Source: a virus (Duplodnaviria > Heunggongvirae > Uroviricota > Caudoviricetes). From it: a DNA stretch of 64,000 nt. The notes beneath the pieces were generated by a model. It was given only the letters and a program-made list of their open reading frames with translations. It had not been told where the DNA came from and did not search any database. Shown in pieces: positions 1 through 64,000 of this stretch. How positions within the stretch are numbered: the stretch's first letter is position 1; each line of letters begins with the position of its first letter. The stretch lies in IMG/VR virus record IMGVR_UViG_3300033156_000141, positions 19,092 to 83,091 of that record; one strand, 5' to 3'. The position numbers were made by a program, and so were the translations under genes.

Positions 1-413
1 ATAAGAAAACTGGTAAGATAATTAGAGACGAATTTAATGAAATCAAACCTAAGAGAAGCTTTCTTGATTGGGTCCTAGGAAGAGAGAGTCATGCAACAGT
101 ATTAGCCAAGGGGTGGGAGAATATAGTTAGATTACTAGGAAATGTAGGAACTGGATATTATATTGATCAGATTTATTGCAACATTGGTAATACTATGTCC
201 ACTTCAAATTCTGTAGTTGTTGGTGACGATTCAGGAGCTACCTTAATAGTCAGTAATTCACAAAGCCCGTGGAGTACAGCTGGTCAGTATTTATGGGTTA
301 AAACTACAAACTCTACTTCTGGTGACGTATTTAATTCAATTAAAGTTGATGTTCAAATTAGCTCTGACCAAGAATGGTGGGTTGAAGAACAATGGATTTT
401 CAGTCAAACATAG
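1..413 (+). CDS. hypothetical protein, 5'-truncated at window edge (possible virion structural protein)
   Basis: Reading frame 0 is open from nt 3 into ORF 195..413, so the gene starts upstream of the window. Confidence 0.4.
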   Translation, partial: KKTGKIIRDEFNEIKPKRSFLDWVLGRESHATVLAKGWENIVRLLGNVGTGYYIDQIYCNIGNTMSTSNSVVVGDDSGATLIVSNSQSPWSTAGQYLWVKTTNSTSGDVFNSIKVDVQISSDQEWWVEEQWIFSQT

Positions 414-1141
414 TTGATGATAGATTAATAGTGAAATATCCAGTAAGTATAGAAGAGTCATTAGAATATAGTATCATTAGCTCGTGTTCTGGTAGGACAG
501 TAGATGCTGGTATTCCTATATTCAAAGATTCATTTACTACTTGGGGAAAGGAACAGGTAGCTAGACTAGTAAGTGCTATAGGATCTCAATATCCAATAGA
601 TGAAGTGCGAGCTAGAGTTGATGGAACTTGGGAGACAGTACCAGCTACTAGTGTAGCTGTAATAAATGGATCTTTAATGGTTCAAAGTGGTACGTTTACT
701 ACAGCTGGAACTTATGACATAGTAGCTGGTGGAAGCTCTTCATATGCTGGAGCTAATCACAATGAAATCTCTACTAGTATACCACTGACTTCTGGTCAAG
801 AACTAGTCTTTACGATTTACTATGGATTCTCTGGTTTGAATTATGGAGGAAACACAATTACAGCTGGTAGACTTGGAGCAGTTTCAGGATATTATCCAAT
901 TGACACTATTGGTGTTCAGTTCAATGGTTTTCTTACTACTAAAGATGCATTTAAAGGCATCTTTTCAAATACACTGAGACTAACTTGCACGGAGTTTACT
1001 AGCTCAGGTACATATGATTCGTTCTCAGCTATAACTTCTAGTCCAGTTGGGGAAGAGTATTATCATATATTCGATGGACATACTATAGTACTGTACGAGA
1101 ATCAAGAACTGGAACCATACTTGTACTTCGTGTATGGATAA
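392..1141 (+). CDS. hypothetical Thr/Ser/Gly-rich beta-rich protein (possible fiber/receptor-binding-like structural protein)
   Basis: 249 aa ORF; composition TTAGTYDIVAGGSSSYAGANHNE typical of fiber-like proteins; no catalytic motifs. Confidence 0.4.
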   Translation: MDFQSNIVDDRLIVKYPVSIEESLEYSIISSCSGRTVDAGIPIFKDSFTTWGKEQVARLVSAIGSQYPIDEVRARVDGTWETVPATSVAVINGSLMVQSGTFTTAGTYDIVAGGSSSYAGANHNEISTSIPLTSGQELVFTIYYGFSGLNYGGNTITAGRLGAVSGYYPIDTIGVQFNGFLTTKDAFKGIFSNTLRLTCTEFTSSGTYDSFSAITSSPVGEEYYHIFDGHTIVLYENQELEPYLYFVYG

Positions 1142-1146
1142 AGGAG

Positions 1147-1683
1147 GTATTTAGAACGGGAAGACAATGCAAAGTATGTGTATCTCCACATAGAGCTGAA
1201 ATAGAAGAGCTTAGACTCAAAAAGAAACTAAGATATATTGATATTAAACAAATTATCAAGAAGAAGTATGGTGAAGACATAGCTATTTCTTCCTTAAGTA
1301 GGCATTTTACTAAGCATGTAGAGGAATATTACAAAGCTTCTCTTCAAGCTGATAGATTCAGACTTAGATACATCAAGGAACAGATTAATGCTATTGTTAG
1401 AGCTGCCAAATCTATTAGAGAGCAAATGGAGATACTGGAACAGCAACTAAGACATGTAGTTGATCGTATGGATGATCCAGATGCTAGGAAGGAAGCTAGA
1501 GAGATAATGAGATCTACAAGAGAATTAGTAGAGCTAATGTTTAGATTTGAGGATAAGTTCAAGACTGACTCTGTTACTCAGTCTGAGATATATGAGAAGA
1601 TAATGCTCTGTATAAGAGACTTTCCTCCAGAGCTAATTAACAAGTTCATAGAAAGATGGGAAGAGGTATTCTCTGAGGGTTAG
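1147..1683 (+). CDS. putative small-terminase-like DNA-binding protein with CxxC zinc motif; start codon unresolved
   Basis: Frame open from the SD AAGGAGGT at 1141; translation ...GRQCKVCVSPHRAEIEELRLKK... Sits immediately upstream of the large terminase. No ATG/GTG/TTG in frame before 1426. Confidence 0.3.
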   Translation, partial: VFRTGRQCKVCVSPHRAEIEELRLKKKLRYIDIKQIIKKKYGEDIAISSLSRHFTKHVEEYYKASLQADRFRLRYIKEQINAIVRAAKSIREQMEILEQQLRHVVDRMDDPDARKEAREIMRSTRELVELMFRFEDKFKTDSVTQSEIYEKIMLCIRDFPPELINKFIERWEEVFSEG

Positions 1684-1688
1684 TAACT

Positions 1689-3050
1689 ATGCCTGTTCCA
1701 ATACAGCTAAAGATAATTCAATGGTACAAAGATCCTTCTTCATTTTTTAGAGACTTGTATCATCAAGAGCCATTTCCATATCAAGCTAGAGTTCTTTCGT
1801 ATCTTCCAGATCTGAATCTTAGAAGAATTCTTATACTCTCAGCTGCAGGAACTGGAAAGTCAAAGCTTTTAGCTTGTATCGCTCTTTGGCTAGCTTTAGT
1901 ATATAGTTACTATCATAGAAAGAAATACGATGTGGTTATAGTTTCTGGTTCAGCTGAGCAGTCTAGATCATTGTATGAGTATTCAGCTGTTCCTCTTAAA
2001 GAGAATGATATATTTGATGAAGTAATAGATGGTGAAGTCCTAAAGACAATTACAAGATTCAAAACAAAGTCCGTAGTAAGAGCTTTGCCATTATCTCTTA
2101 AAGCTATTCAGGGTAAGCATGTACCAGCTGTTATAATAGATGAAGCTGCACTAGTAGATGACTTTACAATAAATGATACTTATCGTATAGTTGGAGGATT
2201 CGAAGACTCTTTAATTATTCTAAGTGGAACTCCAATGGAGTATACATCAAAGTTCGTAGAGATGTGGTTGGATAAGAAGACATACCCAGATTATTTTGAT
2301 CTTTCAGAAGACAAGAGAACTCCTACTACATGGGCTAGATTTACTTGGTCAGCTATGGACTGTCCTAGATTTACAGAGGAAGAGATAGAAGAAGCTAGAA
2401 GAAATCTTACTGAGGAACAATTTAGAATATTCTGGGAAGGGATTCCATATCCAGTTACTAATACTGTGGTACCTATAGACGATATTAGAAAGTGTTCTAT
2501 TGGGATACACAAGTTTAGATATGATCCAAGTAGAAAGAATGGTAAGGTCATATTTGGTATAGACTATGGATATAGAGATTTATCTGTTATTGTAGTTGCT
2601 AACAAGATTGATGACATGTACAGAATTATTGATGTAGCTGAGTGGAATAGAACTAAGTATGAGAATATTCAGGATTGGATAGAAGCTTATGCCATGAGAT
2701 ACAGACCAGACTATGTGTTTGTAGATCTGAATCCTAAAGGGGAGTCTCAGAGAACAGTGGATAGACTACGGATGAAAGGAATAATGATTGAAGCTGTTGA
2801 CCTAGCTAAGGAGCTTGGAACACTACAAGTCAGAATGAAGACTTTGTTTGAGAAGGAGAAGATACTTGTACCAGAGGAATTTCAACCACTATTAAATGAG
2901 CTTAGACTGTATACATGGGATAAGAGAAAGGGAGATGATAGAGTAACTGCATTGATGCTTTCTCTAAGAGACATAGAGGAGAATAGACAGAGTACTGATA
3001 TCTATTACAAAGTAGCTAGAACAAGGAGAAGACCACTTGTCCTATTCTAG
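1689..3050 (+). CDS. terL: terminase large subunit (ATPase + nuclease)
   Basis: Walker A LSAAGTGKSKL, Walker B AVIIDEAALV, ILSGTP coupling motif, C-terminal RNaseH-like nuclease region with FVDLN; 453 aa. Confidence 0.8.
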   Translation: MPVPIQLKIIQWYKDPSSFFRDLYHQEPFPYQARVLSYLPDLNLRRILILSAAGTGKSKLLACIALWLALVYSYYHRKKYDVVIVSGSAEQSRSLYEYSAVPLKENDIFDEVIDGEVLKTITRFKTKSVVRALPLSLKAIQGKHVPAVIIDEAALVDDFTINDTYRIVGGFEDSLIILSGTPMEYTSKFVEMWLDKKTYPDYFDLSEDKRTPTTWARFTWSAMDCPRFTEEEIEEARRNLTEEQFRIFWEGIPYPVTNTVVPIDDIRKCSIGIHKFRYDPSRKNGKVIFGIDYGYRDLSVIVVANKIDDMYRIIDVAEWNRTKYENIQDWIEAYAMRYRPDYVFVDLNPKGESQRTVDRLRMKGIMIEAVDLAKELGTLQVRMKTLFEKEKILVPEEFQPLLNELRLYTWDKRKGDDRVTALMLSLRDIEENRQSTDIYYKVARTRRRPLVLF

Positions 3051-3056
3051 AGATGA

Positions 3057-3069
3057 GATAGTTACTATC
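3057..3069. repeat. GATAGTTACTATC palindrome copy
   Basis: Perfect 13-bp palindrome directly after the terminase stop. Confidence 0.8.
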
Positions 3070-3341
3070 TTAGAGAGGACTCTGAGAATTCTTATGAGAA
3101 AGCTTAGTAAATCAGATTCGTTTATTTTTTATTTCAATAGGTACTGCTCATGATATAGTGTTTCTATTGTCTAAATTAAAGAGACTTCTAGAAGATAGTA
3201 ACTAACTCGGAATATCATTTGTACATATTACTTATACATTTTAAGTCCAGGTATCTATTTCTCTTCTCTTCTCTTCCTTTTCTTATTCGTTTATTTCTCA
3301 ATACGCTTATATAATTCTATTGCATAAAAAAAAGAATTGGT

Positions 3342-4106
3342 TTATAGCTGTTGAGCTTCGGCTAATCGGCATATTTCAGTTATCATTTCTTCCTTATTGA
3401 TTATCTCAATGTGTTCATTACGTTCTATTGTTTCAACATAGATCCTTAAGAGATGTCTTTTAGCTTCATCGTTCATCTTTGAGTATGCAACTGTTTTAAA
3501 TTTCCAAAATTTAGCATAGATGTTTGTCTTGAATCCATGATGCTTTTCAACCATATTTTCAATTGGATGCCATTTTTCAGTATTACAAAATGTTATCTCT
3601 GATCTCTCGGGAAGCTTTGGGTTAAATTGTGTATCAACTAAACAAATCGGATTTGCTGGCATAAATTTTTTTAGATGTATCATAGCTGTTAGGATTGAAG
3701 CTTTTGTTTGATCCTTGATATAATAAAGATATAGTTTTTTGTCTACCTTTAAGCTCACAAAATATCGTTTAACTGATCTCTTATGTTTGCCCCTTTGAGA
3801 TCTAAAGCTTATCTCTGTGATGTCCATATAGCAATTAGCTTTAGTCGCTAAATGTGTATTGATTCTTTCAACTTTTTTCTTGTGTTCTCTACAGAAGTCT
3901 TTATATTGTTTGTGTATGTTCTTATCTCTTAAGCCTAGTCGCTTTGCATGTCTGTATATCGTTGAGGGGTCAAATTTTAATCCATAGAGTTTTTTAATTT
4001 CTCTTGCTATTTCTCTATAGCTCATTCCATTTTCTTCTAACCAAATTCTCATCTGTTCCTTACTTATGTGTATTTCTCTCGGTCTTGCCATTTTACGTTT
4101 CACCAT
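3342..4106 (-). CDS. HTH-domain mobile nuclease-like ORF (homing-endonuclease-like or transposase-like)
   Basis: Only convincing minus-strand gene. N-terminal HTH (MSYREIAREIKKLYGLKFDPSTIYRHAKRLGLRDK) is paralogous to the HTH of ORFs 29187..29870 and 31119..31652. Flanked by 12-bp inverted repeats TCTATTGCATAA (~3317) and TTATGCAATAGA (~4221). Confidence 0.4.
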   Translation of the reverse strand: MVKRKMARPREIHISKEQMRIWLEENGMSYREIAREIKKLYGLKFDPSTIYRHAKRLGLRDKNIHKQYKDFCREHKKKVERINTHLATKANCYMDITEISFRSQRGKHKRSVKRYFVSLKVDKKLYLYYIKDQTKASILTAMIHLKKFMPANPICLVDTQFNPKLPERSEITFCNTEKWHPIENMVEKHHGFKTNIYAKFWKFKTVAYSKMNDEAKRHLLRIYVETIERNEHIEIINKEEMITEICRLAEAQQL

Positions 4107-4240
4107 TTCGTTTTTGCTTATCCATAGATCATAAGGTATATTTAAGACTTTGGGTATTATCGGAATAAAATCTTAAGCTGATTATGTATTTTTCAACATA
4201 ATTATATAAGCATATTGAATTATGCAATAGACTTAATAAA

Positions 4241-4269
4241 GCTGTTGCATAACCCTAAAACTTATAAAG
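4241..4269 (+). promoter_or_regulatory. promoter repeat copy 1 (partial operator + TATA box CTTATAAAG)
   Basis: Matches TGTTGCATAACCC-N-CTTATAAA consensus shared by 9 intergenic copies; ~30 nt upstream of the gene start. Confidence 0.55.
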
Positions 4270-4299
4270 AGACTTGTCTAGTTGAGAATTGTGATTAAA

Positions 4300-4596
4300 A
4301 TGTTGAGTAGAAAATACTATAAGGCTATAGCTGGGATATTAAGGGTTTCATCTAATAAAAAGGAAATAGTAAAGCGACTATGTAGATACTTTGAGCTAGA
4401 TAATCCTAGATTTGATAAAAACAAATTCCTAGAAGAAGTCTATGGATACAAGACTCCTGATTACTGTGCAGAGAATGACTGTAGCTACTATTTTGAATTT
4501 GGAGAATGTAGATGCTTTGCTCCATGTGAAAAATGTGGAAGAACTACTCTTCACATTAATACTAAGTGCTCTATCTGTGGAACTCCATTGAAGTAA
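4300..4596 (+). CDS. small protein with C-terminal zinc ribbon (CEKCGRT...CSICGT)
   Basis: ORF 4282..4596; first ATG at 4300. Confidence 0.5.
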   Translation: MLSRKYYKAIAGILRVSSNKKEIVKRLCRYFELDNPRFDKNKFLEEVYGYKTPDYCAENDCSYYFEFGECRCFAPCEKCGRTTLHINTKCSICGTPLK

Positions 4597-4644
4597 TTGC
4601 AACAACCTTACTAAGTATGTTGCAAAACCCTTAAGCTTATATAG
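4596..4644 (+). promoter_or_regulatory. promoter repeat copy 2: palindromic operator TTGCAACA-N13-TGTTGCAA + BRE/TATA (CTTATATAG)
   Basis: ATTGCAACAACCTTACTAAGTATGTTGCAAAACCCTTAAGCTTATATAG; gene start 4675. Confidence 0.65.
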
Positions 4645-4674
4645 TGATATACTAACCTAGATTTGGTGATTTAG

Positions 4675-4974
4675 ATGATAACAAGTATCAATCTGTTCAA
4701 ACCTATAGCTACTAAAATAATCAATGAGCTTACACAAGATGCCTATTGGAGATTTACCAAGCTGACAGATAATGATATGACAATGAGATACAACTTCTAT
4801 GATGAGTATGGATTCGAATATAATAGAGATGTCTACATAAGAGCTTCTAAAGACAACAGAAAGCTGATTGTCTATGTAAACAAGAAAGACTTTCCAGCTT
4901 TTGCTAGAAACGAGTATTTAGATGAAGACATTATTAATCTATTTGAGAGCTATCTAGTCGGTTACATCGAATAA
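4675..4974 (+). CDS. hypothetical protein (99 aa)
   Basis: ORF preceded by promoter repeat 2. Confidence 0.5.
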   Translation: MITSINLFKPIATKIINELTQDAYWRFTKLTDNDMTMRYNFYDEYGFEYNRDVYIRASKDNRKLIVYVNKKDFPAFARNEYLDEDIINLFESYLVGYIE

Positions 4975-5022
4975 TGCAACATGCTTATTAAGACTGTTGC
5001 AAAACCCCAAATCTTATAAACC
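4975..5022 (+). promoter_or_regulatory. promoter repeat copy 3
   Basis: TGCAACATGCTTATTAAGACTGTTGCAAAACCCCAAATCTTATAAACC. Confidence 0.65.
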
Positions 5023-5053
5023 TAAATAGTAACTATGATTTGGTGACATCGAA

Positions 5054-5329
5054 ATGATAACAAGAGAATGGTATAGAATAGACGAAATATGTTGTAACAG
5101 CTATTGGGTAACTCATCCTTCAGTTTATTACAAAGATGAATACATCAGAGCTAGCATTGGAATTTATGGAGATCAGGATTTAATCAATAAGAAAATGGAT
5201 AAGATAAAGAAGAAGATGAAAAGCTTAGGGTATGAATATTTCAAGTCCACTAAGCTAAAACCAACTGCATTAGGTAATGAAGTCTTTAGAATAACCTTGT
5301 TCTTTAGAAAACCAAGAGGTAACAAGTAG
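5054..5329 (+). CDS. hypothetical protein (91 aa)
   Basis: ORF preceded by promoter repeat 3. Confidence 0.5.
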   Translation: MITREWYRIDEICCNSYWVTHPSVYYKDEYIRASIGIYGDQDLINKKMDKIKKKMKSLGYEYFKSTKLKPTALGNEVFRITLFFRKPRGNK

Positions 5330-5334
5330 TGAAG

Positions 5335-5484
5335 ATGACTTTAGAAGAGATCTATCAAAGAACAAAAGATACGACTGATAAGGAGAAGGTTGAATATTTC
5401 TTTCAATACTTTCCAGAGAACCAAGCTAGAGCTTTAGTTGCTATGCTTATCATTCAACCGACTATTAGACGTAATCGTCAATAA
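5335..5484 (+). CDS. hypothetical small protein (49 aa)
   Basis: ATG ORF MTLEEIYQRTKDTTDKEKVEYFFQYF... not in the supplied track because of its length; fills the gap before promoter repeat 4. Confidence 0.3.
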   Translation: MTLEEIYQRTKDTTDKEKVEYFFQYFPENQARALVAMLIIQPTIRRNRQ

Positions 5485-5531
5485 TCCAACATCCTTATTA
5501 AGATTGTTGCATAACCCTTAAGCTTATATAG
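5485..5531 (+). promoter_or_regulatory. promoter repeat copy 4
   Basis: TCCAACATCCTTATTAAGATTGTTGCATAACCCTTAAGCTTATATAG. Confidence 0.65.
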
Positions 5532-5557
5532 ATGTAGCTTAGTAATTAAAGGTCAAG

Positions 5558-6133
5558 GTGATGTGGATGAGAGTAATAGAGTTAGATGATAATACAATCT
5601 ACATGGACGATGAATCCTTCAAATGCCAAATCGAAGAAGATAAGGACATCTATCTAGGATTGATATGTGAAGCTATTGATTTTAGAGAGATAGACAGTAG
5701 ATTCGATGATGATCCATATCCCGTAGTTGTGGAGACTCAAATCGTAGTAGCTCCAAGATCTCTAGATAGTAACTATCTTGAAAGAGCTAATGAAGGAGTA
5801 GATCTTGAGCTAAACAATGATGAAATTAAAGTCTATGTGTCCTACCGTTATTCTGGAGGAGTTCCTGTAAACATGGAATCTATCAAGGGATCTGTAACTT
5901 GTGATGTAGATTCTGAAGTTAGAACACAAAAGCATAGACTCTATGGAGAGATTAAGGTTAGACACTTCAGAACAGTAGCTGATGCTCTCAAGTATGCTAA
6001 AACAGTCTATAAACACAATGCTCAAGCTGTATTTGGTTTAGTAGGATTCTATCTTGATAGAACATTAAACCTAATAGGGACTACAGGATGGGACATAATA
6101 AATCTACAAGCTAATAATGTCGATTATATGTAG
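5558..6133 (+). CDS. hypothetical protein (191 aa)
   Basis: ORF preceded by promoter repeat 4; followed by a T10 run. Confidence 0.5.
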   Translation: MMWMRVIELDDNTIYMDDESFKCQIEEDKDIYLGLICEAIDFREIDSRFDDDPYPVVVETQIVVAPRSLDSNYLERANEGVDLELNNDEIKVYVSYRYSGGVPVNMESIKGSVTCDVDSEVRTQKHRLYGEIKVRHFRTVADALKYAKTVYKHNAQAVFGLVGFYLDRTLNLIGTTGWDIINLQANNVDYM

Positions 6134-6151
6134 TCTTTTTTTTTTCCTATT

Positions 6152-6198
6152 TTACAACAAGCTTATTAAGTATGTTGCATAACCCCAAGCTTTATAAG
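6152..6198 (+). promoter_or_regulatory. promoter repeat copy 5
   Basis: TTACAACAAGCTTATTAAGTATGTTGCATAACCCCAAGCTTTATAAG directly after an oligo-T terminator. Confidence 0.65.
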
Positions 6199-6230
6199 TC
6201 TAGTTACTAACTATGGTTCGGTGAAATCGG

Positions 6231-6674
6231 ATGTTTGGACTACTTGAAATGTTGGGATTAGCTAGTCAAGTAAAAACAGAGAATATCAAGAAATTCTATT
6301 TTAAGGGACTAGAAGCTACAATAACAGAGTCTAGTGATCCCTCAAAGACCGTTGAGATAGTAATAAGGAAAGAATGGAAATACACAGGATTTGAAAACAT
6401 GGAAGAAGCTCTAGAGTTTGCTGGGGAAAAGACAGCTGAACTTAGCTCTCTTAATGAGCTAAAGCCTATACTAGAGAAAGTCTCTGATCTACTGAGAGAA
6501 TACAACATCAGCTTTGATGAGTTTCTAAAGATAGCTAAGGAAGCTCTTGATGAGAAGATAGAGAGACCTAATCTTCCATTACCACCAAATTTTTTATGGA
6601 CATCAGAACCAGAGAACGAACAAGATATATCGTCTAGTGAAGCTTCTGAACATGAGGATTCAGAAGCTTCCTAG
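6231..6674 (+). CDS. hypothetical protein with acidic/Ser-rich C-terminus (147 aa)
   Basis: ORF preceded by promoter repeat 5. Confidence 0.5.
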   Translation: MFGLLEMLGLASQVKTENIKKFYFKGLEATITESSDPSKTVEIVIRKEWKYTGFENMEEALEFAGEKTAELSSLNELKPILEKVSDLLREYNISFDEFLKIAKEALDEKIERPNLPLPPNFLWTSEPENEQDISSSEASEHEDSEAS

Positions 6675-6691
6675 TTTTTTATGTTTGTATT

Positions 6692-6740
6692 TTACAACAC
6701 TCTTACTAAGCTTGTTGCATAACCACAAGTCTTATAAATA
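6692..6740 (+). promoter_or_regulatory. promoter repeat copy 6
   Basis: TTTACAACACTCTTACTAAGCTTGTTGCATAACCACAAGTCTTATAAATAG. Confidence 0.65.
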
Positions 6741-6753
6741 GATAGTAACTATC
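6741..6753. repeat. GATAGTAACTATC palindrome copy
   Basis: Perfect palindrome between promoter repeat 6 and gene start 6776. Confidence 0.8.
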
Positions 6754-6775
6754 TTTGTTCAACGGTGACTAAAAA

Positions 6776-7126
6776 ATGACTCGTAAGGATCTTCCAAGAA
6801 TCTATTATCGTGATTTTGAGATACATCTATTTCAAGACAAGGAAGAAGATAAAACAACCTATGGAGCTAAGATACACTATTATATATGGACAAGTAGAAA
6901 TGAATCCAAAGGAGAAGTAGTAGCTGAAGCTATCGATACAGTTGATGAGCTAGCTCAAGCAATAGAGAACAAGTATGTTCTAGCAAAGATAGCTAAAGTT
7001 CTTGAAGAACATGACATGGATTTACACGACTTTCTATGGAACATTAAAGCACAAGTAGAATTTGCTGGAGCTATACACATAAATCTGAAGAAAGAATCAG
7101 AGCCTGATAGCTCTGATTCTTCTTGA
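6776..7126 (+). CDS. hypothetical protein with acidic Ser/Asp C-terminal tail (116 aa)
   Basis: ORF preceded by promoter repeat 6. Confidence 0.5.
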   Translation: MTRKDLPRIYYRDFEIHLFQDKEEDKTTYGAKIHYYIWTSRNESKGEVVAEAIDTVDELAQAIENKYVLAKIAKVLEEHDMDLHDFLWNIKAQVEFAGAIHINLKKESEPDSSDSS

Positions 7127-7134
7127 TTTTTTTT

Positions 7135-7182
7135 TACAACAAGCTTATTGAGCTTGTTGCAAAATCCAAAGTCTTAAATACT
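7135..7182 (+). promoter_or_regulatory. promoter repeat copy 7
   Basis: TTACAACAAGCTTATTGAGCTTGTTGCAAAATCCAAAGTCTTAAATAC after a T-run. Confidence 0.6.
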
Positions 7183-7185
7183 AAA

Positions 7186-7198
7186 GATAGTAACTATC
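7186..7198. repeat. GATAGTAACTATC palindrome copy
   Basis: Perfect palindrome between promoter repeat 7 and gene 7215. Confidence 0.8.
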
Positions 7199-7214
7199 TT
7201 TCGGTGAAATCGAA

Positions 7215-7625
7215 ATGGTGAAACTAGTAATAGAGTTAGACGATAGCTATAACGGAGATCCAAGCTTCTTTCAGGGACATGGACATGTCTTTGAGAAGGA
7301 AAACTGTGTAGCTTGCTTAGCTGTTGGTTTCTCAATAGACTATCGGGAAACTGTATCAGATATAATCGAAGGTATCAGGGAAGAGCTACCAAATACGGAT
7401 TATGAACCTATAAACGAAGAGCTGTTCAAGAAATATGAAGATGAGATAAGAAATCTATCTGATGAGGATTTTATCAGAGCTTTTAAAGATGCTCTAGAAC
7501 CAAATACAAAGCTAGAGGATAAATTCTTCAGGGATGACTTTGAGATAGACGAAGATATAGACGATGAAATCTATGATCCACCTATGCTATTACTATACTT
7601 CCACATCTATGTAGAGGAAGAATAG
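7215..7625 (+). CDS. hypothetical highly acidic protein (136 aa)
   Basis: ORF preceded by promoter repeat 7. Confidence 0.5.
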   Translation: MVKLVIELDDSYNGDPSFFQGHGHVFEKENCVACLAVGFSIDYRETVSDIIEGIREELPNTDYEPINEELFKKYEDEIRNLSDEDFIRAFKDALEPNTKLEDKFFRDDFEIDEDIDDEIYDPPMLLLYFHIYVEEE

Positions 7626-7647
7626 CTACTATCTTTTTTTTTATTTT

Positions 7648-7694
7648 TCAACAAGCTTACTAAGATTGTTGCATAACCTTAAAGCTTATAAATA
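7648..7694 (+). promoter_or_regulatory. promoter repeat copy 8
   Basis: TTCAACAAGCTTACTAAGATTGTTGCATAACCTTAAAGCTTATAAATAC after a T-run. Confidence 0.65.
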
Positions 7695-7726
7695 CTTTAG
7701 TTGCTATCTCTTTCAAACATTAGGAG

Positions 7727-7966
7727 ATGATAGAATTGGATAAGAGAAAATTTGTAAGTCCATTAAGGATTTCAGATGGAGACTATCTTATTGAAATAGC
7801 TGACGTTAGTGAAAAAGCTGATGAAAAGAAGTATGCCATAGCTATTTGGGAGTTTAGAGTCTATGGAGATGGATTCAAGAGTATCAATGAAGCTCTTAAC
7901 AATGCCTTAGCTACTGTTGAAAAGTTAAGGTTTCAGGAGGAGCTGAACTTTGGAACAACGGACTAA
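7727..7966 (+). CDS. hypothetical protein (79 aa)
   Basis: ORF preceded by promoter repeat 8. Confidence 0.5.
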   Translation: MIELDKRKFVSPLRISDGDYLIEIADVSEKADEKKYAIAIWEFRVYGDGFKSINEALNNALATVEKLRFQEELNFGTTD

Positions 7967-8105
7967 ACCACTAAAATGGAAAAGATGTAGCAATCCTAAC
8001 TGTAGAGCTAGGAATGAAGCTGAATTGACAAGAGATGACTATTGCTCTCTTTGTGGTTCAGAACTTGTTGAAGTGAAGAGCTATCAATTCATAGACTACA
8101 GATAG
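7950..8105 (+). CDS. small zinc-ribbon protein (TTG start)
   Basis: SD AGGAGG 8 nt upstream of TTG; translation LEQRTKPLKWKRCSNPNCRARNEAELTRDDYCSLCGSELVEV...; overlaps the end of 7727..7966 in the +1 frame. Confidence 0.35.
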   Translation: MEQRTKPLKWKRCSNPNCRARNEAELTRDDYCSLCGSELVEVKSYQFIDYR

Positions 8106-8113
8106 TTACTATC
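8101..8113. repeat. GATAGTTACTATC palindrome copy followed by T9
   Basis: Perfect palindrome + oligo-T, terminator-like. Confidence 0.8.
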
Positions 8114-8127
8114 TTTTTTTTTAAGAT

Positions 8128-8176
8128 ATTGCAACAAGCTTATTAAGGTTGTTTCATAATCCAAAGTTTTATAAAT
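8128..8176 (+). promoter_or_regulatory. promoter repeat copy 9
   Basis: ATTGCAACAAGCTTATTAAGGTTGTTTCATAATCCAAAGTTTTATAAATC. Confidence 0.6.
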
Positions 8177-8217
8177 CCCAAATCCTTAATCATAGAACAC
8201 CAAAGGAGAGAACAGAT

Positions 8218-8448
8218 ATGAGCTTAAGCGTAGACGCCATTAAAGAAGAGATCCATAGAATCTATTTAGACATCCAATATCTCAAGAATAACAGAATAAG
8301 TAAAGAAATGATAAGGAGACACTCAAGACTCAAGACATCTAAAGAGTTTAAAGCTATGGTCAAAGATCAGAAGTCTCTAGAGAATAACGCCTTTAAAATC
8401 TGGAGAGAACGTATAAGAGCTTTGAAATCTCTACTCAAACACTCCTAA
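8218..8448 (+). CDS. hypothetical basic helical protein (76 aa)
   Basis: First ATG with SD AAAGGAGAG. The track start at 8149 is a TTG inside the promoter repeat and is unlikely to be real. Confidence 0.45.
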   Translation: MSLSVDAIKEEIHRIYLDIQYLKNNRISKEMIRRHSRLKTSKEFKAMVKDQKSLENNAFKIWRERIRALKSLLKHS

Positions 8449-8787
8449 TCTTTTTTTTTATAAGAGAACCATAATTATGAAGATCTTGATTTTGAGACAC
8501 ACAAGCTTTTTACTATAATATAATAGCTATTTTCTTTGAGATTAGGAGAATACAATGTATGGATTATGTTGTTGGTATCGTAAAGAAGAGAAAAACCGTA
8601 AAATCCTTAAGCTCGGAGCTTTCCATTTGGGATAAGAAGAGAGAAGAAACGCAAATCAGTTTTCCAAGAAAAAAGATAGTAACTATGTTCTCATCCTAAT
8701 CCAGCTAACCGCAGAAAGAGAAACATTTATATACTCCTCTAGCCTTATGGTTTCTCGCTTTCGGAAAAACGGAGAGATGAAGCAAAA

Positions 8788-9114
8788 ATGCCCATGACCA
8801 TTGGAAACCGAAGGGTTGATGTCGAGAAATCTCCAGAGGAATTTCTGCCCGTTAGGATTCCAGAACCCCAAGTGAAGAAGCTTTGTCGTTTCTTGGACAT
8901 TCAGTATACAGAGAAATTCGTTAGAGACAAAGATGGTAACATAGTATACACAGAGAGGAAAGATGGTAAGAAGATACCAAAGACCAATAACCAATCTCGT
9001 AAGACTATGGCACAGGGAATACGTCAATTCCTAATAGTGTTATGTGATCAGCTAGAAAATGCTGAAGAGGATGAAAACGGAGTTAAGACTATAGCTATCA
9101 CTTATGAACCGTAG
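8788..9114 (+). CDS. hypothetical protein (108 aa), compositionally GC-richer than surroundings
   Basis: ATG ORF with SD-like AAGCAAAAATG; codons ccc/ccg/gcc atypical for this genome. Confidence 0.45.
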   Translation: MPMTIGNRRVDVEKSPEEFLPVRIPEPQVKKLCRFLDIQYTEKFVRDKDGNIVYTERKDGKKIPKTNNQSRKTMAQGIRQFLIVLCDQLENAEEDENGVKTIAITYEP

Positions 9115-9162
9115 ACATACACAATATCCCCTCTTTTTTTTTATGTTTAAGGTGATGGTTAT

Positions 9163-9708
9163 ATGCCTATAATCATAAACAATAAGGAAATGAGTCTTGT
9201 TAAAGGTAAGAATGGCATAAACGCTATTCTGTTAGACAGAACGAATAACACATTTCAAATCTATACAGAATCTAAACGATATAAACCAACACCTATACCA
9301 TTGGATTCAGTATTTTCTGATAGAGGATATAACATTAAGGATTGGAATATCAAAGCAATAGGCAACTCTACTACTATGTATGTTAAGATCACTAATGTGA
9401 AGAGAGACCTAGTTATTTCATATTCTCATAAGGAAATGCTAGAGAAAGCTTATGATGATAACTATAAGATTCCTTTGTATGTAAAAAGAGTATTAGCCTA
9501 TATTTCTAACAAGCTTATTGATAGAGTTGATGAACCAATTAAGTTACTATTAGTAGCAAAACACAGACTTATTGATTCTGTATTGACCTTAGCTATTCCA
9601 TGTCCAAAATATAAAGACTATGTAAGTATTGAGAGATGTAAGTTTTGTAAAGATCATATTAAGATTATCTATGATAAGATACCAAAGGTAGTATGCAGAC
9701 TTGGATAG
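9163..9708 (+). CDS. hypothetical protein (181 aa)
   Basis: ORF with upstream GGTGATGG SD. Confidence 0.5.
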   Translation: MPIIINNKEMSLVKGKNGINAILLDRTNNTFQIYTESKRYKPTPIPLDSVFSDRGYNIKDWNIKAIGNSTTMYVKITNVKRDLVISYSHKEMLEKAYDDNYKIPLYVKRVLAYISNKLIDRVDEPIKLLLVAKHRLIDSVLTLAIPCPKYKDYVSIERCKFCKDHIKIIYDKIPKVVCRLG

Positions 9709-9867
9709 CTCTCTTCCTATTTATTTTAAGAAGGGATTATCATGCCTTGTATTCATGTCTTTAAATTCTACAAACATGATAAGGAAAATAGACAGTATGT
9801 CTTCAGATGCATAAAATGTGGTAAGGAAATTAGAACAGAAGATAAGACATTTATGGAGAGACCATAG

Positions 9868-10167
9868 ATGTCAATGTATGTTATTGATGAGAAAGCTTCA
9901 GTTAATCTCATTATTGGTAATGTGATTTCTGATTCAGTAGCTGAATCTGATAAGCATAATATCTACTTATTCATTCCTGAAAAGAACATGGTAGATGATG
10001 ATACTGTTATTGTAAGATTTAGAGGAGAGCTTATTGAAGAGGACTTATTCTCATTAGTCTTGAGACTATTAGAGCATGAGTCAATTCACATAGCTATTAG
10101 TCGTAATGTTTCAAATCTTGTATCACATGACTATGATAAAGTCTCTCCTTATGTTGATGGAATATAG
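9868..10167 (+). CDS. hypothetical protein (99 aa)
   Basis: ORF; overlapping stop/start context ATAGATG. Confidence 0.45.
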   Translation: MSMYVIDEKASVNLIIGNVISDSVAESDKHNIYLFIPEKNMVDDDTVIVRFRGELIEEDLFSLVLRLLEHESIHIAISRNVSNLVSHDYDKVSPYVDGI

Positions 10168-10180
10168 ATAGTAACTATCT

Positions 10181-10411
10181 ATGGAGATGAAAAGCTTGAA
10201 TGAAAAGGAATATGAACTTCTAGAAAGATGTCTTATAGCTTCAGAGCTTGAACCAACTAGAGTAATAAGAGTATTGAAAATAGTCAAAAGAAGAGTAGGG
10301 ACAGAGAAGCTAAAGGAAATGTTCATTAAATATCCAAAATTCATCGAATTAGCTCACCGTATATCTCCATTTCTATTTGAAAAATCATGGCGAGAATCTG
10401 GATATGAGTAA
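10181..10411 (+). CDS. hypothetical protein (76 aa)
   Basis: ORF with SD GGAGATG. Confidence 0.45.
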   Translation: MEMKSLNEKEYELLERCLIASELEPTRVIRVLKIVKRRVGTEKLKEMFIKYPKFIELAHRISPFLFEKSWRESGYE

Positions 10412-10922
10412 GATAGTAACTATCTTTTAAAGAGCTTATGGAGATGATTGTTTATCTTATCATGGATATATCATTGTTCTCACCTCCTTTACATAAGTTG
10501 GATGAAAGTGAGAGGATGATAGAGACATGAACCATTATGGTGATGAGTGTCTCTCCTATCTGTTTGTCCTAGAAAGGATGAATGATAATGGTTAGAATAG
10601 TAGAAACTTGGAAATGGAGGGATACAAAGAAAAGGATAAACTATACTTGCTTTAAAACTGATGATGGCAAACAATACATGATTTACACAGATGGAATGAG
10701 AGCTTTGATAAAGGAAATTGAGCCTTCTCACAAAGCTTACAGACATAGTTGAGGAGAATTGATATAAATTATGAAAAGATATAGTATCATGGTCATCCCT
10801 AGTATTGTTGGCAATGTGAAGGCATATCTATCTATGAGAAGTGCCTTCAGTTGCACAGGGAGAGAAAAGGGATGACAAACCATTAAACCTTCTTATCTCT
10901 CCCTGATGGAGATGATTAAAAA

Positions 10923-11564
10923 TTGAAAGATCGTATAGCCAACAAGCTTCTGAATGAATTTGGATGGATAAGATGTATTAAGAAGAAAGGAGATGTCTAT
11001 GAGATAGCCTTTGATATGTTCAATGTTACTACTGAGAAATATATTAGATTACTTGAATATCTTGAAAAACACAAGATTTCTCACAGAATAAAGAATGATG
11101 TTGGTAGACTGAAAGGTCAGGAGAAAATCTATGAAGATTCAGAAATAGATGAAGAACTTAAAGACATTATAGCTGAGCAAATACCATCAGAATTCTATTG
11201 GATAAGGAAAAAGGCAGATATCTACGAGATACTTATTGATATGGATCATATTTCTATTTATCAATATATTGATTTGATAAAAGATCTAGATACTTTACCA
11301 ATATCTTACAGAGTCATTGGAATGTATAGAGATCTAGTAGCAAGAGAACGAATCTTTTGTAAAGACAAAGCTACTGTTGAACTTACAGAACAAGAGCTTG
11401 AATTTGTTATCAGATGTCTTGAGCAAATGGCATGTGAAGAAGGAGATTTTTGGACTCAACACGCTCAAGATATTCTTAATAGATTCATAGACAAGTTAGA
11501 AGAATTGGAGAAAAAAGAGGATAGTAGCTATGATAAAGTGTCCAGAGTGTGGACATCTGATTAG
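10923..11564 (+). CDS. hypothetical protein with internal tandem duplication (213 aa)
   Basis: Two ~80-aa repeats (KKKGDVYEIAFDMFNVTTEKYIRLLEYLEKHKISHRIKN / RKKADIYEILIDMDHISIYQYIDLIKDLDTLPISYRVIG); TTG start with SD. Confidence 0.45.
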   Translation: MKDRIANKLLNEFGWIRCIKKKGDVYEIAFDMFNVTTEKYIRLLEYLEKHKISHRIKNDVGRLKGQEKIYEDSEIDEELKDIIAEQIPSEFYWIRKKADIYEILIDMDHISIYQYIDLIKDLDTLPISYRVIGMYRDLVARERIFCKDKATVELTEQELEFVIRCLEQMACEEGDFWTQHAQDILNRFIDKLEELEKKEDSSYDKVSRVWTSD

Positions 11565-11946
11565 GACAAATGCTCTAGCACATAAAATAGTTAAGGACAA
11601 AGATGGAGTTTGGGAGGAGATCATCTACAAGCATAGATGTCCCGAATGTGGATGTGAGTTTAAGGAAGTCATGAGAATTGTGAACGATGTCATAGTTACA
11701 AAGCATGGTGATTCAAAGATGAACTATTATCTAGCTGTCTTTGATGAAAGGAATGGAGAAACCACAACTACTCTATTCAAGATAATAAAAGCTAGCAATA
11801 CCGATAAAGCTGAGGAAATAGCTAGACAAGATGCACTTGAAAATTCTATATGGGATGTAGGGTTTGAATCTATCAGAAAGCTAAAGTATATTCAACAAAT
11901 ACAATCTTTAGACGATATTCCTTCTCCATTCATGTTGAAAGAGTAA
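11530..11946 (+). CDS. zinc-ribbon protein (138 aa; CPECGH...CPECGCEF)
   Basis: Two CxxC pairs. Confidence 0.5.
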   Translation: MIKCPECGHLIRTNALAHKIVKDKDGVWEEIIYKHRCPECGCEFKEVMRIVNDVIVTKHGDSKMNYYLAVFDERNGETTTTLFKIIKASNTDKAEEIARQDALENSIWDVGFESIRKLKYIQQIQSLDDIPSPFMLKE

Positions 11947-11968
11947 TTGAGTATCGGAGATAGATGAT

Positions 11969-12163
11969 ATGGTTCAGATCGAAATTAGAGATCACAATGG
12001 AGATATACTTCCTTTATGGAAGTGTCCCTATTGTAACGGAGATCTAGAAGAAGTTGATAAAGAAGAGTGTTCAGCTCTAGATATCTACAAGCAGTGTCTT
12101 AAGTGTGGTAGGATCTTCAAAGAGACTTATGTTATAGAATCGATAAGTGAGGTAGATAGCTAA
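11969..12163 (+). CDS. small zinc-ribbon protein (CPYCNG...CLKCGR)
   Basis: Two CxxC pairs. Confidence 0.45.
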   Translation: MVQIEIRDHNGDILPLWKCPYCNGDLEEVDKEECSALDIYKQCLKCGRIFKETYVIESISEVDS

Positions 12164-12502
12164 TGGATAGAGACAAGCTAATTAACATCCTTTATGGAAT
12201 ATTAGAATTTATCGATGAAACCGAATCTGAAGATAAAGAGACTATGAAAAGAGCTCTTATAGAGTCCATTAAAATTATATCAGAGGAAATATCAATAAAG
12301 TCAGATAGAAGTTGCTATAAATATAAACACTAATATCTGTAAATACGTGATTCAATAGATTTCAACATATTCCTATCTTTAGATGATTCTACGACTTCAG
12401 TTTATGAGCTACTAGCTAGCCATTGTCAATACCATGAATCAAGTGAAAAGTGATTATCTTTAGGATAACTTGTAACTAAACATATGAGAAGAGGAGATAA
12501 GA

Positions 12503-12757
12503 ATGAGTCTAAAGATTAGAGATGACGAATTACATGTTCCAGACTTAAGTATAAGTAGACAAAATAAGCTAAAGGTTCTTACTATTATCTCACTTGAAAT
12601 AAACTCGTTACTTCATGATATACACAATAAAGAGTATCGAGATGGTAAGACTGAGATGATGCTAAAAGAATTATCTGAAAAAACTGCTAAACGGATAATT
12701 AATCGTATTGATAGATTTGTGATATATCGAAGTGTTCATATTTCTGATACATCTTAA
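12503..12757 (+). CDS. hypothetical protein (84 aa)
   Basis: ORF with SD GAGGAG. Confidence 0.4.
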   Translation: MSLKIRDDELHVPDLSISRQNKLKVLTIISLEINSLLHDIHNKEYRDGKTEMMLKELSEKTAKRIINRIDRFVIYRSVHISDTS

Positions 12758-12794
12758 GAGACTGTTCTGAAGTTACCCATTATCTTGATAAAGT

Positions 12795-13106
12795 ATGGTG
12801 ATCCATTTGCAGAAAAAGTATCTACGAGAGTATCTTGAGAAAAGAGGTATTAAGGTCAAACATCCATTTATAGTAACTAAAATATTCATAGCTTTGAAGG
12901 ATATAGCTAGTAGAGATGAGATGTTCTCTTGTCATGATTTAATAAGTTATTTTGAGAGGGATCAACCATCGATAGTTACTATCGGTAGCTATCTTTCTAG
13001 AATAGAGAAGCTAGGTATCATAGAAAAGGTTGAGAACACAAGATATCCATACTTTTACAGAGTCAAGGATTCATTTCAAGAGTTTATGAAAAATCTAGGT
13101 TTATAG
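12795..13106 (+). CDS. putative winged-helix transcription regulator
   Basis: FIALKDIASRDEMFSCHDLISYFERDQPSIVTIGSYLSRIEKLGIIEKVEN resembles ArsR/MarR-like wHTH recognition helix + wing. Confidence 0.45.
   Translation: MVIHLQKKYLREYLEKRGIKVKHPFIVTKIFIALKDIASRDEMFSCHDLISYFERDQPSIVTIGSYLSRIEKLGIIEKVENTRYPYFYRVKDSFQEFMKNLGL
12971..12983. repeat. GATAGTTACTATC palindrome copy inside a coding sequence
   Basis: Perfect palindrome encoding SIVTIG within ORF 12795..13106. Confidence 0.8.
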
Positions 13107-13111
13107 GTGAA

Positions 13112-13555
13112 ATGATAATGATTACATTAGGCACTGATTTCTACTATAGTGAAAGACATGGTTTTTACGTGAATTGGGGAAATACAGTAGGAGTCATTGA
13201 GAATACAAAAGAAAAATTCAATGTAGTAAGAGAGGACTTTAGGAAAGAAATAAAGAAGATGTATAAAAGATACTTCTTTAGACACATAGACAGGGTGGCA
13301 GTGTCTCGTATAAAACGATTATTAAGACAATACGTTATTGAATACATCAGAATCGATAGGACAGAATTTCATGCTAGTGATATTGTAACTGCACTTGAAG
13401 TATTAGCATCAGCTAACTTTGACGTCTATGTTAATAACAGTTCTGGAAAAGCTATGTTTGTTTCAAATCGTTATATTGTGTTTATGGTATCTAATACCGA
13501 ATCTTATCCTCCAGACCAAAATAATACCAAGAACCTAGAAGAGTTTATATGGTGA
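13112..13555 (+). CDS. hypothetical protein (147 aa)
   Basis: ORF. Confidence 0.45.
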   Translation: MIMITLGTDFYYSERHGFYVNWGNTVGVIENTKEKFNVVREDFRKEIKKMYKRYFFRHIDRVAVSRIKRLLRQYVIEYIRIDRTEFHASDIVTALEVLASANFDVYVNNSSGKAMFVSNRYIVFMVSNTESYPPDQNNTKNLEEFIW

Positions 13556-13561
13556 GTATGT

Positions 13562-13759
13562 GTGCCTAAATGTCCAAAGTGTCATAAAGAAATCAAGTTT
13601 ATAGAAGAGATTACTGTTGCTAGAAAGGTTTCTAGAGTTTATTCAGATAAGACTGAACTCTCATCATACAATGAGAATATCCTTTACAGATGTCCATTGT
13701 GTAAGAGTAGTCTATTTAATGATAGGAGAGATGCTATTAAGTTCTTGAGAGCTGATTAA
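13562..13759 (+). CDS. small zinc-ribbon protein (CPKCHK...CPLCKS)
   Basis: Two CxxC pairs. Confidence 0.45.
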   Translation: MPKCPKCHKEIKFIEEITVARKVSRVYSDKTELSSYNENILYRCPLCKSSLFNDRRDAIKFLRAD

Positions 13760-13765
13760 AGAAAG

Positions 13766-13778
13766 ATAGTAACTATCT
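13766..13778. repeat. GATAGTAACTATC palindrome copy
   Basis: Perfect palindrome; followed by the further palindromes GCTAGCTAGC and GGGCTTAAGCCC upstream of the Ubl gene. Confidence 0.8.
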
Positions 13779-13835
13779 CTAGAGCCGTAGACTAGCTAGA
13801 TATATGCTAGCTAGCTATAAGGGCTTAAGCCCAAA

Positions 13836-14117
13836 GTGATTGACATGCCAAGAGAATGGACTAGCGAAGAAGAGGATGTATGGACTTCAAATGAGCCAGA
13901 AGCTGTCACAGTGATAATCGGTGGTAAGGAAGTCACAGTAGATCCAGAGGAATACTTTGTCGATACCATTAAGTCTCTAGCTAGAGAACATGGTATCGGC
14001 AAATTCGTAGTCAAAGTGGATAGTCGAGAGATATCTCCAGAGGATGCTCCAGAGACATTCGAGGAACTCGATGGTGAGCTAGTGAGAATAGAACCAATTG
14101 ATGAAGCTGGATTATAA
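13836..14117 (+). CDS. ubiquitin-like beta-grasp protein (ThiS/MoaD-like)
   Basis: 93 aa; C-terminal ...LDGELVRIEPIDEAGL resembles ThiS/MoaD tails (L.DGDEV.I.P.VSGG); GC-richer than neighbours; first gene of the Ubl-E2-E1-JAB cluster. Confidence 0.6.
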   Translation: MIDMPREWTSEEEDVWTSNEPEAVTVIIGGKEVTVDPEEYFVDTIKSLAREHGIGKFVVKVDSREISPEDAPETFEELDGELVRIEPIDEAGL

Positions 14118-14183
14118 GCTTCATACTTGGTTCTATTCTACTCTAGTATCCCTCTTTTTTTTTTATGTAAGGAGGATAAGAAA

Positions 14184-15311
14184 TTGAGGTTCATATATGG
14201 TAAGAGAAAGAATGGTGAACCTAGATTTAGATTTAAACTTGATACTGAAGATGAGAAGAATTTAATTGATAAAATAATTACTAACGGATATTACTATTGG
14301 AACAACGAAATAGTCTTATCAACTAATTTAGTAGCTAAAGCTCTGGGTGTAACATGTTATGAGTTTAGACCATTTACTGATGAGATGGATACATCATGGG
14401 AGATTCTTGAAGAAGCTGGATTAGACATAAACAAGAAAGATGATAGGAAAGAACTTGTAAGAGTAGTTAGTAACTATCTTTCTAGAGAGCTTGAAGCTTC
14501 CAAACAGACTGAAGAATATGGTATTTCACTAAATAGTAGAATTCCAGAATTTGATTTAATAGTAGACATAGATCAACCAGTCTATATTTCAATAGGAAAT
14601 AAGATATTTGAAGGTAAGCTGATTAAAGAGAATGCTAATCTTGAGACATATATCAAGAGACGTGTTTCAAACAAAGTCAATAGTCTCAAGAGAGAAGCTA
14701 GAAGTATAATACTAGCTATTCATGAGGAGTATGAACGAAAGCTTGAGGAGATTAGAAGTAAGCTTGATAAGATACTGGAATTTCCAGATTTAACATTTGA
14801 GGAAGCAGCTCAAGGACTAATAATATGGAGAGTTAGATACACGAATAGGGATCATATAGCTGTTGCTAGACACTATAAGTTTAAGATCTCCAAGCTGATC
14901 AACGATGGTAAGATCTACTATTTGAAGGATGATTGGGCTAAAGAAGTGGATGCATTTGTTGTATTCTATCTTGACAAGACAAGAGATGGATATAGGATAG
15001 AAGAAGTATTCTGTGTTAGATCTGATGCATTCTTTAATGCTAGGTTCTATCCAATCCCACATTGCAATGTAGCTACTGGTGGCACTGTGTGTCTAGGGAT
15101 ACGTGATCCAGCTAGAGGTAGAACAGTTAGATCCATGAAAGAATTGATACCGATATTCGATCATGTAGTTGAAATCTTAAGCACAGCTAATAATGATGAT
15201 AGATTTAGAATTAGTGTTCCTTGGATTAATGATATAGTAAGAATGATAAATCAGCATGATTATTCATTTGCAAAAGAATCTCATAGTCTTAAGAAAGCAT
15301 GGAGTGTGTAA
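14184..15311 (+). CDS. E2/UBC-like domain protein with N-terminal extension
   Basis: C-terminal region FYPIPHCNVATGGTVCLGIRD matches the UBC signature HxN[IV]-x-G-x-[IV]-C-L (HPN motif + catalytic Cys); start probably the TTG at 14184 with a GGAGGA SD (track start 14127). Confidence 0.6.
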   Translation: MRFIYGKRKNGEPRFRFKLDTEDEKNLIDKIITNGYYYWNNEIVLSTNLVAKALGVTCYEFRPFTDEMDTSWEILEEAGLDINKKDDRKELVRVVSNYLSRELEASKQTEEYGISLNSRIPEFDLIVDIDQPVYISIGNKIFEGKLIKENANLETYIKRRVSNKVNSLKREARSIILAIHEEYERKLEEIRSKLDKILEFPDLTFEEAAQGLIIWRVRYTNRDHIAVARHYKFKISKLINDGKIYYLKDDWAKEVDAFVVFYLDKTRDGYRIEEVFCVRSDAFFNARFYPIPHCNVATGGTVCLGIRDPARGRTVRSMKELIPIFDHVVEILSTANNDDRFRISVPWINDIVRMINQHDYSFAKESHSLKKAWSV

Positions 15312-15314
15312 AAT

Positions 15315-15980
15315 ATGTATTCAAGACAAGGCGAGTTAAAACTACACATACCACATAAGGTAGGAATAATAGGATGTGGTGGAATAGGCACATGGGTAGC
15401 TATTTACTCAGCTATGTCTGGAGTAGATACTATCTATTTATTCGATGATGACTTCGTGGACATAACCAATCTAAATAGACTACCATATCCCAAAAACGTA
15501 ATAGGAGAGAAGAAAGCTAAGGTTCTGAGAGATTATATTATATCGATTAGACCAGATGCTACAGTATTTGCTATAGAGAGAAGAATTGTTGAAGAAACAG
15601 CTGATCTTCTAGGTCAGTGTGATATAGTCTTTGATACAACTGATAGTTCAAAAGCTCATAAGATAATAGAACGACTTTGGAGAAGAATGCACTTTACTCT
15701 TATCAGAGCTTCTTATGATGGAGAGCATGTTACAGTAGCTAAAAACTATAAGCTATCTGAGATAGCATGGGGTGAAGATCAAGAAGGATACAATATAGTT
15801 CCTAGTTGGGTTATTCCAGCTAGTTTCATAGCTCAGATAGCATGTTGGTTAGCATACTCTGATAAAGCTCCAAGTTCATTTCTGTCAAATAAAGAGATGA
15901 TGGAGATAGTAACTAAGATCATAGGTGATAGAAATGAAAGAGTATGGAAAATTAAAGGAATCGAAGAAGAGTCAGAATAA
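15315..15980 (+). CDS. E1-like ThiF/MoeB-family adenylyltransferase
   Basis: KVGIIGCGGIGTWVAIYSAMSGVDTIYLFDDDFVDITNLNRLPY = Rossmann GxGxxG + the NLNRQ-type E1 motif. Confidence 0.8.
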   Translation: MYSRQGELKLHIPHKVGIIGCGGIGTWVAIYSAMSGVDTIYLFDDDFVDITNLNRLPYPKNVIGEKKAKVLRDYIISIRPDATVFAIERRIVEETADLLGQCDIVFDTTDSSKAHKIIERLWRRMHFTLIRASYDGEHVTVAKNYKLSEIAWGEDQEGYNIVPSWVIPASFIAQIACWLAYSDKAPSSFLSNKEMMEIVTKIIGDRNERVWKIKGIEEESE

Positions 15981-16842
15981 GATAACAAAATACACGAACT
16001 ATAAGAAGAAAAATACAGTATGGTCTGATGACAATAGACACACATACTGTCCATACAAAGACTCTAAAGAAGTAGAGATTCCATGGGATATATTCTCAAG
16101 AATAGTATTGCTAGTAGAAGAGTATTCTACAGAGTGGCTAGCTTATCTAGACTATGAAGAGACAGATAATGGATTCATAGTTAAGGACATAATTATACCA
16201 GAACAAGAAGTTACTAGCTCTTCAGTATCAGTTACAAATCCTGATATAGGAGTAGGCAAGGGTGTAATACACTATCATCCTTTCAAGAATGGAGCATGGC
16301 ACTCTAGCACAGATGAGGAATATGTTGATTGTAATCATCCATTTTCGATAGTAGTAGATGACAATCTTAACTTCAAAGCTAGGGTAGCTATGGAAGTTCC
16401 ATGTGGATGTGTATTGACTGGAGATGGAGAAGTAAGCATTTTACTTACTGATGAAATAGAGAAGTTCCTAGAGAACACAGAAAAGAAGATTAGAGAGAAA
16501 AAGTATTGCAGTGTCTATACTGGTTATGGAGGTTTTCCTTACTATAATTACTCTAAAACTAGTAAACAAAAGGATGAGATAATAATAGACTTTATAGATG
16601 ATGAGAAATCTATTAGTGCCAAGTGTAGAATATTCGATGAACAATGTAAATGGGCTGAAGATAAAGAGGATGCATGGTGTGTTGATATCGGATACTGTAT
16701 CAAGAAGGGTATTGATATTACAGATGAGCTTCTATCAGAGAAGCTTACAAAGGATGAGCTTAAAGAGATAGAGAACGACATTGAAACGTTAAAAGGAGTT
16801 GGAGTATCAAAGATAGCTCCAGAAGAAGTAGAAGGTAGGTGA
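15925..16842 (+). CDS. JAB/MPN (JAMM) metalloprotease domain protein with Cys-rich C-terminal region
   Basis: EEYSTEW... then HYHPFKNGAWHSSTDEE = JAMM-like Glu + HxH-x8-S-x2-D zinc site; overlaps the E1 stop by ~55 nt. Confidence 0.7.
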   Translation: MIEMKEYGKLKESKKSQNKITKYTNYKKKNTVWSDDNRHTYCPYKDSKEVEIPWDIFSRIVLLVEEYSTEWLAYLDYEETDNGFIVKDIIIPEQEVTSSSVSVTNPDIGVGKGVIHYHPFKNGAWHSSTDEEYVDCNHPFSIVVDDNLNFKARVAMEVPCGCVLTGDGEVSILLTDEIEKFLENTEKKIREKKYCSVYTGYGGFPYYNYSKTSKQKDEIIIDFIDDEKSISAKCRIFDEQCKWAEDKEDAWCVDIGYCIKKGIDITDELLSEKLTKDELKEIENDIETLKGVGVSKIAPEEVEGR

Positions 16843-16848
16843 TTAAAG

Positions 16849-17052
16849 ATGAGACTTGACACAAATCCTGATAAATGTCCAAAGTGTGGTAGCACTAAAC
16901 GTAATTATTCCTTGACCATAGGCAAGCTAGTATGTGGTAATTGTGGAGAGATAATACGAGATATGGTCAAAGAAGAGTGGCAAGAGCTATTTCCTGAGAT
17001 AACAGATGAAGATTGGGAGTCTTGGTTTGGTAAAGAGGATCAAAATGTGTAA
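16849..17052 (+). CDS. small zinc-ribbon protein (CPKCGS...CGNCGE)
   Basis: Two CxxC pairs. Confidence 0.45.
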   Translation: MRLDTNPDKCPKCGSTKRNYSLTIGKLVCGNCGEIIRDMVKEEWQELFPEITDEDWESWFGKEDQNV

Positions 17053-17263
17053 CGTAGTTACGATTTGGGAAATAGTGATTTACAAAGACGGATGGAAAAG
17101 AATAGGAATGCTAGCACTTGACTCATATCCTCATTCAGCTTCTCATGCAAATAAAGAAGTAGGATTATTAGCTGATAGATTTGGAATCTTTAAAGAGATA
17201 TACGAATATCCTTATACAACTACTTGGATCAAAACAATAGAAGTGAACAATAGTGATTTATAA
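17006..17263 (+). CDS. hypothetical protein (85 aa)
   Basis: ORF. Confidence 0.35.
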   Translation: MKIGSLGLVKRIKMCNVVTIWEIVIYKDGWKRIGMLALDSYPHSASHANKEVGLLADRFGIFKEIYEYPYTTTWIKTIEVNNSDL

Positions 17264-17472
17264 GGTTACTTTTGAAGATGGAGGTAAAGCTTACATAGAC
17301 AAAGAAACTTTTGAGAGAACCACACAGAGAGGACTATACTATCCATTATTAAATTTTCTAGATAAGAGTCTTTCAAGAAAATGGATTGAAATAAGAAAGA
17401 TAGATTGAAATATTATATGGGAGATCTAGATCAATGAAAATAAGTTTATTAAAGTCTACACATCATGATTAG

Positions 17473-17739
17473 GTGAGAGAATTGAGACAAGTAAAAGTAA
17501 GTGATTCAAGAAAGATAGTTATTCAAAAGACCAAATTTAAAGGTAAAGAAGTGATGGACATTAGGACATTTATTGAGACTCCTTCTTATAGTGGTTATAC
17601 TAGGAAGGGGATTAATATACCAATAGAAGTAGCTCCAAAAATTGCTGAAGCTATATTAGAAGAGCTAACCGATGAACCTTCTTATTGGACTGAAATACAG
17701 TCATCTTTAGCTAAGCTAAAGAACATTAAAGATGAATAG
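17473..17739 (+). CDS. hypothetical protein (88 aa)
   Basis: GTG/TTG-start ORF. Confidence 0.4.
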   Translation: MRELRQVKVSDSRKIVIQKTKFKGKEVMDIRTFIETPSYSGYTRKGINIPIEVAPKIAEAILEELTDEPSYWTEIQSSLAKLKNIKDE

Positions 17740-18007
17740 GTATGCCTATAGATCTAGTTGTTATTTCAATAGTTGTATTTCTTGTGGATGTTATTCGTAA
17801 TCCTAATTCTTATGAACATATGCCAGCTAGTGAACGTTACAGACAGAAGTTTATGAGGGATTGTTAACGATGTTAATCGGAGATAGATATGGATTTGAAA
17901 TTATATTTATCGTTGGTTATCATGGAATTGAAGTGAGTAAATATGGAATCACAATACGATAAAGATAAAGATACTTTGAAAGTACCAGATCCTGAAGATC
18001 CAAAATA

Positions 18008-26942: not shown

Positions 26943-28220
26943 ATGGTAATCGGAGGTAATGATATGTCTGAAGAAATAATACATGACTTAGAGAGACCAA
27001 TATATGTAGTAGACCATAAGCAGCTGATAGACATAATAAAGAAAACATATGAAGTACAGGGATCTCTATTTATTCAAGGAGCTATAGGAATAGGTAAATC
27101 GTATACAGTGAGAGAAGCTGCTAGACAGCTAGCTAATGAATATTCACTTGACTTTCTAGAGACAAAAGCTCCTATACTTCATCCAGATAAGTTCTGTCTA
27201 GTGGATCAGAGATTCTCTCAGAAGGATGCTGGTGAAGTGTTAGGACTACCAGAGGACTATGCTATAGTAAAATACAATGGACATATAGAGCTTGTACCAA
27301 TAAAACACTTTGATATATTCACAGCTAGATGGAATGGTGAGTATGAAATAATAGACTATACAACCAAATGGACAGCTCCAGTATGGTTTCCTAGAGAAGG
27401 TAGAGGCATAATATTTGCAGATGAGCTACCACTAGCACCACCACTAGTCAGAAATGCAATATGGGAGCTTATCAATGATAGAGCTCTAGGAGATTATGAA
27501 TTACCAGATGGTTGGATAGTGGTAGCAGCTGGTAACAGAGGACATATAGATGGATGTCCAGAATTTAGATTTGAAGCTCCATTATGCAATAGATTTGCAT
27601 GGTATGAACTAGAAACACCAACTGTAGAAGAATGGACTCCTTGGGCAGTAGACAATGACATAGATCCTAGAATCATATCGTTTCTAAGAGTCAAGACATC
27701 CAATATCTATACATTTAATCCAAAGAGCAAAGAGAAAGCTTTTGCTACACCTAGAGCTTGGGAGAAAGTAAGTGATATGATTAAAGGAGTAGAAGACTTA
27801 GACAAAGTGTTTATGTATGCTAGTGGCAGAGTTGGATCTTATGTAGCTCAAGAGTTTGTATCGTTTCTAAGAATGAGAGACAGATTAGCTCCTCCAGAAG
27901 AGTTCATTAGAAATCCAGATAAAATAGAGATACCTAAAGAAAACGATCTATTATATGCTCTATGCACTAACCTTACAGAGTATCTTTACTACTACGTAAA
28001 GAACAAGCCTGAAGATAAAGCTAGAGAGGTTCTTAGAAGAATATTCATAATCGGAGATAGAATACCTAGAGAATACTGTGCATTTATGCTAAAGATGATA
28101 AAGAGCATGGTACCTGATTTCTTTGATAGAAACGTACTGAAGCTTAAAGAATGGAGTCTATTTGTTCCAACAATAGGAAAATATATATTAGCTATGGAGA
28201 GAGAAGATGAGGATGAGTAG
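26943..28220 (+). CDS. MoxR-family AAA+ ATPase
   Basis: Walker A GAIGIGKS, Walker B GIIFADELP, sensor VVAAGNRG; immediately upstream of a VWA protein (canonical MoxR-VWA pair). Confidence 0.8.
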   Translation: MVIGGNDMSEEIIHDLERPIYVVDHKQLIDIIKKTYEVQGSLFIQGAIGIGKSYTVREAARQLANEYSLDFLETKAPILHPDKFCLVDQRFSQKDAGEVLGLPEDYAIVKYNGHIELVPIKHFDIFTARWNGEYEIIDYTTKWTAPVWFPREGRGIIFADELPLAPPLVRNAIWELINDRALGDYELPDGWIVVAAGNRGHIDGCPEFRFEAPLCNRFAWYELETPTVEEWTPWAVDNDIDPRIISFLRVKTSNIYTFNPKSKEKAFATPRAWEKVSDMIKGVEDLDKVFMYASGRVGSYVAQEFVSFLRMRDRLAPPEEFIRNPDKIEIPKENDLLYALCTNLTEYLYYYVKNKPEDKAREVLRRIFIIGDRIPREYCAFMLKMIKSMVPDFFDRNVLKLKEWSLFVPTIGKYILAMEREDEDE

Positions 28221-28222
28221 AT

Positions 28223-30508
28223 ATGTCTCCAGAAGAGAAGATTACTAAAGCTAGAGTTCAGATGATATCTAAACAGCCATTCTTTGGAGTGCTATGTATG
28301 TCACTGAGATTCAAACCAGATCCCAATGAAGATACAGCAGCTGTTACTCCTTATGGTGTTGTGTACTATAATCCAGACTATATCAAGAAATTGACTACTG
28401 AACAAGTAAAAGGATTGATATGCCATGAAGTAATGCATGTAGCTCTTAGACATCTAGAAAGAGAAGAAGGAAGAGATCATTTCAAAGCTAATATAGCTCA
28501 AGATCTAGCAATAAACCCACTAATACTACAGACATTTCAACTACCACCAGGAGCTCTATACATGAGAGAATATGAAGGTATGTCATGGGAAGAGATATAT
28601 GATAAATTATCAGATCCTAAGAGATTTGAGTGTAATGGAGACTGTGATAACTGTCCATTTAAACAGAAGAATCCTAATGGATTTGGTGGAGTACCATCAG
28701 TAGTTGTAGTGTGTAGAAAACGTGGTAGCTTAGACAAACATGTAACTAGAAAAGACATAGAAGAAGCTAGAAGAAAAGTAGAGGATGGTGTTATATCAAG
28801 GTCTGACTTAGATAAGCTAGGGATACCAAAAGGTGCTTTAGATGATAAAGAAACTGTGAATTGGAGAAAAGTACTGAAAGATGCATGGCATCATGCTAAA
28901 TGTTTAGATCCAAACACACAAATTCTAATGGCAGACAAATCCTTCAAAAGAATAACAGATGTCAAGAAAGGTGATGAAATACTAGGAATTGATGAGAATG
29001 GCAACATTGCTAAAGGAGTAGTCCTTCAGAAGTTCAGAACCATTGTTAATCAGAAAGTTACTATTGAAGCTAGTAATGGTTCAAAGCTGGTTTGTTCACC
29101 TGAGCACTTCATATATAATGGTAAATTCACTAAAGCTGAGGACTTAGACTTAAATACCACATTACCTATAGTAACTATGATTAGCAATGAGGAAGTGGAC
29201 TCAAGGAGAGATAGAATATCTGAAACAAAACTATGGAGTGAAGTCACTAACTCAGATATCAAAGGAGCTCAAGAGAACAAGAATATCTGTGTACAAGAAA
29301 GCTCACAGACTGGGACTGAAACCAAAACTAAAATCTCTAGAGACAATAAACTATTATCGTCCTCAAATATCAGAGAAGGATATAGCTTACTTAGCAGGAT
29401 TGATAGATGGAGAGGGAACAATAACTATCCAAGTCAGAAGGTCTCCAAGAAAGATAAGAGACAAATATGGAAGAATAATAAAGATTTATCAGAATCATTC
29501 TTATACTCCAATCATTTCAATATTCAATACTTCAGAGACTCTAATGGACTGGATGAGGAAACTGGGATGGAATGTACAAGTAACAAAACCAAAGAATCCA
29601 CGTTATCAGACCAAGTACCATTTCTACATTTGTGGATACGGGATTCTTCCATTTCTAGAACAAATAGAACCTTATCTAAGAATCAAGAAAATACACGCAA
29701 GGATATGCATTTTGTGGATTCTAGAGAGACTGGAACAGAACAGACTGGACAAACCAACAGAGAAGATGAAAGAGTACTTGAACGATCTTCAGATATTAAA
29801 CCAGAGAAAAGATGGGTATCAATTAAGCAAATTAAGAAGGAAGATACTAGAGAAGTATTCTATGATCTAAAGACAAGCTTGGGAAACTACATAGCAAATG
29901 GCTTTATTGTTCATAATAGTATGGGTAAAGCTCCATTAGGTATTGAAAGACTTATAGAAGACCTAGTAGAACCACAGATCAATTGGTTAGAATATCTACC
30001 TCAGCTTATTGTAAGACATATGCCTTATGACTACACATACTCTAGACCTTCTAAGAAATCGATAGCTGCTGGATACTATCTACCAAGTGTACTAAAGTCA
30101 GGAATAAAAGGAGTAGTAGTTATAGATACATCTGGCTCTATGAGTATGGAAGATTTAAGAGATGGATTATCACAGATAATAGGAATATTCAGAGAAGTAC
30201 CTAATGCAGAACTTACTATCTATAGCTGTGATGCAATGCTGTATGAAGCTCAAACTATTACATCAGAATACGACTTAAACACATTACAACTCAAGGGTGG
30301 AGGAGGTACAGACTTTAGACCTATGTTTCAGAAAATCCAAGAAGGTGGAGATGATGTTGATCTACTAATCTATATTACTGATGGATATGGAGAATATCCT
30401 ACACCAGATATGATAAATCCAAATATGACAGTAATATGGGTTATTACTAGAGATGGTGATGAAACTAGAGTACCAGACTACTTTGATCTAGTAGTGAAGA
30501 TAAAATGA
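28223..30508 (+). CDS. VWA-domain protein with N-terminal HExxH metallopeptidase-like domain (DUF2201-like), interrupted by an intein
   Basis: HEVMHVALRH (HExxH); MIDAS VVVIDTSGSMSMEDL; intein blocks CLDPNTQIL... and ...FYDLKTSLGNYIANGFIVHN|S. Confidence 0.75.
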   Translation: MSPEEKITKARVQMISKQPFFGVLCMSLRFKPDPNEDTAAVTPYGVVYYNPDYIKKLTTEQVKGLICHEVMHVALRHLEREEGRDHFKANIAQDLAINPLILQTFQLPPGALYMREYEGMSWEEIYDKLSDPKRFECNGDCDNCPFKQKNPNGFGGVPSVVVVCRKRGSLDKHVTRKDIEEARRKVEDGVISRSDLDKLGIPKGALDDKETVNWRKVLKDAWHHAKCLDPNTQILMADKSFKRITDVKKGDEILGIDENGNIAKGVVLQKFRTIVNQKVTIEASNGSKLVCSPEHFIYNGKFTKAEDLDLNTTLPIVTMISNEEVDSRRDRISETKLWSEVTNSDIKGAQENKNICVQESSQTGTETKTKISRDNKLLSSSNIREGYSLLSRIDRWRGNNNYPSQKVSKKDKRQIWKNNKDLSESFLYSNHFNIQYFRDSNGLDEETGMECTSNKTKESTLSDQVPFLHLWIRDSSISRTNRTLSKNQENTRKDMHFVDSRETGTEQTGQTNREDERVLERSSDIKPEKRWVSIKQIKKEDTREVFYDLKTSLGNYIANGFIVHNSMGKAPLGIERLIEDLVEPQINWLEYLPQLIVRHMPYDYTYSRPSKKSIAAGYYLPSVLKSGIKGVVVIDTSGSMSMEDLRDGLSQIIGIFREVPNAELTIYSCDAMLYEAQTITSEYDLNTLQLKGGGGTDFRPMFQKIQEGGDDVDLLIYITDGYGEYPTPDMINPNMTVIWVITRDGDETRVPDYFDLVVKIK
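28901..29917 (+). other. intein (339 codons) within the VWA gene; Cys1 at 28901, terminal HN at 29912..29917, +1 Ser
   Basis: Block A CLDPNTQILMADKS, block B SKLVCSPEHFIY (TxxH-like), block F/G EVFYDLKT...ANGFIVHNS in the host reading frame. Confidence 0.7.
29187..29870 (+). CDS. LAGLIDADG homing endonuclease with N-terminal HTH, encoded in the +1 frame inside the intein
   Basis: IAYLAGLIDGEGTITIQ; N-terminal HTH GEIEYLKQNYGVKSLTQISKELKRTRISVYKKAHRLGLK; a different frame from the host ORF, which nevertheless stays open. Confidence 0.65.
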   Translation: MRKWTQGEIEYLKQNYGVKSLTQISKELKRTRISVYKKAHRLGLKPKLKSLETINYYRPQISEKDIAYLAGLIDGEGTITIQVRRSPRKIRDKYGRIIKIYQNHSYTPIISIFNTSETLMDWMRKLGWNVQVTKPKNPRYQTKYHFYICGYGILPFLEQIEPYLRIKKIHARICILWILERLEQNRLDKPTEKMKEYLNDLQILNQRKDGYQLSKLRRKILEKYSMI

Positions 30509-30598
30509 AACCATTCTGTTAAAATATCTTATTAGTAGATTACCACCTAAGAAATAGAACCATTAGTTCTCAAATGTCTTTATGAGGAGGATGAACAT

Positions 30599-30814
30599 AT
30601 GGATATAAGACTACCAAATATTAGAATCTATGCTAGAATAGAATATATCTCTATGGATGCAGAGGGCAATATAGTTATAGGACTATCTAAACGTACAAGC
30701 AGAGATACTACTCTAGAGCTTCTAAGAGCATACGAAGGTAAGGAAGTCTACATGTTAGTAGCTGAAGGTAAATGGGCTATAGATAATAAGCACTCAAAGT
30801 CACAGGAGGAATAG
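30599..30814 (+). CDS. hypothetical protein (71 aa)
   Basis: ORF with SD GAGGAGGATG. Confidence 0.4.
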   Translation: MDIRLPNIRIYARIEYISMDAEGNIVIGLSKRTSRDTTLELLRAYEGKEVYMLVAEGKWAIDNKHSKSQEE

Positions 30815-30816
30815 AA

Positions 30817-31086
30817 ATGTGGGAAGAAGATAGCTCAGACAGACTACTAAAGATACTACTAGTGATTGGTATAATAGCTGGTGTGTCTCTAGGTATATTC
30901 TTTGGTACTATGTTTAGATCAGTAGATACAGGATACGGTGTACTATTAGTAGATCCAATGACTGGTACTATTTCTGATCCAATACTTGGACCTACATGGT
31001 TCATAAAGATGCCTTGGTTCAGAACAGTATATATTTATTATGCTACAGAGTCTGTGGGAATGTGGGGAGATAGAGTACTAGCATAA
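30817..31086 (+). CDS. SPFH/band-7 (stomatin/prohibitin-like) protein, N-terminal fragment (TM + start of SPFH domain)
   Basis: TM helix LLVIGIIAGVSLGIFFG then YGVLLVDPMTGTIS...GPTWFIKMPWFRTV, typical of the SPFH N-terminus; ends ...GDRVLA. Confidence 0.6.
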   Translation: MWEEDSSDRLLKILLVIGIIAGVSLGIFFGTMFRSVDTGYGVLLVDPMTGTISDPILGPTWFIKMPWFRTVYIYYATESVGMWGDRVLA

Positions 31087-31742
31087 GATTTATACAAGAC
31101 ACTTTCCAAGTATCTTGTATGAAATTCACAACAGAAGAACTAGAGTTTATCAAATTAAACCATTCTAAGATGACGATTAAAGAGATAGCACAAGCATTAA
31201 ACAAAGATCCTCGTAGAGTATCAGAAGCAGCTATTTCATTAGGTCTAAGGAAATATCCTAAACGTGGTACTAAAGTATCTAAAAGATGTGAACAGTGTGG
31301 TCAGCTCTTCTTCAAAGGATATAGAGAATCCAGATCTCATTTCAGCTCTAGAAGATTTTGTAGTGTTGAGTGTTTTAGAGAATATATGAAAGAACATAGG
31401 AATGAAACATTTCCTAGTAACATTCATGAGATGTGTGCAAATGGAAGAAGAGCTGAACGAGAGGCGTACAAATTACTTAAGAACGAATTTGATTTCTTAG
31501 CTAAGAGTGTCTCGATATGTGACTACATTGGAGTCAAGGACAACAAGATATACTTAATAGAGATTAAGTACAAGAATGCTAAGTTATCAAAGAAACAGAA
31601 GAAAGCATACAAGGTACTTGGAGAGTGTTATAAGGTTGTTAGAATTAGCTAGTACTCCTCCAAGGCACAGATCCATATGCAGAGTACCCCGCTATTAAGT
31701 GCTTTACCTCTGATCAGTTAGAAGCTACTATAGATATTATGG
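31085..31742 (+). mobile_element. putative group I-type intron (or HEG cassette) interrupting the SPFH gene, carrying nuclease ORF 31119..31652
   Basis: Exon sequences are contiguous at the protein level (…DRVLA|(L/M)VRWSLDP matches the SPFH consensus V.VDAVV.YRV.DP). The insert changes the frame (length not a multiple of 3), and begins after a U and ends in G if the boundaries are 31085/31742. Confidence 0.4.
31119..31652 (+). CDS. HTH + zinc-ribbon + PD-(D/E)xK-like nuclease (homing-endonuclease-like)
   Basis: N-terminal HTH EELEFIKLNHSKMTIKEIAQALNKDPRRVSEAAISLGLRKY is paralogous to the LAGLIDADG ORF HTH; CEQCGQ...CSVEC; C-terminal ICDYIGVKDNKIYLIEIKYK (D...E.K). Confidence 0.5.
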   Translation: MKFTTEELEFIKLNHSKMTIKEIAQALNKDPRRVSEAAISLGLRKYPKRGTKVSKRCEQCGQLFFKGYRESRSHFSSRRFCSVECFREYMKEHRNETFPSNIHEMCANGRRAEREAYKLLKNEFDFLAKSVSICDYIGVKDNKIYLIEIKYKNAKLSKKQKKAYKVLGECYKVVRIS

Positions 31743-32356
31743 TACGATGGAGTCTAGATCCGACTAAGCTCAAAGAACTTTACTTGTCATATCCAAACTT
31801 AGATTGGGAAGACAGAGCTATAGCTTCTACTGTGAGAGAGACTATTAGATTTGTTACTAAGAACTTTACAGCTACACAGATGATAACTAGAAGAGAAGAA
31901 GTGGCATATGCTATTCAAGAAGCTGTATTCGATGCTCTACATAGTACGGAATCTCTTAAAGGAGCTTTAGTGCATCTAGAGTTCGACCTCAGAAACATAG
32001 CATTACCAGAGAAATACATGCAAGCTATCGAAGATAAGATGGTAGCTGAGCAACAGAAGATACAAGCGGAATTTGAGAGAGAACGTATATTGGTTCTAGC
32101 TGATGCAGAGGCACAACAGAAGATACGAATAGCTGAAGCTGAGGCTGAGACTAGACTGATAGTTGCTAATGCTACTAGAGAATCTATAGAGATGATAGCT
32201 AGAGCAGCTGGTATCGATGATGCAGAGGACTTAGCAGAGCTGTATCTATATCTAGAAGCACTTAAGGAAATAGCACCAAATGTAGATGTTCTAATAGTAT
32301 CTACAGATGAACAGGGAAATCCAATAATATACTCTCTACCAAAGTCTGGTAAGTAG
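31739..32356 (+). CDS. SPFH/band-7 protein, C-terminal fragment
   Basis: VRWSLDPTKLKELYLSY..., IQAEFERERILVLADAEAQQKIRIAEAEAETRLIVANA = SPFH domain + characteristic AEAEA coiled coil. Confidence 0.6.
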   Translation: MVRWSLDPTKLKELYLSYPNLDWEDRAIASTVRETIRFVTKNFTATQMITRREEVAYAIQEAVFDALHSTESLKGALVHLEFDLRNIALPEKYMQAIEDKMVAEQQKIQAEFERERILVLADAEAQQKIRIAEAEAETRLIVANATRESIEMIARAAGIDDAEDLAELYLYLEALKEIAPNVDVLIVSTDEQGNPIIYSLPKSGK

Positions 32357-32394
32357 GGGTAGATGTACTAAGTACTACTACCCCTACATTTTTT

Positions 32395-32880
32395 ATGGTG
32401 AGTCTGATGTATCTATTATATGGCACTGAGAAAGTATTCAAAGTTACAGATATAAGCTTGACATTATTTGTAACTGGATTAACTACAGCAGTAAGTTCGT
32501 TATTATTCATGATAATGTACTGGTGTTCAAATATCTCAATTTATGAAGTCTGTATCTGTGTTCTAATTACTTCATTGGTATCTCTTCTTTTCTTTCTTAT
32601 ATCAACACCAAGAATAGAACGTTATGCTATTCCTTTATCTAAAGATAGGTATCTTGTGAAAACTTACTTGACTTTATCTGAAATACCATCTACTATTCGT
32701 AATTGTTTTGAGAAAGCTGAAATGCTAGGACTAAGACCTGAAATCTATGCTGTAGTTACATTTAAAGAGCTAATGAACTTCCGATATAAGCGAAGGAATC
32801 TCGTAGTTATATCAAGACTAAATGGTTTCAATAGTTGCTATCTTATATTCTCAAATGATCTAGAGGAGAAGATTAAATGA
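32395..32880 (+). CDS. integral membrane protein (161 aa)
   Basis: Multiple hydrophobic helices. Confidence 0.45.
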   Translation: MVSLMYLLYGTEKVFKVTDISLTLFVTGLTTAVSSLLFMIMYWCSNISIYEVCICVLITSLVSLLFFLISTPRIERYAIPLSKDRYLVKTYLTLSEIPSTIRNCFEKAEMLGLRPEIYAVVTFKELMNFRYKRRNLVVISRLNGFNSCYLIFSNDLEEKIK

Positions 32881-33179
32881 ATCGATATGGAGCTGAATTT
32901 TATATCGATGGATTGATTGGATATGTTCTATACGTTTTATCAATTAGGAATTTCAACAAGCGTTTAATACGACTTGAGGCAATTGATGAGATATTGTTAG
33001 AAAATCTTCTTTATCTCAAGAGAGTTATTAGAGAGATGATAGATGACAAGAAAATGACAGATAGTAAAGCTCTTAGTATACTATCAGAGTCATTACCTTA
33101 TAATGTTCAGAATTTTCTTTTTGAATTAAAGTCATTAAATGAGAAGGTTGGAAGACTTCTATTGATGTTTGAGCTCTAA
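32877..33179 (+). CDS. hypothetical protein (100 aa)
   Basis: ORF overlapping the previous stop (ATGA). Confidence 0.45.
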   Translation: MNRYGAEFYIDGLIGYVLYVLSIRNFNKRLIRLEAIDEILLENLLYLKRVIREMIDDKKMTDSKALSILSESLPYNVQNFLFELKSLNEKVGRLLLMFEL

Positions 33180-33190
33180 GAGGTGAGTGT

Positions 33191-33919
33191 ATGTCAAGTC
33201 TAAGAGTTGAGTTTAATGTGATTGAGACTATTGAAAGACCATATGGCTATCAAGAGAAAATAATTCAGTACAGAGACAATCCGTCTAAATATAAAGCTAT
33301 AATCAAAGATGGAGACTTAGTTGCTATCCTTGGTAGAAGATACAAGCTAGTACCAAATGAGCAAGTGATTGACATTACAAGAGACATAAGTGAAGCTCTG
33401 AATCTTGACTTTTTCTACTATACTTATAGATGGAGAGTATATTGTATTCTAAGAGACAACGAAGTAGGAGTAATGGTAATTAACAGTGTTGATGGTACAG
33501 AGTCTCTGAAATGTGATGCTCTGTTCTACTCAAATGACATAGGTATTATACCTCCAAGATCTATTACAAATGTGTATAGAAGACATAGTGAATCTCTAGA
33601 GGTTAATGAGCTATACGATATCATACCAGAAGTTCTCAATAATTCAAGAGATTACAAGAACTGGTTTGAAGATCTTAGTAACTATAAAGTTAGTGACTAT
33701 CTAAGCTCTCTTAAAGAGATGGTTACTGTTCTTCCTAAGAAATACAGAAATGGATGTCTTGAATATGTCTATTTCAATCCAGAGTATTCGATTAAGGACA
33801 TGTATGAGCTAATAGCTAGACGTATCTGGAGTAACGATATTGACATGAGAACTAAGATAAATTTATATAAAAGCCTAAATCAGATAGTAGCTGCTCTAGG
33901 TCTAGCTGTTATGTTATGA
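33191..33919 (+). CDS. hypothetical protein (242 aa)
   Basis: ORF with SD GAGGTGAG. Confidence 0.5.
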   Translation: MSSLRVEFNVIETIERPYGYQEKIIQYRDNPSKYKAIIKDGDLVAILGRRYKLVPNEQVIDITRDISEALNLDFFYYTYRWRVYCILRDNEVGVMVINSVDGTESLKCDALFYSNDIGIIPPRSITNVYRRHSESLEVNELYDIIPEVLNNSRDYKNWFEDLSNYKVSDYLSSLKEMVTVLPKKYRNGCLEYVYFNPEYSIKDMYELIARRIWSNDIDMRTKINLYKSLNQIVAALGLAVML

Positions 33920-33928
33920 GGTGTCTGG

Positions 33929-34666
33929 ATGTTTAATCTGGATATTGACAATGACTATTTCTTTTCTTATATATTTCCAAAGCTTGAATCATTACCTACT
34001 CCTATAGATGAAAATGACAATCCAATAGTACATAAGAAAATAATAGTATTTGGAGATCAAGGTTCTGGTAAGTCGATTCTCTTTAGATCTTTAGTAGCTA
34101 AAGCTGTTGAGCTTTATGGAGAAGAGAATGTTAATGCAGTTATATCACATAGAGGAGACTCACTTCTTAATCTACTAAGCTGGGGATATGACGATAAACC
34201 AGTTCAGATTCAGATAGCTGATGACTTCACACTGGACAACACTCCTGAATGGGTTCTCAAGCAATACTTTAGATCAAGACATATATGGAGAGCTCAATAC
34301 AAAGTTACTCATGGTTATATTCTAAGTATATTTTCTGTACATAGATTCATGTCAATGAGTAAGGAGATACGTAGTGGAGCTAATGCTGTATTAGTTAAGA
34401 GTATGTCACTAAATCCTTATGACAACAACATCATTAAACGTTATATTGGAGATGTTGGAGTGGAGGATTTGAGAGTGATAGAGGAGTTATCTGATAATAA
34501 TCCACAGCTAAAGAGCTTTACTCCATACTATGTAAGAACAGGTAGAAGAGCTATTCTATGCTTACCACCTTCTAAAGAAAACTTTATTACAAATATAATA
34601 GATAAAAGAAAGAGACTTTCTAATGATATGGCATTAAAGCTAAAAAAGATAGCTGTCTATGCATAG
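33929..34666 (+). CDS. P-loop NTPase
   Basis: Walker A IIVFGDQGSGKSILF; Walker B-like IQIADDF. Confidence 0.6.
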   Translation: MFNLDIDNDYFFSYIFPKLESLPTPIDENDNPIVHKKIIVFGDQGSGKSILFRSLVAKAVELYGEENVNAVISHRGDSLLNLLSWGYDDKPVQIQIADDFTLDNTPEWVLKQYFRSRHIWRAQYKVTHGYILSIFSVHRFMSMSKEIRSGANAVLVKSMSLNPYDNNIIKRYIGDVGVEDLRVIEELSDNNPQLKSFTPYYVRTGRRAILCLPPSKENFITNIIDKRKRLSNDMALKLKKIAVYA

Positions 34667-34669
34667 GAG

Positions 34670-34903
34670 ATGATTTCTATGATCAAGAGAAAATGTAAGA
34701 TGTGTGGTAGAGAATGGAAGTGTGAACCAATCAGAACAAGACAAGGAGTTTTATGTAGCACAAAATGTGAACCACTGTGCTTTAAGTGTTTTATAGAGAA
34801 AGAGGGCTTAAACAATCTATCAGACTTTGATATCAAAAAACTATTAGAAGCTAATTGTTGGAAATACGAATCTGATGAGTATAAGATGATGGTGCTGATA
34901 TGA
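34670..34903 (+). CDS. small zinc-ribbon protein (CKMCGR...CSTKC..CFKC)
   Basis: Cys-rich. Confidence 0.45.
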   Translation: MISMIKRKCKMCGREWKCEPIRTRQGVLCSTKCEPLCFKCFIEKEGLNNLSDFDIKKLLEANCWKYESDEYKMMVLI

Positions 34904-35208
34904 GTGGGAAATATATGTTCAAAAGAATCGAAATACCAAACAACTACGATGAGAAGGCACTTCGAGAAGAGTTAAAGAAGATACTAAAAGTCACAGACTA
35001 TATAGCTATATGTGCAGTATTAATTTATCAGTACTCAGAAACCCCATGTAAAGATGGTAAAGAATACAGACTTAGACTATTTCAAGTGGATATTGATAAG
35101 ATAGAGATTCATAATGGACGAGCTATGATTCGTAGTAGCAATATACCAGATCTTGATCTAGAGATGGATCAATATTTAGAAGTAATGCTGATGAGGAGAT
35201 TTGAATGA
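34900..35208 (+). CDS. hypothetical protein, related to the N-terminal half of the 35205/35755 paralogs
   Basis: YIAICAVLIYQYSETPCKDGKEYRLRLFQVDIDKIEIHNG vs LAIVEYIYTYSKVPLAEDYDKERVYYEIDPDDIEIKDVNG. Confidence 0.45.
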   Translation: MSGKYMFKRIEIPNNYDEKALREELKKILKVTDYIAICAVLIYQYSETPCKDGKEYRLRLFQVDIDKIEIHNGRAMIRSSNIPDLDLEMDQYLEVMLMRRFE

Positions 35209-35768
35209 TACATCCAAACTGTTCTGAGCTTGTTGTAAAGGTTGGATTTGAAAATATAGATGATTTAAAGAGTTTAATAAAGTGGATACTAGAGGAGACA
35301 GCTTCTGTTCTAGCTATAGTTGAATATATCTATACCTATTCTAAAGTTCCTTTAGCTGAAGACTATGACAAAGAAAGAGTATACTATGAGATCGATCCAG
35401 ATGATATTGAAATAAAAGATGTAAATGGAGAGAGATATCTTGGAATAGACATAAACAAACTACCACAAAGCTTATCAAAGAAACTACCATCATGGCTAAC
35501 ATACGGAAACATGGTATCTGTATATATTTCAAAAGGTAGGGGTTCAGTACTTCTAGATCTGGATGATGATTTTGTGGAGTTCTCTATAAGTGATGGAGAT
35601 GAAAAATCTTACAAAATATTTGCAGATATTTCTAGAGTACTTATAGCTTCACCATTTCCTAACGATGGAGGATCTATCTCATACTTTCTGGAATGGTGTA
35701 AGAAGAACGGATATGAAGACATAGTAAAGGATTGTGCATATTGGGGTTATGTAGATGATACATCCTAA
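35205..35768 (+). CDS. hypothetical protein, paralog A (starts MIHPNCSELVV)
   Basis: Shares an identical N-terminal 11-mer and a C-terminal EWCKKNGY region with 35755..36294. Confidence 0.5.
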   Translation: MIHPNCSELVVKVGFENIDDLKSLIKWILEETASVLAIVEYIYTYSKVPLAEDYDKERVYYEIDPDDIEIKDVNGERYLGIDINKLPQSLSKKLPSWLTYGNMVSVYISKGRGSVLLDLDDDFVEFSISDGDEKSYKIFADISRVLIASPFPNDGGSISYFLEWCKKNGYEDIVKDCAYWGYVDDTS

Positions 35769-36294
35769 TTGTTCAGAGCTGGTTGTTCATCTTACGGATA
35801 GCTATGAGAATTTAGAAACTATTTTACAAGAGATAATGAACATTACCAAGACTAAACTATGTGGATTTTATCAATGTATATTCTATTCAGATATTCCTCT
35901 AGCTGAGAAACAGAGTCGTAAGACCATAGTATTCCCAATATCTCTTGACGATATAAAGTTCTTTAGTGTCTTTGGTAAACCGAGATATCCTTATGTGAGT
36001 GCTGACTCTGTACCAGAAGAAGTTAGAATAAAATACCCACCATCAGAGATATTTATTGAGCTAGGTTTGACACCTGATTTCAGATCAATTATAAAACTTG
36101 AGTATGATTTTACGGCAGGCTTTCATCTGGAGATTTGGGATTGTGAGACAGAGTTATACGACCTAATAATGAAAATAGCACTACATCTAAATCGAAAGAT
36201 AGTAGATTGGAGTAGTACAGGAGACTTTACGGAATGGTGTGAGAAACATGGATATAAGTCGTTAATAGAGATAGGATGGGATGATAATGATTGA
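35755..36294 (+). CDS. hypothetical protein, paralog B (starts MIHPNCSELVV)
   Basis: Synonymous DNA differences beneath the identical N-terminal peptide; C-terminal TEWCEKHGY. Confidence 0.5.
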   Translation: MIHPNCSELVVHLTDSYENLETILQEIMNITKTKLCGFYQCIFYSDIPLAEKQSRKTIVFPISLDDIKFFSVFGKPRYPYVSADSVPEEVRIKYPPSEIFIELGLTPDFRSIIKLEYDFTAGFHLEIWDCETELYDLIMKIALHLNRKIVDWSSTGDFTEWCEKHGYKSLIEIGWDDND

Positions 36295-37087
36295 AGTGTT
36301 ATCGATACATTTTACTACTAAATGCAATTTCAATTGTCCATTCTGCTATGTTCATAAGTCTACTATAGAGAAAGATGTAGATTGGTTCTGTGATCTAATA
36401 AAGGCAGCTAGTGAATATAATATTCCACAGATAGCTATAGGTGGTGGAGAACCACTATTATTTCCAAAGATAGTAACTAAACTAGCTAAAACAGCTAAGC
36501 ACTGTGATATGAATGTATCTCTTACTACAAATGGTTCAGTAATAAATTCAGAAGTAATTGAATCATTAGAATACGTAGATTTGGTATCAGTATCGGTGGA
36601 TCATCATAAGGTTAAGTCTAATGGTTCAATACGAAACATAGCTAATACAATAAATATCTTATCTAATTTATCTAAGTTGGAAGTAGGAGTAAACTATCTT
36701 ATTCTAGATAAGATAGCTCTTGGAATCATGCCTTTAGTCTTTAATTATCTAAAGAAAGAAGGACTAAAATTCTATGCCTTGCAACCTAAATTCTACGAGC
36801 TGAATTATGAAGTTAGTGAACTAAAGAGAACCATTGAAATTTCAAGTGTATTATTTGACTTGTATGTGGATGAAAGTACAGCTCTTGAAATTGGGAAGAT
36901 AAAGCAATGTTGTCATGGTAGCAAGATAATATCAGTATTTCCAGATGGTTCAGTATCTCCATGTTCATTTAGTCCATCTATAGCTAAGATTAAAAAACCA
37001 CATGAAATACTAAATATAATAGATAGTTACTATCCTATGAAGGGCTATTCCAAATGTCCCTACATCATTAGGAGTCTTGAAACATGA
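36281..37087 (+). CDS. radical SAM enzyme with C-terminal SPASM/twitch-like Cys cluster
   Basis: CNFNCPFC (CxxxCxxC), IGGGEPLL, C-terminal CCHGSKIISVFPDGSVSPCSF...CPY. Confidence 0.7.
   Translation: MIMIEVLSIHFTTKCNFNCPFCYVHKSTIEKDVDWFCDLIKAASEYNIPQIAIGGGEPLLFPKIVTKLAKTAKHCDMNVSLTTNGSVINSEVIESLEYVDLVSVSVDHHKVKSNGSIRNIANTINILSNLSKLEVGVNYLILDKIALGIMPLVFNYLKKEGLKFYALQPKFYELNYEVSELKRTIEISSVLFDLYVDESTALEIGKIKQCCHGSKIISVFPDGSVSPCSFSPSIAKIKKPHEILNIIDSYYPMKGYSKCPYIIRSLET
37022..37034. repeat. GATAGTTACTATC palindrome copy inside the radical SAM CDS
   Basis: Perfect palindrome encoding DSYYP. Confidence 0.8.
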
Positions 37088-37220
37088 AAGCTAGAGCATG
37101 TCTAACCTGTAAACATTCAATTTTAATAACTAGTCGTAAGACTGGACAATCCTTCTATTATTGTAGACTCCATGAAAAGATAATAGATCCATCAGATCTG
37201 TGTAGTAGCTGGGAGAGCTA

Positions 37221-37523
37221 GTGGATTATCTTGAGGAATATGCTTATCAGCTCTTTAAGCGTATAAAGGACAAGTATGATATTTACGATTATTATGAGTC
37301 AGATGATTACTATGAGTATGTAATGAGCAACGATAATTTGACTATTTCAGTTGTGTCTGATCTGTCTCATAGTGTTGGAGTTAGACTCATATTTCCTTGG
37401 AGAGAAGAAGATAATTCATTGATATCATTTGAAGTATATGGACAAAGTATTGATTATGTTGTAGAGTGGATAGATAAGGTATCCAAGATAATAAAACCTT
37501 TACTACTTGCTTCAAGATTATAA
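37221..37523 (+). CDS. member of C-terminal-tail paralog family (ends ...KPLLLASRL)
   Basis: Paralog of 37535..37834 (VVEWIDKVSKIIKPLLLASRL vs VVRWIDKVYEIAKPLLLSAKL). Confidence 0.5.
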   Translation: MDYLEEYAYQLFKRIKDKYDIYDYYESDDYYEYVMSNDNLTISVVSDLSHSVGVRLIFPWREEDNSLISFEVYGQSIDYVVEWIDKVSKIIKPLLLASRL

Positions 37524-37534
37524 ACAGATCTAAA

Positions 37535-37834
37535 ATGAATTACAGAAAATATGCTATAGAACTTTGGGTTCGTCTTAAGGATAAGTATAAGCTCTGGTTA
37601 ATGCGTGAGCTAGATAGACGTTCCATAATTGATTGTGTAGACATGTTGATCATAGTTGAAGGAGACAAAGAACATACAAAGAATATCAGAGTTTCATTCC
37701 CACTAAATGAAGAGGATCGGACTTGGATAATGTTTGAAATGCATGGAGAAGATAGAGATCTCGATCATGTTGTAAGATGGATAGATAAAGTGTACGAGAT
37801 AGCTAAACCACTATTATTATCAGCTAAACTGTAA
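37535..37834 (+). CDS. member of C-terminal-tail paralog family (ends ...KPLLLSAKL)
   Basis: Paralog of 37221..37523. Confidence 0.5.
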   Translation: MNYRKYAIELWVRLKDKYKLWLMRELDRRSIIDCVDMLIIVEGDKEHTKNIRVSFPLNEEDRTWIMFEMHGEDRDLDHVVRWIDKVYEIAKPLLLSAKL

Positions 37835-37855
37835 TCTAAGTATTGGTGACTGAAC

Positions 37856-38224
37856 ATGTACCAAGGTTATAAAATATACTTGTATTTTATTTGGTATTTG
37901 TTAAATAAGTACTATACTTCAATAAACAGAAAATTCAAACACATAGATTTGTCTGAAGTTAAGGAACGATTCAAGAATATAGATTGGTACGAAGTTAAAG
38001 AGAACCTGATTGCTTGTCTGATACTTCTAGCTATTCTTGGACAACTTTTTCTTGGACTTATTGGAATGATATCATATATAGAACCGATAGAGGATCTATC
38101 AGACACTTTTATTAAATTCTGTAGAATAGTTCAATATACATGGGTTATTTGGGTATTTATCTATATTTATATTGAATGGCAGGATTATAAAGATCATCTT
38201 AGAAGAATAGCTGAGAATTTGTAG
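37856..38224 (+). CDS. small membrane protein (122 aa)
   Basis: Hydrophobic helices LIACLILLAILGQLFLGLIGMI and WVIWVFIYIYI. Confidence 0.4.
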   Translation: MYQGYKIYLYFIWYLLNKYYTSINRKFKHIDLSEVKERFKNIDWYEVKENLIACLILLAILGQLFLGLIGMISYIEPIEDLSDTFIKFCRIVQYTWVIWVFIYIYIEWQDYKDHLRRIAENL

Positions 38225-38563
38225 GTGATATTTGTGACTAATCTTACTTTAGATGACTTATTAAATGATGAGAGAGTAATTGCTATTAAAGAATATTTAG
38301 ATGGAAAATTTGGCATAGATGAAGAGAAAATAGACAAAGATACTTTATTTATTAAGCTTCACAACTTGTACTTTGTTACTATATCGTACAATCCTATGGG
38401 TTTGATAAATGTAGGATTAGTGACACATTATTATGAAGCATCTTATTTAGGAGCTACATTTGTGTCTTTCTACACGATTCATTTTGATGTGAACTATTTC
38501 AAGAAATGGATAGACAAACACTTGAAAGTATTGGATTCGGTTCTAGTAGCTCAGAAGTTATAG
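38225..38563 (+). CDS. member of C-terminal-tail paralog family (ends ...SVLVAQKL)
   Basis: 112 aa, tail motif. Confidence 0.45.
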   Translation: MIFVTNLTLDDLLNDERVIAIKEYLDGKFGIDEEKIDKDTLFIKLHNLYFVTISYNPMGLINVGLVTHYYEASYLGATFVSFYTIHFDVNYFKKWIDKHLKVLDSVLVAQKL

Positions 38564-38574
38564 AGGGAGTACGT

Positions 38575-38946
38575 TTGACAGCTAAATACAAGATTGATTT
38601 AAACTTGGAAGATGATGAAAGCTATACAGCATTCGAACAAATAGTAAGACTATCATTCTACAATTCTATCAAGCAAATTCTACTATCTAAGTATCGAATC
38701 CAAGAAGAGATTCGTAGTAAAGACTTTAGTACTATTGAATTCTTCTTAGAGAATGGATGTTATGTATCAGTAATATTTTCTGGATTTACACCAAATAGAG
38801 TTTCAGTTATATCAGATATCAAACTTAGCAACAGAGATACATATATCACTATATCTACAAGTACAATAAACCTAACAGACTTGGACAAGTGGTTAGACGA
38901 ATCTATCAACATGTTGTCTTCAATAAAGTTATCTAGGGAGTTGTAA
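38575..38946 (+). CDS. member of C-terminal-tail paralog family (ends ...SSIKLSREL)
   Basis: Start likely TTG 38575 after SD GAGGGAG (the track start 38506 overlaps the previous gene). Confidence 0.4.
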   Translation: MTAKYKIDLNLEDDESYTAFEQIVRLSFYNSIKQILLSKYRIQEEIRSKDFSTIEFFLENGCYVSVIFSGFTPNRVSVISDIKLSNRDTYITISTSTINLTDLDKWLDESINMLSSIKLSREL

Positions 38947-38950
38947 GCTA

Positions 38951-39250
38951 ATGAGCATAAATATGCTAGCTAAGCTCGTAAATAAGCTTGTTAAAGAGAT
39001 AGATGAGTTCTATATTACAAGTTTTAGTGGTGAATGTATTATCAAGCTCATTAATAATGAGCATATAGTAATAAGAATCCACAATTGGAGAAATGCTTTT
39101 AATATCAGGATAGATGCTAAAGGAAATGTGTATATGGAAGATTCTTCACTTTCTGTATCATCTTTAATTAATGATGAAGAAAGAGCTAAACGGTGGATTC
39201 TATCTGTAATTGATCACATAAACAAAGTACTTTTAGCTGGTGAGATCTAG
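38951..39250 (+). CDS. member of C-terminal-tail paralog family (ends ...NKVLLAGEI)
   Basis: 99 aa, tail motif. Confidence 0.5.
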   Translation: MSINMLAKLVNKLVKEIDEFYITSFSGECIIKLINNEHIVIRIHNWRNAFNIRIDAKGNVYMEDSSLSVSSLINDEERAKRWILSVIDHINKVLLAGEI

Positions 39251-39448
39251 ATGAATAGTATTAGCTTTCCATGTAAATACCAATATAAGAAGAAGGGAAA
39301 TCCATTTACATTGTGTGGTCTATTTCCAGATGAAGAAGTGATATGTGGAGCTGAAGGATACGAGATTTTATGTGAGAAAGCTGAGCCCATAGGTGAAGAT
39401 AATGCTAGGATTCCTGATACTAGGGTTTCTAATAGGAGTTCTGATTAG
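39251..39448 (+). CDS. small Cys-containing protein (65 aa)
   Basis: ORF. Confidence 0.35.
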   Translation: MNSISFPCKYQYKKKGNPFTLCGLFPDEEVICGAEGYEILCEKAEPIGEDNARIPDTRVSNRSSD

Positions 39449-39734
39449 CTCTATATGGGATTACTATTTTGATGGATACTTCTGTAAATTACACAGACTT
39501 AGTAACTATCTTAAGATATTAGAGCATTATCATCATGGTCTTATCCTTTTAATACTATCATTTATATTTACATATCCAGTTAATTACATTCTAACTGGAA
39601 TTGGAATCCAACTTATATGTGATGAGCGTGTACAGAAGAATCCATTTGCTCTTGGTAAGGAATATTTTAAATATTCTTCTATTATTGGGACAACTTTAGT
39701 TACTATCTTGATGGTGATGTACTATGGAATATAG
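39393..39734 (+). CDS. small membrane protein (113 aa)
   Basis: Hydrophobic helices. Confidence 0.4.
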   Translation: MKIMLGFLILGFLIGVLISSIWDYYFDGYFCKLHRLSNYLKILEHYHHGLILLILSFIFTYPVNYILTGIGIQLICDERVQKNPFALGKEYFKYSSIIGTTLVTILMVMYYGI

Positions 39735-39984
39735 AGAGATAATAAGAGAGAACATAAGAAAGTTAGTACTTCGAAAAGATAAAGCTAGTACACAGAAAGA
39801 GAAAGATAGATGTGATTTCTTCATTGGTCAACTATTGGCTGATCTAAGAGACTGGGAAGGAAGAGGAACTTGGCTTATAGAACCAATGGATAAAGCTTGG
39901 GAAAGGTATAGAGGGTATGTAAGAGGTCTCGATATTTGGGATATAATAAAGAGAATGCTAGATGATGACTGGGATTTTCCTTAA
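39724..39984 (+). CDS. hypothetical protein (86 aa)
   Basis: ORF. Confidence 0.4.
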   Translation: MEYREIIRENIRKLVLRKDKASTQKEKDRCDFFIGQLLADLRDWEGRGTWLIEPMDKAWERYRGYVRGLDIWDIIKRMLDDDWDFP

Positions 39985-40015
39985 ACACTTATAACTGTCT
40001 GTTTCCAATATTCTA

Positions 40016-40357
40016 TTGGTGTTCCCAATGAACAATGAAAATAAAAGAAATGATTGGAGACTTGATGTGGTTCAGAGACTTACACGAGTTGAAACAAGAC
40101 TTGATAATCTTTCAGAAGATATGAAAGATCTAACCAAGAGCTATAAAGACTTTAAGAAGGATTACTATGAACAAAATGACAAAATCATATCAAAGCTCGA
40201 TGCTTTGGGATTAGCTGTACAAAGACTTGAGAACATGCCTCATTGTAATGGAAATAGCATGAGTAGAAAGGAGAAAATAGCTCTGTACACAGCTCTCATA
40301 ACTGGAGTGAGTGGAATTATTATTGAAATAATTAGAGTTTTACCAGCTCTTTTATAG
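40016..40357 (+). CDS. hypothetical coiled-coil protein with C-terminal TM helix
   Basis: ORF; C-terminal IALYTALITGVSGIIIEIIRVLPALL. Confidence 0.4.
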   Translation: MVFPMNNENKRNDWRLDVVQRLTRVETRLDNLSEDMKDLTKSYKDFKKDYYEQNDKIISKLDALGLAVQRLENMPHCNGNSMSRKEKIALYTALITGVSGIIIEIIRVLPALL

Positions 40358-40424
40358 ATTCGTTATTTACTGATACTATCATCAAATACCGATAATCTTT
40401 TATACGATGAATTAAGTTAGAGAG

Positions 40425-40817
40425 GTGATTAGAATGAACGTATCAGATAAGGAAAAGATAGAAATACTTGAGAGATTTCTAAGAGCAGCTGTTGGATGTT
40501 GGAATCCAGATGCTCGAATAAAATATAGAAAAATATCCAATATGTATGAAATAAATCTACAGTGTTGTCCAGAAGTCATTACCAGATATCTAGATCAGCT
40601 TGAATCAAATGACATAAGAGTAGACTTCTATCCTTCGTTAACTGAAGATGATGGTGAGACAACACCTATTGTTGAAGTTGATCTAATGTTTGAACATCAA
40701 TACTGGAGAGATGTCTTGAGATTAGAAAATGAGAATAAAGAACTTAAGAAAGAGATAAGGAGCTTGAGAAAACAGCTAAGAGAGAAAGAAAATGCAAGTA
40801 GGAAAAATAGATCCTAA
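40425..40817 (+). CDS. hypothetical protein (130 aa)
   Basis: ORF with SD GAGAGGTGA. Confidence 0.45.
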   Translation: MIRMNVSDKEKIEILERFLRAAVGCWNPDARIKYRKISNMYEINLQCCPEVITRYLDQLESNDIRVDFYPSLTEDDGETTPIVEVDLMFEHQYWRDVLRLENENKELKKEIRSLRKQLREKENASRKNRS

Positions 40818-41085
40818 TATAGTGTTTGAAGCTGTCCGTATATATAGACAAGCATGTTCATTGCTCGAAGCTATAGAGACATTCCTTAGTCCTTTGCTAG
40901 ATTACCATAACATAGAGTTTTTGTTTAGAGAAGATTTCTTTGAACCTATACTGGATGCACAAAATGATGAGCTAATGAGATTTACTGTTCATAGAAAATA
41001 TCAGAAGGATGACTGGTTTGGGTATCTAATAATAAAAATAGATGGTAGTATTGTATTAGAGAAAGAGAAGGTTGAGGAGGGGTAA
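40792..41085 (+). CDS. hypothetical protein (97 aa)
   Basis: ORF. Confidence 0.4.
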   Translation: MQVGKIDPNIVFEAVRIYRQACSLLEAIETFLSPLLDYHNIEFLFREDFFEPILDAQNDELMRFTVHRKYQKDDWFGYLIIKIDGSIVLEKEKVEEG

Positions 41086-41230
41086 ATATGAAAAAAGAGA
41101 AGAACTGTATTCATGAATGGATAGATTCTGATGAAATAATAGATGGATTAAGAGCTAAGAAATGTAAAAAATGTGGAATGGTGATTCATAGAGTTAACTG
41201 GTTTATATTCTATTCATAGGAGGTGAAAAC

Positions 41231-41545
41231 ATGGATAAGAATGAGTTTACTAATGAACTTGAGGATCTATTGAAACGTATACACAAACACATAGAGAAAA
41301 ATCATAAAATTTCATTTGCAGCTGATCACAATGGAGAGATGAAATATTACACATTTGAGTTCTCCGATGAAAAAGGATATAGTCCAGAGCTAGCTGATAT
41401 GTTCATTAATCGGCTTAGAGAACTAACACTTCAAGCATATGAGATTCTAACAAAGGAGAAGATAGATGAGAATCCTGATCCTATGACTGTGATAGTTACT
41501 ATCTTACAGCTTGTAGCTCACAAATTGGGTGAGACCAAAGAATGA
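41231..41545 (+). CDS. hypothetical protein (104 aa)
   Basis: ORF with SD GGAGGTGA. Confidence 0.45.
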   Translation: MDKNEFTNELEDLLKRIHKHIEKNHKISFAADHNGEMKYYTFEFSDEKGYSPELADMFINRLRELTLQAYEILTKEKIDENPDPMTVIVTILQLVAHKLGETKE

Positions 41546-42048
41546 TACGCTTGATATTTTCTGGAGTACAATGTAGTGGTAAGACTACTAGATCAAGATT
41601 TGCTTATCTTCTATTGAAGTCTCTTGGATTTAATGTCGAATATAGAGAGGAAGGCATACGGGAATGTCCATATCCTATCAATGAAATCGGTAGCTACAGA
41701 TCTCAGAAATGGATAGTGGATTTCTATGCTAAGAGGGATTTAGTAGACTCAGATGCTGATTATATCGTTATGGATAGATGTAGCATTGATACTATTCCAT
41801 ATACTCTTTACTTACATGATAAAGGCAGAATGACTAAAGAGGAATGTGATAAGCTAATATCTAGATCTAAAGAAATATTTTATCAGATGTCTGGTAAGAA
41901 GATAGTGTTTTATTGTGAACCACTACCACTTGTAGATGATGGATTTAGAAGTATAAATCAAGAATATAGAGATTATTTAATTGCTAAGTTTGAATATGCT
42001 CTAAGCTTTGTGCCTGATAAGATAGTAAGGATAGGAGCGGATACATAG
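41542..42048 (+). CDS. P-loop nucleotide/nucleoside kinase-like protein
   Basis: Walker A FSGVQCSGKTT; DRC Walker B-like motif; 168 aa, the size of dNMP/thymidylate kinase-like enzymes. Confidence 0.5.
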   Translation: MIRLIFSGVQCSGKTTRSRFAYLLLKSLGFNVEYREEGIRECPYPINEIGSYRSQKWIVDFYAKRDLVDSDADYIVMDRCSIDTIPYTLYLHDKGRMTKEECDKLISRSKEIFYQMSGKKIVFYCEPLPLVDDGFRSINQEYRDYLIAKFEYALSFVPDKIVRIGADT

Positions 42049-42248
42049 ATTGGACGATGATAAGAGTAAAGTAGCTACTATAATAGAGGTAGAGGGCAAA
42101 CCAGGTGGATTCATTAGACTGTATGTTCAGACACCAAATCCAGATCCAAGAGTTGTTCTAGAAATATTTGATGAAGTAAGAAAGAGACTTGGTGACGATA
42201 GGAGATAAATGGAGAGTATAATAACAACATGTATTGAGGCTCTAGAAA

Positions 42249-42542
42249 ATGAATAAAGAATTACTAGCTATTTGGATGTTTTGCTTTCTGGTGGTCGGTG
42301 TATCTATAGTCTATATCATGACAGAATTGTCTGCTGAATGGGTAACTATACGTGCTAGGATCGTTAAGAAATATGAAAGAACAAACCTGGTGCTAGTTTC
42401 AACTGGAAAAGTAGTTATTCCTATCTATACTGAACATTACTATTTTGTAATGAATAATGGAGATACTGTGGAAGTATCATCTAGTGACTATCTGAAGTAT
42501 GATGTAGGAGATATTTATGAATACCAGAAGAGAAAGGGATGA
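42249..42542 (+). CDS. small protein with N-terminal TM helix (97 aa)
   Basis: LLAIWMFCFLVVGVSIVYIM. Confidence 0.4.
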   Translation: MNKELLAIWMFCFLVVGVSIVYIMTELSAEWVTIRARIVKKYERTNLVLVSTGKVVIPIYTEHYYFVMNNGDTVEVSSSDYLKYDVGDIYEYQKRKG

Positions 42543-42548
42543 AAAGAT

Positions 42549-43298
42549 ATGGATCTGTTTAATGAAGAAGATGTAAAGGAGTTTATGAAGAGACTACCAG
42601 ATCTAACATTGAATCCACCTACTGTTCATTTATTGATGCTAGCTATTAGAAGTAGAAAAGCTAAGGAAATACTCGGTATAAAGATAAAAGACTTGGTAGT
42701 AGAACGTAGAATAGTCAGACCATCTAACTGGAGAGAGAAATACTTTAAGACAGTGTATAATCTAGCTCTACTTCAGCATCATGGTTTATACTACTATAAA
42801 GACCTAACAATACCACTCGAAGCTAAGGCTATATACTGTACATTAACACCTAGAAGTGTTAAACATGCAGTGTCTGATCTTATGAAAGAAACCATAAACT
42901 ATATCATGCAAGGAGATGACTCTGCCAAATATCAGCTTACCAAGTTAGATGTAAGATACTTTGGATGTCTTCATAGACACAAATCCAAAGTTAGTAACTA
43001 TGTTACTCTTGATATCGACAATTCAGATAAACGTATTCTAAATGAGATACTTGATATGGTATCCTCAATACCGATCTTTATGGTCACTGAGACATCTAGA
43101 GGATATCATGTGGTTCTTGATCTTACAAAGACAGAAGATGCAGTTCAATTCTATGGACAAGAGAAGCTAATGCAGAAGCTAGGTCTTAAATATGCGAAAC
43201 ATGGACTAGAGATTCAACGTGATGCACAAGAACCAGTACCAGGCACTCTGTATTTTAAAGAAAATGGAGTTAAACATTATGTTAGAATATTGATATGA
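42549..43298 (+). CDS. archaeo-eukaryotic primase (AEP)/PrimPol-like protein
   Basis: YVTLDIDNSD (DxD) and VTETSRGYHVVLDL (sGxGxH) motifs. Confidence 0.5.
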   Translation: MDLFNEEDVKEFMKRLPDLTLNPPTVHLLMLAIRSRKAKEILGIKIKDLVVERRIVRPSNWREKYFKTVYNLALLQHHGLYYYKDLTIPLEAKAIYCTLTPRSVKHAVSDLMKETINYIMQGDDSAKYQLTKLDVRYFGCLHRHKSKVSNYVTLDIDNSDKRILNEILDMVSSIPIFMVTETSRGYHVVLDLTKTEDAVQFYGQEKLMQKLGLKYAKHGLEIQRDAQEPVPGTLYFKENGVKHYVRILI

Positions 43299-43310
43299 GG
43301 TGAATTAGGT

Positions 43311-43601
43311 TTGGGAATAAATAGCAAGATAAGACGTTTTATGTGTAAGTCTCTTGATCTACATAAGTGGCATTATGAAACACCAAATTATAGAATATGT
43401 GTTAGATGTGGTCAATGTGAAATAAGACAAAGAGCTCTATCTCCAGAAGATGAGTACTGGTGGATTACCACATTTGAGAGATGGTATAAGGATTCTCAGG
43501 AAGAGAAGAAAAGAATAGAAGAAGTACGTATGAAAGAAGCTTCAGGAAGAAAAAAGGCTATTGAATTTCTTAAGAGTAAAGGGCTGTGGAAAGGATGGTA
43601 G
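43311..43601 (+). CDS. zinc-ribbon protein (96 aa)
   Basis: CKS...CVRCGQC. Confidence 0.4.
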   Translation: MGINSKIRRFMCKSLDLHKWHYETPNYRICVRCGQCEIRQRALSPEDEYWWITTFERWYKDSQEEKKRIEEVRMKEASGRKKAIEFLKSKGLWKGW

Positions 43602-43987
43602 AGACAGATGGAGATTTCAAGTATATACCTACCTCTTCTTTAAGAAAATTTATTGAAGATTATTTCAAGAAGTATGGTATTGAAGTCGATGTAGTTGTTT
43701 CTTACATACCACATTACTCAAATACCTTAGTTGTTGTACGTCCACAGTGGGCATATTCTCTCTCTATAGCTGATGAACTATTGTCACTCGATAATCCAGA
43801 AAACATAGTAAGAACTGTGGTAAAGAATCTGTTTAATGAGATGGTCTCTTCTATGTGTCAAGTATTTAATAAGTATAATCGTAAGATAGTTCCATCTAAT
43901 TATATAGATGATTGGGTTCTGATTTATAATCCAAAGAAGCATAACCTTGATAAATTTATCAAAGTTTTATTACCATTAGATCTTTAA
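43586..43987 (+). CDS. hypothetical protein (133 aa)
   Basis: ORF. Confidence 0.4.
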   Translation: MERMVETDGDFKYIPTSSLRKFIEDYFKKYGIEVDVVVSYIPHYSNTLVVVRPQWAYSLSIADELLSLDNPENIVRTVVKNLFNEMVSSMCQVFNKYNRKIVPSNYIDDWVLIYNPKKHNLDKFIKVLLPLDL

Positions 43988-43990
43988 GAA

Positions 43991-44464
43991 GTGATAGAAA
44001 TGAGAAGTGAAGAAATACGTAAACAGATTAAGAAACTTCATGAAAGACTAGACACTATTGATAAGACAGAATACAAATTACGATCTGAGTATCTTGATAT
44101 TAAGTCCAGAATAGCTGAGCTAGAGGAGTCACTAAAAGAAGCTCTCTACGAAGAGAATCCAGATAAATATTGGAAATGTCAGGACTGTGGTAAGATATTT
44201 GAAGGAAGATGTCTATGGAAAGAGCCCATATGTTCTGTATGTCGTAACAAGAGAAAAATGAAAGTTACAGAAGAGAGACTGAAGAAGAAATTGCTAGGAG
44301 CTACTGTTATTGACTTGAGTGTTCATGATGAATTCTACATTGATGATGGATTACACTCAATTACACTAAGACTTAAGAATGGAAAGATAGTTACTATCAG
44401 TGCTTATATTGATGGTGATTATGAGTATACAGCTGTTATGTATGCAGAAGACGATAGTAACTAA
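43991..44464 (+). CDS. coiled-coil + zinc-ribbon protein (157 aa)
   Basis: CQDCGK...CSVCRNK. Confidence 0.45.
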   Translation: MIEMRSEEIRKQIKKLHERLDTIDKTEYKLRSEYLDIKSRIAELEESLKEALYEENPDKYWKCQDCGKIFEGRCLWKEPICSVCRNKRKMKVTEERLKKKLLGATVIDLSVHDEFYIDDGLHSITLRLKNGKIVTISAYIDGDYEYTAVMYAEDDSN

Positions 44465-44493
44465 AGTAAAGAAAGAAAGTGAGGAAGATAATA

Positions 44494-45318
44494 ATGAAGA
44501 ATTTCTATTGGCTGATTCAGGGTGATTGTTTAGAAGTTTTACCTACACTTCCAAATGATTTTGTCGATTTAATAGTCATTGATCCACCTTATGGACAAAC
44601 AGATTTCAAATGGGATAAATTTGAGGAATGGGAAATCTTATTCACAGAATTTAAAAGAATACTTAAAGATAATGGTCAGATGTTTGTTTTTGGAAAACTT
44701 CCTATGTTATATGAAGTTTATAGATATGCTATAGATTCCGATTTCATCTTTAGATACGAAATCATATGGGTTAAAAATCATCCAGCTCCTTATGCTACAA
44801 GTAAGAAACCATTGCAAGCACATGAAAATATCTTATGCTTTGCAAAAAAGAAATGTAAGATTTCTTCTTTGACTTTTAATCTGAAAGATATCATGATCAA
44901 TACTAAACCATCTCCTAGATGGGGATCACAAAAGAAGAATCTAAATCGACTACGGACTGGGTGGAGAAAAGATATTGATGTAAAAGAACAAAGAAAGAGA
45001 ATTAAAAGTTTTCCAAGAACTGTTATTAATGCTTCAATTGTTCATCCATTTCATTTACCTGATGAGTATAGGGGTCATCCTACTCAGAAACCAGAAAGAA
45101 TTATCAGATGGATAGTTCAATCATCTTCTAATATTGGAGAAATTGTACTAGATTCTTTCCTTGGTAGCGGTACTACTATGAAAGTTTGTCAAGATTTAAG
45201 TAGATCGTGTATTGGGATTGAGATTGTCCCAGAGTATTGTGAAATTACCAAAAAGAGATGCTTTGGCAGAACATTCTTAGATCGTGAAGTGGAGTATAAG
45301 TTTGAAGTATTTAAATAA
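44494..45318 (+). CDS. DNA methyltransferase (N6-adenine/N4-cytosine, beta-class, ParB-MTase-like)
   Basis: Motif IV LIVIDPPYG near the N-terminus and motif I VLDSFLGSGTT near the C-terminus. Confidence 0.8.
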   Translation: MKNFYWLIQGDCLEVLPTLPNDFVDLIVIDPPYGQTDFKWDKFEEWEILFTEFKRILKDNGQMFVFGKLPMLYEVYRYAIDSDFIFRYEIIWVKNHPAPYATSKKPLQAHENILCFAKKKCKISSLTFNLKDIMINTKPSPRWGSQKKNLNRLRTGWRKDIDVKEQRKRIKSFPRTVINASIVHPFHLPDEYRGHPTQKPERIIRWIVQSSSNIGEIVLDSFLGSGTTMKVCQDLSRSCIGIEIVPEYCEITKKRCFGRTFLDREVEYKFEVFK

Positions 45319-45341
45319 TTTGATATAGAAGATGAGACAAG

Positions 45342-45788
45342 TTGAAGATTTGTATGATATCTCCCAAACGATATAATAATGTCTATAGTGTTCTAAGATT
45401 AGCTGATGGTCTAGGAATAGAAGAACTTATCATTGTTTCTCCTAGAGATCTTATAAAAGAGAGATTAGAACGTAAGATTCGTTCTAATAGAGAACCATGG
45501 AACATTATTACTATCTTGGATTCTATTGATGAGCTTTTAGACTATATTAGTAACGAATACTTGGTGTCTATGGAGCTACATCCTAGAGCATGTGATATTA
45601 CAACATTTCAATGGAAGACTGAACCAATTATAATAGTAGGTCCAGAAGATAGCAGTGTACCAGATAAGATTATATCTATTTCAGATGATATAGTAAAGCT
45701 ACCTATGAAAGGCAAAGTTAGATGTCTTAATGTAGCTTGTGCAGCTACACTAGCTGCATGGGATTATATTTTGAAGTCAGGAGGATGA
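45342..45788 (+). CDS. SPOUT-class (SpoU/TrmH/TrmL-like) RNA 2'-O-methyltransferase, minimal form
   Basis: IIVGPEDSSVPDKI...VKLPMKGKVRCLNVACAATLAAWDY matches the SPOUT C-terminal knot motifs; 148 aa, like TrmL. Confidence 0.55.
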   Translation: MKICMISPKRYNNVYSVLRLADGLGIEELIIVSPRDLIKERLERKIRSNREPWNIITILDSIDELLDYISNEYLVSMELHPRACDITTFQWKTEPIIIVGPEDSSVPDKIISISDDIVKLPMKGKVRCLNVACAATLAAWDYILKSGG

Positions 45789-45791
45789 GAC

Positions 45792-46025
45792 ATGAAGTAT
45801 GGAAATGGTAAAGGTAAGGTTCTAAAGATTACGCCAATTGGAAAAATGGAATTTGACTTACCATCAGATGATAATGAACCACTAGTGATTTTGATATGCA
45901 TGGACTATAGAGATTTAGAGCTTTTGAGCAAAGAGTTAAATATCCAGATAGAATCAACCTATTACGGTGGGTTCTACATTAAAATTAAAAAAGGAGATCT
46001 GAAGATTATGTTTCTTGGCGTATAA
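45792..46025 (+). CDS. hypothetical protein (77 aa)
   Basis: ORF with SD GGAGGATGAGACATG. Confidence 0.4.
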   Translation: MKYGNGKGKVLKITPIGKMEFDLPSDDNEPLVILICMDYRDLELLSKELNIQIESTYYGGFYIKIKKGDLKIMFLGV

Positions 46026-46040
46026 GATTATGAGGAGATC

Positions 46041-46268
46041 ATGTTGAGAGTCGTCCAAAAGATAAGACACAAGCTTAGATGGTTATACGCTGAAATTAAA
46101 TACTTAGTTACCAGAGAAAAATATCAGATAGTGTTAGCTCCTCAAGCTAAGAAAGAGCTTGAAATGATAAAACAAAGTGATCCAGAAGGTTATGAGGAAA
46201 TAATGAGAGCTCTTGATAGGCTTTCTAGAAACCCTTATATTGGGGAACCAGTCGAAGATGAAGAATAG
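46041..46268 (+). CDS. hypothetical protein (75 aa)
   Basis: ORF. Confidence 0.4.
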   Translation: MLRVVQKIRHKLRWLYAEIKYLVTREKYQIVLAPQAKKELEMIKQSDPEGYEEIMRALDRLSRNPYIGEPVEDEE

Positions 46269-46417
46269 GTCGTGATAAAATATGGTTCACAGTTGGAGAG
46301 CATATAATATAGCACAAACAATTACAGATAGTCTTCTCAATGCAAAATGTATAGATATCAAGAATCGTGATAAAGCTAGAGGGATAATCCAGATAATATT
46401 AGAGGAGGAATTTACGT

Positions 46418-46675
46418 TTGAACAATGAGGAGAGTAGATCAGAACAGCTAGTTTGTTCCAAATGTAACAATAAAATAGAGGATCTATCTAAAGTAGTATG
46501 CTCAGAATGTTATGACAATCTTGAGTACGATTTGTATTATTCTGAGGAAGAGATAAGTAGCTTACGTAGAGAAATAGATGAGCTTAGGAAGAAACTAGAG
46601 GAACTTCAGTACGATGCTGATTATTGGTATTCTGAAGCTGAAAGACTTAAGAGAATAATATATTTGAGGAGATGA
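46418..46675 (+). CDS. zinc-ribbon + coiled-coil protein (85 aa)
   Basis: CSKCNN...CSECYD. Confidence 0.4.
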   Translation: MNNEESRSEQLVCSKCNNKIEDLSKVVCSECYDNLEYDLYYSEEEISSLRREIDELRKKLEELQYDADYWYSEAERLKRIIYLRR

Positions 46676-46917
46676 GTATGAAAGACACATCTTTTAGAGC
46701 ATTTCTAAAAATGGTATATAGAGTTACAAAGACTATTCCAAGAAGAATAAAGAATGGAGAAGTAGATCCAGCTATAATGGGAGTATCAGAAGCAATCCTA
46801 TGGCTATCAATAGGGACTGTTCTTTCATCTATTCATGAAATATTTTTCTTTATATTCCTACTATGGACTATTTTAAGAGTGGCGTACTGGATCTGGAGAG
46901 ATGTCAATGATAGATGA
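46672..46917 (+). CDS. small membrane protein (81 aa)
   Basis: ILWLSIGTVLSSIHEIFFFIFLLWTIL. Confidence 0.4.
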   Translation: MSMKDTSFRAFLKMVYRVTKTIPRRIKNGEVDPAIMGVSEAILWLSIGTVLSSIHEIFFFIFLLWTILRVAYWIWRDVNDR

Positions 46918-47055
46918 GATTGTTCTATACACTATACTCTTTCTATATGACGATATAGAAAAAGAATTTGTTAAGGAAAGAAATACTAATGAAGATAATA
47001 TAGATGATTTATTTGATACTGTCAAAGATGATAGTTACTAGAGGAGGTATGATAT

Positions 47056-47325
47056 ATGACAGACGAAGGACTCGCTGTAATAATAGTTGGAGTATTAGTA
47101 GTAGCTGCATTCTTTCTAGTAGCTATAGCTTCAACACTAATTGGAGCTTTCATTGGATGGGTAGTGAGTCTAACACCATTAGGACCAGGTGTTATGAAAA
47201 TATGGACTAAGCTTACTGGTATAGACTGTGAGCTATGGGAGCTTGGAGCTTTTCTAGGATTTGTAAGTGGATTCTTTAAGAGTATCATAAACTCTTTGGT
47301 CAAAAGCCTGAAAGATAGTGACTAA
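47056..47325 (+). CDS. small membrane protein (89 aa)
   Basis: Two hydrophobic helices; SD GAGGAGGTATG. Confidence 0.45.
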   Translation: MTDEGLAVIIVGVLVVAAFFLVAIASTLIGAFIGWVVSLTPLGPGVMKIWTKLTGIDCELWELGAFLGFVSGFFKSIINSLVKSLKDSD

Positions 47326-47331
47326 AATTAT

Positions 47332-47676
47332 TTGGTGATCTATATGAAGAAAATCTGGAAAGAGATAGTAAAGTTCAATAATATTTATTATCCATACTGG
47401 AGATTTAGAAAAGGACCAATGTTCTTTGCTGTAGCTCTAGCTGGTGAAACAGGAGAACTCTGTAATAGACTAAAGAAGCTATATGGTGGTGGTACTAATA
47501 TAGAGATAGTTACTATCGAAGACATAGGAGAAGAGGCATTTGACATTATAGTGTATCTTGTACTACTTCTGGAATCAATAGGAATCTCAGTAGATAAATT
47601 TCAGGAAATAGCTGATAAAAAGCTCAAAGTTCTCTATGATAGAATGAGATCTATCAGAGGTGATACTAGTGACTAA
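47332..47676 (+). CDS. MazG-like nucleoside triphosphate pyrophosphohydrolase
   Basis: ALAGETGELCNRLKK...EEAFDIIVYLVLL...K.KVLYDR = all-alpha NTP-PPase EExxE/D motifs. Confidence 0.65.
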   Translation: MVIYMKKIWKEIVKFNNIYYPYWRFRKGPMFFAVALAGETGELCNRLKKLYGGGTNIEIVTIEDIGEEAFDIIVYLVLLLESIGISVDKFQEIADKKLKVLYDRMRSIRGDTSD

Positions 47677-47872
47677 ACGAATAGTACTTGGAGAGGTTCG
47701 TGGATATTATAACGATAGGTTCTTCAAGATAGAGATAGGGAGAGACTGGATGTCATCTAAAGTATTAGTTAGAAACAACGTTTATTATGAAGAGCTAAAG
47801 AATGTAAAGAAAGTCACTCTTATAGTTGAAGCTGGATATCCGACTAAATTAGTTTTGGAGGTAGAGAATTAG
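47660..47872 (+). CDS. hypothetical protein (70 aa)
   Basis: ORF. Confidence 0.35.
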   Translation: MILVTKRIVLGEVRGYYNDRFFKIEIGRDWMSSKVLVRNNVYYEELKNVKKVTLIVEAGYPTKLVLEVEN

Positions 47873-48226
47873 ATGAGAATCTATATAGCTGGTCCATACA
47901 ATCCAGTCAATGCAAAGAACAAACATGAAGCTATTCAGCTAGCTGCTAAGAATGTGTATAGAGCTATAGAAGCTGCAATAGCACTAATAGAGAAAGGACA
48001 CTATCCATTTGTACCTCACTTGACACATTATATTCATACTCATCCAACATGTCCTAGAGACTATGGAAAATGGTGGTATGAATACGATATGACATTTCTA
48101 GAAAACTGGGCAGAAGCTCTGTTGTTTCTAGCTCCAAGCAAAGGTGCCAATAAGGAACTTGAGAGAGCTAAGAAACTTGGTCTTCAAATTTTCTATTCTA
48201 TAGATGAAGTACCAGAGAATGAGTAA
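47873..48226 (+). CDS. DUF4406/nucleoside 2-deoxyribosyltransferase-like protein
   Basis: N-terminal MRIYIAGPY motif typical of the Rossmann-like deoxyribosyltransferase-like family. Confidence 0.4.
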   Translation: MRIYIAGPYNPVNAKNKHEAIQLAAKNVYRAIEAAIALIEKGHYPFVPHLTHYIHTHPTCPRDYGKWWYEYDMTFLENWAEALLFLAPSKGANKELERAKKLGLQIFYSIDEVPENE

Positions 48227-48510
48227 TTGATTGGTGATGAGGAAGGTGATTGATATGATCCTATTTTTCCATTGGGTTGGATTTAAAGAATCACTTGAAA
48301 AGATTCTATCTAAGAGCTACAAACAAGATTGGAGGTGAAATAGTATGAAGAAAAATTGGGAATATATTAGAAGAGATATCAAGGAAATAGTAAAGATAGC
48401 TGCTGAGGTCTCATCAACATTAAAAGATCCAGAATTAAGTCTAAGAACTTTTGATATAGTCCTGAGATCTTTGTTGGATTCATATACTACGGAGCTCATG
48501 GAGATGTAAA

Positions 48511-49128
48511 GTGATGTTATCTATTTTGATAGGAGAACAGCCAGACATACTTAAACAAATACTTAATTTCTATCTATCTAGTGGTTCCAAGATACTAGAT
48601 ATTACATATGGTCATGGGAAACTGTATAAAGCTTCAGGGTATGTAAACTTTGATGAATATACTATAGTAAGTAATGATAGAGATCCAGAGTCACCAGCTC
48701 AGTATCATCTGCCTTTCTTTAAGCTAGAGGAAATAGCTAGAGAATGGGGATCGTTTGATGCTGTTATCTATGATCCACCTTACAAATATGATCAACCAAG
48801 TTACGTGTTTGAAATATCTAGAGAAAGAGATAGTGACTGGAAACCTATAAAGACCAAATGGACTGTAGAGCTTCAGATAGAAGCAGCTAAGACACTAAAT
48901 GCTATTCTACCCAAAATATTGAGAGACAATGGATATCTTATTTGTAAAATAATGGACACTAGACACAAAGGACATCTAGTACTTAATCATGTAATTCTAA
49001 TTCAAGAATTTACTAACTTTGAGCTTATAGATGTCATAGTATATGTTAGGACTATGATGGGATTGTTCAGAAACAATAGACACTCTCAAACTGCACATGG
49101 ATATTATTTGATATTTAGAAAGAAATAG
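48511..49128 (+). CDS. putative small DNA (adenine/cytosine-N) methyltransferase
   Basis: ILDITYGHGK (motif I-like) followed by AVIYDPPYKY (motif IV DPPY). Confidence 0.5.
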   Translation: MMLSILIGEQPDILKQILNFYLSSGSKILDITYGHGKLYKASGYVNFDEYTIVSNDRDPESPAQYHLPFFKLEEIAREWGSFDAVIYDPPYKYDQPSYVFEISRERDSDWKPIKTKWTVELQIEAAKTLNAILPKILRDNGYLICKIMDTRHKGHLVLNHVILIQEFTNFELIDVIVYVRTMMGLFRNNRHSQTAHGYYLIFRKK

Positions 49129-49437
49129 CTATATTCTGACTGAGTTTAATGAATTTATTAAGGTTATATGATGAGATATGTTCTGATCGGATTTTGTTTT
49201 GATGAGTTGAAATCTGTTGAGGTTAGATACAATGAAATTTATCTTCAAGAATAGGTTATGCTAAGGTCCGATAGGCTCTACTGGGAGTAAGATGGGATAT
49301 TTTGAGATGTGTCAAGCTGGCTTAGAACATTATTAGATTGTAAATACTCGTTATACTGAAATATTTTTGATTAGTTTTGTGTTTGTTCGGTTTGGCTCAG
49401 ATATGTTGAGTTTGTTTAATAGAGGTGAGGTGAATAT

Positions 49438-49956
49438 ATGAAAAAGAAATCTCTATCTAATATGAATGAAACGGAGCTAAGAGAATACAAAGTACCATTT
49501 CCAAAGACTGAAGATGAATTGCTTGATATTATCAGGCAGCTTGTAGATAGACCACATACCTATGGTACTTGTGTCTATGCCATGTCCATAGCTGGATTAG
49601 CTGCTTTTCGATATGTTGCTAGCAAATTAGGAACTACAGGATTTCAGTCTAGCTGTGCTGATCTAGATTTCTTAAGACGAAATAGAAGTATGAATCATGG
49701 ATTTAGAATCATTAATTACAACGATCTTATTTATCCTCAGTATTGTGATAGTGAATATTTCCCATGTTATCTTGAACTAATCAGAGATAATCTATCAGGA
49801 CTTCAAGAGCTAGTTAAAGAAAGAATGAAAGAATCTTCTGATGTTCATCCAGAAGTGTTAAATCATTGGAAATGGATACTTTCTCTCAATAAGGACAGGA
49901 TTGAAGAGCTAATAAAGAAACATGGGACTGGTCGTATCTATGAGGAACAACACTGA
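49438..49956 (+). CDS. hypothetical protein (172 aa)
   Basis: ORF with SD GAGGTGAGGTGA. Confidence 0.5.
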   Translation: MKKKSLSNMNETELREYKVPFPKTEDELLDIIRQLVDRPHTYGTCVYAMSIAGLAAFRYVASKLGTTGFQSSCADLDFLRRNRSMNHGFRIINYNDLIYPQYCDSEYFPCYLELIRDNLSGLQELVKERMKESSDVHPEVLNHWKWILSLNKDRIEELIKKHGTGRIYEEQH

Positions 49957-50107
49957 ACGTTGTTCCAATCCTTTTTCTTCTGTAAAGAAATGTAAAAACA
50001 CTGACATAGCTGTCTATATTTATTATAATGGTTCTATTCATCCTATATGCTACAAATGTTGGAAAGAAATAGCTAAATCTAATTTGGAATGGAAATACGA
50101 AAAGTGA
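49922..50107 (+). CDS. small Cys-rich protein (61 aa)
   Basis: CSNP...CKN...CYKC. Confidence 0.3.
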   Translation: MGLVVSMRNNTERCSNPFSSVKKCKNTDIAVYIYYNGSIHPICYKCWKEIAKSNLEWKYEK

Positions 50108-50113
50108 TGCAAA

Positions 50114-50737
50114 TTGAAATGTTCGATATGTAATAATGAGTTCTCTGATGAAGCTAAGCTAAAACACAAAACTATCTATCTCTGTGAGAGAGATGGATTA
50201 TTTGAACTAGTAGATAACAAACTTAGACCAATGATGTATCCATGTCCAAAATGTGGAATGTACTATCCTCCATTTAAACATGAGAATGGATATGCTTATA
50301 TGAACTGTATGGAACATGGAATATTCAAGACCAGTATCAAAGTTAGCTTTAACTTTAGAAAGTTCTGTTCTGAAGTAGCTTCCAAACCAAATAGAGATCC
50401 TAACTACTACACTCCAGGTGAAGACAAGATACGGAAAATGTTAGTTACTAAAGGTCTAGAAGAAGGAAAGGATTTTCATCATAACTATAGAATAATGATA
50501 AAGATAGGAAATCGTAAGAGATATTACTGGGTAGATTTCTATCTTCAAGACTATGGAGTAGTATTAGAGTACTCTCCAAGTATTTGGCATTGCATGTGGA
50601 ACAGAGAACTTAGTGATAGCATTAAATATAAGATTTTATCAGATATGGGAATCACTGTCTATGAGCTTACAGATAAGAACAAGAATGAATGGGAAAGAAT
50701 AATAAATGAGGTGATAGATAGTGTTAAAAAGATATAA
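50114..50737 (+). CDS. zinc-ribbon + Vsr-like/DUF559 PD-(D/E)xK endonuclease (free-standing homing-endonuclease-like)
   Basis: CSICNN...CPKCGMY; C-terminal YWVDFYLQDYGVVLEYSPSIWH...ILSDMGITVYELTD is homologous to the endonuclease block inside the RadA intein (AIFSDGEYWH...LIEAGWTVYRITD). Confidence 0.55.
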   Translation: MKCSICNNEFSDEAKLKHKTIYLCERDGLFELVDNKLRPMMYPCPKCGMYYPPFKHENGYAYMNCMEHGIFKTSIKVSFNFRKFCSEVASKPNRDPNYYTPGEDKIRKMLVTKGLEEGKDFHHNYRIMIKIGNRKRYYWVDFYLQDYGVVLEYSPSIWHCMWNRELSDSIKYKILSDMGITVYELTDKNKNEWERIINEVIDSVKKI

Positions 50738-50869
50738 AGTAGAAGTGACTATCCAGATGGATATAGATTCTGAATCAGCTCCAGAAGCTGTAAAAACCCT
50801 GTCATGGACAATTTATCATAAGCTACCATTAGCAAAGATAGTTGCTATCAAAGCTTCTGAGGTGTAGAT

Positions 50870-51235
50870 ATGAAACTTAGATTTAAACTATGGAAAAGCA
50901 AGATGGATAAGATAACTGATGCTGTCAAGGAAGTAGCTAACGAAATGGTAGAAAAATATGAGTTCTTAAATGATGCATATGTTGTCTATTCAGACAAAGA
51001 TAAAAATGAATATCTTATTGATTCGTTCTATCAGCTAAGATCTGAGATTATACCTAACAAGACTCTAAGGATATTCTTCTCAGTTACCAAGAAATCGGTG
51101 AAGGAGTCTGTTATGACACCAGAAAAAGCTTCTTCATTTTACAGAAAATTAGCTGAACAGATACTTGGTAATCTAAAGGAAGATATAGAGAGATATCAGA
51201 AAATTATAAATAGGACTCCAGCTGGATTAGTATAA
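50870..51235 (+). CDS. hypothetical protein (121 aa)
   Basis: ORF with SD GAGGTGTAGATATG. Confidence 0.45.
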   Translation: MKLRFKLWKSKMDKITDAVKEVANEMVEKYEFLNDAYVVYSDKDKNEYLIDSFYQLRSEIIPNKTLRIFFSVTKKSVKESVMTPEKASSFYRKLAEQILGNLKEDIERYQKIINRTPAGLV

Positions 51236-51255
51236 ACATTAGGAGGCATGAATAG

Positions 51256-51573
51256 ATGAGTGAGGAAATACCATTCTCAGAAATCAAGAAAAGAGTCGAT
51301 AATTTCTGGAATTATATTCTTGAAAAATATGAGATTCTTACTGACAAAATGACAGGTTACGAGGACGCTAATGATAGGTACTCCTTTGTATGTTATTTTG
51401 TTTATGGAAACAACAATGACAAGAGAACTTTAGGAGTTTCACTTCAATTCATGAAGTCTACTCTGAAAAGAGAATATGAAAACGTTATTGATGGACAATT
51501 TAGAGAGTGTGAACTGAGAATTGAGGAAGTGATCCAAGAGATTATGGATGAAATCATGGAGAGTGTAAAATGA
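51256..51573 (+). CDS. hypothetical protein (105 aa)
   Basis: ORF with SD AGGAGGCATG. Confidence 0.45.
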   Translation: MSEEIPFSEIKKRVDNFWNYILEKYEILTDKMTGYEDANDRYSFVCYFVYGNNNDKRTLGVSLQFMKSTLKREYENVIDGQFRECELRIEEVIQEIMDEIMESVK

Positions 51574-52562
51574 GAGATATTAGATTTTACAACTTGACTA
51601 GAGAAAGTCTGATAGAAGAAATTCGATCTAAAGAACCACTAAGATTAGCATTTCATGGAGATGCAGATGGACTAGCTTCAGCTTGTATCATAGCTAGTAT
51701 TTTCAAAGTCAGAGAGGATAGTGACTATCCATATAGTCCAGAGATATTTGGTGATTACGTTGATTCAGACTTAGCTGTAGACTTGGGTTCTCCATTAAAA
51801 GCTTATGACGGAATAATCATTGATCATCATCCAGATCATCCAGACTATCCAGACTATAAGCTAGTCTTGGGTATGGAACCTACTGGTGTAATTCTTTACA
51901 AGCTATTTGGAGACTTAATACCAGATGACAAAGTATGGCTAGTATGTTTATCAGCATGTGGAGATGGACAACCAGAAGTTATTCCAAATGAAGTATGGTT
52001 GAGAAGTCCATTTCTATGGGAAATGCAAGGAAAGATATACAGAGATCAGTATAGAAGAATAAAGACATATCCATATCCATTGTTCTCTATAATGTCTGGA
52101 CCAATAAACAGTATGTGTAGAATGGGAGATGTGATGGGAGCTTACAAGCTTCTTAGATCAGCTAAGAGTGTAAGAGAGATAATAAATAACCCAGTAGCTA
52201 AACGAGCTAGTGAAAAGCTTAGTGAAGAAATTAAAAGAATCTTCAATTCTAATCCGATTATTGAACAGGTAAAGCATGTCTCAATTGTTGTTATAGAGTC
52301 TGACTATTCAGTTTCAGGAAGAGTAGCTACGGAGCTTGCTAATTCAGAACCATACATGACATTTGTAGTTGTCAACAAGAAAACAAGATCTGTCTCTGTT
52401 AGAGGTATCTTGACAAAGTACATAACTGATGCTCTTTCTGAAAAGGGATACATAGCTGGTGGTCATGCTGGATTTGGTGGAGTATCTCTACTGAGTGAAG
52501 ATGAACAACCATTGGAAACATTTATAAAGGATCTAAGAGAAATAGCTAGAACACCGTTTTAG
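51570..52562 (+). CDS. DHH-DHHA1 phosphoesterase (NrnA/RecJ-like nuclease)
   Basis: LAFHGDADGLASA (motif I/II), IIIDHHPDHP (DHH), C-terminal DHHA1 AGGHAGFGG. Confidence 0.8.
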   Translation: MRDIRFYNLTRESLIEEIRSKEPLRLAFHGDADGLASACIIASIFKVREDSDYPYSPEIFGDYVDSDLAVDLGSPLKAYDGIIIDHHPDHPDYPDYKLVLGMEPTGVILYKLFGDLIPDDKVWLVCLSACGDGQPEVIPNEVWLRSPFLWEMQGKIYRDQYRRIKTYPYPLFSIMSGPINSMCRMGDVMGAYKLLRSAKSVREIINNPVAKRASEKLSEEIKRIFNSNPIIEQVKHVSIVVIESDYSVSGRVATELANSEPYMTFVVVNKKTRSVSVRGILTKYITDALSEKGYIAGGHAGFGGVSLLSEDEQPLETFIKDLREIARTPF

Positions 52563-52573
52563 GGTGAGAAGCT

Positions 52574-52789
52574 TTGAGAAGCTTGGCAGAGGATAAAGAG
52601 TACTGTCTCTTTGTGTCTACTCATTATGAATTTAAAGAAGAAGTATCTCTAGTTCCAGAATGGAGTGGAGATAGACCTATATTTCCTACCAGAACTGTTA
52701 TAGTGAAGAAACAGCTCTCTCTTTTTCAGAAGCTAAAATATTACTTTAATGATTTCAAGCTTTGGATAAGAGAAAGGTGGTTCTCTTGA
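52574..52789 (+). CDS. hypothetical protein (71 aa)
   Basis: ORF. Confidence 0.35.
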   Translation: MRSLAEDKEYCLFVSTHYEFKEEVSLVPEWSGDRPIFPTRTVIVKKQLSLFQKLKYYFNDFKLWIRERWFS

Positions 52790-53127
52790 TAAAAGTATAT
52801 GTAGATGGGAGTAGTAAATACAGTATCTCTGGAATAGTAGGAGACAAAGTATTTTATGAAAAGGTAAAAGCTAAGTCCAATGTTCATACAGAGTACCTAG
52901 CTATTGAAAAAGCTATATCAATGCTTGAAGACAATAGCTCTGCTATTATCTATTCTGACTCACAGGTCGTAATCAACCAGCTTAAACATGAGTATGGAAT
53001 AAACAAGGAATATTTGAGAGAATCAGCTGTAAGAATATGGAACATGATAAGTGAAAAGAACCTTGATGTGAAGTTTGAATGGATTCCTAGAAAGCTGAAT
53101 AAGGCAGGTAAGATTCTTGGTAGCTGA
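52762..53127 (+). CDS. RNase H (type 1)-like protein
   Basis: VYVDGSS, TEYLAIEKAI, IIYSDSQVV, FEWIPRKLNKAGKIL match the RNase H catalytic D-E-D-(D) blocks; TTG start. Confidence 0.6.
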   Translation: MDKRKVVLLIKVYVDGSSKYSISGIVGDKVFYEKVKAKSNVHTEYLAIEKAISMLEDNSSAIIYSDSQVVINQLKHEYGINKEYLRESAVRIWNMISEKNLDVKFEWIPRKLNKAGKILGS

Positions 53128-53329
53128 GATAGTTACTAAGTCTGGATACAAGATAATACAGGAAACATATAGAGTATGGAAGATCATATCTCCTAAAGGA
53201 AAGTTATACTATGTATGGTTGTGTAACAATAAGCTTGTATGTTCATGTCCTGCTTATTCGAAATATAGAGGACATTGTAAACACATAATGATGATGAATT
53301 TGTATGTATTTAAGGAGGGAATGAAATGA
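53117..53329 (+). CDS. SWIM zinc-finger protein
   Basis: CSCPAYSKYRGHCKHIMMM = CxCxnCxH SWIM signature. Confidence 0.55.
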   Translation: MVAEIVTKSGYKIIQETYRVWKIISPKGKLYYVWLCNNKLVCSCPAYSKYRGHCKHIMMMNLYVFKEGMK

Positions 53330-55209
53330 CAGAGTTAGAAGAAATTAAAGGAGTGGGAGCAAGTATAGCTGAACAGCTAAAACAAGCTGGGATTACATCA
53401 GCTGAAGATCTATCAGTAAGAGATCCAGAAGAGATCAAAGCTTTGCTTAATTGTTCACTAGCTAAAGCTAAGAAGCTTATTACAGCTGCCAAAGATGTAA
53501 CAGTCAATGCAGTACACATCTATACTGGTGAGGAACTTAATGAAGAGAGAAAAAGCAAGATTCAGAGAATCTCTACCAATAGCTCAGAGCTTGACAAGAT
53601 ATTTGGTGGTGGAGTACCTACTGATGCATTAACAGCTTTTACTGGACAGTTTGCTTGTATACCATACAATACTTGGATAGCTATTCCAACTAAAACTCTT
53701 AAGAATGGAAAGAAGAAATCATTCATAGAGCTTAGATATCTAAAGGAAGGAGACTCTATATTAGCTATTGATGAGAATGGTAATTTAGTAGAGGACAGAG
53801 TGATATACAAGAAACGAAGAAGACTATTCTATGATGAGCCATTTCTGACAATAGTAACTAATGAAGGTCATGAGCTAACAGTCACTGGAAATCATCCAGT
53901 ACTTACAGAGCATGGATTTGTCAGAGCTATGGACTTGAAAGTAGGAGATCACATAATCTGTCTAGATAATGTCCCAGAGAAATACAAGAGACATTCCAAG
54001 TTTTTGATTGGAGGAGTAACATCTGGTTCGTGGAAGAAAGGACATAAATTTACTGAGGAAGAAAAAAGGAAAATGAGTGAAGCTAGGAAAAGATTCTTTA
54101 GAGAGCATCCAGAGAGAGCTAGAGAAATCTCAAGAAAAGGAGCTATATCGCTTAGAAAGAAATTACTAAGAAGTATCCCAAAGAGTCAAATAGAGACTCT
54201 AAAGAAAGTATTTGGAATTGAACTAGAACATCCGATTAAGCTACCAGATAGATTAGTAATATCTGACATAGCGATTCCATCAAAGAAAATAGCTATTTTT
54301 AGTGACGGAGAATATTGGCACAAAGATAGAGAAAAAGATATAGAAGATACAAACAAACTAATAGAAGCTGGTTGGACTGTATATAGAATCACTGATTCTT
54401 CAATGAATTCGAATATACCTAAAGTATCAATAGAGTTCAAAGATCCAGTAATAGTTGAGATCAGAGAGGCTCAAAGAATAAATTATGTATGGGACATAGG
54501 GACAGAGAACCATCATACATTTATAGCTAATGGGATTGTTACTCACAATACTGGAAAGACACAGCTCTGTAAACAGCTGGTAGTTAATATGAAAAAACAA
54601 TACAACAGAAAATCAGTCTGGATAGAGACAGAACCACAGACATGTATACTTGATCGAATCAAGCAAATAGCTATAGCTAATGGAATAAATTTCGATCTAA
54701 AGAATGATATATACGTTATACCAGCTAAGTTCATAAAGACACCAGTACATCTGTTCAAAGCTTACGAAATGGTAGAGAGACTAATAACAGACAAGAAAGA
54801 GGATATCGGACTAATAGTAATAGATAGCTTCAATGCTCCTTTCAGAGCTGCATATGCTGGTAGAGAGACTCTGGGAAAGAGATCAGCTGAGTCTGGAAGA
54901 CACATTGGATTTCTTCAACAGCTAGCTTCACAATATAATATAGCTATAGTTATGACACTTCAAGTAATGGGAGTCCCAGACTCTGGACAACAGCTAGCTA
55001 GTATCAAGAGATATGGAATAAGAGATGCACCAGTAGCTGCACATGTAGTGAAGCATGGAGTAAACTTTCTAGTGTCTCTAGAACAAGTATCAGCTAACGA
55101 CAAGACATGGAGAGCTATTATAGCTGATGGTCCAGTACCTAGAAATGAATGTACGTTTATAATAGATGAGACTGGTATTAGAGACTTTACCAAGAGACGT
55201 GGAGTATAG
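53326..55209 (+). CDS. radA: RadA/Rad51-family recombinase with N-terminal HhH domain, interrupted by an intein in the P-loop
   Basis: EEIKGVGASIAEQLKQAGITSAEDL (HhH); Walker A split GQFA|intein|TGKTQLCKQL; Walker B GLIVIDS; 627 aa with intein, ~329 aa without. Confidence 0.85.
   Translation: MTELEEIKGVGASIAEQLKQAGITSAEDLSVRDPEEIKALLNCSLAKAKKLITAAKDVTVNAVHIYTGEELNEERKSKIQRISTNSSELDKIFGGGVPTDALTAFTGQFACIPYNTWIAIPTKTLKNGKKKSFIELRYLKEGDSILAIDENGNLVEDRVIYKKRRRLFYDEPFLTIVTNEGHELTVTGNHPVLTEHGFVRAMDLKVGDHIICLDNVPEKYKRHSKFLIGGVTSGSWKKGHKFTEEEKRKMSEARKRFFREHPERAREISRKGAISLRKKLLRSIPKSQIETLKKVFGIELEHPIKLPDRLVISDIAIPSKKIAIFSDGEYWHKDREKDIEDTNKLIEAGWTVYRITDSSMNSNIPKVSIEFKDPVIVEIREAQRINYVWDIGTENHHTFIANGIVTHNTGKTQLCKQLVVNMKKQYNRKSVWIETEPQTCILDRIKQIAIANGINFDLKNDIYVIPAKFIKTPVHLFKAYEMVERLITDKKEDIGLIVIDSFNAPFRAAYAGRETLGKRSAESGRHIGFLQQLASQYNIAIVMTLQVMGVPDSGQQLASIKRYGIRDAPVAAHVVKHGVNFLVSLEQVSANDKTWRAIIADGPVPRNECTFIIDETGIRDFTKRRGV
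53656..54549 (+). other. intein (298 codons) in the RadA Walker A loop; carries a Vsr-like PD-(D/E)xK endonuclease domain
   Basis: Begins CIPYNTWIAI..., ends ...IANGIVTHN followed by Thr; internal IAIFSDGEYWHKDREKDIEDTNKLIEAGWTVYRITD. Confidence 0.7.
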
Positions 55210-55452
55210 ATGGGTACTAGATGTCCTAACTGTGGTTCAATGGCAGTGTCTTCCAGAATAGTAACTAAAGAAGAAGTGGATCTAGTAGATCCACTAGACT
55301 TTGCTAAAGAAAAAGTAAAACAGAAAAGCTCTCTTTATACTTTTCTTTATCCATACTATGCAACTACTGATGAGATACTTCAAATAGTGGTCTATTGTGA
55401 AGGATGTGGATATACAGAGGTCTATTCTAGAAGTGAGCTTGAAGATGAATAA
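55210..55452 (+). CDS. small zinc-ribbon protein (CPNCGS...CEGCGY)
   Basis: Two CxxC pairs. Confidence 0.45.
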   Translation: MGTRCPNCGSMAVSSRIVTKEEVDLVDPLDFAKEKVKQKSSLYTFLYPYYATTDEILQIVVYCEGCGYTEVYSRSELEDE

Positions 55453-55819
55453 GATACCTATATGTCCAAACTGTAAACATACTGACTTTAAGGTTCAATG
55501 GGTAAAGAGATATCGTAACGTAAAGAATATTTCATTCAGAGAATATGCTAGAAAGGTATTTGAAGAGAGAATCAACACTAGTACGTATGAAGGTACGATT
55601 GAAATTGGATTACCTGGAACACTATGGAGTAGTACCTATTATGCAACAGATAATACTACAGTAGTAGGTACTGTTGGTTCTAGTAAATTCTTAACGACTG
55701 TTGAATCTACTGTTGAAGATCTGTTAAACGGTGTCATACAACTTGTAATGATATGCAAGAACTGTGGATACACTGTGGTAATTAATATTGATGAATGGAG
55801 ACTAGCTAATGAGCTCTAA
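55397..55819 (+). CDS. zinc-ribbon protein (140 aa; CPNCKH...CKNCGY)
   Basis: Two CxxC pairs. Confidence 0.45.
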   Translation: MKDVDIQRSILEVSLKMNKIPICPNCKHTDFKVQWVKRYRNVKNISFREYARKVFEERINTSTYEGTIEIGLPGTLWSSTYYATDNTTVVGTVGSSKFLTTVESTVEDLLNGVIQLVMICKNCGYTVVINIDEWRLANEL

Positions 55820-56021
55820 GAGGAAGTCACCATGGATTCCTGTCTTTATAAGAGATTGTACAAAACCAACTAGGTGTGACAGGTGCAATGAGTTCATACC
55901 CGAACAACATCTTATATTCTTTCTTCCTACCATACCAGGTAGGAGACCTAAAGGAAGTGTGTACTGTAGAAACTGTTTTATAGAATGGATAGACGGATTG
56001 GAGCTAGCTAAGGTGTTGTAA
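55809..56021 (+). CDS. small Cys-rich protein (70 aa)
   Basis: CDRCNE...CRNC. Confidence 0.4.
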   Translation: MSSKRKSPWIPVFIRDCTKPTRCDRCNEFIPEQHLIFFLPTIPGRRPKGSVYCRNCFIEWIDGLELAKVL

Positions 56022-56672
56022 ATGATATATGTTGATGATAGAGAACCTGAAATAATGATGGAAAAGCTACGTAACTATGGAGTGGAAGTTAAGAAAGTCA
56101 GACTACCTATAGGAGACTATGTGCTAGGAGACGAGCTTGTAATAGAGAGAAAGACAATTGATGACTTCTTCAACAGTATAGCTGAAAGACGGTACTATCC
56201 TCAGCTTTATAGAATGAAAGATTTGAAAAGACCAATAGTATACATTACTGGTGTATATCCAAAAAGACCACCTCAAAAAAGAGTAGGAAACAAGCTCATT
56301 CCAATTGATATTGAGAAAGAGCTAAGACTACACAGAATTATTAGTTACTATTCCTTTAGAATACCAGTTATTCATGTAGCTTCAGACGATGACTTTATAA
56401 AGGACTTGTTAGAATATCATAAGAAAAGCTTGAAGACAGAGCCTAGTCTTAAACCATTGAGACCTAAACGTGGAGTTACGAATGAGGAGATAAGAATAGA
56501 CATGCTTGGATGTATACCTGGTCTTGGTAGAAAAACGGCTAACTATCTTGGACGTACATATACAATAGCTGATCTCTGTGACATGGATGAGGATGAGCTC
56601 TCGTCTATAGTAATAAATAATAGAAGACTTGGTAAGAAAGGGAAAAGAATATATGAGGTACTGAGAGAATGA
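56022..56672 (+). CDS. Hef/XPF/Mus81-like ERCC4 structure-specific endonuclease with C-terminal HhH2
   Basis: IYVDDREPE and GDYVLGDELVIERKTIDDF (ERCC4 GDxnERKx3D); C-terminal LGCIPGLGRKTANYLGRTYTIADL (HhH). Confidence 0.8.
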   Translation: MIYVDDREPEIMMEKLRNYGVEVKKVRLPIGDYVLGDELVIERKTIDDFFNSIAERRYYPQLYRMKDLKRPIVYITGVYPKRPPQKRVGNKLIPIDIEKELRLHRIISYYSFRIPVIHVASDDDFIKDLLEYHKKSLKTEPSLKPLRPKRGVTNEEIRIDMLGCIPGLGRKTANYLGRTYTIADLCDMDEDELSSIVINNRRLGKKGKRIYEVLRE

Positions 56673-56830
56673 GTAGTACTTCAGTAACTAAAGAGAAAGA
56701 GCTTAGATGTCAGTACTGTGGTAGAAGAATAATGAAAAATCCAATTATACAGACTGTGTGGAAAGATGGTAAGATCTCAATTGGATATGTTTATTGCTCA
56801 AGGGAGTGTGCTCTAGCTGCAAGTCTATAA
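56669..56830 (+). CDS. mini zinc-finger protein (53 aa; CQYCGR...CSRECALAASL)
   Basis: ATG overlapping the upstream stop; not in the supplied track because of its length. Confidence 0.35.
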   Translation: MSSTSVTKEKELRCQYCGRRIMKNPIIQTVWKDGKISIGYVYCSRECALAASL

Positions 56831-57074
56831 TTTAGATTATGGATATGTTTGTGACTATTGTAGGAAAGAGTTCAAGCATGAACCAGTAATTGTTGAAGGT
56901 GTAATTGAAAGAGAACTAACACTTGGCTTGAATCTTATTAAGAAAGCTCCGTTTTATGTACCTATACCTATATTTAAGATATACTGTTGTAAGGAGTGTG
57001 CATTAGCTGATAATCTGTAAGTTTGAATTGGATTATGGTCCTTACGGACATATAAAAATGTAAAAATAGGAGGG

Positions 57075-58103
57075 ATGTGTATGGAGATACCATCTAAGAT
57101 ACAGGAAAGATTGAATCAGTTCTCTGAGATGTATGGAATACCAGTTGAAACACTAGAGAATGAAATGTTGGAATATCTGCCTAGAGTACGAGAAGAACAT
57201 CCAAGAATGAGTCAAGAAAAACGACTAGTATTATGTCTGAGACTACTCAAGCTACAGCTACAGAGAGAGGAAGGTGGAGCTAACTCTAGAGCTATAATGC
57301 ACACAGGATTCTTCTTTGGATGTACACCAATAGAAAACACTGCTGATCGTATGATAGCTAAGATCAAGAGAATGCCACCAGAGCTACAGTCTAAGTTTCA
57401 TCCAGAACCAGAAGTATGGCTTGATTATAGAGAAGGATCTGACAACTATCTGAAACCGATTAAAGGAACAGATCACAGAACATACTATTTCATTGGTTCT
57501 ACTGGTAGAGAGCTAGCTGAGGAACGTGTAAAGTTTGGTATGCTCGAAGTATGGGGAGACTTGGTTACTGAAATAATGCCAAAGAACCTTCATATACTCT
57601 ATAATTTCAGAGCTTTACCTAGACAGTCTGACAAACAGCTACCATATTATCATTTGAATGCTAGCTCAGTAACTAGATTTAGACCTTCAATTGATCAGAT
57701 AAACTATCTAGAACAAGAGAGACTAGTAAGAAAGCTCTTTGACATCTATAATATCAGTGAAGTAGAGAACATATACGAAATAAAGTTTGTGCCACCTAAT
57801 GATCCAGAAGAGAGAAAGTACTGGAGAAGAGAACCAATATTTCTTGAAGGTGATGTAGTGAACATCATATTTACAGGAGAGACCAAGCAGAACATAGTTA
57901 GACTAACAGATTTTGAGACATATTCTGAGATTAGATGCTTTGTACCAAAGTATCTGACTATTAACTTTGCAGAAAACAGCAGAATACTAGCTTTTGGTAC
58001 TCTATCAAAGCTTAAAAGACAGGGATCTGATGAAGAAGAGATAGTGATGAACATGAGAGGATACATTAATGTTCCACTAGAGTCAGAGTTTATCAACTTA
58101 TGA
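57075..58103 (+). CDS. hypothetical protein (342 aa), possibly a DNA-binding/replication accessory protein
   Basis: Long ORF in the replication module with SD AGGAGGGATG; no catalytic motif recognised. Confidence 0.5.
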   Translation: MCMEIPSKIQERLNQFSEMYGIPVETLENEMLEYLPRVREEHPRMSQEKRLVLCLRLLKLQLQREEGGANSRAIMHTGFFFGCTPIENTADRMIAKIKRMPPELQSKFHPEPEVWLDYREGSDNYLKPIKGTDHRTYYFIGSTGRELAEERVKFGMLEVWGDLVTEIMPKNLHILYNFRALPRQSDKQLPYYHLNASSVTRFRPSIDQINYLEQERLVRKLFDIYNISEVENIYEIKFVPPNDPEERKYWRREPIFLEGDVVNIIFTGETKQNIVRLTDFETYSEIRCFVPKYLTINFAENSRILAFGTLSKLKRQGSDEEEIVMNMRGYINVPLESEFINL

Positions 58104-58113
58104 GGTGAACTAA

Positions 58114-59022
58114 ATGTCAGAGAACACTACACCTGAGAAGCTTCTAGATTTTCTAGATGAAGAATGGGAGATACTCTATATTGATCCTAAAGAGCTAAAA
58201 GGAGTATCTCCCTTCAATGCTCGTAAACAAGAACCAGAAGTAGATCTGGATTCTCTAGTAATATCAATGAGAGAGACTGGAATAAACACTGAACCTATTA
58301 TAGTCGATGAAGATCTATATGTAGTAGCTGGTGGTAGACGATATAGAGCTGCACTACTAGCTGAGCTTTCTAGAGTATGGTGTCTAAAGAAACGTATGTC
58401 AGAGAATGAAAAGATAGTACGTTCATTCCTAGAGAATGAGCTAAAGTACGATATGACTATGGAAGACAGATATCAATTTGCAAAGATACTTAGAGACAAG
58501 GGACTATCTGTAGAACAAATATCACTTATCACTGGTAGATCTCCAAGTACTATAAGAGAGTGGTTGGGACTACACAAGGTACCAGATGTACTAAAACAAG
58601 CTGAGAAAGAAGAGGAGTACAAGAAGCTTCCAGTTAAGAAGAAACAGCTACTAAGAAAAAGTCTCCAAACACTAGATGTGTTCAAGGAGAATCCTGAAGT
58701 AGCTGTAAAGACACTTGAGATAGCTAATGAAGCTCCATTGAGACTTGTGGAAGAGCTAGTACAAGATGCAAAGATGGGACATCTGGATGTGAATCCAGAG
58801 ATTAAGCTAGAGAAATACAAGCAGATAAGTGAAGAGCTTAGAAAGCCAAAGAATGAACGTAAATATCTAATGAGACCAGTGAGACTTCCATCAGATCTAA
58901 TAAGCAAGCTAATAACCATAGCTAAGTTCGACTTTCCTAATGATACACTGGATGACATAGTAGCTCAGATACTATGGGAGTATGTAAACAAAAGAGCTAA
59001 AGAGCTAGGACTGATGTTCTAA
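58114..59022 (+). CDS. ParB-like nuclease domain (ParB/Srx) protein
   Basis: VSPFNARKQ...LYVVAGGRRYRAALLA = ParB N-terminal GxRR box. Confidence 0.65.
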   Translation: MSENTTPEKLLDFLDEEWEILYIDPKELKGVSPFNARKQEPEVDLDSLVISMRETGINTEPIIVDEDLYVVAGGRRYRAALLAELSRVWCLKKRMSENEKIVRSFLENELKYDMTMEDRYQFAKILRDKGLSVEQISLITGRSPSTIREWLGLHKVPDVLKQAEKEEEYKKLPVKKKQLLRKSLQTLDVFKENPEVAVKTLEIANEAPLRLVEELVQDAKMGHLDVNPEIKLEKYKQISEELRKPKNERKYLMRPVRLPSDLISKLITIAKFDFPNDTLDDIVAQILWEYVNKRAKELGLMF

Positions 59023-59058
59023 ACCTAAGCTCCCTCTTTTTTTTGGGTGAATTGAAAC

Positions 59059-61632
59059 TTGTTATTGTCTCTTGTAACAGCTACATATAGAGTAGAGAAA
59101 GGAACTCCAGTTGTGTATCTGTTTACAAGAGACGAAGATGGAAATAAATTCATATTCAGGGACTCAAGCTTTGAACCATACTTCTTTATTCAGAGACAAG
59201 ATCTGTCGTATATTCAGTTTCCTGAAGACTACAAGTCCATGATTAAAAGAATAGAAACTGTTAGAATGCCTATGATGGGTGGTGGAGACCTAGCTGCTAA
59301 GATAGTAACTAAGATTCCAAATGATGTAGCTAAGCTTAGAAAATGGTTACATAGTAGGAAGACTAAGTATAGACCTAGAGGATTTGATACTTACGAAGCT
59401 GATGTACTGTTTGTTTATAGATATCTAATAAACAAAGGGATTCGTAATGGGATAGAAGTAGATGATCTATACTTTAGTCTTCATAAGCTTGACAGATATA
59501 TTCCATGGAATGACGATTACTGTAAACCAGCTGAGTGTCCATACTCAGTCAAAAGAGTACTGTTTATTGATATTGAGACAGTATCAGAAGCATCTAAACA
59601 GATTTCTGTTATAGGTATGTGGGATTCTTTCTCTAGACATTATGTACAGCTTTATTGGAAAGAGACTAGAGGTATTGATCATGAATATATTAGATACTTC
59701 AGAGACGAAGTATCTATGTTAAATGCTTTTATTGATTATGTAAGAGAGACAAGACCTGATATCATAGTATCGTTTACTAAGTTCGATATGTTGGTTCTTA
59801 TACGTAGAATGAGAGATCTTAAGCTACCATATAGAAAACTCTCTGATATATCAAAAGTATACGTCAGCTCAGAAAAAGAAGAGGAAAGCTCTGAATCTGA
59901 TAATAAGAAAAAGTCTAGAAGATCCGACTATCTAAGTATAGGTGGCATTGAATACATAGACTTACAAGAGGTATATGAAAAAGTAGAGGGAGGACAGAGA
60001 TTTCAGACTCTGGATTATATTTCTAAAGTAGTACTTGGGTATGGAAAGATACCTCTGAAATATAGCAGTATAGGAGAGACATGGAAGCATGACTATAAGA
60101 ATGTACTTTACTATAACCTTAGAGATGTCCATCTTATCAAGGAAATAGACAATAAGCTAAAGCTAATTGATGAGTATCTTGATCCTATTAGACGTAAGGT
60201 TGGATGCTCCTTCAACGATGCTATGTATGCAGCTAGAGTAGCTGATATTTCTTATCTTAGATTGTTACATGGCAAGATAATACTGAGAACAAGACCAGTA
60301 GAAAAAGTTAGAAGAAGATATACTGGAGCTATAGTGCTAAGAGCTATACCTGGAATACATGATTGGGTTGTATGTGTGGACTTTAAGTCTCTATATCCAT
60401 CGATTATTAGAACATTCAATATTGGATGGGATACTTATGATGCCTCTGGTGACATTCCACTAGAGGGAGCTAGATATGTGTCGGATACCAAGAGCTGGAC
60501 TGTTCAGCTACTAGAGGAAATGGCTCCTATACTAGAGGAGAACAAGAGACAACAAAAGATAGCTAAAGAAAAAGGTGATTGGGAGCTATTAAATGCTCTC
60601 AAACGAAGAAGACTTGCTTACAAAGCTATAGTAAATGGAATCTATGGATTCTTTGGTTTTCCAGGTGATCCAGAACGACATCTACCAGCATCTAGATTCT
60701 ATTCAATAGCTATAGCTGAGAGTATTACTACAGCTGCTAGAAACATACTAAAGAAGTCGATTGAGATATGTAAAGAAATAGGATATGAAGCTATAATGGG
60801 TGATACTGACTCACTATTTGTAAAGATGAAAACTGGTTCTGAAGAGGAAGCTGAACAGATAAGAGATGAGATACAGTCAAGACTTCATGAATATATTAGA
60901 AATCACTACAATGTAGATCCAAGCTTGATAGTTCTAGAAATAGATGAGATCTATAAAAGACTGATTGTACTAGCTAAGAAAAGATATGCTGGTAAGACAA
61001 TAGATGGAAGAAAGGTATTCAAGGGACTAGAGATTGTAAGAAAAGATCAGTCTGAGCTAACGATTGAAACTCAGGAAGGACTTATTGATCTAATGTTAAA
61101 TGGAGCTAATAAACAGAGAATAAAAGACTTTATAGAGAAACAGATTAGGAAGCTTGACAAATATCCTCTAGAGAAGGTAGGTATAGCTGTAACACTGACC
61201 AAACCTAGAACAGAATATACAAGCATGGTTATACAGCTCAAAGCACTGGAATTTGCTAATCAAATACTTGATCTAGACATTCAGGAAGGAGAGAGATTCT
61301 TCTATGTACCAATTAAAGAATATCGAAATAAGCCAATAACAGTAACAGTGAAGCTTAAAGAGCCAATAGAGATAGATGAGAAAGATCCAAAGACTGGTAA
61401 GAATAAGATCATTAAAAATATAACAAAGACTGTCTATTCTGATGTAGCTGGGTTCAGAGAAGCTTCTGATCTAGAAAAGGCTCCTGGTATTGTTATAGAC
61501 AGAGATAGACTTCTTGAACGTACTATTAAGAAAAAGACAGAAGACTTATTAGCTTTAATAGGGTTATCATGGGATGAGGTAATGAGAGGTGCTAGGGGTC
61601 AGACTTCTTTATCTTCATTCTTTAAGAGGTGA
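59059..61632 (+). CDS. family B DNA polymerase
   Basis: Exo I VLFIDIETV, motif A VVCVDFKSLYPSII, motif B KRRRLAYKAIVNGIYG, motif C IMGDTDSLFV; 857 aa. Confidence 0.85.
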   Translation: MLLSLVTATYRVEKGTPVVYLFTRDEDGNKFIFRDSSFEPYFFIQRQDLSYIQFPEDYKSMIKRIETVRMPMMGGGDLAAKIVTKIPNDVAKLRKWLHSRKTKYRPRGFDTYEADVLFVYRYLINKGIRNGIEVDDLYFSLHKLDRYIPWNDDYCKPAECPYSVKRVLFIDIETVSEASKQISVIGMWDSFSRHYVQLYWKETRGIDHEYIRYFRDEVSMLNAFIDYVRETRPDIIVSFTKFDMLVLIRRMRDLKLPYRKLSDISKVYVSSEKEEESSESDNKKKSRRSDYLSIGGIEYIDLQEVYEKVEGGQRFQTLDYISKVVLGYGKIPLKYSSIGETWKHDYKNVLYYNLRDVHLIKEIDNKLKLIDEYLDPIRRKVGCSFNDAMYAARVADISYLRLLHGKIILRTRPVEKVRRRYTGAIVLRAIPGIHDWVVCVDFKSLYPSIIRTFNIGWDTYDASGDIPLEGARYVSDTKSWTVQLLEEMAPILEENKRQQKIAKEKGDWELLNALKRRRLAYKAIVNGIYGFFGFPGDPERHLPASRFYSIAIAESITTAARNILKKSIEICKEIGYEAIMGDTDSLFVKMKTGSEEEAEQIRDEIQSRLHEYIRNHYNVDPSLIVLEIDEIYKRLIVLAKKRYAGKTIDGRKVFKGLEIVRKDQSELTIETQEGLIDLMLNGANKQRIKDFIEKQIRKLDKYPLEKVGIAVTLTKPRTEYTSMVIQLKALEFANQILDLDIQEGERFFYVPIKEYRNKPITVTVKLKEPIEIDEKDPKTGKNKIIKNITKTVYSDVAGFREASDLEKAPGIVIDRDRLLERTIKKKTEDLLALIGLSWDEVMRGARGQTSLSSFFKR

Positions 61633-61820
61633 TTTATATGCCTGGACCAGTTGAGAAGAATGGAAAGCTGTACTGTCCAATATGTGGAGCTGAAGTAGTG
61701 GAGAATGTGGTTAGATACTACAAGATAACAGATGGAGTCTTTAAAAGTGAAAAGATAGTTACTGAAATAACATATGAATGTAAGAAATGTGGATGGAGCT
61801 ACTGGATCAAAGATGAGTAG
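61629..61820 (+). CDS. small zinc-ribbon protein (CPICGA...CKKCGW)
   Basis: Two CxxC pairs. Confidence 0.45.
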   Translation: MIYMPGPVEKNGKLYCPICGAEVVENVVRYYKITDGVFKSEKIVTEITYECKKCGWSYWIKDE

Positions 61821-62172
61821 CTACGATAGTATGATAGGTGGAATAAATGTCAATATAACTCTTCCTAGAGATATGTTTATCAAGAGAGTGGTTAAGTGTC
61901 CATACTGTGAACAGATGACAGCTAGGCTTAGACAGACAGGTCAATTTATTGAACAGTACTATTGTAGCAACTGTAAGTTCAAGTTCTATCCTAATACTCC
62001 TACTCATCTATTGACTGATTATGCCATAGAATATTATGAAGAGATAGAACGTGAATACAACAAAGTACGTAATGAAATAGAGAAGCTGAATGAGTATCTT
62101 TTGCAATACAAGGATATACTTGACAAAGCTGGTACAAATGTGAAGTCTATATTGCTCAAGGAGAGACTATAG
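61774..62172 (+). CDS. zinc-ribbon protein with C-terminal-tail motif (ends ...KSILLKERL)
   Basis: CPYCEQ...CSNCKF; paralog of 62174..62506; the tail matches the LLAKEI family. Confidence 0.5.
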   Translation: MNVRNVDGATGSKMSSYDSMIGGINVNITLPRDMFIKRVVKCPYCEQMTARLRQTGQFIEQYYCSNCKFKFYPNTPTHLLTDYAIEYYEEIEREYNKVRNEIEKLNEYLLQYKDILDKAGTNVKSILLKERL

Positions 62173-62173
62173 T

Positions 62174-62506
62174 TTGAACAATGATGCTTTGAACTTTATA
62201 GAAAAAACTAAGAAGCTTCTTGAGAAATATCCAAAGACTAGGAAGTGTCCATTCTGTGGAAGTACGTCTTATCTAGAAACTATAGGCTTTATTGTCAGTG
62301 ATGTTGGAAGATACTTCTGTCCTGAATGTAAGTTTTCATTTCAAGCTGACTTGGATGATGATGAGATAATCAAGAAAGCTATTGAGTACTATAATAGACT
62401 TGAGAAGAACTATGAGAACTATGTTCAAATGGCTAAATACAACAAGCATTTAATGAACAAAGCTAGTGATGAGCTGAAATCCTATTTATTGGCAAAGAGA
62501 TTATGA
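62174..62506 (+). CDS. zinc-ribbon protein with C-terminal-tail motif (ends ...KSYLLAKRL)
   Basis: CPFCGS...CPECKF; paralog of 61774..62172. Confidence 0.5.
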   Translation: MNNDALNFIEKTKKLLEKYPKTRKCPFCGSTSYLETIGFIVSDVGRYFCPECKFSFQADLDDDEIIKKAIEYYNRLEKNYENYVQMAKYNKHLMNKASDELKSYLLAKRL

Positions 62507-62507
62507 C

Positions 62508-63209
62508 ATGAAAGGTGATACAAGTTTGAAGATAGGAGCTTTTCAGGGATTGAGTCTGATTGAATATCCTGAACATCTATCATGTATTGTCTTTACTATT
62601 GGATGTCAGTTTAGATGTGGTTATTGTCAGAATCCAGATCTAGCTCTATCTCGTATTAGTCCAATAGACTCTAAAATAGTTCTTGAGAAGATACATAATA
62701 AACGTAAGTATCTTGATGGATGTGTGATTACTGGAGGTGAACCTTTACTACAACAAGATATTGAGGATTTCTGTAGAATACTCAAGAACTATGGATATGA
62801 TGTTATGATTGAGACCAATGGCTATTTTTATGAAAAGCTTAGAAATCTTATAGAAAACAATCTAGTCGATTATGTTGCAATGGACTATAAAGCTCCAATC
62901 AACAAATATCAAAGAATTGTGAATGTTCCTATAGATATCTCTAGGATCGCAGCTGCTAGGGATCTGATTATGAAGTCTAATATTAAATATGAGTTCAGAA
63001 CCACAGTAGCTAGAGAGATCCTATCTCTAGAGGATCTAGTTCAGATTACAAGAGAAATCAAAAGAGCTGATCTGTATATTATTCAGAATTTTAGAAACCA
63101 ATCTGTTCTAGATCCAGAGTTCAAATATTATAAACCTTATACCACTAAAGAGCTTGAAAAGATAAAGCCATATTTATTAGAGAACGTTAAGAATGTGGTT
63201 ATAAGATAG
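62508..63209 (+). CDS. radical SAM activase-family protein (NrdG/PflA-like; anaerobic RNR-activating-protein-like)
   Basis: GLSLIEYPEHLSCIVFTIGCQFRCGYCQNPDL (Cx3CxYCxN), VITGGEPLLQ. Confidence 0.6.
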   Translation: MKGDTSLKIGAFQGLSLIEYPEHLSCIVFTIGCQFRCGYCQNPDLALSRISPIDSKIVLEKIHNKRKYLDGCVITGGEPLLQQDIEDFCRILKNYGYDVMIETNGYFYEKLRNLIENNLVDYVAMDYKAPINKYQRIVNVPIDISRIAAARDLIMKSNIKYEFRTTVAREILSLEDLVQITREIKRADLYIIQNFRNQSVLDPEFKYYKPYTTKELEKIKPYLLENVKNVVIR

Positions 63210-63217
63210 TTACTATC
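63205..63217. repeat. GATAGTTACTATC palindrome copy
   Basis: Perfect palindrome overlapping the stop of 62508..63209. Confidence 0.8.
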
Positions 63218-63274
63218 TAAAAGTTTATAGGAGTAGGAATATATTATAATCAATGTCTGAGGTGAAATAGAGAT

Positions 63275-63511
63275 ATGAGAGATTATACTAACAACAATGA
63301 GACTACAGCTAGAGAATCTAGAATGGTAATAACAATACCATATTCACCTTATGCTAGTATGAAATGTCCTAGATGTAACTATCCTGTTATACCAGAGTGG
63401 AACTACTGTCCTAGATGTGGAGAGAGACTACGACACATAGAAATAGACTATCCGTATATAGATATTGAACCTGTATGGGAGAGCATATTAGGAAGAGTAT
63501 GGGTTAGATAG
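63275..63511 (+). CDS. small zinc-ribbon protein (CPRCNY...CPRCGE)
   Basis: Two CxxC pairs. Confidence 0.45.
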   Translation: MRDYTNNNETTARESRMVITIPYSPYASMKCPRCNYPVIPEWNYCPRCGERLRHIEIDYPYIDIEPVWESILGRVWVR

Positions 63512-63524
63512 GAGGTTATTAGAT

Positions 63525-64000
63525 ATGGATAAAGTAATTGAAGAGTTCAAGAAAAGATACTGGAAATCTATATCTAAGAAAAAGAATGTACATGGATTCA
63601 GTGGTGTTCTTAGACCTAGAATAAGGAATGGGAAAGAGATACCTGATACTAGCTGTGTGAGAATCTATGTTGAGAAGAAAGAACCATTTGAGTCTCTAGC
63701 AGCTAAAGACATCATACCAAGACATCTGGATATTGGAAATGATGTGGTAGAAACAGATGTGGTAGAACTAGAGAGAATGTATTATGTGGAAGAAATACCA
63801 TGTAGATGTGTAGCAGTAAAGACTGATTCTCCAAATGATCATCAGAAACGTTACAGACCTATAGTAGCTGGAATTTCATGTATTCACAAGGATGGTACAG
63901 CTTGTACTTTAAACTGGTTCTATGAAAGAAATGGAGAAATCTATGTAGGACTCAATAATCATTGCGGATCTCTTGAGAACAAAGCTAAGATAGGTGATGA
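63525..64000 (+). CDS. hypothetical protein, 3'-truncated at window edge
   Basis: ATG with SD AGGAGGTTATTAGATATG; ORF open to the end of the window (…CRCVAVKTDSPNDHQKRYRPIVAGISCIHKDGTACTLNWF…). Confidence 0.4.
   Translation, partial: MDKVIEEFKKRYWKSISKKKNVHGFSGVLRPRIRNGKEIPDTSCVRIYVEKKEPFESLAAKDIIPRHLDIGNDVVETDVVELERMYYVEEIPCRCVAVKTDSPNDHQKRYRPIVAGISCIHKDGTACTLNWFYERNGEIYVGLNNHCGSLENKAKIGD

Follow-up and report, generated by a model that had tools for sequence, protein, structure and literature searches.

A probable archaeal-type bulge-helix-bulge intron with its own nuclease gene in the SPFH gene of a tailed virus

The DNA analysed here, referred to hereafter as the window, is a stretch of 64,000 nucleotides from a tailed virus (Caudoviricetes; IMG/VR record IMGVR_UViG_3300033156_000141, positions 19,092 to 83,091). 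Its genes include a large terminase, a family B polymerase, a RadA with an HhH domain and an ERCC4 protein, which is a viral context with archaeal-type genes (RadA, ERCC4). The nearest named cellular homologs of the SPFH protein considered below are from Bathyarchaeota, and gene content and homolog names together point to an archaeal host. A search with the RadA extein returned solely viral or metagenomic relatives and did not indicate a host lineage. ARAGORN predicted no tRNA genes, and blastn against phage GenBank records gave no match. Selfish elements are abundant in this genome, with two inteins and an HNH gene.

The SPFH (Band_7) gene is interrupted, as the initial annotation recognized from an N-terminal ORF (30817..31086) and a C-terminal part in a different frame. 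Its exact borders were obtained from alleles without the insert. In blastn, the intron-less allele L001, which has 95-96% nucleotide identity to the window, matched in two blocks (1-625 to 30448-31071 and 626-2080 to 31664-33128), and its junction reads ATGTGGGGAGAT followed directly by GGCACAGATCC. The segment that is exactly absent from L001 extends over 31072..31663 (592 nt; plus strand, as are all features described here), and the comparison revealed no target-site duplication. Excision joins GAU (ending at 31071) to GGC (starting at 31664) and restores an SPFH ORF of 315 aa. Exon 1 (30817..31071), delimited from the ORF list, the alignment with uninterrupted homologs and blastn to L001, has 85 codons and ends in GMWGD with GAU as its last codon. 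Exon 2 (31664..32356), supported by the same alignment and blastn and by a Band_7 match at E=1e-16, has 230 codons plus the stop and begins GTDPYAEYPA. In the alignment, GMWGD runs without interruption into GTDPY in 10 homologs, the same join that removal of the insert produces. A different join, 31079 to 31657 by way of an AGTACT repeat, also keeps the frame but adds RVLLQ, which is missing from every homolog, and was rejected. Because the borders come from L001 and the homologs, they are fixed independently of any folding.

These comparisons support the earlier view that the gene is cleanly interrupted by a nuclease-bearing intron and not by an intein, and intron-less SPFH genes, proposed there as a check, confirmed the interruption while relocating its borders to 31072..31663. 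The insert is smaller than the roughly 650 bp first given. The residues RVLA and the stop codon that had been assigned to exon 1 are intron sequence, and the claim that the two ORFs join with nothing missing does not hold, since a start of exon 2 at ATG 31739 drops 25 conserved codons (GTDPYAEYPAIKCFTSDQLEATIDI, 31664..31738).

Within the intron lies an ORF of 177 aa (31119..31652), which leaves 47 + 11 nt (58 nt) of intron sequence outside it. The initial annotation had read an HTH, a Zn-ribbon and a PD-(D/E)xK nuclease from it; the HTH was confirmed, the zinc-binding part is a zinc finger of zf-FCS type, and the C-terminal domain is PD-(D/E)xK-like. Direct Pfam searches gave weak matches to VRR_NUC (below the family cut-off) and zf-FCS; the link to Hjc is supplied by a full-length relative, P0133, which matches Pfam Hjc at 5e-8. 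Candidate catalytic residues are D135 and E148-x-K150, which are conserved in both known copies of the nuclease. The C-terminal topology is predicted, at low confidence (pLDDT 65), to be alpha-beta-beta-beta-alpha-beta, and this topology fits the core that defines the PD-(D/E)xK class. A fold search with the model matched the HTH alone, and a PDB sequence search was uninformative. Only one close relative was present among 5.8 billion proteins, and protein-pattern scans for more copies gave an HTH-only match in viral contigs and none in metagenome contigs. Judged from its sequence, the protein is probably a homing endonuclease.

[quoted passage not shown] In the central 4-bp helix, GGAG of exon 1 (31066..31069) pairs with CUCC of the intron (31658..31661). 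On either side is a 3-nt bulge, A-U-A at the 5' junction (31070..31072) and A-A-G at the 3' junction (31662..31664). The inner helix h' is formed by GAGUACUAGC (31073..31082) and GCUAGUACUC (31648..31657), in which 10/10 pairs are Watson-Crick, and the outer helix h by UGUG of exon 1 (31061..31064) and CACA of exon 2 (31666..31669). Both the central and the outer helix were paired in 4/4 alleles. G31065 is opposite G31665, a mismatch that adjoins the 3' bulge. Full-length folds also contained a 24-bp long-range stem, the 5' strand of which (31098..31121) takes in the start codon of the nuclease (31119-31121) together with the small 5' hairpin ACAAGA/TCTTGT, correctly reported in the initial annotation; the 3' strand (31606..31629) falls near the end of the nuclease ORF, inside its final codons.

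In BHB introns, cleavage occurs between the second and third bulge residues (PMC2738675). Applied to both folds, this rule predicts cuts after U31071 and after A31663, that is, at the exon 1/intron and intron/exon 2 borders. The junctions were set independently and coincide with BHB cleavage positions, which argues for a BHB intron instead of a group I intron. The 3-4-3 arrangement of bulge, helix and bulge, with helices h and h' flanking it, makes the motif near-canonical, slightly relaxed in that the outer helix has only 4 bp and a G-G mismatch is present. The mini-substrate folded with z = -4.8 relative to shuffles, and the chance of finding the central helix and the 10-bp inner helix in register at one fixed position pair is ~2e-6 (~1.6e-7 with the outer helix included). 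A loose genome-wide BHB scan of the window gave 446 matches compared to ~410 in shuffled sequence, and a short-hairpin BHB scan gave 9 compared to 4-12. With the scans at the shuffled level, the significance of the motif depends entirely on borders that had been fixed in advance, and further introns cannot be claimed in the window. The end motifs of the intron did not recur elsewhere in the window, and no convincing in-frame motif for a second BHB intron was found around the out-of-frame LAGLIDADG ORF in an intein or around the HNH gene.

Other alleles of the gene carried related inserts. A second nuclease-bearing intron (L005, 589 nt) occupies the identical SPFH site, and its nuclease (L005/L006) is 68% identical to that of the window. 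Relative to the window, the inner helix of L005 has three compensatory pair changes, with both sides altered, and a base-by-base comparison of the 24-bp stem yielded two more; full-length folds of both introns share a rod-like closing stem. Across four alleles the motif pair cells were paired in 72/72 cases, compared to 29-51% when the partners were slid. With only four distinct alleles, the statistical support from covariation is weak: the observed score was reached by 15 of 500 shuffles.

Two distant viral relatives, L010 and L029, have ORF-less inserts of 31 and 34 nt at the same site and with the same termini, both of which shift the frame. Their exons are ~45-58% identical to the window protein, and L029 is syntenic virus-like DNA. 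Inserts of this size are too short for any ribozyme. The natural mini-intron segments showed just a modest advantage in folding over shuffled sequence (z = -1.4 and -1.9), and the minimum-energy fold of L010 draws the central helix slightly differently. Joined at the predicted sites, the exons give intact full-length ORFs (315, 304 and 305 aa) that align collinearly with the homologs lacking an insert, and dN/dS between the spliced frames of L010 and L029 was 0.11 at dS 0.63, indicating that the interrupted genes are functional. The exon bases that form the helices (GGGGAGAU and GGCACAGAU) are kept in all intron-bearing alleles. At these positions L187 and L188, which have no intron, carry synonymous differences and are without the complementarity of the outer helix. 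Presence of the intron is patchy among close relatives, with L001 and L187 being intron-less. Searches with the DNA pattern of the 5' junction in genome and viral contigs gave chance matches only, among the matches listed for the genome contigs, and with a hairpin pattern in viral contigs the central helix was paired in 2/117, which is the chance level.

From the exact borders, the BHB geometry, the covariation, the restored ORF, the purifying selection and the presence/absence polymorphism, we conclude that the insert at 31072..31663 is very probably an archaeal-type BHB intron that interrupts a protein-coding gene (SPFH) in a tailed virus of archaea. The features just listed are shown by the sequences; splicing, homing and the archaeal host are inferred. 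In the pre-mRNA, the end of exon 1 (GGAG) would pair with the intron's 3' end (CUCC), the two termini of the intron with each other over 10 bp, extended by the 24-bp stem, and exon 1 with exon 2 (UGUG/CACA), leaving the two 3-nt bulges. The tRNA-splicing endonuclease EndA of the host would then cut each bulge past its second base, after U31071 and after A31663, and the host 3'-phosphate RNA ligase RtcB would join GAU to GGC, yielding an mRNA that encodes a normal SPFH protein of 315 aa. The 66 window ORFs that reach 100 aa or more include neither EndA nor RtcB, so these activities would have to come from the host. The excised intron would probably be circular. The HTH/zinc-finger/Hjc-like nuclease most likely cuts intron-less alleles of co-infecting relatives and would thereby spread the intron; the 31- and 34-nt mini-introns may be descendants that lost the ORF and retained only what splicing needs.

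A mobile element acting at the level of DNA is an unlikely alternative. It would consist of a nuclease gene with 10-bp terminal inverted repeats and would have MITE-like derivatives, and the SPFH gene would be inactivated or translated as two halves. The insert does end in a perfect 10-bp inverted repeat (GAGTACTAGC and GCTAGTACTC), which is expected of such an element too, PD-(D/E)xK nucleases can serve mobile DNA, and the wealth of selfish elements in the genome would suit this explanation. Against it, the repeat stops short of the insert ends and is in exact BHB register with the exon-intron helix and the 3-nt bulges, and the target-site duplication is absent. The frame-shifting short versions persist with both exons under purifying selection in the spliced frame, and only alleles with the insert retain the exon bases on which the pairing depends. 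Translation of two halves is opposed by the position of the first start codon in the exon 2 frame (31739), which is 25 conserved codons downstream of the junction, and by the absence of a ribosome-binding site for exon 2.

Still less probable is some other route to the full-length protein, such as translational bypassing (cf. T4 gene 60), programmed frameshifting or an unknown RNA-processing enzyme. A stop codon does occur soon after the take-off region and the mini-inserts can form a hairpin. On the other hand, the take-off and landing codons do not match (GAU versus CAA followed by GGC), the 592-nt gap far exceeds known bypasses, and the exact geometry of the BHB rule is not predicted by any of these routes.

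The initial annotation had favored a group I-type intron, and a self-splicing group I (or group II) intron with a homing endonuclease gene now appears extremely improbable. A U precedes the insert, as had been stated, a nuclease ORF is inside it as in many phage group I introns, and the small 5' hairpin is present. The other predicted end did not hold: the last base is A (CUCCAA) and not the omega-G of group I introns. The Rfam check proposed for group I and II models gave no match at E<=10 in 30000-33000 and no family at gathering score over the whole window, no more than 58 nt of the intron are outside the ORF, and a ribozyme is impossible for the homologous inserts of 31 and 34 nt at this site. 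For group II, the 5' end is AGAGU and not GUGYG. An intein is excluded by the change of frame, as had been recognized, and by the stop codon at 31084-86 and the lack of a Hint match.

Among the systems most like the insert are the archaeal rRNA introns with LAGLIDADG homing endonucleases, such as the Desulfurococcus mobilis 23S intron (I-DmoI) and the Thermoproteales 16S introns. Those too bear ORFs, are bounded by a BHB motif, have a long closing stem, are excised by the host splicing endonuclease (as would be the case here), are polymorphic for presence and absence and have ORF-less derivatives. They differ in being located in cellular rRNA genes and in encoding LAGLIDADG enzymes, while here a viral protein gene is interrupted and the nuclease is of the HTH/zf-FCS/Hjc-like PD-(D/E)xK kind. 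The topology is identical to that of archaeal tRNA introns (hBHBh', position 37/38), in which the central helix of 4 bp likewise has its 5' strand in exon 1 and pairs it with the 3' end of the intron, two bulges are 3 nt long and an exon-exon helix is outermost; tRNA introns, however, are 11-129 nt long, reside within a structured RNA and have no protein gene (PMC4090602).

The cbf5 pre-mRNA intron of Crenarchaeota (Watanabe 2002; Yokobori 2009) is of BHB type and in a protein-coding gene (PMC2738675). It is cut between the second and third bulge residues, it disrupts the frame so that splicing is required, and its size is similar to that of the 31- and 34-nt mini-introns. The cbf5 introns are cellular, short and ORF-less with mostly relaxed motifs, whereas the present intron is viral and near-canonical (3-4-3) and has a nuclease-bearing form; an ORF-containing version of the cbf5 intron was looked for by the authors (PMC2738675). 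Phage group I introns (T4 td, nrdB; PMC3984707) are also mobile introns with an endonuclease in viral protein genes, patchy among close relatives and phenotypically neutral since the RNA is spliced, as it would be here. They are self-splicing ribozymes of bacterial viruses, in contrast to the present intron, which has no ribozyme core and presumably uses host protein enzymes.

BHB introns on record are in tRNA, rRNA and one cellular mRNA, the ORF-less cbf5 case, and archaeal mRNA splicing by BHB in the literature searched amounts essentially to cbf5 and one Haloferax 5'-UTR cleavage (PMC7714728). In the same literature, rRNA genes are the only known location of mobile BHB introns with an endonuclease gene. 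We found no published report of a BHB intron in a viral protein-coding gene or of one with its own nuclease gene in such a gene. On balance, we favor the broader reading that archaeal viruses harbor mobile introns in protein genes that, in place of a ribozyme, use the tRNA-splicing endonuclease and the ligase of the host, are spread by a previously unrecognized Hjc-like PD-(D/E)xK homing endonuclease and decay to mini-introns of ~30 nt. If so, these introns would be to archaeal viruses what group I introns are to phages, archaeal mRNA splicing would extend to viruses, BHB splicing of mRNA would be in use well beyond the single cellular cbf5 case, and the repertoire of homing enzymes would gain a new endonuclease architecture. 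The series of intron-less, full-intron and mini-intron alleles would provide natural material on gain, homing and decay, and splicing endonucleases of uncultured archaea, e.g. Bathyarchaeia, could be tested on the motif as a simple substrate. A practical warning concerns annotation: gene callers misannotate such viral genes as split or truncated, and did so for the SPFH ORFs of the window, L010 and L029.

The SPFH gene is split, as the initial annotation had it, into an N-terminal ORF (30817..31086) and a C-terminal ORF (31739, the called ATG, to 32356), both encoding SPFH sequence, with a 177-aa ORF (31119..31652) between them; the three lie in three different frames. The second exon had been started too late at this ATG, because the frame is open from 31649 (translation ...GTDPYAEYPAIKCFTSDQLEATIDIMVRWSLDP) and this stretch still encodes the SPFH domain (Pfam Band_7, E = 1e-16, profile positions 48-173). 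A search with the provisionally joined SPFH protein returned hundreds of uninterrupted SPFH proteins of ~315-365 aa, including P0001 (97-99% identical), and every aligned homolog reads GMWGD/GTDPYAEYPA (slash, junction). The intron-less allele L001, which encodes P0001, matches window 30448-31071 and then directly 31664-33128 at 95-96% nucleotide identity. Since the alignment breaks at 31071/31664, the cleanly absent insert is exactly 31072..31663 (592 nt), not the ~0.65 kb first bounded at 31085/31742. The junction (GAT/GGC) is unambiguous and target-site duplication is absent. At 32357..32395, immediately after the SPFH stop codon, a GC-rich hairpin (GGGGTAG...CTACCCC) and then a T-run probably form the transcription terminator of the gene.

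The insert is most probably an intron of the archaeal bulge-helix-bulge (BHB) type. The initial annotation was thus right to exclude an intein and to see an intron carrying a nuclease ORF, but its group I assignment did not hold. The Infernal search it had proposed, run against all Rfam families, gave nothing relevant at E<=10 in 30000-33000, and nothing reached gathering score in a scan of the whole window. The intron has only 47 nt 5' and 11 nt 3' of its ORF as non-coding sequence and ends in AGAGU (5') and CCAA (3'); on these grounds both group I and group II introns were rejected. The borders fall instead in a BHB motif. An outer exon-exon helix (UGUG 31061-64 with CACA 31666-69) is followed by a G31065/G31665 mismatch, a central 4-bp helix between exon 1 (GGAG 31066-69) and the intron (CUCC 31658-61), two 3-nt bulges (A31070, U31071, A31072 and A31662, A31663, G31664) and a 10-bp inner helix (GAGUACUAGC 31073-82 with GCUAGUACUC 31648-57). 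The borders set by the intron-less allele lie after the second base of both bulges, which is where the archaeal splicing endonuclease cleaves (PMC2738675). Archaeal pre-tRNAs show the same topology, with exon-1 bases paired to the intron in the central helix (PMC4090602). Minimum-energy folds of a mini-substrate (z = -4.8) and of the full 712-nt pre-mRNA segment agreed at the junctions. For one fixed position pair, the chance of the central and 10-bp inner helices in register is ~2e-6, or ~1.6e-7 with the outer helix added. Past the inner helix, 31098-31121 and 31606-31629 form a 24-bp stem, whose 5' strand covers the nuclease start codon.

One close relative of the intron nuclease, P0122 (68% identity), is all that the protein database yielded; its contigs, L005 and L006, carry a related SPFH gene interrupted at the identical codon junction by a 589-nt intron. 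Three base pairs of the L005 inner helix (GGAUACUAGG/CCUAGUAUCC) are changed on both strands relative to the window; the long closing stem is also formed, and base-by-base comparison of the two stems showed two further compensatory changes. A scan of metagenomes for the 5'-junction pattern, followed by a tblastn screen, identified two more SPFH genes (L010 and L029) with exons showing about 45-58% identity to the window protein. Of the two, L029 is virus-like DNA in synteny with the window, sharing its AAA-ATPase and DUF2201 genes. Their inserts (31 and 34 nt) lie at precisely the same site, have the same ends (AGAGUACUAG...CUAGUACUCCUCUAA) and consist of the BHB hairpin alone. Each shifts the frame by one nucleotide, and these mini-introns (L010 710..740; L029 2175..2208, minus strand) break each gene into two ORFs that automatic gene calling would label truncated or frameshifted. 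In the four-allele alignment, standard pairs occupied 72 of 72 pair cells, compared with 29-51% when partners were slid, and three pairs showed double changes; the observed covariation score was reached by 15 of 500 shuffles, a weak control with four sequences only.

Joining the exons at the predicted splice sites restores intact ORFs (315, 304 and 305 aa). Between L010 and L029 the spliced frame has a dN/dS of 0.11 (dS = 0.63), and therefore both exons are under purifying selection while a frame-breaking insert is retained, a combination that would require the insert to be taken out at the RNA level. Judged from their sequences, the interrupted SPFH genes are functional. A DNA transposon-like element with inverted-repeat ends would account for the 10-bp repeat, but leaves unexplained why the spliced frame is under selection, why the bulges are in exact register, the presence of an exon-intron helix, the absent target duplication and the lack of a start codon for exon 2 at the break. 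Translational bypass across the insert is weaker still, as take-off and landing codons do not match and 592 nt is too long to span. The BHB intron is patchily distributed among close relatives, being absent from L001, L187 (92% protein identity, from a 107.9-kb relative) and L002-L004. The exon-edge sequences GGGGAGAU and GGCACAGAU are kept in all intron-bearing alleles; the intron-less L187 and L188 diverge there at synonymous sites, and the outer helix would be lost.

From N- to C-terminus, the 177-aa intron protein has an HTH, a zf-FCS-type zinc finger and a nuclease domain with residues D135 and E148-x-K150. Among its distant relatives only P0133 is full-length, and it hits the Pfam family of the archaeal Holliday-junction resolvase, Hjc (5e-8); the window protein itself has at best a sub-threshold VRR_NUC match. 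A low-confidence structure model (pLDDT 65) shows the alpha-beta-beta-beta-alpha-beta order of the PD-(D/E)xK class, and a fold search with it was uninformative. The domain make-up and the patchy distribution suggest that the nuclease may promote homing. In L005 the AUG of the longest nuclease ORF overlaps the exon-1-frame stop codon (UAAUG), and in the window that stop (31084-86) precedes the AUG by 32 nt, so ribosomes that have translated exon 1, opening the stem that hides the nuclease start codon, could go on to make the nuclease from unspliced RNA.

In the literature searched, BHB introns occur in tRNA, in rRNA (some with LAGLIDADG genes) and in cellular cbf5 mRNA (short and ORF-less), besides one Haloferax mRNA cleavage; for archaeal viruses this incomplete literature yielded only unproven 12-bp inserts (cited in PMC2738675).

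Genes in the window form an array on a single strand; they encode a large terminase (1689..3050), a family B polymerase (59059..61632), a RadA protein (53326..55209; N-terminal HhH domain, Rad51 core), an ERCC4 nuclease, DNA methylases and radical SAM proteins. Related contigs measure 108-128 kb. Among named cellular SPFH proteins, those of Bathyarchaeota are nearest. Gene content and SPFH homologs fit a tailed virus with an archaeal host, probably from the Thermoproteota/Bathyarchaeia group. Neither the tRNA-splicing endonuclease EndA nor the RNA ligase RtcB was found among the 66 window ORFs of at least 100 aa. The virus does carry an ATP-type RNA ligase (PF09414, 22802..24040) and a calcineurin-like phosphoesterase (19536..19976), candidates for healing and sealing RNA ends, including those of spliced exons.

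Other selfish elements were seen in the window. The DUF2201 metallopeptidase/VWA gene (28223..30508) contains an intein (Cys227 to Asn565) that is absent from a relative (L002 1958..3244). Inside it, in another frame, lies a LAGLIDADG endonuclease ORF (29187..29870) with its own ATG and an N-terminal HTH. PHROG family 323 is common to this ORF and the intron-protein HTH; phmmer, run directly on the window with that HTH, did not recover the ORF, and similar HTH modules recur in many metagenomic proteins. Over the 228 codons of the ORF the intein frame is free of stops, as against 31 in the third frame. In alternative frames of this genome a stop turns up every ~9 codons and no run in 21 genes stays open past 57 codons, which puts P at ~6e-13. 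The overlap looks selected, as if a free-standing-type homing endonuclease gene were nested out of frame in a mini-intein. In the minimum-energy fold, ~25 bp of pairing between 29162..29195, just 5' of the LAGLIDADG start codon, and 29898..29930, the last intein codons, is BHB-like; its 3' 'site' coincides with the intein/C-extein junction, and the join would be out of frame.

An HNH_3 + NUMOD3 endonuclease gene (18795..19451) lies between imperfect ~48-nt direct repeats (18699..19560), and a search for a BHB motif here was negative. The repeat unit is made up of the ribosome-binding site plus codons 1-11 (MKTWFTSDTHF) of the metallophosphoesterase gene that follows (19536..19976), and most differences between its two copies are synonymous. 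Reading from the downstream copy (TTG start at 19449) continues into GHANIIKYCNRPF only after a +1 shift at CAC-TTT-C-GGT. The RadA gene carries an intein in its P-loop (GQFA/C...HN/TGKT) with a Vsr/DUF559-like nuclease domain; P0272, the RadA relative nearest to it, is 91% identical, lies on a 107.9-kb contig and has no intein.
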